A stretch of DNA of 64,000 bases from an uncultured Bacteroides sp. (lineage in GTDB: Bacteria; Bacteroidota; Bacteroidia; Bacteroidales; Bacteroidaceae), in the NCBI RefSeq assembly GCF_963676325.2, contig NZ_OY781098.2, positions 2,415,807 to 2,479,806 of the forward strand, given 5' to 3'. Of the stretch, positions 1 through 64,000 are shown in pieces. How positions within the stretch are numbered: position 1 is the stretch's first letter; each line of letters starts with the position of its first letter. The position numbers and the translations under genes were made by a program. Below the pieces are notes generated by a model. The model was not told the DNA's origin and searched no databases. It saw nothing but the letters and a program-made list of their open reading frames with translations.

Positions 1-140
1 AATTAATACAATCACAAATTTCTTAATAATAAAGACGTTTATATTTAATAATAATCATATTTCTGGCAAATCATTTGCATATCTCACAAAATTTAGAGAA
101 CATTGCATCAATTTGTATATTACTGAAACACATAAAATAA

Positions 141-1343
141 ATGTCATACACCCTAATGTTATTAAGAAGAACACTAATTGCCAGTATAATAATACTTTGC
201 GCCAATAACTTACTTGCACAAACAAACGTTCAGGATCAAAAGTTTCCCTCTATCAGTTTAAATCCCTTCTCCGACAGTTCAAGGCACTGGTACGGAATAC
301 GCGATGATCACAATATCATCAATCCATCGCTCAACCAGCCTAAGTACAAAGAATCTGAAATAACCAATATTGCCGATAATATACTTCTTTATCAACGAGA
401 TAATGGTGGATGGCCTAAGAATTATGATGTGCAGGCAATACTTACTCCTCAGCAGGCCGATAGTCTGATAAAGACTAAAAACATGATTCATACCACTTTC
501 GACAACTCCACAACCTATACTCACGTTGACTATTTGGCTCAGGTATATACAATTACTCATATTGAGAAATATAAAAATGCTTGTGAAAAAGGAATCCTAT
601 TTATTCTTTCTGCTCAATATCCAAATGGAGGATGGCCGCAATACTATCCTCTGGAAAAAGGATATAGCAGGCACATCACGTTCAATGATGGAGCGTATAT
701 CGGAGTTATGGAAGTATTGAGAAAGATAGTCAATAACGATGCAAACTACTCTTTCATTGATAATAAGTTACGGAAGAAAATTGAGATTGCTTACCAGAAA
801 GGTATTGATTGCATTCTGAAAACACAGATAGTCGATAAAGGAAGACTTACCGTATGGTGCCAGCAACATGACGAAGTTACTTTAAAGCCAGCATGGGCAA
901 GAGCATTTGAACCGCCATGTATTTGCAACGGAGAAAGTGTAGGTGTTGTATTGTTTCTGATGGATATAAAAAATCCAGATCAGAAAATTATCAATTCTGT
1001 ACAATCTGCGGTAAAATGGTTCCAGGAATCCAGGATTCTGAATACCCGGGTAGAAACTATAAAAGCTACTCCTGAAAAATCTAATTGGAGAACAAGCACC
1101 ACCGACAGAGTTGTTGTAAATGATACTCTGGCTCCTCCCATCTGGACTCGTTACTATGAACTGGAAACAGAAAGACCTATGTTTAGCGACAGAAACGGCA
1201 AGATTCTGTATTCATTATCTGAAGTGAGCCGTGAAAGACGAAGTGGGTATGGGTGGTACACTTATGCTCCACAGGACGTGCTGAAAAAATATCCTAAATG
1301 GCAGAAGAAATGGGCATCAAATGAAAATATATTAGAGAAGTAG
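141..1343 (+). CDS. secreted pectate lyase, PelA/Pel-15E (PL10)-like
   Basis: 400-aa ORF with an N-terminal signal peptide (...NNLLAQ). It has repeated NGGWP motifs (DNGGWPKNYD, NGGWPQYYP) that I associate with the PL10 PelA/Pel-15E family. Assigned by recall only. Confidence 0.55.
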   Translation: MSYTLMLLRRTLIASIIILCANNLLAQTNVQDQKFPSISLNPFSDSSRHWYGIRDDHNIINPSLNQPKYKESEITNIADNILLYQRDNGGWPKNYDVQAILTPQQADSLIKTKNMIHTTFDNSTTYTHVDYLAQVYTITHIEKYKNACEKGILFILSAQYPNGGWPQYYPLEKGYSRHITFNDGAYIGVMEVLRKIVNNDANYSFIDNKLRKKIEIAYQKGIDCILKTQIVDKGRLTVWCQQHDEVTLKPAWARAFEPPCICNGESVGVVLFLMDIKNPDQKIINSVQSAVKWFQESRILNTRVETIKATPEKSNWRTSTTDRVVVNDTLAPPIWTRYYELETERPMFSDRNGKILYSLSEVSRERRSGYGWYTYAPQDVLKKYPKWQKKWASNENILEK

Positions 1344-1369
1344 GACTATAAAGAGCTTTGATAAAAGTA

Positions 1370-1412
1370 AAAATGCATTGCTGATCTATTGAGATTGAGC
1401 AATGCATTTTTG
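1370..1412 (+). terminator. rho-independent terminator after the lyase gene
   Basis: 12-bp stem aaaatgcattgc / gcaatgcatttt (1370-1381 and 1399-1410) followed by a T run, 27 nt after the stop codon. Confidence 0.6.
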
Positions 1413-1448
1413 CTTTAAAACTTATTTTTTACAGATAAAAAGAGTTCT

Positions 1449-1820
1449 TTATTGCCTAAAAATCCATCTAATAGCATAAGCAGTAACAAAAAAGACCGGA
1501 ATAGTACTTGGAATCCATGTAAATAGAAAAAAAGGTAAATAAAAACTATCTCTTTGCAACATTAAAATTAGAATTAAGGTATAAGCGAGGATGCTCATTC
1601 CCCATAACTTTAAACTAAAAGAAAACTCATTAGTAGGTTTTTCTTCTTTTAACCAAATAAGAATACTTATGGGCAAAGTTCCGCAAAATGAAATCGTAAT
1701 ACAATTTAGGAATGGAAGCGCAGTGACTTGAAACCAATAATTAAGCAGTGCTACAAATAAGGAACATAATACCATTACAGTCTCATATTGCCAAAACATT
1801 TTATTCCCTTTTACTTTCAT
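1449..1820 (-). CDS. hypothetical small integral membrane protein
   Basis: 123-aa ORF with about four hydrophobic helices. No family recognised. Confidence 0.4.
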   Translation of the reverse strand: MKVKGNKMFWQYETVMVLCSLFVALLNYWFQVTALPFLNCITISFCGTLPISILIWLKEEKPTNEFSFSLKLWGMSILAYTLILILMLQRDSFYLPFFLFTWIPSTIPVFFVTAYAIRWIFRQ

Positions 1821-1885
1821 ATTACACTCATTATTAAAGAGATAGAAAGAGTAGATTTCTTTGATAAATTTATAATAATAATCTT

Positions 1886-2788
1886 CTAAACTGTAATTTC
1901 TGTCTTAAAAACAACTACTGCATCTCCTTTTATCTGAATCAAAGCTGGTTTATTATTTTCAATCGTAACGCGGACAGAAACAACTCCAAGTCTGTTTATT
2001 GCCTCTCCCTGACAGCAATTAAATTCAAAACAATCATCAGCTACTTCTATTATTTTGTTTTGAATCAGATACCCTCCTAGCGGACCATTTGCATTACCGG
2101 TCACCGGATCTTCATTTATTCCAATAGCAGGAGCAAACATTCGCCCATAAGTTAACACATTCTTGTCATCTGAATCAAAGGTAAATACAAAATATCCATT
2201 GCATTTTATATCTGAACTCAGATTTGCCAATTCATTAAAGTCAGGTTTTAGTTGATTTAGCTTTTGTCGACTGTTTATTCCAATCATGACCTTTGAATGA
2301 CCGGTTGATGCTATCTGAACAGGGCAATTATTGTTTAAGTCCTTTTCTTCAAGTCCCAACGCTTTAACCATTCTTCCAGATGTAGCCTCATCAAAGGTTT
2401 CACTAAGACTAAACTCTCCCTGAGTCATTATTATCTGGTAATCATCCTCATTCTTTATTATTTCAAAAGGGAGAATGCCTACATTGGTTTTAATCTTTAA
2501 TACACGAGAATCTAAATTTTCCTCTAGTGCTTTTGCATACATTGCTGCAATTGTTGCGTGCCCACAGATAGGCACTTCGTTTGTAGGAGTAAAGTATCGT
2601 ATTATTCCATCATAGTCTGTACTGTCCGACTGAGAGAGGAATGCTGTTTCAGAATTGTTTAGTTCTCGCGCAATCATTTGCATCTGACTGTCATTCAACC
2701 CATCAGCATTAACAACTACTCCGGCTGGATTGCCTTTAAACTTTTCTTTTGTAAAAGAATCAATCTGATATACTATTAGCTTTTTCAT
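1886..2788 (-). CDS. PhzF family isomerase-like protein
   Basis: 300 aa. The N-terminus YQIDSFTKEKFKGNPAGVVV...ETAFL is typical of the PhzF/YddE family. Confidence 0.8.
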   Translation of the reverse strand: MKKLIVYQIDSFTKEKFKGNPAGVVVNADGLNDSQMQMIARELNNSETAFLSQSDSTDYDGIIRYFTPTNEVPICGHATIAAMYAKALEENLDSRVLKIKTNVGILPFEIIKNEDDYQIIMTQGEFSLSETFDEATSGRMVKALGLEEKDLNNNCPVQIASTGHSKVMIGINSRQKLNQLKPDFNELANLSSDIKCNGYFVFTFDSDDKNVLTYGRMFAPAIGINEDPVTGNANGPLGGYLIQNKIIEVADDCFEFNCCQGEAINRLGVVSVRVTIENNKPALIQIKGDAVVVFKTEITV

Positions 2789-3009
2789 TCTGATAATTTT
2801 ATTGTAACATATTCATTGATTATAGCTTGCAGCCATTCCTATTTCCCCAATAATACAACATCCATCAGGTTCAAACATCTGAGGTATATTTGCAAAAATA
2901 GCTTTATCTCTATTTTCTGCAAAGGTCTAAAAGTTTTTGCAAAAAAGAGGAATAAAGCTATTTAAAATTAGAGTAAGAATGAAATATCTAAATGATCTTT
3001 CTCAAGCAA

Positions 3010-3642
3010 TTAATAATTGATAACAAACTTATCTTTGGGGTTTCTTACCTTCTTCATACTTACAAGCCAATCGTTCTCTGTATCACGATAGCCTAAAGGA
3101 AGTAATAAAACACTCTTCAATCCTTTTGATTTCAGATCAAGCAATTCATCCAATTCCTGACCTACAAAGCCTTCCATTGGTGTGCAATCCACTTTCAATT
3201 CAGCTGCCTCAGCTATGGATAGTCCCAAACCAATATAAGCTTGTCTTGCTGTGTGCACAAAATTCTCTTCAGCTGTTTGTGATAAATAAAGAGCTCTCAG
3301 TTTATCTGTATATGATTTAAATCGTCCTCTCGGCAAACCTCTCTGGTCTGTTGTATAATTATAAATATTATTAATACGCTCTTCAGTATAGCGGTCCCAT
3401 GCTGCAAACACAAGCAAATGAGAGCAATCGGCAACAATCTGCTGGTCCATTGCTATTGGTACTATTTTATTTTTAAGTTCCTGATTGGTTATTACAATCA
3501 CTCTAAATTGCTGTAATCCAGAAGAAGTGGGTGCCATGCGGGCTGCTTCTACTATTTTATCTACATCCTCCTGAGAAACCTTCTTAGTTGGATCATACTT
3601 TTTAGTGGCATATCGCCATTGTAAATTTTCTAATAATGACAT
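3010..3642 (-). CDS. NAD(P)H nitroreductase family protein
   Basis: MSLLENLQWRYATKKYDP...VEAARMAPTSSGLQ is a classic nitroreductase N-terminus. I prefer the ATG at 3642 over the TTG at 3672 used by the ORF track. Confidence 0.8.
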   Translation of the reverse strand: MSLLENLQWRYATKKYDPTKKVSQEDVDKIVEAARMAPTSSGLQQFRVIVITNQELKNKIVPIAMDQQIVADCSHLLVFAAWDRYTEERINNIYNYTTDQRGLPRGRFKSYTDKLRALYLSQTAEENFVHTARQAYIGLGLSIAEAAELKVDCTPMEGFVGQELDELLDLKSKGLKSVLLLPLGYRDTENDWLVSMKKVRNPKDKFVINY

Positions 3643-3776
3643 ATTTCTATTTTTTATTTGTTCTGATAACAAACAAATATACTACAAAGAAGTTCATATA
3701 AAAACTATACTACCATACTATTAACTTTCATAATAATTAAATAGCAGTCTTTTACTTCTAATTCCGGGATCAATAC

Positions 3777-4733
3777 CTAACAGAACATTTTGTTTTGATA
3801 ATTACTAGGAGAAAGTCCCACTTCTCTTTTAAAATATTTCCCGAAAAAACTCTGATTCGGGAAATTCAGTAAATAAGAAATCTCCTTCACACTGTTTCCC
3901 GAGTTCTGAAGAAGGCGCTTGGCTTCATGAATCACAGCATCTGTTATCAGTCTGTTTGCCGATAGTCCTGTAGTTTCCTTTATTAATAGTGATAGGTGTT
4001 TAGGAGAAATACAAAGTTTATCAGCATAAAACTTTAGATTTCTTTCTTCACGTAAATGTTGGTTTACTAATATAAAAAAGTCTTTGCATATTTTATTTTT
4101 TCGGTTAAAAGAGCTCGACTTACAAAGATTCTTTGCAACAGGGCTGCTTTTTGCGTAAGCATTCAATATCTCAATATAAAATACTGAGACTAAGTTCAAA
4201 AGCTTTTCCTTCGTAAATAAATCATCATTATTATTATTAGATAATTCATCCTTTATCAATTCAAAAATCTGATTGATTTTTCTTAAAACAACTTCTTCAG
4301 AATTTAATTCGTTGTCTTTAACCAACAGTTTATCTTTACTTATAACAATTGGTATTTGCAGCAATTCAAAAAAGTCTGAAGACAATACCATTATGTAACC
4401 CTCAATCGGTGACATACTTAAATCCAAATTTAATGTCTTTCCCGGAGGGATAAATGCAATATCCCCTCTTGATAATGAGTAACTATGAGCATCAGTCATT
4501 ATATTTAAAGATCCGCGACAAACAACTATAATACAAAAAGCATCTGTCATTCCATGGAATTTACTATAAGATGCATTCTCTTGCAAATAATAAAGAGCAA
4601 ATTCATTGCAGTGTTTTCCAACAACAGGTAACTGAAATGAAAAGTCATCAATTACTGATGACTTTTCGTTTGATTTATTTATCATTTTACTATCCATAAT
4701 ATAATGCATATTCAAGAATTTAAATTGTATCAT
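3777..4733 (-). CDS. AraC family transcriptional regulator
   Basis: Cupin-like N-terminal half and a C-terminal double HTH (...LSPSNYQNK). The ATG lies 2 nt after the RND pump stop, so it is probably co-transcribed. An internal start is possible. Confidence 0.8.
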   Translation of the reverse strand: MIQFKFLNMHYIMDSKMINKSNEKSSVIDDFSFQLPVVGKHCNEFALYYLQENASYSKFHGMTDAFCIIVVCRGSLNIMTDAHSYSLSRGDIAFIPPGKTLNLDLSMSPIEGYIMVLSSDFFELLQIPIVISKDKLLVKDNELNSEEVVLRKINQIFELIKDELSNNNNDDLFTKEKLLNLVSVFYIEILNAYAKSSPVAKNLCKSSSFNRKNKICKDFFILVNQHLREERNLKFYADKLCISPKHLSLLIKETTGLSANRLITDAVIHEAKRLLQNSGNSVKEISYLLNFPNQSFFGKYFKREVGLSPSNYQNKMFC

Positions 4734-4735
4734 TT

Positions 4736-7700
4736 TTATTGAGACACAACCACTTCCTCTTCTTCCATTAAAGTTTCCTTGAGGTGTTCTATAGCCCGGT
4801 TCTTTGTGTAATGGCGGAAACGAGCCGTTAGCTTATCAAAGATGTAATACACAACCGGCACTACAACTAAAGTCAATATCATAGAACTAGCCAATCCTCC
4901 GATGATTACCCATGCCATACCATTTTTAAATTCAGCACCGTTGCCTGAAGCCATTGCAATTGGTAACATACCGAATATCATGGCGAAAGTGGTCATCAGA
5001 ATAGGGCGCAAACGTTCTTTACCAGCTTCTATCAATGCATTGAAGGTATCCATGCCTTTATCGCGACGCATGTGATTGGTGAAATCGACCAGCAGGATAG
5101 CATTCTTTGCTACCAGCCCTATCAATACAATCAATCCGATGATACTGAAAATATTCAGGTCGTTCATCGTCAGAGCAAGTGCCAGAAAAGCTCCGATAAG
5201 TGACAACGGGATAGAGAACATCACAATTATAGGATCAAGCAAAGAATCGTAGAGAACAACCATAATCAGGTAGATTAATACGATTGCTGCCAGGAATGCA
5301 TATCCCAGACTTCCGAAAGCATTAGATTGCTGTTCCAGCATACCACCCTCTTTTACAGTAACACCATCGGATATTTTTCCCTGAATTTTTGCAGATATTT
5401 CAGCACCAACAGTTCCGGAAGAACGGCCGGTTACATTTGATTTCACAATAATAGAAGGAATTCTGTCTGTACGCTCCAAAGCAGACGGTCCTAATCCAAA
5501 TGTGATGTCAGCAAATTGATTCAGTTCAATAAGATTTCCATTTTTATTCATAAATGTCAGCTTAGATACATCACCTGCCTTTGTCTTGTCAAATTTATCA
5601 ATGCCTACACGGATTTTATATTCAAAATCACCTTCCGTATATTTCAGATCATCGTTTCCATTCAATGCAACACGAAGAGTAGAACCTACGTCTGATGAAG
5701 ACAATCCCAAAGTTGCCATCTTATCACGATCCAGTTTTACTTTTACTTCCTGACGTGGATCATCAATGGAGAATTTAGCATCATTTGTTCCGGGAGTATG
5801 ACGAACTGCATTCAATATCAATGCTGCTGTTTGCTGCACCTTCTCAAAATCGGTTCCTTGCACAATAAATTGAATTGGTTCTGTTGTGTCTCCCGAAACC
5901 CCTTTAACACTTACCCGTGCACGGACTCCCGGCACTTGCATTATTTCAGCTTTCAATTTTTGAGCAAAAACATCTATACCTACATTTCTTTCCTTTTTAT
6001 CTACCAGTTTTACATCAATGGTACTTACATTATTTTTTGTATTACTGCCAGATAAACCAACATTGGTATATATACGCTCCACTTCTGGTAGCCGGCTTAT
6101 TATTTTTTCAGCTTGCATAGTAGCCTGATTGTTCTGAAAGACTGTTACCTGAGGGTCCATATCCAGAGTTACAGTCAGCATACCCTGATCGGTATTAGGA
6201 ACAAATGAGAAGCCGATAAATCCTGCCGGAATCAAGGAAAAGGAGCCTATCAACAAAACAAGCGTAATAATAAAAACCGTCACCTTATGCTGTAATCCTT
6301 TAAGTAATACCTGGGAGTAAACCTTTACTATTGAGTCGAAAGTACGCTCAGCCAAACGAGAAAATCGGCCGGATAAAGTAGGCTTTGTATCATCAGATAA
6401 CTTTCCGAAACGAGACATTAGTAACGGCGTTACAGTAAACGAAACAAATAAGCTGGAAAGTGTAGCAATAATAATTGGGAAAGCAAACTCTCTTAAAATG
6501 TTTCCTATTAATCCCCCACTAATAGCCAAAGGCAAGAAAACAACCACAATAACAATAGTTATGGCCATACAGGTAAACATAATCTGTTTGCAGCCTTCAA
6601 GTGCTGCCTGCCATTTTGATTTTCCCGCTTCCATATAGCGGAACATGTTCTCAATCACAACAATAGAATCATCCACCAGAATTCCGACAACTAATGACAG
6701 AGCCATCAATGACATTAGATTCAGAGAGAATCCCATGAAATACATCACTATAAATGAGGGAATAATTGAGAGCGGAACCGCAATCATTACAATCATAGCA
6801 CTACGCAGGTTATGCAGAAAGATAAAACATACGATGGACACAATAATAATTGCTAAAATCAAATCAAAAACCACTGCATCTGCCGAGGCTCTGGTGTAAA
6901 CAGAATCATCGGAAGCAATTTCAAATTTCACCTGACTGCTTTTATATTCTTTTTCAATAGATGCCAGTTCGGCTTTAACCAAATCGGCCACTTTTACAGC
7001 ATTGGCATCTGATTGTTTTTTTATGGCAATACCAATAGCATCACGACCATTAATTCTGTTAATCAACTTTTGTGTGGCAATACCATCTTCCACTTCAGCC
7101 ACATCCATTATTTTCACTTTCTCACCGGTAGCTGTAGTCTTTATTACCGTATTGCGGAGTTCGTTGAGATTTGAATATTTCGCAGCCAAACGAACAGAAT
7201 AGGTTGAATTGACATTTTCAACATTTCCAGCCGGAATTTCCATGTTAGCCATTTGAATAGCCTGCAAAACCTGTAATGCAGAGATATTGTAGGCCTTTAA
7301 TTTGTTGGCATCTATATTGACTTTAACTTCTCGTTCATTTCCTCCTGTCATTTTCACCGAACCTACTCCGTGAAGTTTTGCCAATCGGGGTTGTATCCGG
7401 TCTTCAACCAATTTATAGAACTTTGTTGAGGATAATGATGCCGAGGCTGCAATATTCATAATAGGTGCTTCGTCAAGAGAGAGCTTATCAATGGAAGGAT
7501 CTAATATTCCTGTTGGCAAATCAGACTTAATCACATTAATTTTCCGCTGTGCATCCTGAACAGCCTGGTTAGGATCAGCACCGTCATTTAATTCAATGGC
7601 TATGACAGAGACACCTTCCATAGAGGTTGAACTGATTTTTTTCAGATTCTCCAACGTGGAAAGAGCATCTTCCATTTTCTTTGTTACAGAAGTTTCTACT

Positions 7701-7876
7701 TCCGATGCACCAGCACCCGGATAAACGGTTTGAATGGTGAGCATAGGTAACTGAAACTTCGGCAACAGATTCAAATTAAGCATATTATAACTGACCAACC
7801 CGCCAAGAGCCAGTACCGTGAAAATCACTACAATTAATAGCGGTTTCTTTAGAGATGTTTCTACTATTGAAGGCAT
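4736..7876 (-). CDS. RND (AcrB/HAE1-type) efflux permease
   Basis: 1046 aa with 12-TM topology, two large periplasmic loops and AcrB-like N-terminal and C-terminal motifs. Confidence 0.9.
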   Translation of the reverse strand: MPSIVETSLKKPLLIVVIFTVLALGGLVSYNMLNLNLLPKFQLPMLTIQTVYPGAGASEVETSVTKKMEDALSTLENLKKISSTSMEGVSVIAIELNDGADPNQAVQDAQRKINVIKSDLPTGILDPSIDKLSLDEAPIMNIAASASLSSTKFYKLVEDRIQPRLAKLHGVGSVKMTGGNEREVKVNIDANKLKAYNISALQVLQAIQMANMEIPAGNVENVNSTYSVRLAAKYSNLNELRNTVIKTTATGEKVKIMDVAEVEDGIATQKLINRINGRDAIGIAIKKQSDANAVKVADLVKAELASIEKEYKSSQVKFEIASDDSVYTRASADAVVFDLILAIIIVSIVCFIFLHNLRSAMIVMIAVPLSIIPSFIVMYFMGFSLNLMSLMALSLVVGILVDDSIVVIENMFRYMEAGKSKWQAALEGCKQIMFTCMAITIVIVVVFLPLAISGGLIGNILREFAFPIIIATLSSLFVSFTVTPLLMSRFGKLSDDTKPTLSGRFSRLAERTFDSIVKVYSQVLLKGLQHKVTVFIITLVLLIGSFSLIPAGFIGFSFVPNTDQGMLTVTLDMDPQVTVFQNNQATMQAEKIISRLPEVERIYTNVGLSGSNTKNNVSTIDVKLVDKKERNVGIDVFAQKLKAEIMQVPGVRARVSVKGVSGDTTEPIQFIVQGTDFEKVQQTAALILNAVRHTPGTNDAKFSIDDPRQEVKVKLDRDKMATLGLSSSDVGSTLRVALNGNDDLKYTEGDFEYKIRVGIDKFDKTKAGDVSKLTFMNKNGNLIELNQFADITFGLGPSALERTDRIPSIIVKSNVTGRSSGTVGAEISAKIQGKISDGVTVKEGGMLEQQSNAFGSLGYAFLAAIVLIYLIMVVLYDSLLDPIIVMFSIPLSLIGAFLALALTMNDLNIFSIIGLIVLIGLVAKNAILLVDFTNHMRRDKGMDTFNALIEAGKERLRPILMTTFAMIFGMLPIAMASGNGAEFKNGMAWVIIGGLASSMILTLVVVPVVYYIFDKLTARFRHYTKNRAIEHLKETLMEEEEVVVSQ

Positions 7877-7917
7877 AATTTCTAATTTTAAAGATTAAGA
7901 ATCTATTAATACTCACA

Positions 7918-8976
7918 CTAATTCTTAATGACCGAAACATGTGCCCCGTCCATCAGGTTGATTTGTCCGTTTACCACAACTTGATCACCTTCTTTCAAAC
8001 CTTGCAGCACTTCAATACGACTCTCATAATCTTTACCAATATTGATTTTAACCAATTTTGCTATGCCACCCTCTACCAGATATACTGTTGGTTCCTTTAT
8101 ACTGCTTACAATGGCGTTTCTTGGAATGAATAAGGCAGATTGTTTTTCTCCCAGATCTATAGAAGTACTTACATAAGTTCCGGCTTTAAGCGGATGTTGT
8201 TTACTGTTTGGCAACGAAACTTCAACAGCATAAGAATGGGTATTATCACCTTTAGGACTTATATGAGCAACCTTACCACTGAAAGCCACTCCGGGATAAA
8301 TTTGTGTATTTACGGAAACCGGCTGACCATTCTTCAAATTATATACATTGAATTCAGGTACTGATAAAATTACTTTCAGATTAGAAATATCAGCTAACCC
8401 TGCTACTGGAGTAGATGCATTGACATACTTACCTAAATCTATTTCACGAGATGTAATGTACCCGCTGAAAGGTGCTCTGATATAAGTATCTTCCAATTGT
8501 TTCTGAGCTTGTTTCAATTGCACTTTTGCATTTTCATAAGCCACTTTGATGTCTCTTAACTGAGTTTCAGAAACAGCATCCCCGGTTCTCAATGTTTTAT
8601 AACGTTGTAAATCCTCCTGATATTTATTATAATTGATTCTTGTATTTTCCAGAGTTAACTTATTATATGCATTATCTACACGAGCAAGCACTTTGCCTTT
8701 AGTTACATAATCGCCTAGTTTGAAATAAATATTCGTAATCTCACCGCTGGCCTTTGATGCAACCATTACTTCCTGACTGGCTTCAACAGTTCCGGTCATG
8801 CTTATATTTGTTTCCGGTGTTTCCTTCTGCACACTTGCTACACTTACAGCAATATTTTTAGTTTCAATCTTCGCTTCTTTTTTACTATTAATTTCGTGTT
8901 TGTTCGCTGCCAATTTCCAAGCCATAAGACCTGCAAAAACAATAAATACAATTGATGTTATAACTTTCTTTTTCAT
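7918..8976 (-). CDS. RND efflux periplasmic adaptor (MFP) subunit
   Basis: 352 aa with an N-terminal anchor, coiled-coil hairpin and beta-barrel domains. It sits between the TolC-like and RND genes. Confidence 0.85.
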   Translation of the reverse strand: MKKKVITSIVFIVFAGLMAWKLAANKHEINSKKEAKIETKNIAVSVASVQKETPETNISMTGTVEASQEVMVASKASGEITNIYFKLGDYVTKGKVLARVDNAYNKLTLENTRINYNKYQEDLQRYKTLRTGDAVSETQLRDIKVAYENAKVQLKQAQKQLEDTYIRAPFSGYITSREIDLGKYVNASTPVAGLADISNLKVILSVPEFNVYNLKNGQPVSVNTQIYPGVAFSGKVAHISPKGDNTHSYAVEVSLPNSKQHPLKAGTYVSTSIDLGEKQSALFIPRNAIVSSIKEPTVYLVEGGIAKLVKINIGKDYESRIEVLQGLKEGDQVVVNGQINLMDGAHVSVIKN

Positions 8977-9001
8977 GACTATTTTCTATTTCTAATTTTT
9001 A

Positions 9002-10360
9002 TTATTTAACCCAGCCTCTAATCTCACCGTTTAAAGACATAATTTCCAGTTCAGCTTCTTTGAACTTATAGAGTGCATCCAGATATCCTGATTGCGCATT
9101 ATTAAGTGCTACTTCGTCCTGCAGCAAATCATTCATAGTAGCTACGCCTTCCCTGTATTTGAGAGCTGTTTCCTTATATACCTGCTGTGCCAGATCAATG
9201 TTATTTTGCTGACGTTCCACTGTTGTTTTACTGTTATAATAATTATTCATCGCATTTTTATAGTCAGCCAAAAAATGTTTTTTAGTATTATCCAGGTTCA
9301 GACTACTCTTTATATAGTCGGCTTTTGCCTGATTGTATTTCGAGCGTTTCTGGAAACCATCGAAAACAGGAATCGTTAGTTTTAACCCAACGTATGATGA
9401 ATTGTACCATTTATTTGCTGCACTGTTATTGAAATAATCCTTAAACTCATTTCTCATTCCCTGATAACCAAATTGTCCGAATAATGCCACACTGGGAAGA
9501 TAACCTGCATTGGCCAGTTTTTGATTTAACAAAGCAACATCCTTTTGAGCCTCAATCATTTGCACATCAATATGATCTGAGAAGTCAATGTCATTAGCAG
9601 GCAAGGCAGAAATCAAAACCATATCAGCACTATCAGTCAGCAGTACCTCTTTATTGAGCGGAATCTCCAGCGTATACTTCATCATATTAAGTTGCTGTTC
9701 ATACAATGCCTTTGTATTGTCAAGCTGCGTTTGGAGGTTCTGCACAGAAACCATTATCCGATTGTAATCCACCTTTTTGCCAAGACCATTATCCACCTGC
9801 TTCTTAGTAATATCTGTCATCCTCTGTGTACGGGCAATATTATCTTCTATCAGTCTTTTTTGTTTCGCGGTAGTTTGTATCAGAAAGTAAAGTTTGGCCA
9901 CTTCCTTAACAATTTCTTCCTTTGCCTTTTGAACTCCCAGCTTTGAAACATATTCACCTTTCTTTGATAGTTTGAGTGCAGTTAGCGCTGTCTGGTTATA
10001 CAATACCTGATTAGCAGATATATTTGCCGACGCACTATATTGTACTCCCATTGTGAAAGGAATAGTAGTTCCGGGCTGTCCAAGAAAGTCGCCCGGTATC
10101 ACTGTCACGGCTAGTTTTGTGTTATCCTGAAACGTTCCACCAATTTCAACCTGTGGAAGTAAAGAAGAACGAGCCTCTTCTGTTTTCTGACGACTTTTCT
10201 CCTTGTCCTGAATTGCCTGAGAAACATTAATATTCTTTTCCGCCGCTATTCGCACACACTCTTTTAGTGAAAGAGCGGTAACCCCACTTTCCTGGGCAGA
10301 AAGATTTGCAATGCTAAGCAACGTAAATATTGCTGTTAGAAATTTCACTTTCATCCTCAT
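9002..10360 (-). CDS. TolC family outer-membrane efflux protein
   Basis: 452 aa with a signal peptide (...NLSAQ) and the duplicated OEP repeat pattern. First gene of the RND operon. Confidence 0.85.
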   Translation of the reverse strand: MRMKVKFLTAIFTLLSIANLSAQESGVTALSLKECVRIAAEKNINVSQAIQDKEKSRQKTEEARSSLLPQVEIGGTFQDNTKLAVTVIPGDFLGQPGTTIPFTMGVQYSASANISANQVLYNQTALTALKLSKKGEYVSKLGVQKAKEEIVKEVAKLYFLIQTTAKQKRLIEDNIARTQRMTDITKKQVDNGLGKKVDYNRIMVSVQNLQTQLDNTKALYEQQLNMMKYTLEIPLNKEVLLTDSADMVLISALPANDIDFSDHIDVQMIEAQKDVALLNQKLANAGYLPSVALFGQFGYQGMRNEFKDYFNNSAANKWYNSSYVGLKLTIPVFDGFQKRSKYNQAKADYIKSSLNLDNTKKHFLADYKNAMNNYYNSKTTVERQQNNIDLAQQVYKETALKYREGVATMNDLLQDEVALNNAQSGYLDALYKFKEAELEIMSLNGEIRGWVK

Positions 10361-10697
10361 AAATGTTTTTATTATTAGTCTTTGTTTTTATTTAATCTTA
10401 AATGCCAGTTTTCTCTGACTTTAATTCTACCATATATTTTACAATACAGACTCTTCTTAGAATCGAATGCAAAAGTGATATAATAATAGGCCACTTCTCT
10501 TAGTTCATTTCAGCTATTAGTTGTCCAAAACATGCAAATTCAATATTTACAGCTTTGCGTATAATCCATTTTCAACAAACATTTATCCATTTCGTGCATA
10601 ATAGAAGGAGTGGCATTTAATATAGTAGCACCAAATAAAGTAAATAGAACAGATAGAACATTGATTCCATTATTCAAATTAATTAAAGCCAAACAGA

Positions 10698-11678
10698 TTA
10701 AAATAAGTTATAAGAAATTCCTACATTGAAGAATGCATTTATTGGTTGAGAGATATCAATATATGGTTTCTTATAAATGCGCTTTTTATCGTACAGACGA
10801 TTAGAGAATGGCTGTATCCCTCCGCCACGGAACGTCAGATAAAAATGTTTTCCTATTAGTGATTCATATATCACTTCTGCTTTTATTTCATTTTTGCTGA
10901 AATAGCAAACCTTAGACATTGCATCTTCTTTGGAATGTATATAAAATTCGTCGCCGTCCAAGGACATTCCAAAAGATAATCTGTCTTTTTTTGTAAAATA
11001 ATGCCTCAAATAAGCATATTTAGGCATTGTAATATCTAACAACCATTCAGAATTGAATTTATGCCAATATGAAAAAATAGGAATTACCGGAACTAAACTT
11101 GCACCAATCATACCTGCAAGTCCTAAATTTATCACTGTTGTAGGAGTATGTTTTAATACCATCATCGCAGTTACAGATCCTTTTATCCTTTCAACTCCTT
11201 TGTCAGAACCATCCAAAGCAAAAGTAGATATGCCTATTATTGTCTTGTTTAACAGTTTAGTGCGATAAGACCCACTTACTGAAACATCCCAATAATGATA
11301 TTCATCATTCCTATTTGCAGGCATTGCAGGACTTTGTCCTAAAGGGAGCTCTATATCTTCCAAATTGAAATGATAATAATTATAGTGTGCATTCCCGAAA
11401 AGTCTCCACTGCTTTGCATTTAAAATAGAAAAAGCAGAAGACACCTTTACCTTTGAGAAATTACTCACAGTTCCTTTTTCCAAGGTCTGATCATTCTGCT
11501 TCAGTTTGTAATCTGCATTTGTATTTTGTTCAAACTGTACATCAAGCGTACGGCTGGCCGAAAAATTTGTGGTTATATACTTGTCGGTCCGGTTACGTAA
11601 AGAATCGGTCTGTTCCTGTGCCAGAATATGATATGGAAGTAATAAACATAGTCCTCCGGTAAAAAATAGTTTTCTCAT
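10698..11678 (-). CDS. hypothetical outer-membrane beta-barrel-like protein
   Basis: 326 aa with a signal peptide (...HILAQ), alternating beta-strand-like composition and a C-terminal ...SYNLF aromatic end. No family recognised. Confidence 0.4.
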   Translation of the reverse strand: MRKLFFTGGLCLLLPYHILAQEQTDSLRNRTDKYITTNFSASRTLDVQFEQNTNADYKLKQNDQTLEKGTVSNFSKVKVSSAFSILNAKQWRLFGNAHYNYYHFNLEDIELPLGQSPAMPANRNDEYHYWDVSVSGSYRTKLLNKTIIGISTFALDGSDKGVERIKGSVTAMMVLKHTPTTVINLGLAGMIGASLVPVIPIFSYWHKFNSEWLLDITMPKYAYLRHYFTKKDRLSFGMSLDGDEFYIHSKEDAMSKVCYFSKNEIKAEVIYESLIGKHFYLTFRGGGIQPFSNRLYDKKRIYKKPYIDISQPINAFFNVGISYNLF

Positions 11679-11868
11679 TTTTTCTAATATATTTAAAATA
11701 CCTGGTTTTATGAATCCTTTAATTATTAATCATTTAGTTGATATTTAGAATTCAAAATTACGTCGTAAGTATGTTTATATTCTTAAAAAAAAGACCGAAA
11801 GGGTTATTTGAAATACCGAAATGAAAGAAAAAGAGACTGAAGAATTTCCTTGATATAGATTAAAAGAA

Positions 11869-11906
11869 AGCAGCCCCGGAAATGGATATCTATTTCCGGG
11901 GCTGCT
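11869..11906 (-). terminator. hairpin terminator downstream of the LytTR two-component operon
   Basis: 15-bp stem agcagccccggaaat / atttccggggctgct with an 8-nt loop, 23 nt past the response regulator stop. Confidence 0.6.
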
Positions 11907-11928
11907 TTAAATGAGGTTGAAAGACTAT

Positions 11929-12693
11929 TTATTTAGTGTACCACTCCTTAAAGCCAGGAACGCGGGCACGACTTACAATGATCTTTTCGGGCGTAGACAC
12001 ATACAAATTCACAGATAATTTACCGCCGAACCAAATAGAAATATCTTTAATTGCTTTATGAGCTATTATGTATTGACGGTTTACCCTGAAAAACAACGAT
12101 GGGTCGAGTTGCCTTGAAAGCTCATCCAGTGAATAATCCATCGTAAATGTTTGTCCATCGAAAGTAGTAATCTTAGCAATCTTAAATTCTGAATAAAGAA
12201 AAGCAATTCTATCTACAGCCAACGGCTGTAACTTATCTTTATACGGTATCAGGAAGTGGGATTTATAGATATCTTTCGTCTGTTGCAGCGTTGCAAGTAT
12301 ATTGGCAACCATATCAGCATTATCGTTTTTAGACGTAAAGTTCCTGAATTTTCCGATAGCCCGTTCCAGATCTTTTTTATTAATCGGCTTCAACAAATAA
12401 TCAATACTGTTCAACTCAAAGGATTTTAACGCATATTCATCGTAAGCGGTTGTGAAAATAATAGGGCAAGTAATGTTTGTCTTATCAAAAATAGAAAAGG
12501 AAGAGCCATCACCCAAATGAATATCCATAAAGACAAAGTCGGGTGCAGAATTTTGCGAAAACCACTCTATACTTTCTTCCACACTTTGCAGAACTGCCAC
12601 AACTTGAATCTCTTTATCCACTTCGCGAATTAAGCGTTCCAAAGCTTGTGCAGCAATAAATTCATCTTCAACTATAACGGTTTTCATAATCAC
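11929..12693 (-). CDS. LytTR family response regulator
   Basis: Receiver domain (VIVEDE...MDIHLGDG) plus a C-terminal LytTR DNA-binding domain. It overlaps the kinase gene by 4 nt. Confidence 0.85.
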   Translation of the reverse strand: MIMKTVIVEDEFIAAQALERLIREVDKEIQVVAVLQSVEESIEWFSQNSAPDFVFMDIHLGDGSSFSIFDKTNITCPIIFTTAYDEYALKSFELNSIDYLLKPINKKDLERAIGKFRNFTSKNDNADMVANILATLQQTKDIYKSHFLIPYKDKLQPLAVDRIAFLYSEFKIAKITTFDGQTFTMDYSLDELSRQLDPSLFFRVNRQYIIAHKAIKDISIWFGGKLSVNLYVSTPEKIIVSRARVPGFKEWYTK

Positions 12694-13739
12694 ATTCTTT
12701 TAGTTGTTTCCAATTCTTTCACCAAAGGTATTTCTACACAGAAAACTCCTGAAGTGTTTGTAATGATAATCTCTTTGTGAAAAAAAAGTTGGTATCGTTC
12801 ACTCAAATTTGCCAAACCGATTTTCCCGTTATCACCATCCACATCACTTTTAAGACGGATTACATTTCTCACTCTGATACTATCATGGTCAGTTATATCT
12901 ACAGTAATGACCAATGGATACTTGTTGCTGATAACATTATGCTTGACTGCATTTTCAATAAGTAGCTGCAGGCTGAATGGCATTATGTAGTATGCGTTAT
13001 ATTTTTCATTGCAGTTAATTTCTACCTGTAAATTATCACTATAACGTATTTTCATCAAATAAATATATGACTTGATAAAATCCAATTCCTTTTCTAGTTG
13101 TAAAACAGTATTGTGCTGCATGGTATAGCGAAACATGAATGATAATTTCTCTACATATTCATGAGCTTTATCATCATCGAAACCAATTAAACCATTCAAG
13201 GTATTTAATGAATTAAACAGGAAATGCGGGTTCACCTGATTTTTCAATGCCTCGTAACGATTACGTATGTTCTCCGTTATTAATGCCTGCTCATTAAGAA
13301 TATTTTGCAGACGCTGATCCCACACAAAATGCAGCATTGTCAACAATACAACAATGGCAGTTGCCGTTAAACTTATACTCAGAATTATCGTAGTTAGAAA
13401 TTTTAATGAAATATTACTGCCGGTGGGTAAAGCCTTAACCCAAGCCCATGAAAGAACTATGCTCAATATAGATGCAATCAATAATGAGCCGATTACAAGC
13501 ACTAAAACTTTATTTTTTAATTTCCATCCATTTTGTATTATTCTGAAATTAAATAAAAATAGCACGTAGAATATAATGAAATTTTCAATAAAAGTAATAG
13601 TCATACTCGGATTGCTAGTTATATCGCTACCATTGTATATTCTGGCCAGAAGTATAATTGCATTTAAAAACACACTTAAGCCTAGTGCCGCAAATAAGGC
13701 GTTTTTATTGCTTAATGGACGAATTTGTTTCTTTCTCAT
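12690..13739 (-). CDS. sensor histidine kinase (LytS/YehU-type)
   Basis: N-terminal multi-TM region followed by a NPHFLFNSLN H-box and an ATPase domain. Confidence 0.8.
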   Translation of the reverse strand: MRKKQIRPLSNKNALFAALGLSVFLNAIILLARIYNGSDITSNPSMTITFIENFIIFYVLFLFNFRIIQNGWKLKNKVLVLVIGSLLIASILSIVLSWAWVKALPTGSNISLKFLTTIILSISLTATAIVVLLTMLHFVWDQRLQNILNEQALITENIRNRYEALKNQVNPHFLFNSLNTLNGLIGFDDDKAHEYVEKLSFMFRYTMQHNTVLQLEKELDFIKSYIYLMKIRYSDNLQVEINCNEKYNAYYIMPFSLQLLIENAVKHNVISNKYPLVITVDITDHDSIRVRNVIRLKSDVDGDNGKIGLANLSERYQLFFHKEIIITNTSGVFCVEIPLVKELETTKRM

Positions 13740-13918
13740 AAACTTATATGCTAATTTGATAAAAATTTACTGATAGCTAATCGTATTATATTATATCCTT
13801 TAATCATATAATATTGATTTATAACTCAAAGATAAGTGATGTTACAATATCCACACCGAAAAAAGATATCGAAATTCTATTTTTGAGTACTGAAATGATT
13901 ATATTAAATAACGAAATA

Positions 13919-14839
13919 TTAAATGGGTTGACTTTCCAGAATTTTATTTCTATATTCTATAGGAGTAATCCCTGTGTGCTTCTTGAAAAATTTACTAAAA
14001 GAAGATTGCTCTCCAAAATGAAGCTCTTCCGAAATCTGCTGAATGTTGGTACCAGGTTTACGTAGTAATATCTTTGCTTCTGAAATCAAAGCATCACTAA
14101 TCCATTTCATAGCAGATTTACCACTGAAAGCGTTCAAAACACGTGAAAGGTGACCAGGTGTAATGCACAATTCTTTTGCATAAAACGAAACTTCATGCTG
14201 CTCTTTACAATGCCCCAAAATCAACATTATAAAATTCTGAATAATATTATCTTTGGAATCTTCTTTGTATGCATCATTCTCGTTTTTGTATCTTGTCTTA
14301 TAAGTGATATTCGCAATTTCCAGAATAAAGTTACTTACTTCATTTTTAATCAGTTCTTTTTGGCAGATATGATCGCTTGCTTTTATGCCTCTCTTTATGT
14401 GTCCTATAATATCTGTGATGAGTTGCATATTATCATTTTCAAGCATAAGTAAAGGGCTAGTACGACTAGATGTTGTCAATTTCTTGATGATTTGTATTTC
14501 TTCAACAATAGACATTATAAATTTCTCAGAGAAAATAAGGCCATATCCTTCAAAATTCTTCCCCATATGAATATCATCCAATATGTGAAGCTTACTCAGC
14601 GATAACATCATTCCTTTTGTCAACCGATAGTTTTTGTAATCAACAGTGAAAGAAATATCGCCATATTTACAAAGAATGAAAGTCACAGCATCTATCCGAA
14701 TAGACGGCATACTCGCATCAAGAGGCTGTTGTTCATCAGTATTCTTGATTGTATAAACAATCACATCATCACCAAATGCTTCGGCTGAAGCATCCTTCGT
14801 ATTTAATATATTCTCGAAACTTACATTTAACGCATCCAT
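13919..14839 (-). CDS. AraC family transcriptional regulator
   Basis: 306 aa with a C-terminal AraC double HTH (...GITPIEYRNK). Confidence 0.75.
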   Translation of the reverse strand: MDALNVSFENILNTKDASAEAFGDDVIVYTIKNTDEQQPLDASMPSIRIDAVTFILCKYGDISFTVDYKNYRLTKGMMLSLSKLHILDDIHMGKNFEGYGLIFSEKFIMSIVEEIQIIKKLTTSSRTSPLLMLENDNMQLITDIIGHIKRGIKASDHICQKELIKNEVSNFILEIANITYKTRYKNENDAYKEDSKDNIIQNFIMLILGHCKEQHEVSFYAKELCITPGHLSRVLNAFSGKSAMKWISDALISEAKILLRKPGTNIQQISEELHFGEQSSFSKFFKKHTGITPIEYRNKILESQPI

Positions 14840-15046
14840 ACAGAAAATATTATGTTATGCAAATGTATGTCTTTTTAATGAACTTATCTATATGAAAGAT
14901 AAGGGAATCACATAGATACATATAACAGAATAAAGTATCGCCAGACTCTTACAAAATATAACCTGAGCTGACTAAATCATTGAGCAATGGTTGTAATTAA
15001 TTGGTGAATGGCTAATATTTATTCTCCAATAATTTAAAAAAAAAAT

Positions 15047-15096
15047 ATTGAGTCGAGTAGGCTTGAGCTGAAATGCTCAGGCCTACTCGACTCAAT
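15047..15096 (-). terminator. long hairpin terminator after the nitroreductase gene
   Basis: 16-bp stem attgagtcgagtaggc / gcctactcgactcaat. On the minus strand it is followed by a 10-nt T run. Confidence 0.65.
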
Positions 15097-15111
15097 TCAA
15101 GAAAAACATTA

Positions 15112-16173
15112 TTATTCTGAAACCATAGCCTTATTCAGCTCTTCAATAAACTTGTAATTCACAATCACTTCACTAACATCTTTTCGCTTTGAGTAGGCCA
15201 CCGGCTTTGCATATCCTATACGCATAAGTATCATAGGATATTCGTGATTGATTGGGAATTCAGAACGCATTTCTGATTGCAGATTCAGAATCTCACAAGG
15301 CTGATTTATGTAAGCATTAGCAATTCCGGCTTTTGTTGTTTCAAGCAGAAAATGTTCCAGACAACGACCTGTATTAATCCATCCCTGAATACTATTTTCC
15401 TTAGAGGTTATCAGCACAAGATGTGAAGACGAATTAATTTTTGCCATATCTGCATTATTCTGTTTCTTGCTGTTGAGGAATGAATTCATTATCGGTTTGG
15501 AAATAAACGATGGCATATTGGGTGCACCAAAAGTAGCATAGCTCAGTCCGTCGTTTGCTTTTTCTGATTGTCTTTTGTTAAAGCGAATCCATGACTTCAG
15601 TTCCGTGGTGAAAAGAGTATCGCCCATTTGCAGAATATTTCCCTCTTTTACATACTCTTTCAAAGAATCAAAAGGTGCGGTATTCTTTTTCCAGGAATAA
15701 ATGGATGCTTCACCTGTGCCACACTTTTCAATAATGCTTTTTAAAGTGGCATCAGCTACTTCTTTTCCATTATATTTTGAACGATTCGTTTGTCTTTTTG
15801 CTATTTCCTCAAATAGTGTTTCATCCTCAAGAGTCTGCTCTTTTACCAGCTCAACAGTAATTGTTCCTTCATTGCTTAAAGAAACAGCAGGCAGATACTT
15901 CATGTGGCGGGCTGCTACGCAAAGATTTTCCGTTGCACATCCAAGACTGATAAACAGCTCCCGGTGATTGCTGTCCACTACCGGCAAAGCTCTGTCAAAG
16001 TTAGGGTATATAATAATTCTGCTACTTTCTATCTTAAATTTCCAGGGTTGAGTATTGTGCCCTGAAGGTGCTTTGATTGCTTGTTCTACCAGAAATATAA
16101 AATCCTTATTTTGAGCATACATATTATTCATACCAATCACTCCTAAAATTATTATTATAAAAATCCTTTTCAT
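15112..16173 (-). CDS. nitroreductase-family flavoprotein, tandem/Acg-like, with N-terminal signal or anchor sequence
   Basis: About 353 aa with nitroreductase-like motifs (APSGHNTQPWKF). The N-terminus is MKRIFIIIILGVIGMNNMYAQ. The ATG at 16173 overlaps the TetR stop (ATGA). Confidence 0.65.
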   Translation of the reverse strand: MKRIFIIIILGVIGMNNMYAQNKDFIFLVEQAIKAPSGHNTQPWKFKIESSRIIIYPNFDRALPVVDSNHRELFISLGCATENLCVAARHMKYLPAVSLSNEGTITVELVKEQTLEDETLFEEIAKRQTNRSKYNGKEVADATLKSIIEKCGTGEASIYSWKKNTAPFDSLKEYVKEGNILQMGDTLFTTELKSWIRFNKRQSEKANDGLSYATFGAPNMPSFISKPIMNSFLNSKKQNNADMAKINSSSHLVLITSKENSIQGWINTGRCLEHFLLETTKAGIANAYINQPCEILNLQSEMRSEFPINHEYPMILMRIGYAKPVAYSKRKDVSEVIVNYKFIEELNKAMVSE

Positions 16174-16787
16174 TGCTTTAAGTTGTTTATCCATAAATCT
16201 ATAATTGTATCGATCCCTTTTGCTAACTGCTCCCAGCCAGCATCACTTTGTATGGATATGCCATTGTACACCGGACACAACTCTTCAAGCATTGCCAGAT
16301 AACTTATAGATGCAGATAATACACTTGCCAGAGCAGCCACCTCATCCTGTGGAACAGCAGCCAGTTTACTCATGACCTCCACCAGTCGGGATCCATTTTT
16401 CTCTCTCTGCTCGCGAAGGCCTACAGTAACCGGGTTATCAGTTGAGAGTTCCCATCTGCACAATCTTCTTAGTGCCACATCTTTACGCAACTGGTAAATC
16501 TGCTGCCTAAACATCTCTTTTAGAAAATCACCCAGATTATTAATCTCAGGAATAGCATCAGTAGGAATATTTATCCAGTAATCATATTTAAGTATGTACT
16601 GCATAATAAGCTCGTCAATAGAACCAAAGTAACGGTATATCAACATTTTTGAAATATTAGCCCGTTGTGCAACCGCATTTATGCCTACCTTTTCAAATCC
16701 GCATTCAGTGATTATCTCCCCTACCGCATCCAGAATCTTCTTTTCCGTCAGATCTCTGTTTTTAACCAGTGTATCAGTTTTATCCAT
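16170..16787 (-). CDS. TetR/AcrR family transcriptional regulator
   Basis: N-terminal TetR HTH (GFEKVGINAVAQRANISKMLIYRYFGS). Confidence 0.85.
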   Translation of the reverse strand: MDKTDTLVKNRDLTEKKILDAVGEIITECGFEKVGINAVAQRANISKMLIYRYFGSIDELIMQYILKYDYWINIPTDAIPEINNLGDFLKEMFRQQIYQLRKDVALRRLCRWELSTDNPVTVGLREQREKNGSRLVEVMSKLAAVPQDEVAALASVLSASISYLAMLEELCPVYNGISIQSDAGWEQLAKGIDTIIDLWINNLKQ

Positions 16788-16800
16788 AAAAAATATTAGT

Positions 16801-16842
16801 TGTTACTTATCGGTAACAAAAGTATGTTACTAATTGGTAACA
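16801..16842. promoter_or_regulatory. twin palindromic operator candidates upstream of the TetR gene
   Basis: TGTTACttatcgGTAACA (16801-16818) and TGTTACtaattgGTAACA (16825-16842). Centres are 24 bp apart, starting 14 bp upstream of the TetR ATG. Confidence 0.45.
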
Positions 16843-17116
16843 ACAAAATATTATCGCAACTTATTAAGGAATTTTATCTGTTTTATCATTAATAAACAAT
16901 TAAATATTATTTGTAAGTTCCCTCCAGAATCCGGTCGATCGCTTAGTTTTCAGATTCATATTTACTTTTTTAATACAAAATTAGTCACAGGAATAGGATA
17001 AAAATCACAAGATGTCACCAGTTCTAACCACATTTATTCTATAGATAAAGATTTTTTATACCTTTTGAGCTCATGAATATCTCGCAAATACTCTAAATTT
17101 GAGCAAAATTTGAAAA

Positions 17117-18844
17117 ATGAAAGAAAGAAAAAATAATAATTCCGGTTTATTTGCTCTACTAAAGCCTTATGCAAAGATGAATAGCTGGATGCTCTTATTC
17201 GCTCTGCTAAGCAATGTTATCAATTTAGCGCTACCCAAGATTATATCATACACAATTGATAGTTTGTCAAAAGGAAACATAAATTTCAAACTGATTGCAG
17301 CGGCTTTTCTTGGAGCAGCATTACTTATCAGTATATTTACCTTGCTGCAAAATGTTGTTCAGACATACACTTCAGAGAAGGTAGCAAAAGATACCCGCCG
17401 GAAGTTATCGGACAAGATTCTGAGACAGAGCTATGCATACATACAGCAGGCCAATCCATCGAAGTTACTCACCAACCTGACTTCGGACATAGATTCCATC
17501 AAGCAGTTTGTTGCTCAGGCTGTGGTATCCATTGTATCCTCCGTGTTCATTATTATCGGCGTTATTGTACTGTTATTCAGCATCAACTGGCAACTGACTC
17601 TGGCTATTCTGGTCATCATTCCTGCCATATCGGGTTCATTCTATTTCACTATGCGCAAGGCAAAGCCGAAGTTTAAGAAGAGCAGGGAGGCCATTGACAA
17701 ACTGAATCTGGTTATCAATGAAAGTATTCTGGGGTCAATGCTTATACGCATAATGAATGCACAGCAAAAGGAATATAATAAGTTTATCAGCACCAACGGC
17801 GAAGCCAGAAATATAGGACTCTCAATTGTAGCTTTATTCTCTACCCTTATTCCTATTATTTCATTCATTGCAGATGCTTCCATACTTATAACGGTACTGC
17901 TGGGAGGACATTTTGTAATAAGCAGCAGCATGACTTTGGGTGATTTTGCTGCGTTCAACAGTTATCTGTCCATTCTCTTCTTCCCTATTATGGTGATAGG
18001 ATTTATGAGTAATATTATTTCTCAGGCCAGCGTGTCATACAAAAGAGTAAAAGAAGTGCTCGAAGTTCCCGAAACTATTGAAGAAGGTAAGATTACAAAT
18101 GATATAATCGGAAACATTGAAGTAGACGATATTTCGGTGATATATAACGGGAAACCTGCTTTGAAGGATATTTCTTTTTCTGTAGAAGCAGGCAGTCGCA
18201 CCGCTGTTATTGGTCCAACCGCTGCAGGAAAAAGCCAGTTACTCTATGCACTAACCGGATTGATTACCCCGAACTACGGAACAATTAGTTTTGAAGGGAA
18301 TGTAGTCAGCCAATACAATGCAGAGACATTTCACAGTCAGGTAGGGTTTGTTTTTCAGGACAGTATTATTTTCAATATGAGTATTCGTGAAAACATTGCT
18401 TTCAGCAATCAGGTTACAGAAGAATCATTGGAAAAAGCTATTGATACAGCCGAACTGAGAGACTTCATCAATGCACTTCCAAACAAGCTTGATACAATGG
18501 CAAGTGAACGGGGAACGAGTCTTTCCGGCGGACAGAAACAGCGAATTATGCTGGCACGTGCATTGGCTCTTAACCCAAAAGTGTTGCTTTTAGATGATTT
18601 CACTGCCAGAGTAGATAATAAGACCGAGAAGAAAATATTAAAAAATATCGAGCGCAATTATCCTGGAATTACGCTTATATCTGTCACACAAAAGATTTCG
18701 TCTATTAAAGATTTCGACCAGATCATTCTTATTATGGAAAGTGAGATGATTGCCAAAGGAACACATCAGGAACTTATAACTAACTGTCCTGAATATATTC
18801 AGATATACAATTCGCAGAAAAGTACCAGCTATTATGAACTATAA
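17117..18844 (+). CDS. ABC exporter, fused permease/ATPase (heterodimer partner 1)
   Basis: 6-TM domain plus an NBD with Walker A GPTAAGKS, signature LSGGQKQR and Walker B LLLDD. Confidence 0.9.
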   Translation: MKERKNNNSGLFALLKPYAKMNSWMLLFALLSNVINLALPKIISYTIDSLSKGNINFKLIAAAFLGAALLISIFTLLQNVVQTYTSEKVAKDTRRKLSDKILRQSYAYIQQANPSKLLTNLTSDIDSIKQFVAQAVVSIVSSVFIIIGVIVLLFSINWQLTLAILVIIPAISGSFYFTMRKAKPKFKKSREAIDKLNLVINESILGSMLIRIMNAQQKEYNKFISTNGEARNIGLSIVALFSTLIPIISFIADASILITVLLGGHFVISSSMTLGDFAAFNSYLSILFFPIMVIGFMSNIISQASVSYKRVKEVLEVPETIEEGKITNDIIGNIEVDDISVIYNGKPALKDISFSVEAGSRTAVIGPTAAGKSQLLYALTGLITPNYGTISFEGNVVSQYNAETFHSQVGFVFQDSIIFNMSIRENIAFSNQVTEESLEKAIDTAELRDFINALPNKLDTMASERGTSLSGGQKQRIMLARALALNPKVLLLDDFTARVDNKTEKKILKNIERNYPGITLISVTQKISSIKDFDQIILIMESEMIAKGTHQELITNCPEYIQIYNSQKSTSYYEL

Positions 18845-20588
18845 ATTATCAAATACAGAAGAGCAGAAAAGCATCACCCAATTTAACTACAAAAAGTTCT
18901 GGGAGTTGCTGAAAGATGAGAAAAGAAGTCTCATCATCTGCACCATTAATATTCTCATTAACGCCGTGCTTAATATGATTGCCCCTTTTCTGATAGGTAT
19001 TGCAGTAAATGAATATATGCAGACCAAACAGTTTAACGGGGTTCTTACCATTTCATGTTACTTGCTGTTGATCTATCTCGGAGTACTTGCCACCGGAGCT
19101 ATTCAGGGCAAAGTGATGGGTGGTGTGGGGCAAAGAATGCTCTTTAAAATCCGTAACCGTCTTTTCTGGAAGTTGCAGGAGCTGCCTGTCGACTTCTTCT
19201 ACCAGAATAAATCGGGCGACTTGATTTCAAGGATAAACAACGATACCGACAAACTAAATCAGTTCTTCTCGCAATCGCTTATTCAGTTTATGAATAGTGT
19301 TTTCTTCATCGCAGGTGCTGCGGTAGCATTGCTATGCATCAACTTTAAACTGGGAGCTACGGCTCTGGTACCTGCCATTGTCCTTTGGGGATTTACCAAA
19401 GCTTCTTCCAGATGGGTAAAAAAGAAGAATGAAATAAGCATGAGAACCATGGGCGATTTAAGTGCTGAGGTGCAGGAGAACCTTACAAACTTCAAGGTGA
19501 TTACGGCATTCAACAGACGTGATTACTTTAAAAAGAAATTCGATGAAAGCAATGAAAAAAATTATCAGGCTTCAGTAAAAGCCGGACTAGCCAATACTTT
19601 GTTCCTGCCTATCTACGGCTTTTGTTCCAACATCGGACAATTTATAGTGCTTGCCTTTGGTATTTATCTTATCATGCAAGGACAATTTACAGTCGGTTTC
19701 CTAATCAGTTTCCTTACTTATATAAATTACTTCTATGATCCATTGAGACGTATTGCCGCATTATGGACAAACTTCCAGATTGCACTGGCTGCATGGGATC
19801 GTATTTCACATATTTTTTCGATGGAGAGTAATCTGCCAATCATGGAATGCAAAAAGAGTGAATCTGATGCTTCGCTTTTATCTTTCAAAGACGTAACATT
19901 CAGCTATCCGAATGGAAATGAAGTACTGAAACACATTAGTTTCAATCTGGAATCGGGTAAAACATACGCATTTGTAGGTCCTACCGGTGGAGGAAAAACA
20001 ACTACAGCTTCATTGATAGCCCGACTTTACGACCCAACCAAAGGAACTATATTCTTTGAAGGAAAAGACATTCGTTGTTATCACTCCGAAGAGAGAGCCA
20101 GAAACATCGGATTTATTCTGCAAGACCCATTTCTTTTCTCCGGAACAGTGCTCGATAATATAATCTATGGCAATGAAGAGTTCAACCAGCTATCAGAAAA
20201 CGAATCTATTCAAAAGATAGAAGATGCCGGACTGCATGAGTTAATAGATAAGTTTGATGATGGACTAAAAACCACCATTAACCTGAACAGTGAAGATATA
20301 AGTCTGGGACAAAAGCAGCTTATTGCCTTTATGCGGGCTGTACTTCGCAAACCGAAACTGCTGATACTTGATGAAGCCACAGCCAATATTGATACAGTAA
20401 GCGAGCAATTGCTTGAAGAGATTCTGCAAAGATTACCTAATAGTACAACGAAAGTTATCATTGCTCACCGTCTGAACACAATAGCAAATGCCGACGAGAT
20501 TTATTTTGTAAACTCAGGAACTGTAGTCAAAGCCGGTTCACCACAGGATGCTGTTAATCTGTTGCTTCACGGAAAAAGAGAAAGCTAG
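18834..20588 (+). CDS. ABC exporter, fused permease/ATPase (heterodimer partner 2)
   Basis: Walker A GPTGGGKTT, degenerate signature ISLGQKQL and Walker B LILDEATA. It overlaps the upstream partner by 11 nt. Confidence 0.9.
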   Translation: MNYKLSNTEEQKSITQFNYKKFWELLKDEKRSLIICTINILINAVLNMIAPFLIGIAVNEYMQTKQFNGVLTISCYLLLIYLGVLATGAIQGKVMGGVGQRMLFKIRNRLFWKLQELPVDFFYQNKSGDLISRINNDTDKLNQFFSQSLIQFMNSVFFIAGAAVALLCINFKLGATALVPAIVLWGFTKASSRWVKKKNEISMRTMGDLSAEVQENLTNFKVITAFNRRDYFKKKFDESNEKNYQASVKAGLANTLFLPIYGFCSNIGQFIVLAFGIYLIMQGQFTVGFLISFLTYINYFYDPLRRIAALWTNFQIALAAWDRISHIFSMESNLPIMECKKSESDASLLSFKDVTFSYPNGNEVLKHISFNLESGKTYAFVGPTGGGKTTTASLIARLYDPTKGTIFFEGKDIRCYHSEERARNIGFILQDPFLFSGTVLDNIIYGNEEFNQLSENESIQKIEDAGLHELIDKFDDGLKTTINLNSEDISLGQKQLIAFMRAVLRKPKLLILDEATANIDTVSEQLLEEILQRLPNSTTKVIIAHRLNTIANADEIYFVNSGTVVKAGSPQDAVNLLLHGKRES

Positions 20589-20599
20589 AACAATACTAT

Positions 20600-21076
20600 A
20601 TGGAACCAAGAATAGAACTTTTAGCAGAGAAAAAACTGGTGGGTAAAAGGCTAAATATGACTTTATCAAACGATCGGACATTTGAATTGTGGCACAGTTT
20701 TATGCCTCACAGAAAAGAGATAAAAAACACTATTAGCGCTGATTTATTTTGCTTACAGGTATACAATAAGAATCTTGATTTTAAAGATTTCAATTCACAG
20801 ACTGAGTTCGAAAAGTGGGCAGCTATAGAAGTTACCAACTTTAATGACATTCCGGATAATATGGAAACTTATACCCTGAATGGCGGTCTTTATGCCGTTT
20901 TTATTCATAAAGGAGCTCCTAGTTCTTTTCCCAAAACGTTTCAATTCATATTCAATGAATGGTTACCTAAATCAGACTATGAACTTGATAACAGAGAACA
21001 TTTTGATTTGATGGGCGAGAAATACAAGAACAATGATCCTGAATCGGAAGAAGAAATCTGGGTACCTATCAGATAA
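20600..21076 (+). CDS. GyrI-like (AraC effector-binding / SbmC-like) small-molecule-binding protein
   Basis: 158 aa, stand-alone. The pattern ...GGLYAVFIHKG...W...REHFDL... is typical of GyrI-like domains. It starts 12 nt after the ABC genes. Confidence 0.65.
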   Translation: MEPRIELLAEKKLVGKRLNMTLSNDRTFELWHSFMPHRKEIKNTISADLFCLQVYNKNLDFKDFNSQTEFEKWAAIEVTNFNDIPDNMETYTLNGGLYAVFIHKGAPSSFPKTFQFIFNEWLPKSDYELDNREHFDLMGEKYKNNDPESEEEIWVPIR

Positions 21077-21126
21077 ATGTAACATCAAAATTAAGAGTGT
21101 ATTATAATAATAGTCTCAAAAATAAA

Positions 21127-21167
21127 AAAGGCTCTTGCATAGGTTAAAATCCAACGCAAGAGCCTTT
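21127..21167. terminator. bidirectional hairpin terminator between convergent genes
   Basis: 12-bp stem aaaggctcttgc / gcaagagccttt with A/T runs on both sides. Confidence 0.6.
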
Positions 21168-21175
21168 CTTATAAT

Positions 21176-24100
21176 TTATTTACCGGCATTCTCAATATAA
21201 TTGCATAGCAACTTTTTAGCTACACTGGCCGATGATTCTTTTGAAGTCAGATTCCCGCAAATATCCAGTGTGGAAAAGACAACCTTACCTTTACCACAAG
21301 GAATAACACCTACAGCCGTTCCCAGTTTAAGCGGATAACAATGATATGCTCCGGCAACCAGCTCCTCACCTTCCACTTCAAGGCCATAACTTTCGGAACC
21401 ATTCTTCACCACTGCCTGATATGGCCAATTCATACTATCATTGGTTGGCAGACCGCTGAATAATGGATGCTGTTTTACGAAATGAACACCTCCAAGCCAG
21501 GCTGTGCCCACCTGAAACTTACCGGAATAGGTTACTTTGGTATTTTTAGTAATCAGGTCCATCCATGTATCTGCATTATCAACCAGAATAAGCGTTGTTC
21601 CTTCTTTTGCCACCCGGTCTATTAGCTTTTGCGGATCAGCAGCATTCGTTTCCGGTGCCGACCATTGCAAACGGCATAAGCCAGCTATATTTTTAACCTG
21701 AACAAGATCAATACTCAGATTAAATGGTTTTCCTTTTGTGAAATTTACCAACACCTTATCACGTCCGCCACTGTTTTTCGTTATATCTATAATAGTAGCA
21801 CCATTTATTGTTAGTTGGCTAGCCCCACTTGTCTGCAATTCAAGGTAATACGCACCACTCACGGCAGGAATAATTTGTGTTTCCCAGCGGGCATTATACC
21901 TTTCCGTACTTGTTACAGAAGGATCAGGGGTAGCCCCCATTGCTACATTGAAATTAATATCCCGGTCTGTCCGCTGTGATATCTTGTCCTGAAATTTATT
22001 GTCTCTGTAAAATGATACAGTTACACCCTGTTTTCCATCAACAGTAAGAAGCTGATCTGTTGGTACAACACTTAGGTTACCTCCCATTGGTGGTCGGGAT
22101 ACTACAATCCAGTCAAGATGTTTGGCATTATCAGAGTAGTCCGTTACTGAAAGTTTTTTATCATTATTCAGAAAGTTCTTCAGAACACCGTTGTGTTCCC
22201 ATACAGCTCCGTTACCACCAAGCTTAGTTGAACGCCAGTCAACCGCCAGAAACTGATCGCTTCCTGAAGCTTTATTATTACCAGCATTATCAGAAAGAAC
22301 TATATCTATGCGATGCATTCCAGCGATTGCAGAAGTTGGAATCTCAATACCCTCAGCTATAAGTTGTCCGTAAACATCGCCTCCGGCAATTGTTGTTTCA
22401 ACTTCCTTACTAAAAATAGCTTTACCTTCAGGGTCTTTCACGGAAATTGAAAGTTTGTGAGCTCCTTTAAGATTCTTCTCGTTGATGATATAAAAATCAG
22501 TAACCACTTTATCATTCAGTTCAACTATCTGCTTACGTACTTTCACGGCAACATAAAGCGGCTGGTTGTACCGTGCAATAAGCGCAGTATCGCCTTTCAA
22601 GTTCCGGAAACAATCCACAACCCCTGAATGGTTCTCAATAGTCTGCGCTTCCCATCCATTAATGGCATAACCATCCGTATAGTTATCCAGGCGAATAGTC
22701 TCAATCTTACGTCCCTGATGTTCGATGGAAATATTTCCCATTGCCACGGTAAATGCATCAACAGTTGGAAATGCGGGATGAAGATTTTTTCGGGTAAGGA
22801 AATTATCAAAAGTCTTGTACCAATCCAAATACATAGCACCATCCCAACCCATATTAGGTGAAGCCTCAAGTGCGCTCTTTATCTTCTCCAATCGTGGAGG
22901 AGTAGATATAGCTCCCTCTTCTCCCCAGAAAACAATGTCCTTTTTATTTGCCGTATAGTTGTAATAATCAGTAGGACTCTTATAAAAGCTTTGGTTCCAC
23001 GCCTGAGGACCACCTGCATGATGGAAATCATACCAACCTTTCCAGTAAACCGTTGTATCATTAGGGCGAAGATGAATACGTGCCTGTTCATTTTCTTCCG
23101 CTCTGCACCATGCAGAAGTGCGGGTAATGGTACGTGTCGGGTCCAGTTTATGAGCTTCCAGCATATCACTGATATTCAGTTTCAATATATCCTCACTTAC
23201 CGGTCCGGCTTCATTGATCATGTTAAACATTACCAGACTTGGGTGACTACGATCACGCTTCACCATCCGCATCACTTTCTCGTGCATCAGGGTATGCCCA
23301 AACGGATTATCGGGATTCTGCCCACTGCGGTAGTTACCCGGTTCCTCATAATAAAGCAATCCCAGTTCGTCCGCTTTCTCCAGCACAACAGGAGCACCAA
23401 TACATCTGTGGAAATTCAGCATATTCAGTCCCATTGCCTTAGCAATACGTATCTGTTTCTCGGCCAATTCTTCTGTTGGATAAATGCCATTTATAGGCCA
23501 GAATCCCCAGCTGATGGCAGTACGCAGTACAATCCGCTTTCCATTGAGACGAAACATAGCATCCGAACCTTGTCCCACTGGTTCAAACCAACGGAACCCG
23601 AATACTTTATTATCCTCATCTATGGCATTCTTTCCATCAGTTATAGAAACCTTGCAAACATACAGATTTGGATTCTCTGTATCCCATAACTTTGCATCAG
23701 ATGCAGATATCTTAGCAGAGACAAGATTCTCTCCCGGTTTCAATTTCACATTCTTTATTTCCTGACGTGCAATTTCAGTATCGGGATTTTTCTTATCAAC
23801 TACCCGGACTATAATATTCCGGACAACTGCTTTTGCAGTGCTGTTTACAACAGTTATTTTCGGATTAACCTCCGTAATAGCAGGAGTATTCTGAACATAA
23901 ATATCGTCCACATAAACCGGAGCACACGAAACCAATTTCACACGTCCGGTAATTCCACCAAAAGCATGACTTCCCGGCACTTTATATTTTCCCCAGTTAA
24001 CTACATCGCCATCCCTCCAATCATAATTTCCACCCGGATCAGTAACACGCAATGCCAATTGCACTGTCTCTCCGGGTTTAGCATAATTAGTAATATCAAC

Positions 24101-24547
24101 CTCGAAAGGAGTATTTCCTGTTAAATCATAACCAGCAAGTTTCTGGTTAATGTAAACCTCCGAACGATAACGTGCCGCTTCAAAACGGAGCAACAATTTA
24201 CTACCCTTAGCAACATTAGGAATGGCGACAGTACGAAACCACCAGCTCACCCCCTGAATATCCCCTTCCGGTCCCGGTTTAACCTGTAGATATTCTTCCA
24301 CCGTACCAGGAACACTTACCTCTTTGGCTCCTTGAAGTGAGTTCCATCCACCAGTTGGTAAAGCAGCCGGTATTGATTTAATATTTTCTGAAGGAAGAAA
24401 TAATTGATCATTTTTCCACGAAGCATTCTTGTCATACCAAAGTTTCCAACCCTTTCCCGACAAGTCCGTTTCAATTCTGTTTTGAGAATGTAACAGGAAG
24501 ACTGGTGCACAACACAACAGTAATAATAGTTTCAGCGATTTTTGCAT
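21176..24547 (-). CDS. glycoside hydrolase family 2 protein with PA14-like insert
   Basis: 1123 aa with a signal peptide. It has the GH2 sugar-binding, Ig and TIM-barrel pattern (..HRCIGAP.., ..NMINEAGP..). A PA14-like segment (FYRDNKF...YNARWETQIIPAVSGAYYLELQTSGASQLTINGA) maps to about nt 21760-22030. Confidence 0.75.
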   Translation of the reverse strand: MQKSLKLLLLLCCAPVFLLHSQNRIETDLSGKGWKLWYDKNASWKNDQLFLPSENIKSIPAALPTGGWNSLQGAKEVSVPGTVEEYLQVKPGPEGDIQGVSWWFRTVAIPNVAKGSKLLLRFEAARYRSEVYINQKLAGYDLTGNTPFEVDITNYAKPGETVQLALRVTDPGGNYDWRDGDVVNWGKYKVPGSHAFGGITGRVKLVSCAPVYVDDIYVQNTPAITEVNPKITVVNSTAKAVVRNIIVRVVDKKNPDTEIARQEIKNVKLKPGENLVSAKISASDAKLWDTENPNLYVCKVSITDGKNAIDEDNKVFGFRWFEPVGQGSDAMFRLNGKRIVLRTAISWGFWPINGIYPTEELAEKQIRIAKAMGLNMLNFHRCIGAPVVLEKADELGLLYYEEPGNYRSGQNPDNPFGHTLMHEKVMRMVKRDRSHPSLVMFNMINEAGPVSEDILKLNISDMLEAHKLDPTRTITRTSAWCRAEENEQARIHLRPNDTTVYWKGWYDFHHAGGPQAWNQSFYKSPTDYYNYTANKKDIVFWGEEGAISTPPRLEKIKSALEASPNMGWDGAMYLDWYKTFDNFLTRKNLHPAFPTVDAFTVAMGNISIEHQGRKIETIRLDNYTDGYAINGWEAQTIENHSGVVDCFRNLKGDTALIARYNQPLYVAVKVRKQIVELNDKVVTDFYIINEKNLKGAHKLSISVKDPEGKAIFSKEVETTIAGGDVYGQLIAEGIEIPTSAIAGMHRIDIVLSDNAGNNKASGSDQFLAVDWRSTKLGGNGAVWEHNGVLKNFLNNDKKLSVTDYSDNAKHLDWIVVSRPPMGGNLSVVPTDQLLTVDGKQGVTVSFYRDNKFQDKISQRTDRDINFNVAMGATPDPSVTSTERYNARWETQIIPAVSGAYYLELQTSGASQLTINGATIIDITKNSGGRDKVLVNFTKGKPFNLSIDLVQVKNIAGLCRLQWSAPETNAADPQKLIDRVAKEGTTLILVDNADTWMDLITKNTKVTYSGKFQVGTAWLGGVHFVKQHPLFSGLPTNDSMNWPYQAVVKNGSESYGLEVEGEELVAGAYHCYPLKLGTAVGVIPCGKGKVVFSTLDICGNLTSKESSASVAKKLLCNYIENAGK

Positions 24548-24758
24548 AGTATTATTGCATATATATTTATAGTTTTAGATTAAAATCTATGCAATATTAG
24601 TCTTTTTAAAACATTTTGATGTGTACTTTTTATTGTAAAAAGGGGATTATTTGTGTAAGCCTTGTATTAAATGTATAAGATAGAGGAGATTCTGGAATAA
24701 ATCGAATTGTTAGTAACCTGTTACTTCTCCCAAAAAGAAGAAAAACAGTAACAATAGG

Positions 24759-24822
24759 AATAAATCCTGCATATTTGTAATCGTAATGACCATTACGGTA
24801 ATGGCCATTACGATTACTAACA
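24759..24822 (+). repeat. 64-bp hairpin repeat, copy 1 (left flank of the redox cassette)
   Basis: aataaatcctgcatatttGTAATCGTAATGACCATTACgGTAATGGCCATTACGATTACtaaca. It matches copy 2 with 2 substitutions and 1 indel, and contains two tandem 14-bp palindromes inside GTAATC/GATTAC arms. Confidence 0.85.
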
Positions 24823-25065
24823 TAATGCTTTCATATAAAACAAAAGATTTATGAGGTTCTATAATCGTAAAAAAGAGTTAGCTACAACTACTTAGAATTC
24901 GAAAAAACTCATTATCGTCTTCTGATTTAATACTCGCCCTCCGTCTTTTTCGTAAAGGCGGTCGCTTAAAGGATAAGATTTTCAAGTAAATGTTAAAAGC
25001 ACGAACAAATAACCCTCGCAGAACAAAAGATGCAAAAAAACGTCTGTTTGTGGCTATGAAAAGCT

Positions 25066-25479
25066 TTAATCATTATTTTCTAATTCCTCAATCGATTTCT
25101 TTATAAATTCAACCTTATCTTTTTTTACCTCTATCAACATTGTTTTTATATCTTCCGGAATAGGAAAATATTTTTCAGACCACAAATCAATTTCAATCAG
25201 TATGGGAAGTAGGTCAATCCCCCTTGGGGTTAACTTATATAATCCTTTTGCTTTGCTTTCCGGATCTTCTGATTTTTCAATAATCTTGTTTTCTTCCAAC
25301 GTCTGCAATCTAGTGGCTAAAATATTGGTAGCTATTCCTTCCGATGATTTTAAAAAATCGCTATATCTGCACTTTTTGGCAAACATCAAATCTCTGATAA
25401 TCAGCAGTGACCACTTATCTCCCCAAATATCTAGAGAACAACTAATAGGACAATCTGATCTTTTTTTAATCTTTTTCAT
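25066..25479 (-). CDS. HxlR family transcriptional regulator
   Basis: CPISCSLDIWGDKWSLLIIRDL is the hallmark HxlR N-terminus. Confidence 0.85.
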   Translation of the reverse strand: MKKIKKRSDCPISCSLDIWGDKWSLLIIRDLMFAKKCRYSDFLKSSEGIATNILATRLQTLEENKIIEKSEDPESKAKGLYKLTPRGIDLLPILIEIDLWSEKYFPIPEDIKTMLIEVKKDKVEFIKKSIEELENND

Positions 25480-25495
25480 AAAAACATTCTTAATT

Positions 25496-25545
25496 ACTTG
25501 CTATTTGCAAGTTCTTCATTATCTTTGCACTTGCAATTTGCAAGC
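25496..25545. promoter_or_regulatory. two ACTTGC-N5-GCAAG palindromes in the HxlR/OYE divergent intergenic region
   Basis: ACTTGCtatttGCAAGT (25496-25512) and ACTTGCaatttGCAAGc (25529-25545). Centres are 33 bp apart, within the 111-bp divergent promoter region. Confidence 0.45.
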
Positions 25546-25590
25546 AAAGGTACTAAATTATATCTATAACCACAAGAAAGGGAAGAAAAA

Positions 25591-26781
25591 ATGAACAAGG
25601 TATTTGAACCAATTAATTTGGCAGGAATAATATTTCCAAACAGAATTATCAGATCGGCAACCTATGAAGGAATGAGTGATGAGAGAGGTAACCCTACACC
25701 ACAATTGCTTAAAAAGTACGAAGCATTAGCAAAAGGAGGTGTAGGTGGAATTATAACCGGCTTTATTGGAGTAAATAAGCAAGGAAAGAGTACAGGCTAT
25801 AATATGTCTATGATAAATGAAGCCGAACATATTGATGCTTACAAGTGTTTAACGACAAAAATGCATGAGTTGGGAACTCCTATTATAGCACAACTTAATC
25901 ATTGTGGTGGTCAGACAAAAGAGAAAGCGACTGGTATGCCGGTTATTGCACCTTCAAAAATAGCAGACTATAAGGCTAAAGAAATGACTAAAGCTGATAT
26001 CTTAGAAGTAATAGAAGCGTTTGTTCAGGGAATAAAGAATGCAAAAGAGGCAGGTTTTGATGGTGTGCAAATTCATGTAGCACATGGATATTTACTTTCA
26101 GAATTTGTATCGCCCAGAATGAACAAAAGAACAGATGAATGGGGAGGAAATACTGAAAATAGATTTAGAATTATTAAAACAATAGTTGAAAAAGCCAGAA
26201 AGGAAGTGGGCAATTATCCAATGATTGTAAAAATGAATGGTTATGAAACATTGAAAAATGGACTTACAATTGAAGAATCTGTAAAGATAGCCAAACTATT
26301 AGAGCAGGCAGGATGCGATGGAATTGAAGTTTCTAATGGAACGGTAAAAGCCGGACTGGCAACAATGCGAGGACAGGTACCATGGGAACTTATGGTGGCA
26401 CAAAATAAAAAGTTGAATAAAATGCCCAAATTTGTAAAAGGAATTATCGGTGCTGTTGCAGAAAATACATTTCCTCAACCCCAACCCAAAAACCTATATA
26501 ATTTGGATGCTGCAATGTCAATCAAGAATGCAGTAAATATTCCGGTGATTGTTGTAGGCGGTATTACGAACTTAGAGGAAATAGAAGACATTATTGATAA
26601 TGACAAATGTGATATGGTTTCCATGTCAAGGCCATTTATACTCGAATCGGATTTAGTTAATAAGTTCAAAGCCGGGAAGCAGACACACGCAAAGTGTATT
26701 CAATGTAATTTCTGCATTATCGGCTCGGAAAGTGGACCTCTCAGGTGTTATTATGGAAAAGTTCCGGCAAGCCTGTCTTAG
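25591..26781 (+). CDS. NADH:flavin oxidoreductase (Old Yellow Enzyme family) with C-terminal Cys cluster
   Basis: FPNRIIRSATYEG...QLNHCGGQ...HVAHGYLLSEF are OYE motifs. The C-terminal CIQCNFC...C resembles the Fe-S motif of dienoyl-CoA-reductase-type OYEs. Confidence 0.8.
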   Translation: MNKVFEPINLAGIIFPNRIIRSATYEGMSDERGNPTPQLLKKYEALAKGGVGGIITGFIGVNKQGKSTGYNMSMINEAEHIDAYKCLTTKMHELGTPIIAQLNHCGGQTKEKATGMPVIAPSKIADYKAKEMTKADILEVIEAFVQGIKNAKEAGFDGVQIHVAHGYLLSEFVSPRMNKRTDEWGGNTENRFRIIKTIVEKARKEVGNYPMIVKMNGYETLKNGLTIEESVKIAKLLEQAGCDGIEVSNGTVKAGLATMRGQVPWELMVAQNKKLNKMPKFVKGIIGAVAENTFPQPQPKNLYNLDAAMSIKNAVNIPVIVVGGITNLEEIEDIIDNDKCDMVSMSRPFILESDLVNKFKAGKQTHAKCIQCNFCIIGSESGPLRCYYGKVPASLS

Positions 26782-26829
26782 CACTTACCGGATAATTATT
26801 TTTTAAATCTTCATCTAAAATAGAAAAAA

Positions 26830-27585
26830 ATGGAATTAAAAGGAAAAACAGTGCTAATTACAGGTGGCACAGCTGGTATAGGACTGGAAGCAACAAAGCA
26901 ATTTCTAGCAAACGGTGCAAAAGTTATAATAACTGGAAGGAATCAGGACAAACTGGATGCTGCAAAAAAAATGTATCCTGCTGTTGTAGCAATAAAGAGT
27001 GATGCAGCAAATGAAAGTGATGCACAATCATTGTTTAATAAAATAAAGGAATTGGGAGGAATTGATATTCTCTATAATAACGCCGGTGTGGTGAGTCCTC
27101 CGCTAAATCTAGGTGTTGCAAATAATAAACATATTGAAGGTGCTACATACGAAATAAATGTCAATTACCTCGGTGTTATCCGATTGAATAATCTTTTTAT
27201 GGAGATGCTGAAGGCTAGAAAAGAAGGGGCAATCATCAATACTACTTCTATTTTGAGTTTAGTTCCTTCGGTGATTGAACCTACCTATTCGGCCTCCAAA
27301 GTAGCATTGCATTTTTATACTGAAACACTCAGAAAACATTTACAGATTTTAAAGAGTAACGTAAAAGTATTTGAATTACTACCTCCTGTAGTTGCCACCG
27401 AGATGACTGCTGATAGAGAAAACAAGAAAATAAGCCCGGAGAATTTGGTAAAAGAATTAATTTTGGGACTAAAGAAAGATAAATATATCATTCGGGTAGG
27501 CGATTCAAAATTACTTTATTTCATCAACCGACTTTCCCCAAAAATTGCTTTTGGCTTAGTCAATCAAAATAGAACTAAAATTTAA
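26830..27585 (+). CDS. SDR family oxidoreductase
   Basis: TGGTAGIG Rossmann motif, NNAG, and a YSASK catalytic motif. Confidence 0.85.
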   Translation: MELKGKTVLITGGTAGIGLEATKQFLANGAKVIITGRNQDKLDAAKKMYPAVVAIKSDAANESDAQSLFNKIKELGGIDILYNNAGVVSPPLNLGVANNKHIEGATYEINVNYLGVIRLNNLFMEMLKARKEGAIINTTSILSLVPSVIEPTYSASKVALHFYTETLRKHLQILKSNVKVFELLPPVVATEMTADRENKKISPENLVKELILGLKKDKYIIRVGDSKLLYFINRLSPKIAFGLVNQNRTKI

Positions 27586-27591
27586 TCTCAC

Positions 27592-28593
27592 ATGAAAGCA
27601 TTTATAATTAATCAGTACAGCAAACAAAGTGGTTTAGAATTAGCCACGGTGCCAGAACCAATAGTAGAAAAAAATGATGTATTGGTTCAGGTATATGCCG
27701 CAGGTGTTAATCTGTTGGATTCAAAAATAAAATCAGGAGAGTTCAAACTTATTTTACCTTACAAGACTCCGTTTATAATTGGACACGATGTGGCAGGAGT
27801 TGTAGTTAAGATCGGCGATGAAGTACAAAATTTCAAAGTCGGCGATGAAGTCTATGCACGGCCATCTGACTATAGAATTGGAACTTTCGCCGAATTCATT
27901 TCGATAAACGAAAAAGATGTGGCAATTAAACCACAAAAACTTTCAATGGAAGAAGCCGCTTCGATACCTTTGGTAGGCTTAACTGCCTGGCAAGCATTAA
28001 TCGAAAAAGCAAATATTCAGAAAGGTCAGAAAGTTTTTATTCAAGCAGGCTCAGGTGGTGTTGGTACATTTGCCATTCAACTGGCAAAATATTTGGGTGC
28101 TACCGTGGCCACCACAACCAGTGCTGCCAATTTTGATTTGGTAAAGAGCCTTGGTGCTGATATTGTTATTGATTATAAAAAAGATGATTTTGAAACAATA
28201 CTTAAAAATTACGATGTTGTTTTGAATAGTCAGGATACAAAGACCTTGGAAAAGTCACTAAAAATATTAAAACCTGGAGGAAAAATTATATCCATTTCCG
28301 GACCACCCGATCCTGATTTTGCCAAAGGAATCGGATTAAGTTGGATAATGAAATTGATTCTGTCACTTTTGAGCTATAAAGTTCGAAATAAGGCAAAGCA
28401 GCATCGCGTCAGCTATTCTTTTCTTTTCATGAGAGCAAACGGAAATCAATTAAGCCAGATTACTTCACTTATTGATTCCGGAATTATACGTCCGGTTATG
28501 GACAAAGTATTTCCATTCGAAGCTACGAATGAGGCTTTGGCTTATGTGGAAACAGGACGAGCAAAGGGAAAGGTAGTCGTCAAGCTAAAATAA
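27592..28593 (+). CDS. MDR-superfamily NAD(P)H quinone oxidoreductase-like protein
   Basis: GroES-like N-terminal domain (VLVQVYAAGVNLLD) and a GSGGVG nucleotide-binding motif. Confidence 0.8.
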   Translation: MKAFIINQYSKQSGLELATVPEPIVEKNDVLVQVYAAGVNLLDSKIKSGEFKLILPYKTPFIIGHDVAGVVVKIGDEVQNFKVGDEVYARPSDYRIGTFAEFISINEKDVAIKPQKLSMEEAASIPLVGLTAWQALIEKANIQKGQKVFIQAGSGGVGTFAIQLAKYLGATVATTTSAANFDLVKSLGADIVIDYKKDDFETILKNYDVVLNSQDTKTLEKSLKILKPGGKIISISGPPDPDFAKGIGLSWIMKLILSLLSYKVRNKAKQHRVSYSFLFMRANGNQLSQITSLIDSGIIRPVMDKVFPFEATNEALAYVETGRAKGKVVVKLK

Positions 28594-28658
28594 TCTTATC
28601 AAAACAGCATAAGATAAATAATCAGTACCTATTTTGTTAATAAAATAATTAAGACACA

Positions 28659-29770
28659 ATGAATAAAGAAATATTATTTGAATCCTTTGATTTAAAAGGA
28701 TTACAGTTGAGAAATCGGATTGTTATGGCTCCTATGACCCGTAGCCGTTCAGATAACCCTGGTAATGTAGCAACCGAATTAACAGCTCTATATTATAAGC
28801 AACGGAGTTCAGCAGGTTTAATCATCACAGAAGGAACTTATGTTAGCCGTGATGCTGTTGGAGCTATTAATGTACCAGCCATTTATACGGACGAACAAGT
28901 TGAAGGCTGGAAATTGGTCACCAATGCAGTTCATCAGCAAGGTGGAAAAATTTTCGCCCAGTTATGGCACGTCGGTAGATTGTCTCACCCCGACTTACTT
29001 AACGGAGAACTCCCATTGGCACCTTCTGCTCTAAACCCAATGGCTCAGGTATTCACCCTTGAAGGTTTTAAAGATACAGTGAAAGCTCGCAAGATGACGT
29101 TAGAAGATATTCAAAAGACGATAAGCGACTTTAAGAACGCTGCCATAAATGCAATGAAAGCCGGATTCGATGGAGTCGAATTGCATGCAGCCAATGGTTA
29201 TCTGTTGCACCAGTTTTTTAACCTATATTCAAATACACGTCAGGATCAGTACGGCGGTTCAATAGAAAACCGAGCCCGTATATTATTCGACATACTAGAT
29301 GAGCTGCAAACCATAATGGATATTAAGCAGGTTGGGGTACGGTTAAATCCTTCACTACATGGTATACAAGGAATGATGTTAGATGAAGAAAGTATTGCTG
29401 TACATAACTATATTGTTGATAAATTGAATGACTACGACCTGGCTTATTTGCATTTGACAGAGCCTTTCACCGATATCTCCGGGAATCCTTTGGCCATTCA
29501 AGAGGTTGCTAAACATTTCCGCCCATATATAAAGGCACGCTGATCATTAACCGTGGGTTTAACAAGGAAACAGCCAATCAGGTGCTGAATGACGGTGACG
29601 CCGATCTGGTAGCTTTTGGTGCTCCTTATATAGCCAATCCGGACTTGGTGGAACGTTTTAAAGTTGATGCTCCGCTCAATCAACCGGATTCATCTACTTT
29701 CTACACTCCGGGTGAAAAAGGATATACCGATTATCCAAGCTTGCCCGACAAGTCTGTTTCAATCCTATAA
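28659..29770 (+). pseudogene. NemA-like alkene reductase (OYE family), frameshifted
   Basis: The 28659-29543 ORF has OYE motifs (MAPMTRSR, QLWHVGR, HAANGYLLHQF) and stops after ...HFRPYIKAR. The OYE C-terminus (IYKGTLIINRGF...DLVAFGAPYIANPDLVERF) continues in another frame to 29770. The shift lies in the cccatatataaagg run at about 29522-29535. Confidence 0.7.
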
Positions 29771-29812
29771 TGCATCTATTTATTACCTCTATTATTTATG
29801 TTATTATATAAA

Positions 29813-29877
29813 AATAAATCCTGTATATTTTGTAATCGTAATGACCATTACGGTAATAGCCATTACGATTACTAACA
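29813..29877 (+). repeat. 65-bp hairpin repeat, copy 2 (right flank of the redox cassette)
   Basis: aataaatcctgtatattttGTAATCGTAATGACCATTACgGTAATAGCCATTACGATTACtaaca, in the same orientation as copy 1. Confidence 0.85.
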
Positions 29878-29885
29878 GAAATCCA

Positions 29886-31298
29886 TTAATTCACATCAAT
29901 AATCACTCTCCTATAAGACACAAGATTGAAGGCACCATCATCATGCACTTCGCAAACGAAATGGATCGATTTTCCCGCAGCATCCTGAGGAACAGCAATA
30001 TTGATTGAAGAGGATTTATTATTGCTGATTGCTATATTAGATTTATAACTGCCTGCTTCTGGCTGCTGCCACCAAAGAAATGAAAGATTATCACCCTCTA
30101 AGTCTGTTGACTTTGAAGCATTAAGGTGGATGGTCTTACCCGCCTTCACTTTTATATGAATTGGTGTAATACCCTTCATAGCATTGATAATGACATGCGG
30201 ATTGGTGTTTCCTTTGCCTTCATGTGCCCACTGCATACGAGCTGCGAAATCGTTCAGTTCATCAGGATAGAAACGACGCTTATAGTTCTCGGTGATTGTC
30301 TTTTGTGGCTCTTGCCAACTGTTCCATGCATAAGTGATGGAGTCGGGACTAATGCCATAAGCATGACAACCACCCCACCCTGCCTGAGTTGGATCTTCAG
30401 GATCGGAAAGTCCGTTAGGCATTACATAGAGGAACGATGGTGTATCACCTTCCACTCCCCATTTATAATGAGGATAAATGCCGCCCATAGCACCATGACC
30501 TTGGATGTACTGCTGATGCTTGTCCCAATACTTCTTTCCGAGGTCGCACTGCAGTTGCCATGTTCCTTCATCCCAAATGAACTTTAGGTCATTCTTGAAT
30601 TCACGGCGCATCCACATGTGGGAACTGTAGGCGCGGTTCATGCGCATATCATATTTCATGTCCTGATCGGTAATTGTGTAAATACGGAACTTATGGAGGA
30701 ATGCTTTCAGTTGTTCTGGTGTGCGTGTCTGCTGTACTCGCCATATTGCTTGTGCAAGAGTGTTGCCACCTCCCCAAGTAGCAATCCATATTGGTCGGTC
30801 ATCATCTTCATCAGCAAGTTTTATGAGAAAGTCGCTTCCCGGAGAATCATTGTCCTTGCCAATAACCTTGATGCCTGCACGATGACTTCCTGACATGATG
30901 CGACTGCGAATATACTCAACACTTGACCAATAGCCTAGCTGCTGTTTGCCATTCTCCTTATCGAGAGAAAGGAATGATGATTGCGATGAGCGCGCCTTCA
31001 AATTTTGAACATCCTTTGCATAAGCATCAGCCACTTGCGTGAGATTCTGCGCCCACTCTTCTGGATAAGGGTCACAATTCCAGCCAATGGTGGTCATGAT
31101 AGCCTCAATCTCGAAGCGATCAGCATAAGCCAAGAGTCTTACCGCAGACTCCATATCATCAGGCTCAACATTACAATCTCCTATGTCGTTAAGAACCACA
31201 AGGCGTGGTTTCAAATTTCCTTTCCATTGCCTGGCTTGCTGTGCCATAAGAGGCAAAAACAAAAAGGAAAGCATTGATAATACGATTCGTTTCTTCAT
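29886..31298 (-). CDS. DUF1593 (nucleoside-hydrolase-like N-domain) secreted protein
   Basis: 470 aa with a signal peptide. PRLVVLNDIGDCNVEPDDMESAVRLLAYADRFEIEAI resembles the DUF1593/Sde_0182 N-domain. The C-terminal Ig-like part carries ...DLEGDNLSFLWW. Assigned by recall only. Confidence 0.55.
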   Translation of the reverse strand: MKKRIVLSMLSFLFLPLMAQQARQWKGNLKPRLVVLNDIGDCNVEPDDMESAVRLLAYADRFEIEAIMTTIGWNCDPYPEEWAQNLTQVADAYAKDVQNLKARSSQSSFLSLDKENGKQQLGYWSSVEYIRSRIMSGSHRAGIKVIGKDNDSPGSDFLIKLADEDDDRPIWIATWGGGNTLAQAIWRVQQTRTPEQLKAFLHKFRIYTITDQDMKYDMRMNRAYSSHMWMRREFKNDLKFIWDEGTWQLQCDLGKKYWDKHQQYIQGHGAMGGIYPHYKWGVEGDTPSFLYVMPNGLSDPEDPTQAGWGGCHAYGISPDSITYAWNSWQEPQKTITENYKRRFYPDELNDFAARMQWAHEGKGNTNPHVIINAMKGITPIHIKVKAGKTIHLNASKSTDLEGDNLSFLWWQQPEAGSYKSNIAISNNKSSSINIAVPQDAAGKSIHFVCEVHDDGAFNLVSYRRVIIDVN

Positions 31299-31438
31299 AA
31301 TACAGTTTTAATTCTCTACAATGTAGTTGGGTTAAGTGCGGCAAAGATAAAACAATTGCATGATTATGAGATTGAATATAAGGGTTTTTCTATGGAAGAT
31401 ATGTAAGGAATAAAAATCCGTTGGATAATCTCCATTTT

Positions 31439-32416
31439 TTATGTAAACATTGCAATTATAGATATTATTCCAATAGTAAAAAAAAGAATAGTTATCCCGT
31501 AAAGCCCATCCAAAAGAGGAGGATGAGGTTCAACTATGGGTTCTCTGTTAAATTTCCGAATAAAAAATAGTCTCACTGGCTTCTGTATGATTAAATATAG
31601 AACAGGAAAATAAAATCCATAGTAGAGAAACGTATTCTCGTCTGATAAATACTCTCTAATAAAATGACCGTAAGCCAAATGTAAAAGTGCAATAATGATG
31701 CTATAACTATAGTACTTGTCTATTCTAAGCATTTTATAATCCCAATCAAACCAAAGAGCTACAAAGAAAACAAGTAAATAAGTTGTAATTGAACTAATAT
31801 CATTATTTGGATATATAAATAGAGAAGAACTATTAATAGCAGCTATAATAATTACTAATGCAAGAATAATTCTAAACCTATTCCTCACACTTTTCTTCGA
31901 TTTTTCATTTTTAATTTCAGCAATCTCCTGTTTAGTTAATGTTATTCTTTCTGGTTTCTGAAGTAATTTTGTGTCAATATCTGGAATGCTAAATGTTTTG
32001 GATTCATAAACTCTTGACACCTTACCGTTAAAATCTATTTTATAAGTTTCATTATCTTCTGTTGTCACAAACACATTATCGTATTCTTTATCGTTGTCAG
32101 ACACATAAACCAGAATCTTTTTATTCAATAGTTTTTGGGGATATATTTTTCCGTCACGTACTGTTGCATAGCCCTCAATACTAATATTATATTCAATTCC
32201 TTCCGGATAGCGTAGGTAATTTATCAGATAATTAAATTTCTCATTACTTAGTCTTTTGTCGACAACAATAAAATATTCTTCCTGTCCGAGTATGTATAGT
32301 TCTAACTTTATGTTACTCACTAAATCTTTTGAATAAAGCGCAATCCACTGTTGCAGTGCTTTTTTAATGTCGTTGCATAAACCACCTTTTATTATTATAA
32401 AATTGTCAATATTCAC
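31439..32416 (-). CDS. hypothetical protein C: soluble N-domain plus about 5-TM C-terminal domain
   Basis: 325-aa ORF with a GTG start. Residues 1-185 are hydrophilic, then a basic linker KNEKSKKSVRNRFR, then about five hydrophobic helices. Very AT-rich. No family recognised. Confidence 0.5.
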   Translation of the reverse strand: MNIDNFIIIKGGLCNDIKKALQQWIALYSKDLVSNIKLELYILGQEEYFIVVDKRLSNEKFNYLINYLRYPEGIEYNISIEGYATVRDGKIYPQKLLNKKILVYVSDNDKEYDNVFVTTEDNETYKIDFNGKVSRVYESKTFSIPDIDTKLLQKPERITLTKQEIAEIKNEKSKKSVRNRFRIILALVIIIAAINSSSLFIYPNNDISSITTYLLVFFVALWFDWDYKMLRIDKYYSYSIIIALLHLAYGHFIREYLSDENTFLYYGFYFPVLYLIIQKPVRLFFIRKFNREPIVEPHPPLLDGLYGITILFFTIGIISIIAMFT

Positions 32417-32483
32417 TTCGTCTTCATTCTATTTATAAAATACCACCAAACAACCAAGACTAGCCGGTGTTATGCCTGCCTAT

Positions 32484-33035
32484 TTATTTCCTTCTAATCT
32501 TCCAAATTTCTCTTAAGCTTTGAATATGTTGCTTAGCATTGATTCTGGCTTCACTCTTTGAATATCCGTTAGATCTATAACTTTTAGCCACTTTTTTTTG
32601 AATCATTTCATTCCATATGGCTTTCATATTCATATCTGGCACTTCTACTAATATTGTATCCTCAGTTACTTGAGAAACTTTTTCTCCCATTTTTCCAGCT
32701 CTCAAATAAAGACCTTTCGACTGAATAATGCCATCAATAAATATGTAATTCTGTTCAATATTAATTCTAATTCCAAATTCAATATTCATTGGTTTAGAAA
32801 AAGTCATTTTGAATATTAAATCTTCTCTTTTAAAGAAATCCTGTGTCCAATTCATTACTACATCACCAGCATTTATGGAATCATGAGCTTTAAACAAGTC
32901 AATAATATCTTGATTACCTTCAACATCAAGAACTAATGCAGGTATCAATCGACCTTCTCCAATATTCTCATGAGATATCATTCCCTTTTCTACAATGGAA
33001 AAGGTTCTTATTTTTATTCTTTCTATTTTAATCAT
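32484..33035 (-). CDS. hypothetical protein B: soluble, with basic C-terminal helix
   Basis: 183-aa ORF. Its ATG overlaps the upstream stop (ATGA at 33032-33035). No family recognised. Confidence 0.5.
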   Translation of the reverse strand: MIKIERIKIRTFSIVEKGMISHENIGEGRLIPALVLDVEGNQDIIDLFKAHDSINAGDVVMNWTQDFFKREDLIFKMTFSKPMNIEFGIRINIEQNYIFIDGIIQSKGLYLRAGKMGEKVSQVTEDTILVEVPDMNMKAIWNEMIQKKVAKSYRSNGYSKSEARINAKQHIQSLREIWKIRRK

Positions 33036-33589
33036 TCAACATCTTTAATTAGAACTGACTCTATGGAAGATTTCTTGCCATTTAAATCTGTAAGTTTCAA
33101 ATCATATTTTTCTATTCTATGGGTTTTATCAATCAAACTCGGCTGTTCAAAAATCAACCATTTTGTCGAGGTAGTATTTGCTTCAATCGCTATATCTTCT
33201 GGAAATACTGTTAAACTTTTTGCTTTAAGGAAATTTTGTAATTCAGGCTTATGTTCAATTGTTATTCTATTTACACTGTCGTCTGCCCTAAGATATTCTA
33301 TTTCTAAATCTGCTTTCAAAGTATTTCTAAATTTAGATTTATTTCTTATTGTCAAGTGAAATAAAAGTAGCCGTTTTACATTTTCTCCATTTGTTGGAAT
33401 AAATCCAAAACCCTCATTATAATATAAATTAAAATTTGATTGATTTTCATTATATTGTCTTTTAGATAGCCTAAGTGCGCCTCTTGCAGTTATATAACTC
33501 ATAAAGGCAATTAATGCGGATACAATCGCTGCTATCGCAGCGATTATCGCGATTTTGGAATCAGTACTTAAATTATCTATTTTGAGCAT
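33032..33589 (-). CDS. hypothetical protein A: single N-terminal TM anchor plus beta-rich domain
   Basis: 185-aa ORF. The TM helix KIAIIAAIAAIVSALIAFMSYI is followed by a RGALRLSKRQ positive cluster. No family recognised. Confidence 0.5.
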   Translation of the reverse strand: MLKIDNLSTDSKIAIIAAIAAIVSALIAFMSYITARGALRLSKRQYNENQSNFNLYYNEGFGFIPTNGENVKRLLLFHLTIRNKSKFRNTLKADLEIEYLRADDSVNRITIEHKPELQNFLKAKSLTVFPEDIAIEANTTSTKWLIFEQPSLIDKTHRIEKYDLKLTDLNGKKSSIESVLIKDVE

Positions 33590-33907
33590 ATTTCTTTTTT
33601 ATACAAGTGAGACATAATATCTATATAGCCACCATAAATACACAGTAAACATGTCAATTTAGGTGGCTTACCATATATTCTTATACGGTTATTTTTAAAA
33701 GTTACAAACTTAAACATAATTTTCACAAATTATCAATAATACTGACTATTTTTTATAAACATGTTTCTGTTATTTGTTTGCATATTGCAGTAAATTTTAA
33801 ACTATAATATCTCAGTAGCTCTTGAATTTAACGAAAATCAGTATCGTCTTTCAATTAATAAATGGCATACGAATGTCGCAACCAAGCCCTAAAAAATCGT
33901 TTTTTTT

Positions 33908-34016
33908 CAAAATTGATCTAGCAATCTAGCACTACCCACATAACCATCTATAAATAAACAAAATATCACCGCTAGATCAATTGAATTTGATCTAGCGGTG
34001 ATCTAGCGATCTAGCA
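33908..34016. repeat. left composite inverted-repeat arm (GATCTAGC units) of the VirE/HU cassette
   Basis: caaaattGATCTAGCaATCTAGCac, a 34-nt spacer, then caccGCTAGATCAAttgaatTTGATCTAGCggtGATCTAGCGATCTAGCac. It is the reverse complement of the right arm with few mismatches. The internal 14-bp-stem hairpin spans 33967-34000. Confidence 0.85.
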
Positions 34017-34026
34017 CTTTAGTCGC

Positions 34027-36108
34027 TTATTTAATCTCTACTACCTGGTACACTATTCCCCGGTGTGCAAGGCGATTGCCGAATTTATTCTTCAGTGTTC
34101 GTCCAAAAACCTTAGCGGCGTTGCTCGTATATTTAAATCCGGGATCGCGTTGCTGTATTCGTTTCAGTATCTCACCACAAGTCAGTTCCTCGGCTGGTTC
34201 ATCGCCTACTGGGGAACGGAAATAGATATCGGCAACTTCCTCTTCGGGCATCACTTGCTGAAAGCGGCGATTGCTTTTGGTGATGTACGCCTCTTCTTCG
34301 TGAGTAAACCAGTAACGTTCTTCGTTGCGAAGGGCCTCAACGGCTTGGGCGTAGAGTTGTTTGTAGTCAATGGGCGATTTATAATCAATCACTCCCAATA
34401 TAGCAATGCAGATATAACGACGACTTCCGGTTGGGTCGTTCAGTAAATCGAAGTTATTGCTTGTGGCTATAAATGTGGCATACCTGCGCATCTGCTGGGT
34501 GACACTGGCGTGGGGCAAACGGGCCTGAACAACTGCTTTTTGGAGAATATGCTTCACAAATCCTTGATAAGAGGGACTAATGGAGTCGAACTCGTCCATA
34601 TTAATCAGCGCAAAGCGGGTTAATGCCAGCTGAACATCACTGCGTTTGCTGAAGTCGATGCTGTCTGTGTAGTATTCACGTAGCTCCGGTGGCAGAAGGT
34701 TCATGCAATAAGTGGACTTTCCAGAACCCTGATCGCCCACTAGCAGCGGCAATGTGCTGTTTGCATGGTTGCGGTCAAGTTGTTGCCAATGGGCTACCAT
34801 TGAGAGAAACCAGATGTAAAACAGGTCTCTCCATTGCGGATTGTCGCACGGCACCCTATCCGCCAGTTCACGAATACGGTCTTTCCCGTCCCATTTTCCT
34901 ACGTTGAGAAGATAATCTTCAACAGGATCAAAAGAGGGCACGCGGTTTGATTCCACATAACGCTTGATGTCAACATCCCATGACGAAAGTCCTTCTGCCA
35001 ATGCATCGAGACAAATCGTGTTGAGCGCTTGTTTATTGACAGGACGAAAATCGAAATAGAAAGATTTCAGTTCCCTGTATTCCACCAACCCTTTCAACAT
35101 GTTTCTTCTGAGCTGGTAGCGTCGTTTCATAAACTCTTCCATCTGTGCCACCAGTGTCATGGAAGACGGGATACAAGGTTTATCACCAAATTTATTTGAG
35201 AGGGAATAGATATTGCGGAAGTTTGTACGCACTTCAAGCTCGTACTTATTCAGGTCATTATACATCAATGTCCACTTTACTGCATCTTCTTCCGGAATGC
35301 CCGAACGATAGCAGTTTTCCGCCAGTTTAATAAGAAACGGAAGCACCTCGCCACTCTCCCAGTCTACTTTGCCCACCGTGTCGATTGCATTCCACATGGA
35401 CGTATTGAACAAGGTAGAGATGGCATGATTCCGTTCGTATCCCGGCAACAAGCGTTGCAACGGATCACTAATCGCCTGGCGTTCTTCCTCAAAAGTGGGC
35501 TCGACAGGCATACGTACCGGCTGTTCTATACGAATAGGTGCGGCATCCGGATTATGGTACAACGAAGGATCAAAACTCATGCAGCATCCATGTTCCAGCA
35601 AAGGTTCTTTAAGCTCTATTTCGCGTTTCAGCTGAGGCTGATACCATTTCACCGCTTCACGATAAGCCTGTGCGTGAAACATTTCAGCGTGTTTGCGGTT
35701 CTGAGGTAATGAACTGTCGGGCAATGTGAAAGGAACTACTATCTTCACACTTCTGTCGCTGGAGCCAATAAAGGCCAGTAGAGTTTGCGGCAGACGGGAT
35801 GCAATTTCGCGTATCTGCGCCGCTTCATTATTATTAGCCAGATTATTTACCTCAATGGTTACACAACCATTATATGACGACATAATCTGCTGACTTCCAT
35901 CCTTACGGAAGGCTCCTCCAAAGACCAGTCGGGGAAGTTTCTTCACCTCCGGAAAATTCTGACCGGGCGTTGCATACTGAAGTACTTGTCTCAGGTTAGA
36001 TACCGGTCGGCTGCCGATTTCGGTTCTCATTGCTTCTACAGCAGTTTCTAGTTCAAGGGTACGTTGTGTTTGTGTTTTACCGTCGTTACGGTACTGTGTT
36101 ATCTTCAT
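34027..36108 (-). CDS. VirE-family (virulence-associated E / primase-helicase-like) P-loop protein with BT4734-like N-domain
   Basis: 693 aa with Walker A LVGDQGSGKST, a Walker B-like LINMDEFD, and the N-terminal domain typical of Bacteroides VirE_N proteins. It is GC-rich relative to its neighbours. Confidence 0.8.
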   Translation of the reverse strand: MKITQYRNDGKTQTQRTLELETAVEAMRTEIGSRPVSNLRQVLQYATPGQNFPEVKKLPRLVFGGAFRKDGSQQIMSSYNGCVTIEVNNLANNNEAAQIREIASRLPQTLLAFIGSSDRSVKIVVPFTLPDSSLPQNRKHAEMFHAQAYREAVKWYQPQLKREIELKEPLLEHGCCMSFDPSLYHNPDAAPIRIEQPVRMPVEPTFEEERQAISDPLQRLLPGYERNHAISTLFNTSMWNAIDTVGKVDWESGEVLPFLIKLAENCYRSGIPEEDAVKWTLMYNDLNKYELEVRTNFRNIYSLSNKFGDKPCIPSSMTLVAQMEEFMKRRYQLRRNMLKGLVEYRELKSFYFDFRPVNKQALNTICLDALAEGLSSWDVDIKRYVESNRVPSFDPVEDYLLNVGKWDGKDRIRELADRVPCDNPQWRDLFYIWFLSMVAHWQQLDRNHANSTLPLLVGDQGSGKSTYCMNLLPPELREYYTDSIDFSKRSDVQLALTRFALINMDEFDSISPSYQGFVKHILQKAVVQARLPHASVTQQMRRYATFIATSNNFDLLNDPTGSRRYICIAILGVIDYKSPIDYKQLYAQAVEALRNEERYWFTHEEEAYITKSNRRFQQVMPEEEVADIYFRSPVGDEPAEELTCGEILKRIQQRDPGFKYTSNAAKVFGRTLKNKFGNRLAHRGIVYQVVEIK

Positions 36109-36129
36109 AATTTCAGTTAAGGTAATTAT

Positions 36130-36528
36130 TTACTTTTTTGTAGCTTCTCTGTAAGTGCGCTGAAACTTTATCAAAGGAAGTGCACTGCGCATTTCTTTGT
36201 CGGCCTTGAAACAAACACGCTGTGCCGTTACTTTTGACGGTGTGCATTCATCGGGTGTTTCAAAGCCTTCACTTCCTGCTGATATGGAAAACAGACCGAT
36301 ATTTTTCAGATGAACCGTGTTTCCTTTCATCAGATAGGTCTGCATCACATCTCCCAATGCAATAACAGCCGCATGCACATCCGATTCATGAAGTGAACAA
36401 CGCCCGCTGATATCCTTTGCCAGCTCATCCACCCCTATCTGTCCGGAACTAACCGGAACACCGTGGTAACGCACCTTTTCTTCTCCCCCGCTCTTATCTA
36501 CTTTTTGACGAACAACATATAAAGCCAT
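36130..36528 (-). CDS. HU-like (Bacteroides HU_HIG-type) DNA-binding protein
   Basis: 132 aa. It matches the pattern of the Bacteroidales HU-domain proteins that usually accompany VirE-like genes (..VDELAKDISGRCSLHESDVHAAVIALGDVMQTYLMKGNTVHLKNIGLFS..). It lies 21 nt upstream of the VirE gene. Confidence 0.7.
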   Translation of the reverse strand: MALYVVRQKVDKSGGEEKVRYHGVPVSSGQIGVDELAKDISGRCSLHESDVHAAVIALGDVMQTYLMKGNTVHLKNIGLFSISAGSEGFETPDECTPSKVTAQRVCFKADKEMRSALPLIKFQRTYREATKK

Positions 36529-36567
36529 ACTTATTTGTTTATTTTATTTATAACCAGTTTATTTCTC

Positions 36568-36650
36568 GTACACCCGGGTGTAGCCGCCCCTTACACCCGG
36601 ATCTAAAAACAGACTCCACCCGGGTGTACAGGCGATATACACCCGGATGG
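36568..36650. repeat. tandem GC-rich hairpin / ACACCCGG motif array upstream of the HU-like gene
   Basis: Four ACACCCGG(G/A)T copies form two CCGGGTGTA-N9-TACACCCGG hairpins (36574-36600 and 36620-36646). There is also a perfect 14-bp palindrome TACACCCGGGTGTA (36569-36582). Confidence 0.6.
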
Positions 36651-36779
36651 AGACTCATTTTTATTTCTACAAATATAACAAATAATTATGTAAAATCCAA
36701 ATATTCAGAAGGGTATCTACGAGCTAAAAAGGACTTATTTTGTAACAAAAGAAGATTGCAAAAGTAACTATAATAGCAG

Positions 36780-36889
36780 GTGCTAGATCGCTAGATCAGT
36801 GCTAGATCAAACTTGATTGATCTAGCGGCGCTATACTACTTATTTATAACAAGTTAAGTAGTAAGTGCTAGATCGCTAGATCAATTTTG
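36780..36889. repeat. right composite inverted-repeat arm (GCTAGATC units) of the VirE/HU cassette
   Basis: gtGCTAGATCGCTAGATCagtGCTAGATCAAacttgaTTGATCTAGCggcgc, a 33-nt spacer, then gtGCTAGATCGCTAGATCaattttg. It mirrors the left arm. Confidence 0.85.
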
Positions 36890-36956
36890 CATTTTTATTT
36901 TTTATGAGAAAGAGGAGTTTTTATATGCATTTGCTCTTTATTAGATATAAGAGAAT

Positions 36957-37346
36957 TTATTCTCCCATATCTTTCAAATGCAACTCCAATGCTTTGACAG
37001 AGATATAAATCTCATATATAGATATAGTGAGCGAGATAATCAGCAGTACCAGTGCCAGACCGAAAATGTAGACTGACACAAGGTGTAATTCTATATACAT
37101 AAAGAACATACTAATCACGCAAAGCAGCAAACTCCCGATACCAGTTTCCTGCATGGCACGCGTCAGGTAAAGTCTCTTCCTCAGGTTAGCAATCTGTGCA
37201 GCTTTTACCGAGGAGGGATTTGCTACATATTGCTCTTTTAAAGTACGCACCAGTTGGGCATACGATAAAAATCGGTTAGTATACGCCAGCATTATCAACG
37301 ATATAGCCGAGAACAGTAAAGCCGGAGTGGTTAAATCTATTTCCAT
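36957..37346 (-). CDS. DUF2721 family membrane protein
   Basis: 129 aa. The N-terminus ...PALLFSAISLIMLAYTNRFLSYAQLVRTLK matches my memory of DUF2721. Confidence 0.6.
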   Translation of the reverse strand: MEIDLTTPALLFSAISLIMLAYTNRFLSYAQLVRTLKEQYVANPSSVKAAQIANLRKRLYLTRAMQETGIGSLLLCVISMFFMYIELHLVSVYIFGLALVLLIISLTISIYEIYISVKALELHLKDMGE

Positions 37347-37459
37347 AATTATTCTGTTATTAAGTTACGCGAGTTCGATATAACAACACTCAATAAAACA
37401 AAGAAAGTCGCATTTATAACTTGAATTTAAGAGAGAGTAAAAATAGTAAAAAAACGAAA

Positions 37460-38080
37460 TCAATTTATCAGTTCTTGAATCTTTTTATCTAATTCATCAA
37501 AAGGTGCATATCCTTGCTCTAACTGAGTAAAGACTCCGTCTTTTTCAAATAATAAAGTGGGATATGCCTGAGCATACTCAGCAGCTTTCAGAAAAGAGTC
37601 TTGCGTTGCCCTCTTTATTTGTTCTGAATTAAATAACTGAGAGAAGAGCTTCACATCAATATTTAGCTGCTCGCAGATTGAATAATATGTTTCTTCCAGA
37701 TTCAGGTCTTTGCCATGACAATATCTGGATTGCTGTACTTTCACGGCAAACGGTATAACAAGTCCGGGCTTAATCTCTTTCACCGCTATAATTGCCCTTG
37801 ACGGAATTTCACTATCCAGTATCACATCATTGTTTTTAACAAAATCAAAATAGGCCTCTCCAAACTTGACTCCCGTTTTTTGTTCAATGGCAAGATCATG
37901 TTTCAGAAAATAGTCTGCCATAGATTGAATTTGCTTTTTCTTATTACTGCCAGTCCACATACCTGCAGGGAATACCTCAAAAACAATTTTGCTGCTATAT
38001 TTATCAAATAACTTTAATGTATTATCCGAATTTCCAAAGCACCATCCACAGAGTGGATCCATTACATAAATTAGTTTCAT
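37460..38080 (-). CDS. DsbA-like thioredoxin-fold protein
   Basis: MDPLCGWCFG CxxC motif at the N-terminus, 206 aa. Confidence 0.65.
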   Translation of the reverse strand: MKLIYVMDPLCGWCFGNSDNTLKLFDKYSSKIVFEVFPAGMWTGSNKKKQIQSMADYFLKHDLAIEQKTGVKFGEAYFDFVKNNDVILDSEIPSRAIIAVKEIKPGLVIPFAVKVQQSRYCHGKDLNLEETYYSICEQLNIDVKLFSQLFNSEQIKRATQDSFLKAAEYAQAYPTLLFEKDGVFTQLEQGYAPFDELDKKIQELIN

Positions 38081-38085
38081 TACTT

Positions 38086-38475
38086 TTATTTCATTACATT
38101 ATTTACAGTTTGACTATCGACAAACTGTTCAAAACTAACGATTTTTCCATTTTTCAATCTCCAAAGATGAGTTACCCTTGCTTCGAAGTATTTGCCGGTT
38201 ACATTATATGTTCCGCTGTATGTGCCGTATGCCACCACTTTATCTTCGTCTGCAACATAACCTTCCGGAGTAAATTTATACTCTGTCCATTCTGTTGCCA
38301 GTCTATGAAAAACATTTTTGGTAATAGCATCTAGACCAATATAAGTACCGCCGTACGGAAATCCGGCAGCTTCTGTCCATGAAGCATCCAACGCTAAATA
38401 TTGAGCAAGGTTTTTTCCATTTTCCTCGGACGTTTTTCCTTCGTATGTACTTTTAACTATTTCTAAATTTGTCAT
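38086..38475 (-). CDS. SnoaL-like / NTF2-fold protein
   Basis: 129 aa with the pattern ...VVAYGTYSGTYNVTGKYFEARVTHLWRLKNGKIVSFEQFVDS typical of the ketosteroid-isomerase-like fold. Confidence 0.65.
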   Translation of the reverse strand: MTNLEIVKSTYEGKTSEENGKNLAQYLALDASWTEAAGFPYGGTYIGLDAITKNVFHRLATEWTEYKFTPEGYVADEDKVVAYGTYSGTYNVTGKYFEARVTHLWRLKNGKIVSFEQFVDSQTVNNVMK

Positions 38476-38492
38476 CGTTATATATTTTAAGT

Positions 38493-38526
38493 ACAGTCTG
38501 GCTATAAAATTTATTACCAGACTGTT
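38493..38526 (-). terminator. weak hairpin between the MBL and SnoaL-like genes
   Basis: 9-bp stem acagtctgg / ccagactgt with a 16-nt loop and no clear T run. Confidence 0.3.
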
Positions 38527-38542
38527 TATACTTACTCAATGC

Positions 38543-39382
38543 TTACCATTTCATTTCCCCTGTGTTTACTTTTGCACCAATCTGCAAGGCAGTATCAAAG
38601 GATAAATCCGGATATTTTTCCTTTAATGCTTTAATTAAAGCTTCAGATGTTTTATTCACCTTCAAAGCTTCTTCATAAAACAAAATATAATCTTTTGTAT
38701 GCTTCACTGAAGCTATATCTAATGCAACACCTTCTTTTGCATGAGCCGGAATAACAATTTCGGGTTGTAGTGACGATATTTTATCTAATATATCAACCCA
38801 TTTACTACGAGCTTCGCTGGTTTGTGCATCCGCCATCCATAAATGAAAATTATTTCCAAACACATTAATTCCACCTATCACAGCTTTTATAGAAGGAACC
38901 CATAAAAAAGTTCTGCCCGGAAATTCCTGCAATCCAATAATATCAAACTTTTGTCCTTCCACTTCAATAAAATCACCTTGTAAGATTTGTGGCAAAACAA
39001 CATTCGAAGTAATTGCTTTACCTAATCTTCCTCCCCAAACATCCAATTTTTTCTGAGCAGTTGCTTTGATATTTTCTACTGTTGCAGGCGTTGCATAAAC
39101 AGTTACTTCAGGAAAATATTTTTTAAATACTTCTAGTCCAAAATAGAAATCAGGATCGCTGTGACTTACGTATATTAAAGTCAAGTTCTTACCTGATTTT
39201 TTTATTTCCTGAGCTACTATTTCCGCTTCTGCCAAAGTAAATTGCGCATCAACTAGAATAGCCTCTTTTTGCCCATAAATAATAACTGATGCTACACCAA
39301 AACTATTTTCAGATGCATTGAATACTTCTAATGTCAATCCGTCTGTTGCGATTCTTTTAAAATTTCCCGACATTGTTTCCAT
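38543..39382 (-). CDS. MBL-fold metallo-hydrolase
   Basis: 279 aa. YVSHSDPDFYFG is an HxHxD-type motif variant, with later His residues (..IPAHAKEG..). Confidence 0.65.
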   Translation of the reverse strand: METMSGNFKRIATDGLTLEVFNASENSFGVASVIIYGQKEAILVDAQFTLAEAEIVAQEIKKSGKNLTLIYVSHSDPDFYFGLEVFKKYFPEVTVYATPATVENIKATAQKKLDVWGGRLGKAITSNVVLPQILQGDFIEVEGQKFDIIGLQEFPGRTFLWVPSIKAVIGGINVFGNNFHLWMADAQTSEARSKWVDILDKISSLQPEIVIPAHAKEGVALDIASVKHTKDYILFYEEALKVNKTSEALIKALKEKYPDLSFDTALQIGAKVNTGEMKW

Positions 39383-39629
39383 CTTGATCTTTTTTTAAGA
39401 CATTATATACTGAATTCATTTATACTTATCAACCATAATAAAGGAAACAATTTTTATTTGTTTTTCTTTATTATATATAGTTAAACAAACACAAAATCAG
39501 CAAACTATTTATCATGTTTGTTGATTTTGTATTTACGTTTGTTTCGCAAAGTAACTAATAATAGTTTATATTTGTAACTGGTTACTTTTTAGTAACTTAG
39601 AAAATAATAGTAACCCAATAGTAACCATT

Positions 39630-39956
39630 GTGGCAAAATCAAGTAAAAAAAATAACTGTCCCGTCACAGCAACGATTGCATTGATAGGTGGAAAGTGGAA
39701 AACCATCATTCTGTATTCTCTCTCGTCGGGGACTAAACGTTTTGGCGAAATAGCTGTTCGCATACCTGAAATCTCCAGAAAGGTGCTTACCGAACAGTTG
39801 AAAGAATTGGAAAACGATGGGTTGATTCTACGAGAGCAGTACAAGGAAATTCCTCCGCGTGTGGAATACTCATTAAGTAACCTCGGGAAAAGCCTCTCTC
39901 CTGTGTTTCGTGAATTAGAAATCTGGGGAACTGAGAATGTATTGGTAAAGCAATAG
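39630..39956 (+). CDS. HxlR family transcriptional regulator
   Basis: CPVTATIALIGGKWKTIILYSL...RVEYSLS. GTG start. It diverges from the MBL/SnoaL/DsbA-like genes. Confidence 0.8.
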   Translation: MAKSSKKNNCPVTATIALIGGKWKTIILYSLSSGTKRFGEIAVRIPEISRKVLTEQLKELENDGLILREQYKEIPPRVEYSLSNLGKSLSPVFRELEIWGTENVLVKQ

Positions 39957-40035
39957 CTTAAAGAAGCTATTAAAGCCTGAGTAATTAAATGGAATAAACC
40001 CAGGAGCGAATTCCGTTCCTGAGATTCCAATTATA

Positions 40036-41358
40036 TTATATAAAGATCAGTTGCACAACAATATAAATTGGCAACAAGACTATCAGTGAGAATTTGAACA
40101 TATAAGCAAAGAATCCAGGCATCTTTATACCACTTTCTTCTGCAATAGACTTAACCATGAAGTTTGGTCCGTTACCAATATAAGTCATTGACCCGAAGAA
40201 CACAGAGCCTACACAAATAGCTCTTAGCAGAATTTCTGGCACTCCGGCAATTAAGGAACCTGACGAGACTGAAGGTAGTCCGCCTGCAACCAAACCGCGT
40301 GCTAAATCATAAAACGCCACCGCAGTAGGTGTATTATCTAAAAATGAGCTCAGAAAGCCAGATGCATATAAAAATTGTCGTGGTTCAGTTATTCCAAAAT
40401 GAGCAGCATTACCAGCCAGCCAGATTAATGCCGGTGCCATAGTCACAAATATCCCTAGAAAAAGACAGGCAACTTCTGTAATAGGAGTCCACGAAAAATT
40501 ATTCTTTTTGCGAACGCCGGATTTAGTATAATACAAAGACATTGCAGCAAGCGCCATCAATACAATTTCACGAAGAAACTCAATCCATACTGGAGCATTA
40601 TTCTGCCCCATCAAAGGAATATTTCCCTTATTGATAAAAGCAACAGCAAAGACAACACCTGCCAGAAACAAAAAGTTAATATTACCGGTTACACGAATAG
40701 GTTCCTGATGAATAGAATCTTCCGCCAAATCTGTCCACTCTTCTTTTTTATAATAATACTTGTCTACAAAGTAGTAAATGGACAATAGCAAAACGCCAGT
40801 AAATGCCCATTCAGGGAACAAAGTAAAGAACCAGGAAAATTCAGCTCCACGCAGGTAAAGCATAAATAGCGGCGGATCTCCGAGTGCTGTTAAAAGCCCT
40901 CCACAGTTGGCTATTGCTGCAATGAAAAATAATATAGTATGAGTAGTGTGCTTACGTTCCTGATTGGTAGCTATTACCGGACGAATAAGAAGCATAGCTG
41001 CCCCGGTGGTTCCCATAACAGCGGCCAGCATATAACCAAGCCCCAGAAACAAAGTATTATTTCGTGGTGTGGCTTTGATGTCGCCCGAAACATGAATACC
41101 TCCAGTGATAATAAATAATGAGCCCAGCAAAATAATAAAAGGAACATAATCATGAACCACTGTGTTAACCAGATTTGCAGAAAGTCCGTTTGCCAGCATG
41201 TAAATAACTACAGGAGAACTAAGAACAAGAGAGACCAGCAACTTATTTTTATTTTTATCCCACCATTTTCCGGCAATAAGCGGACCAACAGCAATGGCTA
41301 AAAGCATTATTACAAAAGGAACTGAAACCCACAAAGGTATATTGAAAGTATATTCCAT
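40036..41358 (-). CDS. ArsB/NhaD-superfamily ion transporter (sodium:proton antiporter-like)
   Basis: 440 aa with about 11-12 TM helices. Family assigned by recall of similar Bacteroidales annotations. Substrate unknown. Confidence 0.5.
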   Translation of the reverse strand: MEYTFNIPLWVSVPFVIMLLAIAVGPLIAGKWWDKNKNKLLVSLVLSSPVVIYMLANGLSANLVNTVVHDYVPFIILLGSLFIITGGIHVSGDIKATPRNNTLFLGLGYMLAAVMGTTGAAMLLIRPVIATNQERKHTTHTILFFIAAIANCGGLLTALGDPPLFMLYLRGAEFSWFFTLFPEWAFTGVLLLSIYYFVDKYYYKKEEWTDLAEDSIHQEPIRVTGNINFLFLAGVVFAVAFINKGNIPLMGQNNAPVWIEFLREIVLMALAAMSLYYTKSGVRKKNNFSWTPITEVACLFLGIFVTMAPALIWLAGNAAHFGITEPRQFLYASGFLSSFLDNTPTAVAFYDLARGLVAGGLPSVSSGSLIAGVPEILLRAICVGSVFFGSMTYIGNGPNFMVKSIAEESGIKMPGFFAYMFKFSLIVLLPIYIVVQLIFI

Positions 41359-41452
41359 CTTTAATGATGATTAGTTTGAGACTGCAAAGGTACTGCTTTT
41401 TTCAATAAAATGTGTAACGAACAGCCCATTTAGCACATCCTTGACAGTATCT

Positions 41453-41989
41453 TTATCGCTTGGAAGAGTTTATTTTCTTAAGTACATTTCTGATGCAGTT
41501 TTTTACTCCGGTAGAGAAATATTCCATTTCAGCATTTTCCAGATAGAGGCTAATCTCACTGAGAAGTTCTGGCTCTTTCAAGGCTATTTTATAAGCTAGT
41601 TTCACACTGAGAGCCTGAATGGCTATTGCTTCATCCGGTGAAAGCATCTTTTCCAGACAGAAATTATAAAGTTCAACAGGGAATTCAGAAGGTACCGGAA
41701 GATTATACAGAATGGAAAGGAACAAACGCTTAGTTCCGCTATGTTTCGTGGAAAAAGTAAGTTGGGTTATCTCCTCATATTTAGGAATAAACCATTCCGG
41801 ATTAGACTCGCTAAGCTTTTCGCAAGCCCATGCTGCCCGCCAGGAAATCTTTGTATCCTGACTTTTAATTAAACTATATAGTTGTCCAAAATCTTCCGGA
41901 GAGTTTTGCACGGATACAACAATTGCATCTACAAAATTCCGGGAGAGTTTGGACGACAATCTTTCCTCAAAGTTTGCTATTCTTTCCAT
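41453..41989 (-). CDS. hypothetical all-alpha protein
   Basis: 178-aa ORF with helical-repeat-like composition. No family recognised. Confidence 0.4.
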   Translation of the reverse strand: MERIANFEERLSSKLSRNFVDAIVVSVQNSPEDFGQLYSLIKSQDTKISWRAAWACEKLSESNPEWFIPKYEEITQLTFSTKHSGTKRLFLSILYNLPVPSEFPVELYNFCLEKMLSPDEAIAIQALSVKLAYKIALKEPELLSEISLYLENAEMEYFSTGVKNCIRNVLKKINSSKR

Positions 41990-42112
41990 ACCAACTCATA
42001 ATAAACAAGTTATTTCAGATTCCTGTCATCTTCAACTCTAAATCTATCATCAATGAATTTCGAAATAACAAAATTCATTGATTTATTAATCTACATTATT
42101 AGCATTTTATTA

Positions 42113-42883
42113 TCAAGAGCTTAAATACTTATCTTTTTGTTGTCTGAATTCATCCTCTGTCAAAATGCCTTTTTGCTTCAGTTCAAATAACATTTCAAGT
42201 TTATCTGCAATACATTCATCTTTTCTCAAATCATCTTTATCATCTCCCATAAACCATGAAGCAATAAACCCTGTAAATGTGCCAAATAAACCAACGCCGG
42301 AAACCATTAAACATGCAGCAATCATTCTACCTTCGATTGTAACAGGATATTTATCTCCATATCCAACTGTAGTTACTGTAGTAAAAGCCCACCAAATAGC
42401 ATCATCAGCCGTTTTTATATTTGCAGAAGAATCTTTTTCTACTTGCAAAATAGAAATAGAGCCAAAAATAATAGTTAAAGCTGCTATAAAAGCTACAGAA
42501 GCAAAAGTTCCTTGCATTCTTGATTTAAATAAATGTGCGGTAATATAACGAATGGATCTAAAAGCTCTTAAAACTCTTAAGACTCTTATCAATCGGATTA
42601 ATCTTCCGTAACGGAAAATTCGAAAAGTAGGGATGCTTGAAATTAAATCAATCCATCCGTATTTCATAAATTTCAATTTAGACGGAGCCTTATAAAAACG
42701 ATATAAAAATTCAAAGATAAAAATGACACATATTCCATTATCAATATTTTCTAAAAGCAGAGACATTTCTTTTGGTAATTTAAAGAAAGAATCTATTAAT
42801 AAGGCTATCAATACGTAAATTGATAATACAAGTATTATTAAATCAAGAAAACTAACTGAAGGATATTTTTTACTAGCTTCCAT
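42113..42883 (-). CDS. voltage-gated-like K+ channel with C-terminal SHOCT-like tail
   Basis: S4-like RLIRLIRVLRVLRAFRSIR, selectivity filter TTVGYGD and a C-terminal LEMLFELKQKGILTEDEFRQQKDKYL. Confidence 0.8.
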   Translation of the reverse strand: MEASKKYPSVSFLDLIILVLSIYVLIALLIDSFFKLPKEMSLLLENIDNGICVIFIFEFLYRFYKAPSKLKFMKYGWIDLISSIPTFRIFRYGRLIRLIRVLRVLRAFRSIRYITAHLFKSRMQGTFASVAFIAALTIIFGSISILQVEKDSSANIKTADDAIWWAFTTVTTVGYGDKYPVTIEGRMIAACLMVSGVGLFGTFTGFIASWFMGDDKDDLRKDECIADKLEMLFELKQKGILTEDEFRQQKDKYLSS

Positions 42884-42940
42884 AACTAATCTTTAAATAA
42901 TTAATAAATACGATTCATAGCATCATCCCATTTAGGAGTG

Positions 42941-43393
42941 TTATTTATGAAGCAAAATTTTCTCACTAATTAAAACAGCGCTACGAACGTATTCTGAACA
43001 ATGCGTTCTAAAAAGACTCAGTTCACAAACTTTTGCATATCCTTCAGGAGTACTCATATCAATGCCATCAAGTAAATCTTTACAGCAAATTGATCCGTGC
43101 TTTTTCCTGAATTCTGTTATAAAATGAGTAGTTAAATCATAAGTGTATGATTTTTGATCTGTATTGCCATTCTCATCCATACCATATTTCAGACCAATAG
43201 CCATCAATGCTCCTGTTACAGCACCACACATTTCCTGTCGATAAGCAACTCCTGAGCCAAAAGGTGTTGCTATTCTGAAACAAGAACTTTTACTAATATT
43301 TAGTTCTTCAGAAAAGACTGATAGAACAGACTGTGCACAATTATACTTTTTACTAAAGATTTCTACGGCTTCTGTTGATTTATCCATTTCCAT
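42941..43393 (-). CDS. C_GCAxxG_C_C family protein
   Basis: YNCAQSVL...EMCGAVTGALMAIG...CC...C motif set, 150 aa. Confidence 0.7.
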   Translation of the reverse strand: MEMDKSTEAVEIFSKKYNCAQSVLSVFSEELNISKSSCFRIATPFGSGVAYRQEMCGAVTGALMAIGLKYGMDENGNTDQKSYTYDLTTHFITEFRKKHGSICCKDLLDGIDMSTPEGYAKVCELSLFRTHCSEYVRSAVLISEKILLHK

Positions 43394-43483
43394 AATTCAA
43401 ATCTTTATGTAAAAGTAGTAAACATTTATATTCAAAATCAAAATTGAAGTATAATAATAACACTTAATAAGCATTATAAAAAA

Positions 43484-43520
43484 GAAATCAGGAAGAAAGT
43501 TTCATATTCTCCCTGATTTC
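43484..43520 (-). terminator. hairpin terminator after the GH39 gene
   Basis: 12-bp stem with one mismatch (gaaatcaggaag / ctccctgatttc). On the minus strand it is followed by tttttt. Confidence 0.5.
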
Positions 43521-43569
43521 ATTAACCGACACAAGTATAATCTGAATGTTTAAAAATCAATTAGCAATA

Positions 43570-45234
43570 TTATAACTTAACCAAATTCAGTAAATAAACA
43601 TCGTTTTCACGAAGATCCATTTCTTTTGTAAACGTAATGCCAGCCTTCACTTTTACAATTTCTTTTGAGACTGGTGAACCATCATTGAGTTTCTTTATCT
43701 GCTCAACCTGTTGTCTTGTAAGCTGGTTAGGCTTGCCCATATCAAGATAAGTTGTATAAGTATCGTTGGTGCGGTATCCTACTTTATACAGTTCGAGTAC
43801 ATAATCGCCTTCGGGAACATTGGATACAGCTACTTTCACCTTTCCTTTTGACTTTGCAGGCAGATCGCGTACATAATACACCTGATTATTTACTGAATCT
43901 CCGGGATGAGTATTGGTAAAGTCCCATAAAAGTATCTGCATATTACCTTTGGCATCTTTGCATACCCATGAACAGGAGTCTTTATTAACGAGTTCCGTAT
44001 TACCTAGTTTATTGATAAATTTAAAAGAGTAGAAAGCAGGTTTATTTATGCCTTGGGTGTTCAGCAATCCGAATCCGCCATGGAAAGGAGTGAAACGCGG
44101 ACCAGCTTCTTCAAAGATATCAGTAAAAACCCAATATGACATTGAAGTGGCTGCTGTACCTACTTTCTTAAGTCTATCGAGTATATAGGCTGCCTGATGA
44201 TAGCTGTCGTGCATAGGATCGGCCGGTGTATAAGAAGAGCTCCATTCTGTATAGTGTAATTCCAGTCCGGGCATGGCAGATTGTGATATCTGCTTACGGG
44301 AATTAAGAACATCACCGCTGACCGACATAGGATCTTTACTAAGAACAGTTCCGGAATTCCCAAATTCATCTAAAAAGCCTTGCTTTACTCCATAGGCATG
44401 AGTACTGATAAAGTCGAGCGGAAGACCGTTCTCTTTACAGAAACTAATCATCTCAGGCACCCATGCGGCACCGGCAGTAGCCGGACCACCAACCTTATAT
44501 TCATTATTTACCGACTTTATCGCATTTACGCTGTAAGTATATAATTTGAAATATTCAGCTTGTGTTCCGGCCCAGAAACCATCCAGGTTTGGCTCATTCC
44601 ACACTTCAAAATACCAGCTCTTAACTTCGTCTGTTCCGTAACGCTGAGTAAAATGAAGAGTAAGATTGCGCATCAGATCTCCCCACTTATTATAATCCTT
44701 AGGAGGAGTAACGTTGCCTCTCCACCAGAAAATAGTTTTAGAGCCACTAGCCAAAGCAGATGGCATAAAGCCTAATTCCACAAAAGGTTTTATACCTATA
44801 CTCAATAAATAATCATATAAAGCATCAATATACTGGAAATTATATTCAGGGTTTCCATTTCTATCTTCTTTGTAAACAGCCATATCGTCAGAAAGCAGCC
44901 CATGCATACGGATGTATTTAAAATCGCACGACTTCTTTACATAAGCAAGCTGCTGCTGCCAGTCGGCACGCAATCCTTCATTGGCACGACCTGCTCCAAT
45001 ACATTCCAGGGGCATTCTGTTGAATGAACCTTTTTCTTTCGTAAAATCAACTATTAATTCTCTGGCATCCGACTTTTTGGACACCTTATTTTTAGGAGGA
45101 AGCTGTGAGTAAGAATTCTGGAGAGCTACAAGGAAGATTGCCAGCAACAAGAACTTTAAATTACTCTTTTGTTTTTTAACTTTGTGAAGTTTCTCACATA
45201 ATGAATTTTGTTCTGTGAAATGTAAGTTAGACAT
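43570..45234 (-). CDS. glycoside hydrolase family 39 (beta-xylosidase-like)
   Basis: 554 aa. ECIGAGRANEGLRADWQQQL...FKYIRMHGLL and WYFEVWNEPN (acid/base Glu) resemble GH39 XynB-type enzymes. Confidence 0.7.
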   Translation of the reverse strand: MSNLHFTEQNSLCEKLHKVKKQKSNLKFLLLAIFLVALQNSYSQLPPKNKVSKKSDARELIVDFTKEKGSFNRMPLECIGAGRANEGLRADWQQQLAYVKKSCDFKYIRMHGLLSDDMAVYKEDRNGNPEYNFQYIDALYDYLLSIGIKPFVELGFMPSALASGSKTIFWWRGNVTPPKDYNKWGDLMRNLTLHFTQRYGTDEVKSWYFEVWNEPNLDGFWAGTQAEYFKLYTYSVNAIKSVNNEYKVGGPATAGAAWVPEMISFCKENGLPLDFISTHAYGVKQGFLDEFGNSGTVLSKDPMSVSGDVLNSRKQISQSAMPGLELHYTEWSSSYTPADPMHDSYHQAAYILDRLKKVGTAATSMSYWVFTDIFEEAGPRFTPFHGGFGLLNTQGINKPAFYSFKFINKLGNTELVNKDSCSWVCKDAKGNMQILLWDFTNTHPGDSVNNQVYYVRDLPAKSKGKVKVAVSNVPEGDYVLELYKVGYRTNDTYTTYLDMGKPNQLTRQQVEQIKKLNDGSPVSKEIVKVKAGITFTKEMDLRENDVYLLNLVKL

Positions 45235-45340
45235 AAGATTTGTGTGTTTTGTTTATTTCAGAATGCAAATATATATAAAATCTGACCAATGCGGGTACTA
45301 AAATGTTACTAATAAGTAGCCGAAATGTATTTTAAAGAGT

Positions 45341-45390
45341 AAAAAAAGCCGCTGCCTTCATGATGATTATACCATACAGAGTGCAGCGGC
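45341..45390 (-). terminator. terminator of the MFS efflux operon
   Basis: 8-bp GC stem gccgctgc / gcagcggc. On the minus strand it is followed by a 7-nt T run. The loop is long. Confidence 0.5.
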
Positions 45391-45404
45391 CTGAAAAATA
45401 TTAT

Positions 45405-46718
45405 TTAATAAATATGCTTTCCTACTGCAACTTTCAGTTTCAGAATACAAACAAGTTGGTCTAACTTCGATTTAAGCAATTGAAGACGGCTTTCAGAAAC
45501 AGATGTTTCTGAATCGAGCAAATCAAGATTGGTTATAGCACCACTCTTATAACTTACTTTTGCCAGATCAAAGGCTTGCATGGCATGAGCCAGCTGAATA
45601 TCGAACTGTTCAACCTTCTTCTTAGCAGCAATAATCTGCGACTGAGCCTCAACCACCTCATTGGTAATCATTCTTTTGGCAATCTCTGTTTCATATTCAG
45701 AACTTATAAGATTTGATTTTGAGATCTGAAGATTGTTCTTTGTTCTTTTGGCATCGAAAAGAGGAACTTTCACCCCTACTCCTACTACAAAATTACCTTT
45801 CAACTGATTCAGGTCAGGAGAATATCCGTTTTTAAATCCGGCAGTACCAAAAGCATTGATAACAGGATTGTTAACTGACTTTATAACTGTATAGTTAAGA
45901 TGTTCAAGCTCTGTTTTCTCCTTTGCCAGTTTTATCTCTTCTCTGTGCTCAATGGCATAGTTTACAGATGACTCTTCTGCTGAAAGAGTTTCAGTAGACA
46001 GTGAAGAAGTTACTCTGTGCTGAGTTTCTTCCGGAAGTCCTAATAAGGTATTAAGAACGGTTTGCTGGGTACGGTAAGAAGCTTCAAGATCATATTTCTG
46101 ACTTTCAATAGAGGAAATCTTTACCTGTGTGGTAAGTATTTCATATTTTGTGGCAGAACCTGTTTCGCTCTTCTTCTGAACTGTTTTTAAATGATTCTGT
46201 AAGTTACGCAGCTCCTCATTTTTTATATCAATGGCATTCTGAATGTAAACCAACGTGTAATAGTTGTTGGTTACAAGCATTGAAAGATTCTGCTTAATCT
46301 GGTCAATTGAGATTTTATTTATCTCTCTCTTTTTGCTTTCTACATCAACAGATTTGGAAGTCTTTCCAAAATCATAGATGGTTTGGTTTACATTGATTCC
46401 TGCATTATAGTTATCGTACGGATTTAACTGGAACGTTCCGAATTCAGGAAAAGTAACCTTGGTTACCGGACCTACACGAGAATACGTAGCATTAAAATCG
46501 ACCGTTGGCAGATAAGCCGATTTAGCTAGTTCAATTTTGGCTTTAGCACCATTGAGCACTTCTTCTGCCTCCTTCACTGAAGGATGGCTCTGGATCACTC
46601 TTGCCATCACATCCTGAAATGACAAGGAATCCGGTTGCTGTTGCTGGGCAGATGCAGAAAAAGTACATCCTGCAGCAAGCCCCAACACAAATGTTATTTT
46701 ATATATTTGATTAATCAT
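45405..46718 (-). CDS. TolC family outer-membrane efflux protein
   Basis: 437 aa with a signal peptide (...SASAQ) and OEP repeats. Last gene of the TetR-HlyD-MFS-TolC cluster. Confidence 0.85.
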   Translation of the reverse strand: MINQIYKITFVLGLAAGCTFSASAQQQQPDSLSFQDVMARVIQSHPSVKEAEEVLNGAKAKIELAKSAYLPTVDFNATYSRVGPVTKVTFPEFGTFQLNPYDNYNAGINVNQTIYDFGKTSKSVDVESKKREINKISIDQIKQNLSMLVTNNYYTLVYIQNAIDIKNEELRNLQNHLKTVQKKSETGSATKYEILTTQVKISSIESQKYDLEASYRTQQTVLNTLLGLPEETQHRVTSSLSTETLSAEESSVNYAIEHREEIKLAKEKTELEHLNYTVIKSVNNPVINAFGTAGFKNGYSPDLNQLKGNFVVGVGVKVPLFDAKRTKNNLQISKSNLISSEYETEIAKRMITNEVVEAQSQIIAAKKKVEQFDIQLAHAMQAFDLAKVSYKSGAITNLDLLDSETSVSESRLQLLKSKLDQLVCILKLKVAVGKHIY

Positions 46719-46730
46719 AATCTGATTCTA

Positions 46731-48329
46731 TTATACATTGTTATTCTTTCTGCGTAATAAAAACACAGGAGCACTTCCCAGAATAGTAATAACGGCCACC
46801 AGTAAAAAGTCGTCGTCAACGCCCTGGATATATGCCTGCTTAGCTATGTTTGACACCAGCAATGTTTGCCCTTGCTGAGCGGCGACTGCAGGAGTACTTC
46901 CCACTGTTTGTTGTGCATAGTTCTGAAGTCCGTTCTTAACCTGCACATAAGCAGGAGAATATGGCTGGATAGCTTCACTATATAACTCGTTGTGATAGGT
47001 GACTCTGGTAGTGAGCACTGTTGTAAGTATTGCCACTCCAAGACTACCCCCGATCTGGCGGATTGTATTTGTCACACCTGATGCCTGAGCCATTTTCTCA
47101 CGCGGAATCTGTGACAAAGACAGAGTGCTAAGCGGGGTAAAAATAATCCCTAAAGCAAATCCGCGGATATACAGTCCTAGCATTATATATGACCGTTCTG
47201 TGAGAAAAGAGAACGAAGAGTTTAAATAAAAACTGAATGCAAGCATCGCTACTCCGAGTATTATCATCCATTTTGGATTTATTTTATTTCCCAGAAATCC
47301 GGATATAGGCGACATTGTTCCCTGAATGATACCCACCGGAAGAAATACTGCTCCGGCCTGCAGGGCTGTATATCCTAATGAGTTCTGAAGATAGAGAGGC
47401 AATAAAAAAGTACTTCCAAACATCCCGATACTGAACATCAGCATAATAAGCGAACAGATACCAAAGTTTCGGCCGGCAAGCAGTCGCAAATCAAGCAAAG
47501 GCTCATCAACAGTAAACTCTGTTGTGACGAATACCACCATGGCTATCAAAGAAATGGCAAAGCAAACCAACAGATAAGGAGCTCCCCATCCGTCAGAATT
47601 GGTTGCGGCATTACCTTGAGAAAGAGCATAAAGAAGTAAGGGCAGAAATATCACTGCAGAAATGAATCCAACAAGGTCAAACTTGCGTACCTTTTTACTT
47701 TTATATTCACTCTGTATAATCAGTGTTGCAGCCATTCCTATAACACCAATAGGTACATTCACATCAAAAATCAGCTGCCAGCTGAAATTATCGACAAGAT
47801 ATCCCCCGATAAGTGGTCCGAATGATACTGATGCAGCAGCGGCAATAGCCCAGAATCCCAAAGCCAGTCCACGTTGCTTGGGCGGGAACTCTCTTGAAAT
47901 AATAGCCATACCTAAAGGCTGTATTGCTCCGGCACCAAATCCTTGAATTACACGGGAAATAATAAGCATATCTTCATTACCCGACATTCCACAAAGCAAA
48001 GACCCAAAGGTAAATAGCACCAGACCGATAAAATACATGCGCTTGTATCCGAACTTATCAGCCATCCAGCCTGATGTTGGCAACATTACAGCCATAGCAA
48101 GCATATAAGCCGTGGATACCCATTCTATTTTATCAATTCCCACTCCAAAGGAAGTCATGATCTTGGGTAAAGCTACATTTACGATTGTTGAATCGAGCAC
48201 AGCCATGAATGTTCCAATCATGATATTACCTAACAACCACCACTTGTACTCTTTGTGCTGGGGATGAAATGCTGAGTCCCGGTTTCTTACTTTCCGACGA
48301 AACCGGTGAGCAAGCGTTACTTCTTTCAT
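46731..48329 (-). CDS. MFS DHA2 (EmrB/QacA-type, 14-TM) drug:H+ antiporter
   Basis: 532 aa with motifs ...GWMADKFGYKR... and 14 predicted helices. Confidence 0.85.
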   Translation of the reverse strand: MKEVTLAHRFRRKVRNRDSAFHPQHKEYKWWLLGNIMIGTFMAVLDSTIVNVALPKIMTSFGVGIDKIEWVSTAYMLAMAVMLPTSGWMADKFGYKRMYFIGLVLFTFGSLLCGMSGNEDMLIISRVIQGFGAGAIQPLGMAIISREFPPKQRGLALGFWAIAAAASVSFGPLIGGYLVDNFSWQLIFDVNVPIGVIGMAATLIIQSEYKSKKVRKFDLVGFISAVIFLPLLLYALSQGNAATNSDGWGAPYLLVCFAISLIAMVVFVTTEFTVDEPLLDLRLLAGRNFGICSLIMLMFSIGMFGSTFLLPLYLQNSLGYTALQAGAVFLPVGIIQGTMSPISGFLGNKINPKWMIILGVAMLAFSFYLNSSFSFLTERSYIMLGLYIRGFALGIIFTPLSTLSLSQIPREKMAQASGVTNTIRQIGGSLGVAILTTVLTTRVTYHNELYSEAIQPYSPAYVQVKNGLQNYAQQTVGSTPAVAAQQGQTLLVSNIAKQAYIQGVDDDFLLVAVITILGSAPVFLLRRKNNNV

Positions 48330-49339
48330 TATTTACCCTTAATAATTTTTACTACAACAGACATTCCTGCCAAAAGTTGGAATTTGCTTAAGGAAGTATT
48401 ATCTTCTGTTCCGTCAATGGATATCTTTAGAGGAACTCTCTGAGTAACCTTGGTAAAGTTTCCCGATGCATTATTGGGTGGAATAAGTGAGAACTGAGAT
48501 GCTGTATTTGAACTAAGCTGAATGATTCTTCCTGTAAATTTCACATCCGGATAAGCATCAATCTCTAACTTTGCTTTCTGGTTCAGATGTAATCCGGCCA
48601 TTTTTGTTTCTTCAAGATAAACTGTAACCCAGAGTTTCTTTGAATTTGTTACCGTTAGAATGTTCTGTCCAGGTTGTGAAACATCACCATCAAGCAACCA
48701 TTTTTTTGCTACAATTCCATTAATAGGTGCATATAAGTGAGTATTATTCAACTGTGTTGAGATAACTCCAATTTGTGCTTTTGTTGTTCCGATAGCAGCT
48801 TTTGAAGATCCAATCTGTGCTCGTGAAACAGATAGCTGAGTTTTTGCAGCATCAAGCTGTGCTTTTGCTGTTTCCCACGCTTTCTTTGAATGATCAAATT
48901 GTTCTTTTGTAATCACATCGCCCTTATACTGTTCTTTTGCACGGGCAAAATCTTCCTGAGTTTTAGACAAACCAACCTGAAAAACCTTAATATTCTCCTG
49001 GTCATAGTTTAATTTTGCCTCAGATTGTAGCTGTGCGGCCTCAGATTGAGCAAGACTAGCTATAGCCTGCATTTTCTGAGCATGAAGTTCAGTACTGTCA
49101 AGCTCAGCAAGCAAATCACCCTTTTTAACTGTATCTCCTTCTTCAAAGTAAATGTGGTTGATACGCCCTAGAATTTTTGAACTAATCGCATAATTATCTG
49201 AATCAATATGCGCATCATCTGTTGAAACATATTTGGTATACTCACTATACCAATACCAACCACCAACTAAAACAATTGCAGTCACTACAATCAATGGGAT
49301 ATACATTTTTATCCCTTTTTTCTTTTTCTCTTTCTTCAT
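48329..49339 (-). CDS. HlyD/EmrA family membrane fusion protein
   Basis: 336 aa with an N-terminal anchor, a long coiled coil and a beta-barrel. It overlaps the MFS gene by 1 nt. Confidence 0.85.
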   Translation of the reverse strand: MKKEKKKKGIKMYIPLIVVTAIVLVGGWYWYSEYTKYVSTDDAHIDSDNYAISSKILGRINHIYFEEGDTVKKGDLLAELDSTELHAQKMQAIASLAQSEAAQLQSEAKLNYDQENIKVFQVGLSKTQEDFARAKEQYKGDVITKEQFDHSKKAWETAKAQLDAAKTQLSVSRAQIGSSKAAIGTTKAQIGVISTQLNNTHLYAPINGIVAKKWLLDGDVSQPGQNILTVTNSKKLWVTVYLEETKMAGLHLNQKAKLEIDAYPDVKFTGRIIQLSSNTASQFSLIPPNNASGNFTKVTQRVPLKISIDGTEDNTSLSKFQLLAGMSVVVKIIKGK

Positions 49340-49426
49340 ACCTCTTTAATTAAATGAATCTCTTAGCAGCTTATACTATTCAGAGATTGATTTATAAATA
49401 CAAAAACTAATTATACCTTTATATCC

Positions 49427-50047
49427 TTATTTTCTTAATGATTTCACAAACATTTCTACAAACAAATTAATCATCCTAAGCAATCTGTCGTATTCATGAG
49501 CTTCCAGATAGAATATGTCTTTATTCCTAAGTGCTGACATGGATAGTCCTTTCATTGCATCAAGAAGTAATTCTGTATGTTCATCTACATTACAAGCTTC
49601 AAACTGCCCGTTTGCTATACCTACATTCAGAATATTAGTTATCATATCCTCTTCCTGAGTTCGGAATTCGGCCCATAAGCCATGCATCAAAGAATGTAAC
49701 TCATGAGCATAATCATGTCGTAGCCTGCTTAAGTTTAGTAACTTTCCCCAGTATGATACCCTGATATTCACATACTCTCTGATCATTTCAGATGCATCAG
49801 TAAGTGTAGCCATTTTTTCACGAACCAACTCAACAAAGAAATCATGTTCTTTCTTAGTCACAGCGATATACAAATGTTCTTTATCCGGGAAATAGTAATA
49901 TAAAGATCCTTTGCACATGTTAAGATCTGAAGCTATTTCATTCATTGTCGTTTTTTCAAAACCATATTGTCCAAAGCGCTTTTGAGCAACTGTTACAATT
50001 TGTTCTGTCTTACTCTGACTCTCTCCTAAACGTTTACTAACTACCAT
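49427..50047 (-). CDS. TetR/AcrR family transcriptional regulator
   Basis: HTH FGQYGFEKTTMNEIASDLNMCKGSLYYYF. I prefer the ATG at 50047 (MVVSKRL...) over the TTG at 50104. Confidence 0.8.
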   Translation of the reverse strand: MVVSKRLGESQSKTEQIVTVAQKRFGQYGFEKTTMNEIASDLNMCKGSLYYYFPDKEHLYIAVTKKEHDFFVELVREKMATLTDASEMIREYVNIRVSYWGKLLNLSRLRHDYAHELHSLMHGLWAEFRTQEEDMITNILNVGIANGQFEACNVDEHTELLLDAMKGLSMSALRNKDIFYLEAHEYDRLLRMINLFVEMFVKSLRK

Positions 50048-50246
50048 TATTCTTATTCTATTTTTGGAATTTAGTCTATTTGACTTTTTTGTTCGAATGG
50101 TCAAATTTAGCGAGTTTTTAAATTCACTTGAATATTTTTTCTAAAAAAAACTTATGAAGACAATTATTAACAAAGGGTTGTAAACTCACAAATAGGGCTA
50201 TTTTATTGGGAGAGTAAGCTCTATATCAAAAAAGGGTATATGAAAA

Positions 50247-50291
50247 ACTCCGGTTGTTATTGTTAAACAAATTAACAATAACAACCGGAGT
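50247..50291 (-). terminator. hairpin terminator after the GNAT genes
   Basis: Perfect 20-bp stem actccggttgttattgttaa / ttaacaataacaaccggagt with a 5-nt loop. Confidence 0.6.
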
Positions 50292-50327
50292 AAATATAAA
50301 AAATGAATTCTGACGAGTAACGGTCAA

Positions 50328-50768
50328 TTAAAAAATCAAATCACAATTTCTCTCAACATCATCAATTGTAGCACCAAGATTCTTATAAAAACCAATAGCC
50401 GACTCATTCCAGCTGGAAACCTGCCAACGCAATTTATGGCAATTTTCTTTCTTAGCAAAATCAATAACCGCATTAATCAAAGAACGGCCAACTCCCTTTC
50501 CACGGTATTCCTCTTTAACATACAAATCATCCATATAGAGTGATTTGCCAAACCAGGTATAATATGCAAAGAAGTGGACTACATATCCAACTATTTCTTT
50601 TGATTCTATTTCGGCAACAAAGCAATTAATATATTCTTTCTCTTCTTTCATTTGCTCTAATGAGTTTGCTAACTTATCAGAGCAATTTTCAAAGGCTGCA
50701 AAATCCCTGATCATTGAAAAGATTACAGGGTAGTCGTGTTCGTTTGCTTTTCTAATTTTTATTTCCAT
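50328..50768 (-). CDS. GNAT family N-acetyltransferase
   Basis: ...YRGKGVGRSLI... acetyl-CoA-binding motif. The ATG at 50768 shares 1 nt with the upstream stop (TAATG). Confidence 0.8.
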   Translation of the reverse strand: MEIKIRKANEHDYPVIFSMIRDFAAFENCSDKLANSLEQMKEEKEYINCFVAEIESKEIVGYVVHFFAYYTWFGKSLYMDDLYVKEEYRGKGVGRSLINAVIDFAKKENCHKLRWQVSSWNESAIGFYKNLGATIDDVERNCDLIF

Positions 50769-51145
50769 TAGCAACAAAGATCTTTTTTAATTAAACTATA
50801 TACCTCAATATTTGTAAATTGGTTATCAACCAATAATTCTCCATCACGTTCAACACCTTCAAACTTAAATCCTAGTTTTCGCGGAATATTTCTGCTTGGA
50901 GCATTTCCAACAGCACATTTTATCTGAATACGATTTATATCAAGTTCATCAAAAGCAAAATGAAGCAAAACTTTTACCGATTCAGTAATTATGCCTTTCT
51001 TCTGATAGCTTTCAGAAAGCCAATAACCGATTTCTGTTTTCTTATTCAATTTGTCTGTATCCTTAAAACCTATTAATCTGGCAAAAGCACCATCGTAATG
51101 AATAACAAAGACATATTCCTTATTTTCCTCCGGATCCGACAACAA
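50768..51145 (-). CDS. RimJ/RimL-like GNAT acetyltransferase, probably N-terminally truncated
   Basis: 125 aa containing only the C-terminal two-thirds of a RimJ-type GNAT (...YQKKGIITESV...NAPSRNIPRKLGFKFEG). TTG start. It may be a gene remnant. Confidence 0.5.
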   Translation of the reverse strand: MLSDPEENKEYVFVIHYDGAFARLIGFKDTDKLNKKTEIGYWLSESYQKKGIITESVKVLLHFAFDELDINRIQIKCAVGNAPSRNIPRKLGFKFEGVERDGELLVDNQFTNIEVYSLIKKDLCC

Positions 51146-51288
51146 AGATAAGACTCTTTTTTATTTATTCATTTTAAGATATTAAAAACATTACAACATA
51201 TCCTTGAATAATTAAAGCTTCATGATATATACAGCAAGCACTGTTTTAATAATCAGGACCTGAATATAATTCGTCAATGTAATCTGAT

Positions 51289-51780
51289 TTAAACATTCAA
51301 AACTCTATTTTCTGCCTTAATCCTTACAGTCAACACAATTGCATTAAATACGGAAAAAATAATCGCAGTAAAATACAAATGAAATATTAAAGGTATCACA
51401 GCTATTTCAATAATCACAATCATATAATTCGGATGTTTAAAATACCTGTACAACCCTTTTTTTATTAATGGATAATTGGGGATGCGATAAATTTTTGTGT
51501 TCCAGAATTTCCCCAATAATAAAATTATCCAAGCTTTAAATACAAGAAGTAAGAAATATAAAACGAGCAAAAAAAAGTTGTATGAAACAGTCCGTTTCAT
51601 TGAATATTCAACTATCAACGAAACGATAAAAAAAACATGAAGCGCTACTATTAACGGATAATGTTTTTGTCCATATTCAATTGCACCATTTTGCAACAAC
51701 CATTTTTCATTCCTTTTGGATAGAATTAATTCTCCTATTCGCAACAGAATGAGAAATAATATAAAAAGTGTAAAAACCAT
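51289..51780 (-). CDS. isoprenylcysteine carboxyl methyltransferase (ICMT)-family membrane methyltransferase (BpsB-like)
   Basis: 163 aa, multi-TM, with the ...GLYRYFKHPNY... motif. It starts 1 nt after the PKS stop. Confidence 0.7.
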   Translation of the reverse strand: MVFTLFILFLILLRIGELILSKRNEKWLLQNGAIEYGQKHYPLIVALHVFFIVSLIVEYSMKRTVSYNFFLLVLYFLLLVFKAWIILLLGKFWNTKIYRIPNYPLIKKGLYRYFKHPNYMIVIIEIAVIPLIFHLYFTAIIFSVFNAIVLTVRIKAENRVLNV

Positions 51781-51781
51781 A

Positions 51782-52846
51782 TTATTTTTTACTCATTTGA
51801 AGTAAAACCATCTCACACGAAAAGCCTGGCCCCATTGATGACATCAATCCGTAACCGTTCTCAAAACCTTGAGTCAGGAATCTATCTAACACATATAAAA
51901 CCGTGGGACTGGACATATTACCATTCTCATTCATCACCTCTCTTGTGTTTTTAAGAAAATCCCCCTTCACCGATAGAGCTTCTTCATAAGCTGTTATTAC
52001 TTTTTTACCACCTGGGTGGAAAATAAAATTCTTTATATCTGAAATTTTCAAATGGTTTTTATCTAAGAAAGAGGTAACATCGTTATTTACATTTTTTGCA
52101 ATAATAGATGGAATATCTGGTGAAAACAAAACTTTAAATCCCGCATCCACAAATTCCCATCCCATTACATCCAGTGAATCGTAATGCAATTTGCTTTGCG
52201 TAGCCAGAAATGTAATTTCGTTTTTAGTCTTGTTTACATGATTATCTCCGGTAATCAAACAGGCTGCTATCCCATCAGAAAACAAACTTGAACCAATAAA
52301 ATTACTTATACTGAAATCATTGCGTAAAAAAGTCAAGGAACACAACTCCACAGCTACTAATAGAACCACGGCATCCGGATTTGCTTTAGCCAGAATGCAA
52401 GCTTTTGAATAACCTGCAACTCCTCCTCCACAACCTAAACCAAAAATAGCCATACGGTTAATATTTTGGTTCAATCTCATTTTGTTAATGATAAGTGCAT
52501 CTAAACTCGGTGTTGAAAGTCCTGTAGTTGAAATAAAAATAATATCTGTAACATCATTCTTATTAATTTGTGCCAAAGAAATACAATTTTCAATAGCTTT
52601 AACTGAATATTCCAGAGATATCCTTATATATTCTGCATTCTGTTCCTGAAAAGAATGCAGATCGGAATAGTAGCCAAGTGGTTTACAAAAATTTCTTGTT
52701 ACTATTTCAGTATGATCAAACGCAGTCAGCATACTTTCAACTTGCGGAAAGGAAGGTGCAAAAAAATCTTTTGCATATTTCTTCACTTCCTTTTGATCCG
52801 TTCTGAAAGGAAAATCGATTTTTGAGATTGCAGCTAATGAAGGCAT
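51782..52846 (-). CDS. type III polyketide synthase (chalcone-synthase-like, BpsA-like)
   Basis: 354 aa with the catalytic triad context FGLGCGGG (Cys), FIFHPGG (His) and ENGNMSS (Asn). Confidence 0.8.
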   Translation of the reverse strand: MPSLAAISKIDFPFRTDQKEVKKYAKDFFAPSFPQVESMLTAFDHTEIVTRNFCKPLGYYSDLHSFQEQNAEYIRISLEYSVKAIENCISLAQINKNDVTDIIFISTTGLSTPSLDALIINKMRLNQNINRMAIFGLGCGGGVAGYSKACILAKANPDAVVLLVAVELCSLTFLRNDFSISNFIGSSLFSDGIAACLITGDNHVNKTKNEITFLATQSKLHYDSLDVMGWEFVDAGFKVLFSPDIPSIIAKNVNNDVTSFLDKNHLKISDIKNFIFHPGGKKVITAYEEALSVKGDFLKNTREVMNENGNMSSPTVLYVLDRFLTQGFENGYGLMSSMGPGFSCEMVLLQMSKK

Positions 52847-52885
52847 ATTTTTATAATTTACAAATACTATATCTAACTTTTATCC

Positions 52886-52932
52886 ATTCAGGTATTTACA
52901 CTGAAGTAAAACTCTTGTGTAAATACCTGAAT
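52886..52932 (-). terminator. hairpin after the bacterioferritin gene
   Basis: Perfect 16-bp stem attcaggtatttacac / gtgtaaatacctgaat. No clear T run. Confidence 0.4.
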
Positions 52933-52946
52933 ATATAAATAATAAA

Positions 52947-53426
52947 TCAACTTGCAGATTTTTCTACTTGATTAACAAGATAATTTTCCAGACCCATTTG
53001 TTCAATCTGAGCAAGTTGCACTTCTGCCCAATCAGCGTGATCTTCTTCCATCTTGAGTATTTTTGTAAGTAACTCTAGAGAACCTTGATCATCAACTTCA
53101 CGGGATAGTTTTATTGCATTGTTATAATCACGTATGGCAGTAAGTTCATACCCATAATCATTGCTGATCATTTCTGCTGGTGTCTTGCCTATCTTCATTG
53201 GATTAAGTTTTGATACCGTAGGAGCACCATCCAAAAAAATAATTCGTTCAATAAGCCATTCGGCATGACGCATTTCGTCAATAGATTGTTTTCTGATCGC
53301 TACATGAAGCTTACCGTATCCCCAACTTTCACAAAGTTCAGTATGAACCATATACTGGTTTATGGCAGTAAGTTCATCAGCCAGAAGCGAATTCAGTGCT
53401 GCGATTAATTTTTCATTTCCTTTCAT
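52947..53426 (-). CDS. bfr: bacterioferritin
   Basis: 159 aa. LNSLLADELTAINQYMVH...EMRHAEWLIERIIFLDG carries the ferroxidase-centre motifs. Confidence 0.85.
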   Translation of the reverse strand: MKGNEKLIAALNSLLADELTAINQYMVHTELCESWGYGKLHVAIRKQSIDEMRHAEWLIERIIFLDGAPTVSKLNPMKIGKTPAEMISNDYGYELTAIRDYNNAIKLSREVDDQGSLELLTKILKMEEDHADWAEVQLAQIEQMGLENYLVNQVEKSAS

Positions 53427-53470
53427 AATTGTAAATTCAGATTAATGATTATACTAATTTATTTAAAATA

Positions 53471-53511
53471 TTATTCATCTTTTATAGAATTGTATTATAT
53501 AAAAGATGAAT
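53471..53511. promoter_or_regulatory. 41-bp perfect inverted repeat upstream of bfr (operator candidate)
   Basis: TTATTCATCTTTTATA-gaattgtat-TATAAAAGATGAATAA, 45-85 bp upstream of the bfr ATG. Confidence 0.4.
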
Positions 53512-53631
53512 AAACATATTGATCTGCCTGCTTTGTGAATAGCTGATAGAATATAGTAAGAACAAAAATGAACAAATAATTGTTCTTATAACCTTTAATG
53601 TAAACTGCAACCAATTATATCATTCCCTAAT

Positions 53632-53682
53632 AAATTAAAGGATGCCTTCTAAACACAATGTTTAGAAGGCATCCTTTAATTT
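53632..53682 (-). terminator. hairpin terminator after the radical SAM maturase gene
   Basis: Perfect 23-bp stem aaattaaaggatgccttctaaac / gtttagaaggcatcctttaattt with a 5-nt loop. Confidence 0.55.
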
Positions 53683-53737
53683 ATTATTTTACTAGTAAGA
53701 CTTACAACGTTTAATAAAACTATTGCTATGCGATGCA

Positions 53738-54973
53738 TTAATTCATTCCTGATTTTTTAATCCATTCCATAATATTTGCAGGAGGGCGTTCATTTAAAAG
53801 TTCTTTTTTCATAAAATCCATATATGGCGCAACATGTTTGAAAAACATGTGATAACCTTTGCATAAATAATTCAGGCCCGGCTCACCAATAGCAGAAAAA
53901 TCAAAACGGTTTTTGGGACATTCACCATTACAAGCAAACAGGAACTCGCATTCTTTACATTGTGTGGGTAAAGTTTTAGATTTAGCTTCGCCAAATTTGG
54001 CTTGCTTCTCGCTATACATCATCTCAACCAGAGTATTGGTATATAAATTACCTAATTTATACTCCGGAAAGACAAAATGGTCACAAGAATATACGTCACC
54101 ATTATATTCCATAATGCCGGCATGACCACATTTTTTTGCCATGCTGCATACTCCGGGTTGTTCGCCAATCCAGTTGGCCAAAGTAGAATCAAAAAGCTGA
54201 ATATAGTAATTTCCTACATCCTCACGCACCCATTCATCAAAGATAGCACAAAGAAAATTGCCCCATTGTTCAGGGGAAACACTAAATTCGGCCAGTTCTG
54301 CTTTCTCTTGCTGAACAGGAGACGATAAAGACAAACCATCAGCACGATTAGAAAGTCTTTCAACAATAGGGGTAAACTGAATATAATGACAATCTATTTC
54401 TTTGAAGAAGTGGTAAAAATTCAAAGGATAATCAGCATTGAAATCATTCACTACAGCCATTGCATTGTACTCAACACCGTGTTTCTTTAATAATTCAATG
54501 CCCTTCATTACTTTAGCGAATGATGGTTGGCCTTGCTTGTTCTTTCTATATTCATCGTGAAACTCCTGAGGTCCATCAATAGAGATGCCAACTAGAAAAT
54601 TATTCTCTTTGAAAAACTTACACCACTCATCTGTCAGCAATGTACCATTTGTCTGGATACAATTATCTATAGCTCTTCCCTGAGCGTATTTTGTTTGCAA
54701 TTCAATGGCTTTCTTATAGAAACTTATCGACCTCATCAATGGTTCACCGCCATGCCAGGTAAATAGCACTTGCGGCATTGTCTGCGACTGAATATATTCT
54801 TCAATAAATTTCTCCAGAAGTTCTTCGCTCATTACAGGATTCTTAGATTCCTGATACAACCCGGACTTTTCCAGATAATAACAATAATCGCAGGATAGAT
54901 TACACACCGATCCTACAGACTTCAACATCACATAAAGAGGCCTTGCAAAAGGCATTATAGACTTATTACTCAT
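53738..54973 (-). CDS. anaerobic sulfatase-maturating enzyme (radical SAM / SPASM)
   Basis: CNLSCDYCYY radical SAM cluster plus C-terminal Cys clusters (CGHAG...CDHF, CKECEFLFACNGECPKNR). It resembles ChuR-type anSME. Confidence 0.8.
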   Translation of the reverse strand: MSNKSIMPFARPLYVMLKSVGSVCNLSCDYCYYLEKSGLYQESKNPVMSEELLEKFIEEYIQSQTMPQVLFTWHGGEPLMRSISFYKKAIELQTKYAQGRAIDNCIQTNGTLLTDEWCKFFKENNFLVGISIDGPQEFHDEYRKNKQGQPSFAKVMKGIELLKKHGVEYNAMAVVNDFNADYPLNFYHFFKEIDCHYIQFTPIVERLSNRADGLSLSSPVQQEKAELAEFSVSPEQWGNFLCAIFDEWVREDVGNYYIQLFDSTLANWIGEQPGVCSMAKKCGHAGIMEYNGDVYSCDHFVFPEYKLGNLYTNTLVEMMYSEKQAKFGEAKSKTLPTQCKECEFLFACNGECPKNRFDFSAIGEPGLNYLCKGYHMFFKHVAPYMDFMKKELLNERPPANIMEWIKKSGMN

Positions 54974-55188
54974 ACAAATAATCTCATTACTACTTCTTCA
55001 AATTCTTAGGCCACTATTCTTGTTTAGTGAAACCTAACCATTTAATGCTGCAATATTACAAAATAAGCAGGATATAAAACTACTTTCATTAAATAATCAC
55101 TTTCCCTTAGCCACAAACAAAAAGAATTGCATCTTTGTTTTAAGGTTGTTCGCAGTTGATTGATAACAGACTATTGATAAAACTAATT

Positions 55189-56985
55189 ATGGAACACCTC
55201 AATTACGGAGCTGTGGGCAATTGCCGTACAGCAGCATTGATTTCAAGAAAAGGAAGTATTGACTGGCTTTGTTTTCCAGACTTTGATTCTCCTTCCGTCT
55301 TTGCTAAAATCTTAGATAAAGACAAAGGAGGATGCTTAAGCTTTATTGTAGGTGATCAATATAAAATTACTCAGAAATATATTGAGCATACAAACATTTT
55401 ATCTACTACCTTTGAATCTGAAGAAGGAGAATTTGAAGTCATTGATTTTATGCCTCGTTACAAAACAGGTGAATCAAACGGACATTACATGCCACCCGAA
55501 ATTTATAGATTAATACGGCATAAGTATGGAAAACCACGTTTCAAAGTAAATTATACCCCTATTCTTGATTATGCCCGCGGAGAAGTGTTACACAAAGGCG
55601 GACCGCTATATGTAAAGTCATTCTCAAAAATCAATGAAAAAGATACCATCTATTTATATTCCAGTCTGGATTTTGACAGAATTATAAATCAGGAAGATTT
55701 TGAGATTCAACAGGATCAGTATATTATGGTTTCATATAATCAGAAGCTGGTAAAGATTGATCAGGATAGGGTTGAAATGGAATATGAGCGAACAAAGGTA
55801 TACTGGCTAAACTGGACAAATCGTTCAAAAAAGTACACTCTGTTTAATGAATATATAGAGCGTAGCACACTGGTACTAAAGCTAATGTCTTATCATCGGA
55901 CGGGAGCTGTACTGGCTGCCCTGACTACCAGTATTCCGGAATCAGTGGGAGGTGTTCGGAATTGGGATTATCGTTTTTGCTGGCTCAGGGATGCTTCAAT
56001 GTCTATTGAAACACTTATAAAAGCCGGGCACAGGGGAACAGCTCAACGCTTTATATCTTTTATTCTCAATATTATCAAAACAAAGTATGATACTTTTCAG
56101 GTAATGTATGGTATACGAGGAGAACGGGTTTTGACTGAAGAAGAATTACCTCACCTGAGCGGATATAAAAATTCGCGTCCAGTACGAATAGGTAACGATG
56201 CTTACCACCAGAAGCAAAATGACTCATTCGGTTATCTGATGGATGTTATTTATCAGTATTACCGTTATTTTCCGGGTTCACTGGACGAAGTAGAAAGTAT
56301 GTTTGTTGTAGTGAAGAATATTGCCAGAAATGTGATTGAGGATTGGAGAAAACCAGACAAAGGAATTTGGGAAATACGGGGAGACGAGAAGCATTTTGTG
56401 TTTTCAAAAATAATGTGCTGGGTAGCTTTGGATAGAGCTGAAAAGATAGCAAAGCTGCTCAACGACGAAATATATGCCACAAGATGGAAGTTAGAGGCTG
56501 ATGCTATTAAGGATGATGTACTTGCAAACGGATGGAAAGAAGAAATTCAGAGTTTCTCGCAAACCTATTGCAATACAGATTTGGACGCGTCATTGCTATT
56601 AATGGAGACTTACGGATTTATTAGTGCGGAAAGCAATAAGTACAAAAAAACAGTGGAAGCTATTTATCAGGCTTTGCATTATAAAGGTTTAATGTATAGG
56701 TATAACAATAAAGACGATTTTGGTAAGCCTAGTTCGGCATTCACCATCTGTACATTCTGGATGATCCGCGCTTTATATGTTACAGGAAAAGAAAGAGAGG
56801 CATTGGAAATGTTCATTGGACTGATCAGCTATTCTAATCACCTGGGATTATTTAGTGAAGATCTCGATTTCGAGACTAAGAGTCAGTTAGGGAACTTTCC
56901 TCAGGCTTATTCTCACCTGGCATTGATAAACACCGCACTCCTTTTTGGCGATGAAGTTAATCTGTCGAAATTTATACGACCATAG
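55189..56985 (+). CDS. glycoside hydrolase family 15 protein (glucoamylase/trehalase-like)
   Basis: MEHLNYGAVGNCRTAALISRKGSIDWLCFPDFDSPSVFA... and NWDYRFCWLRDAS motifs. I prefer the ATG at 55189 over the TTG at 55156. Confidence 0.8.
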   Translation: MEHLNYGAVGNCRTAALISRKGSIDWLCFPDFDSPSVFAKILDKDKGGCLSFIVGDQYKITQKYIEHTNILSTTFESEEGEFEVIDFMPRYKTGESNGHYMPPEIYRLIRHKYGKPRFKVNYTPILDYARGEVLHKGGPLYVKSFSKINEKDTIYLYSSLDFDRIINQEDFEIQQDQYIMVSYNQKLVKIDQDRVEMEYERTKVYWLNWTNRSKKYTLFNEYIERSTLVLKLMSYHRTGAVLAALTTSIPESVGGVRNWDYRFCWLRDASMSIETLIKAGHRGTAQRFISFILNIIKTKYDTFQVMYGIRGERVLTEEELPHLSGYKNSRPVRIGNDAYHQKQNDSFGYLMDVIYQYYRYFPGSLDEVESMFVVVKNIARNVIEDWRKPDKGIWEIRGDEKHFVFSKIMCWVALDRAEKIAKLLNDEIYATRWKLEADAIKDDVLANGWKEEIQSFSQTYCNTDLDASLLLMETYGFISAESNKYKKTVEAIYQALHYKGLMYRYNNKDDFGKPSSAFTICTFWMIRALYVTGKEREALEMFIGLISYSNHLGLFSEDLDFETKSQLGNFPQAYSHLALINTALLFGDEVNLSKFIRP

Positions 56986-56988
56986 TGT

Positions 56989-59166
56989 TTATTTGCTGAT
57001 AAGCAGCTTTAAAAAGGGAAGTGCCTCCGATTGAGAAAGCAAACTAAAACGTGCCACTTCGGAGATATTCCCTATTTTTATAGTAAAAGCATCGTTTGGC
57101 AACTCACGGAATGTATCTTCATCCGTGATATCATCACCCATAGCCAGAATAAAGTCGAACTTATCATTCTGCAATATTCTGCGAGCCTCGGAACCTTTAG
57201 TGTAAAGGGGGGATTTAATTTCTACAATCTTATCTCCACGCATAATCTGAAGATTTTGTCGCGCACAGGGACCTATCAGCGCATTAATCAATTGTTGCTC
57301 ACGTAAAGAGGCCAGCCAGGCATCTACATTACGGTAATGCCACACCAGCGCAGTCTCTTTTTCTTCCAATTTGGAATGAGGTGTTTTATCAATAAACGAT
57401 TGAAGAATGGAGATAATTTCCTCATCCCATTGATCTGGCTGAACATTCTCATGCCACATTCCCTCTTCTTTATAAAAAGCTCCATGTTCAGCAGCAAGAT
57501 CAATTGGCAAACGACTAAACCACCTGTCTAATGTCTGATGATCTCTTCCGCTACTGATTACCACTTTATTCTTTTTGTTAGCACAAAGCTGTTTCAGTAT
57601 TTCCATTAATTCCGGGGTAGGAAATGCATCCTCCGGATTACTCTTGAAAGCACAAAGCGTACCATCATAATCCAGAATTAACAACCTTTTACCAGCATCC
57701 CTATACTTGATCTGTATTTGCTTAAAAACATTCCCTTTAATTCTTTTTCTGTATAGTGCTTCATTCAACGATTTAATTTTCTTTACCTGATTCACAAAGT
57801 CAGTAGCCCATTTATCTACAGTCTGTTTGGAAATATCCTCCTGCATTAAACGCAGTTTTCTTAATTGTTCATCAACAGGCATCTCAAGAGCCTTTAGAAT
57901 GGCATGTTCAATCTCCCCAACATCGTTGGGATTCACAATTATTGCTTCTCCTAACTCTATTGCAGCTCCGGCCATTTCACTAAGAATCAAAACACCCGGA
58001 GTATCTCTCTTGACAGCAAGGTATTCTTTTGCCACCAGATTCATTCCATCCCTGAGCGGAGTAACCAAAGCTATATCTGCAATGTGGTACATGGCAACAA
58101 GTTCCTCGAAATCAAAGCTACGATAAAAGTAATAAACCGGAGTCCAGTTAATGGTAGAATACTTTCCATTAATAGCACCTATAGATTCGTCTATTTTTAT
58201 TTTCAGACTAGCATACCTGCCAACCGTACCTCGTGACGGAACAATTATCATGGCCAGTGATACCCTCTCTTTATATTCCGGATGTCTTTCCAGAAAAAGG
58301 GCAAATCCTCTCAGCCGATGAAGTATTCCTTTACTATAATCGAGCCTGTCAACCGAAAGGATTAGCTTATGAGTTCCATAATTCTTTTTTAGAATATCAG
58401 CTTTCTGCTGCACATCAGGATTAAGGATAGCATCATGATACAAGGAATAATTAATTCCCATTGGAAAGGCATCTACACAGGCTATGCGGTTTTCAAGTAA
58501 AACCTGATCAAGCTTAAAGCGGAGATCAAGCACTCGCTCGGCTGTACTTACAAAATGTCTCATATAATCGTGGGTATGAAAGCCTATCAGGTCAGCCCCT
58601 AATAATCCATTCAGAAGATCGGCCCTCTCCGGAAGTACCCGGAAAAGTTCATAAGACGGGAAAGGAATATGATGAAAATAGCCAATGCTAACGTCTTTAG
58701 TAGAAGTTCTAAGCAGCTGGGGAAGAAGCATCAGGTGATAGTCCTGCACCCAAACAATATCACCCGGTTGCACGAGTGGAAGTGCGACCTGACAAAAGAG
58801 CTCATTTACCTGCTTATACGATTCTCTGAATTTATTATCATACTCTATGAAAGCATAAAAATAGTGGCAAAGAGGCCAAAGCGTACTATTACTATATCCC
58901 TCATAAAAGTTTTGAATTTGTTTAGGAGACAGGAATACGGGATGAAAATTGTACGGTTGAAGATAATTGGTTATCATTTCCTTTTCATCTTCAGACTCGG
59001 TGTACAGCCCAGGCCAGCCTATCCAATGTTTTTCCACCTCCATAGAAAGCGAGCCCAGACCGGTAGCAAGTCCACCTTCACTACGACTAAATTCAAAATC
59101 ATTTGAATCCGTCCTGTTCGCTTTCAAAGGGAGTCTGTTTGAAATGATAAAAAGCCTCATAATCAA
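56989..59166 (-). CDS. bifunctional trehalose-6-phosphate synthase/phosphatase (OtsA-OtsB fusion)
   Basis: 725 aa with an N-terminal GT20 domain (FIISNRLP...GGLATGL...VQDYHL) and a C-terminal HAD phosphatase (LILDYDGTL). Confidence 0.85.
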   Translation of the reverse strand: MIMRLFIISNRLPLKANRTDSNDFEFSRSEGGLATGLGSLSMEVEKHWIGWPGLYTESEDEKEMITNYLQPYNFHPVFLSPKQIQNFYEGYSNSTLWPLCHYFYAFIEYDNKFRESYKQVNELFCQVALPLVQPGDIVWVQDYHLMLLPQLLRTSTKDVSIGYFHHIPFPSYELFRVLPERADLLNGLLGADLIGFHTHDYMRHFVSTAERVLDLRFKLDQVLLENRIACVDAFPMGINYSLYHDAILNPDVQQKADILKKNYGTHKLILSVDRLDYSKGILHRLRGFALFLERHPEYKERVSLAMIIVPSRGTVGRYASLKIKIDESIGAINGKYSTINWTPVYYFYRSFDFEELVAMYHIADIALVTPLRDGMNLVAKEYLAVKRDTPGVLILSEMAGAAIELGEAIIVNPNDVGEIEHAILKALEMPVDEQLRKLRLMQEDISKQTVDKWATDFVNQVKKIKSLNEALYRKRIKGNVFKQIQIKYRDAGKRLLILDYDGTLCAFKSNPEDAFPTPELMEILKQLCANKKNKVVISSGRDHQTLDRWFSRLPIDLAAEHGAFYKEEGMWHENVQPDQWDEEIISILQSFIDKTPHSKLEEKETALVWHYRNVDAWLASLREQQLINALIGPCARQNLQIMRGDKIVEIKSPLYTKGSEARRILQNDKFDFILAMGDDITDEDTFRELPNDAFTIKIGNISEVARFSLLSQSEALPFLKLLISK

Positions 59167-59313
59167 TACATGTATGCAGTTTCTTGAATAGGTCTATATT
59201 TCAAAGAACACAAGCATATATTTTTTGTTTATCAATTTAAGAAAAATAAGGCTCTTATATAAGATACAAGAATATAACGAAACCTTTTCAAATGGATGGT
59301 GAATAACATTTGT

Positions 59314-59398
59314 TTTGATATATATCAAACATCTATTATGATATACATCTAAATGGTGCTATGATATATATCAAAGCATACGTTTGATATATATCAAA
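59314..59398. promoter_or_regulatory. four phased TGATATATATCA palindromes (23-bp period)
   Basis: TTTGATATATATCAAA at 59314-59329 and 59383-59398, tATGATATATATCAAA at 59360-59375, and degenerate tATGATATAcATCt at about 59337-59352. Centres fall at 59321.5, 59344.5, 59367.5 and 59390.5. Confidence 0.5.
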
Positions 59399-59429
59399 AA
59401 CAAAGAATAACAAGTAATAATTAAAAAGA

Positions 59430-59588
59430 TTACTTTAACGCATAAACTGTAGAGTTACTATTATACATGCGCTGACTGGTTTGATAAAGAGAGTTTCCCA
59501 TATAAAACAGGAAAGATATTGCAAGAACTGCCATCAATACTCCTATTTTAACGAAGCGATCACTTTGTACCGGTATGTCTTTTTTCAT
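59430..59588 (-). CDS. possible 52-aa small membrane protein (not in the ORF track)
   Basis: Hand translation gives MKKDIPVQSDRFVKIGVLMAVLAISFLFYMGNSLYQTSQRMYNSNSTVYALK. It has one TM helix and lies just downstream of the flippase-like gene. Confidence 0.3.
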   Translation of the reverse strand: MKKDIPVQSDRFVKIGVLMAVLAISFLFYMGNSLYQTSQRMYNSNSTVYALK

Positions 59589-59688
59589 TTTATATTCTTA
59601 TTTATGGGTTATTTTTCTGAGCATAAAGATATTCAATCTGCATTTCAACTCTTTTACAATAAAATGAAAACTGATATACAATTCTATT

Positions 59689-60705
59689 TCAACGGAGTTT
59701 CTTGATCCATTGAGGGATAATGCACACTCCAACAACGAGATAAAGGTAATAGGTGATTATTCGCCAAAGAAAAGCCACAATGATAGCAACTCCTGAAACG
59801 GTAAAGAATTCGGAATAATATTCCTTAAACATAAATTCGCCTAATCCACTCCCTCCTGGCGTGGGGCTAACAGCCATAAGAATCCACAGTATAAGCTGAC
59901 GGCCAAAGACAACAAGATGATTTCCTTGCGAAGTAAAAGCCAATAGCAGAGCATTTACTACCAGATACCGGCAGCACCAGGAAAATGTTGTGGCAACGAA
60001 TGATTTAATCCAAAAAGAAAATGGTTTCCGGCTAAATTCAGAGGAACAGCTTTCTAAGCTTGCAGAAAACCGGGTCACGGTCTTTCTCCTGGAACGTAAC
60101 ATTTTAAGACTAAAAAGACTGAACAATAATTTCTTTACCCATTCCGGACGTTTAAACAATGCTGTAAAAAGAATAAATGTCCAAAGGGCTATTATTCCGT
60201 TAGCAGCAAAGAACAATATCTGCACTCCGGTGGAAAGAGCAGTTGAGCTACCAAATAAATCCTGAAGAGGAATTATAAAGAAAAGCAAGACACAGGCCAG
60301 TATGAAAAAAAGTTCATCAAGAAAAAGACAGGAAATCATTATTGCTGCACTTCTGCCTGCATTAAGTCCCTCTTTGTTCAGAAAAAGGACTACCAGACTA
60401 CTGCCTCCTACCGCCATTGGAGTTACAGCAGAAGTAAATTCACATAGGATATTCACGTTAAAGACTTGCAACCAGGAAAGATCTTTATCAGCCATCAGCC
60501 GATAACGCCACATTAGTCCCAAATCACGCCCCAGCATTAAAAGAAAAGCCAGAGCAATATAAAAAATCATCCGTCCGCTGAATGTTATTGAGGAGATAAC
60601 GGACATATTTATTTCTTTATGAAACAGCCAACCAACGACTGACAGTCCGATTGCAACCGGAATAAGTATGTACCCTGTTTTAAATACTTTTAAATTGCTT
60701 CCCAT
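59689..60705 (-). CDS. flippase-like / lysylphosphatidylglycerol-synthase-TM-region (UPF0104) membrane protein
   Basis: 338 aa with about 8 TM helices. It overlaps the upstream glycosyltransferase by 16 nt. Family assigned by recall of the common GT + UPF0104 pairing. Confidence 0.55.
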   Translation of the reverse strand: MGSNLKVFKTGYILIPVAIGLSVVGWLFHKEINMSVISSITFSGRMIFYIALAFLLMLGRDLGLMWRYRLMADKDLSWLQVFNVNILCEFTSAVTPMAVGGSSLVVLFLNKEGLNAGRSAAIMISCLFLDELFFILACVLLFFIIPLQDLFGSSTALSTGVQILFFAANGIIALWTFILFTALFKRPEWVKKLLFSLFSLKMLRSRRKTVTRFSASLESCSSEFSRKPFSFWIKSFVATTFSWCCRYLVVNALLLAFTSQGNHLVVFGRQLILWILMAVSPTPGGSGLGEFMFKEYYSEFFTVSGVAIIVAFLWRIITYYLYLVVGVCIIPQWIKKLR

Positions 60706-61874
60706 AGAAATGTATTCTGTTTTCCGGAGGATCTTCTTATCAAACAGGTGTATCTATCATATACCTCATCTATAACTTCTTCCCAAGATCGGGCAATACT
60801 TTCAGCTGCTTTGCAGCCTGCCATTTGCATTAAAAGAGGAGAAGAAGTCAGTTCACGAATCTTTTGCGAATAGTTAAATATTGAATGACTGCTTAAAAAG
60901 CCATTTACAGAGTCTGTTACTATTTCGGCCGAAGTGGAACCGGCAATCAGCAATGAAGGAGTATGCAAAGCCGCGGCTTCCCGAACCACCAATGGAGCGT
61001 TGTCATATAATGAAGGAAACAAAAATAGGTCTGCCGCCGCATAATAACTCTTTAATATCTCTCTGTCGGTAACTGTTCCTTTAAAAAACACTTTCGAGGA
61101 AAGATTTAGTTTTTCCGACAATTGTTTTAATTCTTCCGCAGCGTAACCGGAACCAATAAAGAACATTTTAAACGGAAGATCCCTGATCTGTGATAATGAT
61201 TCCAAAAGAAATACCAGATTCTTTTCCAGTATATGTTGGCCTACGAAGAGAAACATAAATTCCTTATTGCTTACGCCAAGTTTGTTTCTGGTCAGTTCCC
61301 GCAAAGAATAAACAGATGTGTTGTAAGAAAAGTCATTCCCATTGTCTACAACTTCAACTTTTCCTTTGTATCCGTACTCACGAAGCGTTTCTTCCACTGA
61401 GGCCTGAGGAATCCACACCTCATCAGCTGATTCATAAAAACTAATCACATTTTTTATAAGATAATCTACTATCCTCTTATTAGGGATAGCTCGTTCAAAA
61501 TCGGCTTTGTATTTGGAATGAAAAGTGGCTACTATGGGAATATTCTGTGCTTTAGCTATCCGCATGGCCAATGCACCGGATGAGAAAGGACAGTGTGCAT
61601 GGACTAAATCGAACGATAAACCGTTTATCTTCTCGTGAAAAGGCCAGTCTATCCTCGGGAAACCCAGTCGGTAGGGCTTTCGCATAGGAATAGGGATGGA
61701 AGAATAACGATAAATGGGGTATTCTTCTTCATCTTTTACATTAGGAGACTTGGGGGTTACTACACAAACATTCCCGGCTTTCCTATTCAGCCAGTAAGCA
61801 TAGTTCTGTGTAGTCAGGGAAACTCCATCCATTATAGGAGGAAAACAATCATTAAAAAGGCCTATCATTGCCAA
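60690..61874 (-). CDS. glycosyltransferase family 4 (GT-B)
   Basis: 394 aa. N-terminal FPPIMDGVS..., C-terminal ...FLFPSLYDNAPLVVREAAA (EX7E-like region). Confidence 0.8.
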   Translation of the reverse strand: MAMIGLFNDCFPPIMDGVSLTTQNYAYWLNRKAGNVCVVTPKSPNVKDEEEYPIYRYSSIPIPMRKPYRLGFPRIDWPFHEKINGLSFDLVHAHCPFSSGALAMRIAKAQNIPIVATFHSKYKADFERAIPNKRIVDYLIKNVISFYESADEVWIPQASVEETLREYGYKGKVEVVDNGNDFSYNTSVYSLRELTRNKLGVSNKEFMFLFVGQHILEKNLVFLLESLSQIRDLPFKMFFIGSGYAAEELKQLSEKLNLSSKVFFKGTVTDREILKSYYAAADLFLFPSLYDNAPLVVREAAALHTPSLLIAGSTSAEIVTDSVNGFLSSHSIFNYSQKIRELTSSPLLMQMAGCKAAESIARSWEEVIDEVYDRYTCLIRRSSGKQNTFLWEAI

Positions 61875-61958
61875 TCGGTATTATTTTTGTTAATCGATTT
61901 GCAAAGTAAGCCTTATGATATTACAAACTTTTATAGATAAAGTTACAAAGCTGTGTTA

Positions 61959-62363
61959 TCAGATTTTCATTCCGCTAAACATGCTGAAAAGAATAATACA
62001 TAGTACAATAAAAGTGATCACAACATACATTCTGTCCTTTTCCATTGCAAAAGAAAAGAGAGAACAGAAAACACGCATTATCGGAGTCATAATAAGTACA
62101 ACAACTCCCAACTGCATAATAGAATGGGCATCCAGAGACAATACTCCATTAATAATTCCCGAAAGATGAGTATACATAGGAGCTTCATTGTGGAATTTGC
62201 TATAATCGGGCATTATTTCTGTACCATGAACAAACAGATAGATCACCCCTCCTATCAAGGCGATTATGCTTGCAGTGACCACTCCTGTGCGAAGTAATGT
62301 TCCAATAATTCTCTGAAGATCACGGTCTCCCAATATCCTGTTTGAAAAATCCTTTATCATCAT
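61959..62363 (-). CDS. DUF1634 membrane protein
   Basis: 134 aa with 3-4 TM helices (LQRIIGTLLRTGVVTAS...). It sits immediately downstream of a TauE/SafE gene, which is the usual DUF1634 context. Confidence 0.55.
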   Translation of the reverse strand: MMIKDFSNRILGDRDLQRIIGTLLRTGVVTASIIALIGGVIYLFVHGTEIMPDYSKFHNEAPMYTHLSGIINGVLSLDAHSIMQLGVVVLIMTPIMRVFCSLFSFAMEKDRMYVVITFIVLCIILFSMFSGMKI

Positions 62364-62364
62364 C

Positions 62365-63198
62365 TTAGAATTTATGATTAAAACCGTTATACATCATGTT
62401 AAGCGCAACTATGGTTATTGCTATGCTAAATATAATCCTCAGAACTTTCACATTCATTCGCTGAAGAAGCTTTGCACCTGTTGTAGCCCCGGCAAGTACG
62501 CCTATGATAACCGGAAAAGCAATTCCGGGATCAATATATCCTCTTTGCAAATAAACCACTGCACTGGCAGCAGCAGTAACCCCAATCATAAAATTACTGG
62601 TAGTGGTACTCACTTTAAACGGTACACGCATAACTGAATCCATTGCCAATACTTTTAGTGCTCCGGATCCGATACCCAGCAAACCGGAAAGGACTCCGGC
62701 AAGCGACATAAGTGAAAAACCTCCCACTACGTTTGTCAGTTCATATTCAACCTGTCCGTCTTTTGTAGGGTAAGAGCCATTCAACTTTAGCTTCTCTGCA
62801 GTCATACTTCCTTTAACTACGGAGTGATCATATTTCTTTCTTAAGGTCATGGCAGCTGAAAAGATTAACACCATGCCAAAGATCACAGCTATTACATTTG
62901 TAGGCATGTAAATCGCTATAGCCGCGCCAAACACCGCACCCACAGTGGTTGCAATTTCAAGAAACATACCCAGCCGCATATTTGTTATTCCCTCTTTCAC
63001 ATAAGCACTAGCCGACCCGGAAGAGGTGGCAATAGAAGCAACAAGAGCAGCACCAATGGCATAACGGATATCTATATTAAAACATAGAGTAAGTAATGGA
63101 ATAACCACAACTCCCCCACCCAATCCGGTCAGCGAACCTGCTAATCCGGCTAGAAAGGCTCCCAACAGGAGAATCAATGTAAATGCTAGTATTGACAT
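62365..63198 (-). CDS. TauE/SafE family sulfite/anion exporter
   Basis: 277 aa with a Gly-rich duplicated 4-TM pattern (GSLTGLGGGVVVIPLL ... GLLGIGSGALKV). Confidence 0.8.
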   Translation of the reverse strand: MSILAFTLILLLGAFLAGLAGSLTGLGGGVVVIPLLTLCFNIDIRYAIGAALVASIATSSGSASAYVKEGITNMRLGMFLEIATTVGAVFGAAIAIYMPTNVIAVIFGMVLIFSAAMTLRKKYDHSVVKGSMTAEKLKLNGSYPTKDGQVEYELTNVVGGFSLMSLAGVLSGLLGIGSGALKVLAMDSVMRVPFKVSTTTSNFMIGVTAAASAVVYLQRGYIDPGIAFPVIIGVLAGATTGAKLLQRMNVKVLRIIFSIAITIVALNMMYNGFNHKF

Positions 63199-63317
63199 AA
63201 TATAAATCCTGAATTATCTTTTATTAAGACGCAAAGTTAATTCTTTTCCTAAAGAGGTTTTGCTAATATCCATTATAATTTCCTAATTTTGCAACTAAAA
63301 TAAAAAGAACATACTTA

Positions 63318-64000
63318 ATGCAAGGAATTAAAAACCTCACAGAAGGCGCAATATTTAAGCAGCTTTTTAATCTGGCAATGCCTATAATGGCTACTTCTTT
63401 CATACAAATGGCCTATAGTCTTATTAATATGGCCTGGGTAGGAAGAATAGGTAGTGAAGCTGTAGCTGCCATTGGGACTGTGGGTATACTATCCTGGATG
63501 TCGGCCTCCATCTCTTTACTGAATAAAGTAGGTTCAGAAGTCAGCGTTGGTCAGGCTATCGGAGCAAAAGATGAAGCTGCAGCTAAAAAATTTGCAGCAC
63601 ATAATATAACTATCGCCCTTATTATTTCACTTTGTTGGGGAACTTTGCTATTTATATTCGCCCACCCTATTATCGGTATTTATGAACTAAATAGTGAAAT
63701 ATCTGCCAACGCAATAGTTTATTTACGAATTATATCTGCAGCAATGCCTTTTATCTTTCTTTCCACGGCCTTTACGGGTATCTACAATGCGGCAGGAAGA
63801 AGTAAAATTCCGTTTTATATCACAGGTAGCGGTCTAATAATTAACATGATTCTGGACCCTGTTTTTATTTTTGTTTTCAAATGGGGAACAACAGGTGCAG
63901 CTATAGCGACCTGGGTATCACAAGCAATTGTTTTAGGTTTGTTTATCTATCAGATAAAAGGGAAAAAAGATATACTAGGTGGATTTAGCCTTTTTACGAA
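63318..64000 (+). CDS. MATE family efflux transporter (partial, runs off the window)
   Basis: Hand translation from the ATG at 63318 gives MQGIKNLTEGAIFKQLFNLAMPIMATSFIQMAYSLINMAWVGRIGSEAVAAIG..., a typical MATE N-terminus. There is no stop before the window end. Confidence 0.8.
   Translation, partial: MQGIKNLTEGAIFKQLFNLAMPIMATSFIQMAYSLINMAWVGRIGSEAVAAIGTVGILSWMSASISLLNKVGSEVSVGQAIGAKDEAAAKKFAAHNITIALIISLCWGTLLFIFAHPIIGIYELNSEISANAIVYLRIISAAMPFIFLSTAFTGIYNAAGRSKIPFYITGSGLIINMILDPVFIFVFKWGTTGAAIATWVSQAIVLGLFIYQIKGKKDILGGFSLFT

Follow-up and report, generated by a model that had tools for sequence, protein, structure and literature searches.

Genes and arms of the cassette

The window, a 64-kb stretch of DNA (64,000 nucleotides) from an uncultured Bacteroides sp., includes a 2.98-kb cassette in which a gene of the BT4734/BF3469 family and a gene for a small HU-HIG protein are bracketed by mirror-image arms. 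The parts of the cassette and the DNA that abuts it are:

31439..33907, minus strand: strain-variable segment abutting the downstream arm, with three ORFs of ~28% GC
33908..34017, no strand assigned: downstream arm, its outer edge set where the homology of relatives ends
33915-33930: downstream arm, outer dimer
33931-33964: downstream arm, AT-rich spacer
33965-34002: downstream arm, perfect 16-bp hairpin
34000-34015: downstream arm, inner dimer
34027..36108, minus strand: BT4734/BF3469-family gene, 693 aa (BT4734_N/VapE/DUF3874, by Pfam)
34030..34251, minus strand: coding region of the C-terminal tail of the helicase gene, residues 620-693, a predicted winged helix
34069-34125, minus strand: codons 662-680, with six residues that covary with arm type (from the cassette comparison)
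36130..36528, minus strand: HU-HIG small DNA-binding protein, 132 aa (domain match)
36557..36661, minus strand: operon 5' leader, in which four repeats of the CACCCGGGTGTA type, spaced 23 nt apart, form two hairpins
36652-36614, minus strand: terminator-like first hairpin of the leader
36670-36677, minus strand: Bacteroides-type -7 box (TAnnTTTG), by inspection only
36780..36913, no strand assigned: upstream arm, outer extension included
36782-36797: upstream arm, inner dimer
36801-36826: upstream arm, hairpin with 10-bp stem
36827-36866: upstream arm, spacer
36867-36889: upstream arm, outer dimer and CAATTTTG
36890-36913: upstream arm, conserved outer extension

The 693-aa protein is composed of: (i) an AEP primase-like N-terminal domain (residues 56-184, Pfam BT4734_N), (ii) a VapE/SF3 helicase domain (residues 404-617, Pfam) in which the Walker A (GDQGSGKST), Walker B (MDEFD) and motif C (TSNN) sequences are intact, and (iii) a DUF3874 tail (residues 620-689). 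The helicase domain is matched by profile to SaPI1 Rep (PDB 7PDS, E = 1.3e-13), the protein is matched by PHROG primase and helicase families, and the body of the gene is under strong purifying selection. The primase activity of the BT4734 family is uncertain, as AEP motif I is atypical in these proteins (PMC11724360). Pfam, NCBIfam, PHROG and PADLOC give only AEP, VapE and DUF3874 and no IS200-like HUH/Y1 transposase domain. A reading as a defense system was rejected, PADLOC matching only the generic PrimPol/VirE N-terminal domain and no complete system. An exact-protein look-up returned no record for the window helicase or for P0004. The HU-HIG gene lies 21 nt upstream of the helicase gene on the same strand.

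The neighbors of the cassette are ordinary chromosomal genes, with no integrase or phage genes within ~8 kb and no plasmid, island or packaging genes nearby; likewise, no recombinase or transposase domain is found in the ORFs ~8 kb to either side, in agreement with the first-pass annotation. The locus is syntenic beside a DUF2721 gene in relatives with helicase proteins of 86-98% identity. The position of the strain-variable segment is occupied by different genes in relatives, and its three ORFs in the window have no match in Pfam, NCBIfam or PADLOC. The enclosed genes are indeed richer in GC than their surroundings (43-49% within the segment, 27-36% in the flanks). Scans of the window with Rfam (gathering threshold) and for tRNA gave no match.

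A repeat search places the inverted arms at 33908-34017 and 36780-36889, each 110 nt long, 82% complementary and separated by 2762 nt. The paired mirror-image arms described in the first-pass annotation are real, including the outer dimers, the common TTATTTATA and the hairpins. The 10-bp stem claimed for the right (upstream) arm is correct, while the perfect stem of the left (downstream) arm (33965-33980 / 33987-34002) is 16 bp, slightly above the 14 bp reported. Exact GCTAGATC units occur 11 times in 64 kb compared to an expected 1.38 (100 shuffles, maximum 5), and all 11 reside within the arms. Of the six units per arm that were proposed, all are exact on the right, and the left arm has five exact units plus one GCTAGATT variant. 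The units of the downstream arm are ordered 2 + 2 (inverted) + 2, which gives 2 + 4 sites around the spacer, and this arm begins 10 nt past the helicase stop codon. The spacers are modestly enriched in AT (0.69-0.74, compared to 0.63 for the window). At the upstream arm, homology to relatives extends ~25 nt farther outward and ends in ...TTTTATGAG (window 36890-36913). By contrast, the outer edge of the left arm (33908) is a strain-variable junction at which homology to all close relatives stops. Every unit had been said to include both CTAG and GATC; CTAG is invariant within the GCTAGA core, but a sister type of unit, GCTAGACT, has no GATC. Since arms of this type contain none, GATC was set aside as a key feature and Dam/GATC methylation was dropped.

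Recurrence and dispersal of the arms

Arrays of this kind are not confined to this cassette. Among Bacteroidales, matching arrays lie on both sides of the gene at 45 of 66 loci of the BT4734/BF3469 family (68%), compared to 3 of 51 shifted control regions (6%, p = 1e-12). The layout (dimer, 39-40-nt spacer, hairpin, dimer) is common to these loci, while the 8-11-nt unit is different at each of them. The bracketed entity had been described as a VirE/HU pair; the arms instead belong with the helicase gene, as their design stays the same where the partner varies in identity (HU-HIG at 32 loci, DUF6078 at 23) and in position (sometimes outside the arms). A second conserved repeat (CACCCGG or TTGAAAC) goes with the type of partner. 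One genome can have several paralogous cassettes, with a single cassette per contig seen. Full-length homologs occur on only seven viral contigs (47% identity); these probably represent host flanks rather than phage genes, since several sit at or near the edge of the contig or of the retrieved region. A pattern scan for a second family recovered one already-known cassette and nothing else, and solo arms of other unit families are limited to a few candidates in 2.7 Mb (L046, L076 and L073), a number too small for any general statement; L073 proved to be a duplicated gene 3' end plus arm.

The arm is also found apart from the cassette, as a discrete 110-135-nt repeat with sharp ends. Related genomes contain ~70 such copies, as solo arms and as inverted doublets, and 82 of 82 solo arms are intergenic. 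Doublets are noted at at least five distinct sites with their inner ends facing each other across 83-130 nt; singlets outnumber doublets and are well conserved. Over 92 copies of the arm, conservation is 90-99% in the units but only 35-60% in the spacers, which points to a maintained function rather than to decaying copies. The spacer is 39-40 nt long in all 83 measurable arms, and conservation of the four tandem units beyond the hairpin equals that of the hairpin. The invariant portion of the unit is the GCTAGA core, with variation at positions 7-8. Individual arms are homogeneous: unit types are mixed in 14 of 130 arms compared to 76 expected. The copies are 72-82% alike and, thus, give no sign of recent bursts. 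Target-site duplications are not evident at the ends of cassettes or doublets, and no solo-arm locus matches the window on both flanks as an empty site would. Among orthologous metagenome loci, a search for presence or absence of the arm gave no match under strict settings and two under relaxed settings, all sampled loci containing the arm; both relaxed matches are one and the same loss of 85 nt between direct repeats within a single arm.

Covariation of the predicted winged helix with the unit type

The tail of the BT4734-family protein is predicted to be a winged helix. Its AlphaFold (AF2) model has a pLDDT of 80.6 and the topology a1-b1-a2-a3-b2-b3, and a Foldseek search lists mostly winged helices, with no significant match (best E = 0.5). 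A sequence-profile search of the tail found no solved relative and returned only a spurious match to myoglobin. In the full-length model, the helicase core is poor (pLDDT 62) due to a shallow alignment, and only the N-terminal domain and the tail were used.

Substitutions that separate related cassettes are concentrated in this tail. The helicases of two cassettes (L006 and L018) differ at 25 residues, of which 11 are in the Pfam DUF3874 region (p = 1.3e-5). The ratio of non-synonymous to synonymous change is 1.2 in the tail compared to 0.11 in the gene body (p = 1.4e-5), a tenfold non-synonymous excess at equal synonymous divergence, and the excess recurs in two more pairs. At distant loci that share a unit, excess identity is confined to the tail (p = 8e-4). 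Among 13 close cassettes, the helix motif AAKVFG accompanies GCTAGATC units in the downstream arm (10/10) and AAM(A/S)LG accompanies GCTAGACT units (3/3). Across the 13, the two arm types are told apart only by residues 662, 666, 667, 668, 677 and 680, which map to the predicted recognition helix (a3) and the first part of the wing; no HU-HIG residue tracks the unit type in the same set. Linkage adds to the 13/13 association, as the tail coding region is less than 150 nt from the downstream arm. Two of the M-type (AAM(A/S)LG) cassettes retain a TC-type (GCTAGATC) upstream arm, and CT-type (GCTAGACT) arms are found on a contig with a K-type (AAKVFG) cassette. The three M-type cassettes may share ancestry. 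Read from the sequences, helix residues 666-668 and unit positions 7-8 form a candidate recognition code.

Interpretation and comparison with known systems

The cassette is best explained as an initiator of the SaPI/P4 type with its cognate iteron arrays, in a chromosomal, bracketing and dispersed form that resembles REPIN-RAYT systems (probability of about 0.55). This reading is favored because the units are locus-specific and recur family-wide, the tail covaries with them, and the helicase domain is homologous to SaPI Rep. The six 8-bp units of each arm (with the core GCTAGA and variation at positions 7-8) would be recognition sites for the predicted winged helix in the tail of the BT4734-family primase-helicase encoded between the arms. 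Judged by its homology and layout, this protein is probably a self-loading SF3 helicase-initiator of the SaPI Rep, P4 alpha and pRN1 ORF904 type. The downstream arm is laid out like a SaPI-type origin, in that its iterons run in both directions about a mildly AT-rich spacer of fixed length, and six sites per arm would fit the assembly of one hexamer. The inverted upstream arm and the ~70 solo and doublet arms may be additional loading or binding sites for the same helicase, with the cassette as the putative master gene to which these dispersed cognate arrays belong. Of the several options raised in the first-pass annotation, iteron arrays or an origin for the primase-helicase is thus the one favored, with its pairing to HU and its emphasis on GATC corrected.

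Transposition provides an alternative view of the same repeats, in which the arms would be terminal inverted repeats, the cassette an autonomous or cargo copy, and the doublets and solo arms MITE-like elements moved by a remote transposase or by an unrecognized activity of the helicase. A sharp-ended repeat dispersed at intergenic sites, inverted doublets that resemble gene-less mini-cassettes, a chromosomal context that differs between species and strain-variable DNA that starts exactly at the arm edge all speak for such an element. It is nonetheless unlikely: no transposase or recombinase is encoded in the cassette or within ~8 kb, the IS30-like gene in L018 is strain-specific and outside the arm, and the higher conservation of units than of spacers and the lack of recent bursts do not suit mobile copies. 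The dispersed repeat leaves some weight to the mobile or non-autonomous element suggested in the first-pass annotation. Among the sampled loci, all of which contain an arm, there are no target-site duplications, clean insertion polymorphisms or inversions, the sole variant being the direct-repeat deletion inside one arm. Covariation of the tail, moreover, is left without explanation unless the helicase protein itself mobilizes the arms. Inversion of the 2.9-kb segment between the arms as recombination sites (an inverton or shufflon) is suggested by the long inverted repeat, and invertible regions are common in Bacteroidales. This possibility has very little to recommend it, since a single orientation relative to the DUF2721 gene is seen in all flank-readable cassettes (L001-L007, L018, L170, L171, L187, L192, L194, L234 and L246), no invertase or site-specific recombinase is nearby, and an operon flipped with its own promoter would switch nothing.

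A purely transcriptional or architectural role, with the arms as looping operators that insulate and autoregulate the operon, the hairpins as terminators and the solo arms as a regulon or as terminators, is quite unlikely. The hairpin of the downstream arm, with ATTTTGTTTA after it, fits the consensus of a terminator for the operon, paired symmetric arrays around a gene fit looping, and every solo arm is intergenic. However, the upstream arm is clear of the inferred promoter, at a distance of 100-200 nt on its upstream side, the inner side of the solo arms (where a terminated transcript would have to enter) faces a gene 5' end in 37 cases versus a 3' end in 23, the tandem units outside the hairpin are conserved equally with it, and a primase-helicase would be odd as a pure repressor. 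It is highly improbable that the units are read by the small partner (HU-HIG in this cassette) or by a host factor in place of the helicase tail. HU-family proteins bind DNA, HU-HIG is encoded inside the cassette, and 5 of the 132 residues of the HU protein differ between L006 and L018; yet none of its residues separate the arm types across the 13 cassettes, the arm design persists where DUF6078 replaces the partner (23 loci) or the partner is outside the arms, and a separate repeat (CACCCGG or TTGAAAC) already tracks the partner type.

An extension of the initiator reading is more tentative and on balance doubtful: BT4734 cassettes might be the masters of an as yet unrecognized class of intragenomic replicators, in which a primase-helicase, in place of a transposase, recognizes a co-evolving six-site array, loads on it and copies it to seed solo and doublet arrays, and in which the array edge acts as a junction for exchange of accessory or defense cargo. 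Gene and repeat would then be partners inherited vertically, in analogy to REPIN-RAYT but with replication initiation as the basis.

Genes of the BT4734/BF3469 family define their own AEP primase family, and most genomes of gut Bacteroides, Phocaeicola and Parabacteroides carry more than one of them. The literature found to name the family treats it as an unplaced clade with no function assigned, and bracketing and dispersed arrays have not been described for it before. The family thus gains a candidate DNA partner, a candidate recognition code, a conserved six-site geometry and a set of cognate sites across the genome. Should the arrays serve in helicase loading, the chromosomes of gut Bacteroidales would have dozens of private origin-like sites, each set with its own initiator, which would bear on local amplification, on the exchange of variable defense/immunity cargo beside the arms and on the persistence of dispersed repeats in bacterial genomes.

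Of the known systems, the closest relative with a solved structure is SaPI1 Rep, a hexameric SF3 helicase-initiator that loads itself and whose C-terminal winged helix recognizes short iterons; the 6-12 iterons are directly downstream of the rep ORF, in both orientations, on either side of an AT-rich center, and Rep and primase can form one fused protein, e.g., PriRep5 of SaPI5 (PMC9371898). The cassette is similar in its homologous helicase domain (E = 1.3e-13) and in a downstream arm that starts 10 nt past the stop codon and has 2 sites on one side and 4 on the other of its 39-40-nt spacer. Unlike the SaPIs and other PICIs, it is not part of an island (no integrase, repressor or packaging genes), it encodes a primase domain from the BT4734-type AEP family, it has another array, in inverted orientation, on the upstream side of the operon, its units are 8-11 bp compared to 5-6, the array is also dispersed on the chromosome as solo and doublet copies, and several paralogous cassettes can reside in one genome.

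The P4 alpha and pRN1 ORF904 proteins are ordered as primase, SF3 helicase and C-terminal winged helix (PMC2777425), and the 3.1-kb minimal replicon of pRN1 includes a gene for a small DNA-binding protein, rep and a structured ~100-nt origin just downstream (PMC4234260). The 693-aa protein has its primase-like and helicase domains in the same order, followed by the predicted winged helix, and the 2.98-kb cassette matches the pRN1 replicon in size and gene order. In P4, octamer iterons occupy two separate cis regions, ori and crr. By contrast, P4 and pRN1 are phage-satellite and plasmid replicons with primase domains of the DnaG (P4) and prim-pol (pRN1) types, and no dispersed copies of their origins are known.

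In REPIN-RAYT systems, the gene is flanked by its own inverted repeats, which are dispersed intergenically as doublets and singlets; the repeat type is gene-specific, and genomes with several such genes carry several distinct pairs (PMC3337134). The cassette differs in that its protein is a primase-helicase and not an IS200-like HUH/Y1 transposase, its repeat is a 110-135-nt six-site composite instead of a 20-40-nt palindrome, its singlets outnumber doublets and are well conserved, and no excision events are seen for its arms. Similarly to the RAYT genes, however, the cassette gene is flanked by its own inverted repeats with copies dispersed intergenically as doublets and singlets, and its units are locus-specific, with helix and unit types that agree in 13 of 13 cassettes.

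Arms and Genes of the Window Cassette

The window cassette is a 2.98-kb segment in which a helicase gene and a small HU-HIG gene lie between two inverted arms:

33908-34017: downstream (left) arm, 110 nt, starting 10 nt past the helicase stop codon
34027-36108, minus strand: primase-helicase, 693 aa, with BT4734-like_N (AEP primase-like), VapE-like helicase and DUF3874 domains
between the arms, minus strand: HU-HIG protein, 132 aa
36557-36661, minus strand: operon 5' leader
36780-36889: upstream (right) arm, 110 nt

A repeat search of the window recovers the mirror-image arms reported in the first-pass annotation, with 82% complementarity and a separation of 2762 nt, and all 11 exact GCTAGATC octamers of the 64-kb window fall within them (shuffled window: mean 1.38, maximum 5). 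From inside to outside, each arm includes: (i) a tandem dimer, GTGCTAGATCGCTAGATCA, (ii) a hairpin of two inverted units, (iii) a spacer containing TTATTTATA, and (iv) a further tandem dimer with CAATTTTG after it. The hairpin stem is 10 bp in the right arm, as first described, and perfect in the left arm, where it spans 16 bp rather than the 14 bp originally given. Two further early observations hold, namely that the enclosed genes are richer in GC than the DNA outside (43-49% vs 27-36%) and that the neighbouring ORFs encode no recombinase or transposase domain. Rfam and tRNA scans of the window return no Rfam families or tRNAs. The helicase gene retains intact helicase motifs, and strong purifying selection acts on its body.

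Four CACCCGGGTGTA-type repeats with a spacing of 23 nt lie in the leader and fold into two hairpins; the first hairpin (36652-36614), with TCTGTTTTTA after it, has a terminator-like score. These repeats also occur at L086 (the Bacteroides sedimenti locus; 6462-6546) and at the related loci L010 and L025; they are kept in cassettes with wholly different arm units and are confined to the co-directional HU-type subgroup, while DUF6078-type cassettes have TTGAAAC repeats in their place. The CACCCGGGTGTA-type repeat is a candidate attenuator, or a candidate operator for the partner protein.

Recurrence of the Arms and Covariation with the Helicase Tail

The helicase belongs to a family named BT4734/BF3469 at NCBI, which has several paralogs per single genome; the papers found to name this family do no more than list it as an unplaced AEP clade, and no prior description of an arm-bracketed helicase arrangement was found. 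In a survey of 80 family loci fetched from reference genomes of Bacteroides, Phocaeicola, Parabacteroides, Tannerellaceae and others, a detectable inverted repeat brackets the helicase gene in about half, the longest being 107-110 nt at 92-93% identity (L059, L068). The same 8-mer occurs at least twice on both sides in 45/66 loci vs 3/51 shifted control regions (p = 1e-12). The arm design of outer dimer, spacer, hairpin and inner dimer is constant across the family, while the unit differs by locus; the GATC that had been singled out as a feature of every unit is dispensable.

Arm units at related loci
(A)TCTATCAC: L011, L059
GCTCTCAT: L029
TACCTACACAC: L068
GTGACAGCA: L033, L034
GTTGCAGAT: L053
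AAGTCACGC: L086 (B. sedimenti, protein 71% identical)

HU-HIG serves as the partner gene in 32 loci and DUF6078 in 23; the partner lies on either strand and either side of the helicase gene, and falls outside the arms in some loci (L013-L016, L033, L034). The arms go with the helicase gene, not with the partner, which replaces the initial view of a bracketed VirE/HU pair.

A natural comparison is provided by two related cassettes, L006 with GCTAGATC units and L018 with GCTAGACT units, the helicases of which differ at 25/693 residues, 11 of these in the Pfam-defined DUF3874 region of the C-terminal tail (Fisher p = 1.3e-5). Among 13 cassettes, including those of metagenomes, all 10 with an AAKVFG motif have downstream-arm units of the GCTAGATC type, and all 3 with AAM(A/S)LG have GCTAGACT units there; one metagenome cassette (L196) has other L018-like substitutions yet retains both AAKVFG and GCTAGATC. 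Over the 825 residues of both proteins, only helicase positions 662, 666, 667, 668, 677 and 680 separate the two unit types, and no HU residue does so in the 13 cassettes. Modelled with AlphaFold (pLDDT 80.6), the 98 C-terminal helicase residues follow the winged-helix order a1-b1-a2-a3-b2-b3, which places the discriminating residues on a3 (662-675) and where the wing begins. The tail is graded a probable rather than an established winged helix because a fold search gives no significant match (best E = 0.5), the list being almost wholly winged-helix DNA-binding domains.

Linkage is a concern for this pairing, since the tail coding region is less than 150 nt from the downstream arm and the two could have arrived as one tract. 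A simple imported tract is, however, argued against by three observations. Synonymous change is equal in the tail (9/39 codons) and the gene body (122/654), while the N/S ratio is 1.2 vs 0.11 (p = 1.4e-5), a pattern that recurs in two further pairs. The L018 downstream spacer is near that of the window (most aligned positions the same, as judged by eye), while four units changed in parallel. Distant loci with a common unit share excess identity in the tail only (p = 8e-4), with none in the N-terminal and helicase domains.

Dispersed Arms and Variable Flanks

A metagenome scan with the hairpin pattern GCTAGATCAA-N6-TTGATCTAGC returns 88 stretches, only about ten of which contain the cassette (proteins 86-96% identical). 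Around 70 carry a full-length, sharp-ended arm that is 72-82% identical to that of the window and have no helicase or HU homolog. Such solo arms are intergenic in 82/82 cases, can share a contig with a cassette (L181 with L234; L196 with L237), and in several instances pair as inverted doublets, the inner ends facing over 83-130 nt like gene-less mini-cassettes. Arms of the GCTAGACT type are likewise dispersed and co-occur on contigs with the GCTAGATC type, and unit type is uniform within arms (14/130 mixed vs 76 expected).

Hybrid doublets, in which GCTAGACT-type arms directly adjoin GCTAGATC-type arms, are noted at L181 (11779-11976) and L234, both on contig Ga0183101_1000038, and at L180, L186 and L200; those of Ga0183101_1000038 coexist with a cassette encoding the GCTAGATC-associated helix. 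L018, the cassette of which uses GCTAGACT, has a third, partial arm (13213-13312) about 5 kb away, beyond a Sde182 gene; this copy consists of hairpin, spacer and outer dimer, and its units are of the GCTAGATC type. A module of about 280 nt, represented by L239 7831-8110 and by homologous stretches at many solo-arm loci, sits against many solo arms at their outer end. It combines an ordinary terminator hairpin with four repeats centred on TGTACA (TTGTACAAAA / TTTTGTACAG) and spaced by about 20 nt, and may represent a second family of binding arrays, nested with the arms.

The dispersal is compatible with an earlier suggestion of mobile-element ends; however, no target-site duplication, empty site or clean insertion polymorphism was found among the arm-bearing loci compared, and orthologous arms differ in a single case, in which one arm has lost 85 nt between its outer and inner dimers. 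Across 92 aligned copies, the six units, including four tandem ones outside the requirement of the search pattern, are 90-99% conserved vs 35-60% for the spacer; thus, the copies bear the signature of maintained putative binding sites, not of decaying transposon ends. Inversion, also proposed at first, is argued against by the single orientation of all window-clade cassettes beside a DUF2721 gene. The B. sedimenti cassette has another chromosomal context.

The DNA just beyond the downstream arm is strikingly strain-variable.

Content beyond the downstream arm
Window, 31439-33907: three anonymous ORFs of about 28% GC (185, 183 and 325 aa)
L001: Fic gene
L007: Mrr-type endonuclease and ATPase
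L018: IS30-like gene
L086: immunity-like genes

None of the three window ORFs matches Pfam, NCBIfam or PADLOC; a single marginal PHROG hit (E = 9e-4, family of unknown function) belongs to the 185-aa ORF, and only the 325-aa ORF is conserved in L007. At L073, the 3'-terminal 238 nt of the helicase gene and the 138-nt downstream arm are directly duplicated (7704-8079 and 10297-10671; 92-96% identity) around 2.2 kb encoding two proteins (112 and 584 aa) without known domains, an arrangement suggestive of integration through recombination at the arm.

Defence-type genes often adjoin other cassettes, recurrent neighbours being HEPN/nucleotidyltransferase, DUF3584 (SMC-like) and DUF7281 proteins and a Cas3-like helicase (L032 4540-5433, L048 129-3560, L043 1795-2655, L014 8202-10421). 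On the other side of the window cassette, an insertion of about 2.66 kb (37365-40021) between the DUF2721 and CitMHS genes holds Thioredoxin_5, SnoaL-like and metallo-beta-lactamase-fold genes plus a 154-aa ORF; it is window-specific, and L007 and L002-L004 join 37364 directly to about 40020. Seven predicted viral contigs (IMG/VR; L087-L093) encode full-length homologs (47% identical), and in several the gene lies at or close to the end of the contig or of the fetched region, which suggests host flank within prophage calls rather than a phage gene.

Comparison with Self-Loading Initiators

The sole solved structure with a sequence-level match to the helicase is 7PDS, the SaPI1 Rep (E = 1.3e-13), and this homology points to a self-loading initiator. 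SaPI1 Rep, a self-loading hexameric SF3 helicase, uses a C-terminal winged helix to read 6-12 short iterons directly downstream of the rep ORF, the iterons being in both orientations with an AT-rich centre between them; in SaPI5, a Pri-Rep fusion occurs (PMC9371898). The order primase, SF3 helicase and winged helix is common to P4 alpha and pRN1 ORF904 (PMC2777425). In the minimal replicon of pRN1, 3.1 kb in size, a gene for a small DNA-binding protein is followed by rep, with a structured origin just downstream of rep (PMC4234260); the window cassette, at 2.98 kb, keeps this order. The arm spacer is 39-40 nt in 83/83 arms measured and mildly AT-rich (0.69 vs 0.63 for the window), and six sites per arm would, we infer, suit one hexamer. 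REPIN-RAYT systems have a parallel layout but are defined by a transposase, which is not the case here. The window cassette is not a member of the satellite or plasmid replicons, as it is without island context. Of the options raised at the outset, an iteron array or origin is the best supported, and the system is best likened to an initiator of the SaPI/P4 type with a putative iteron origin, in which binding of the arms by the helicase and replication from them are proposed.
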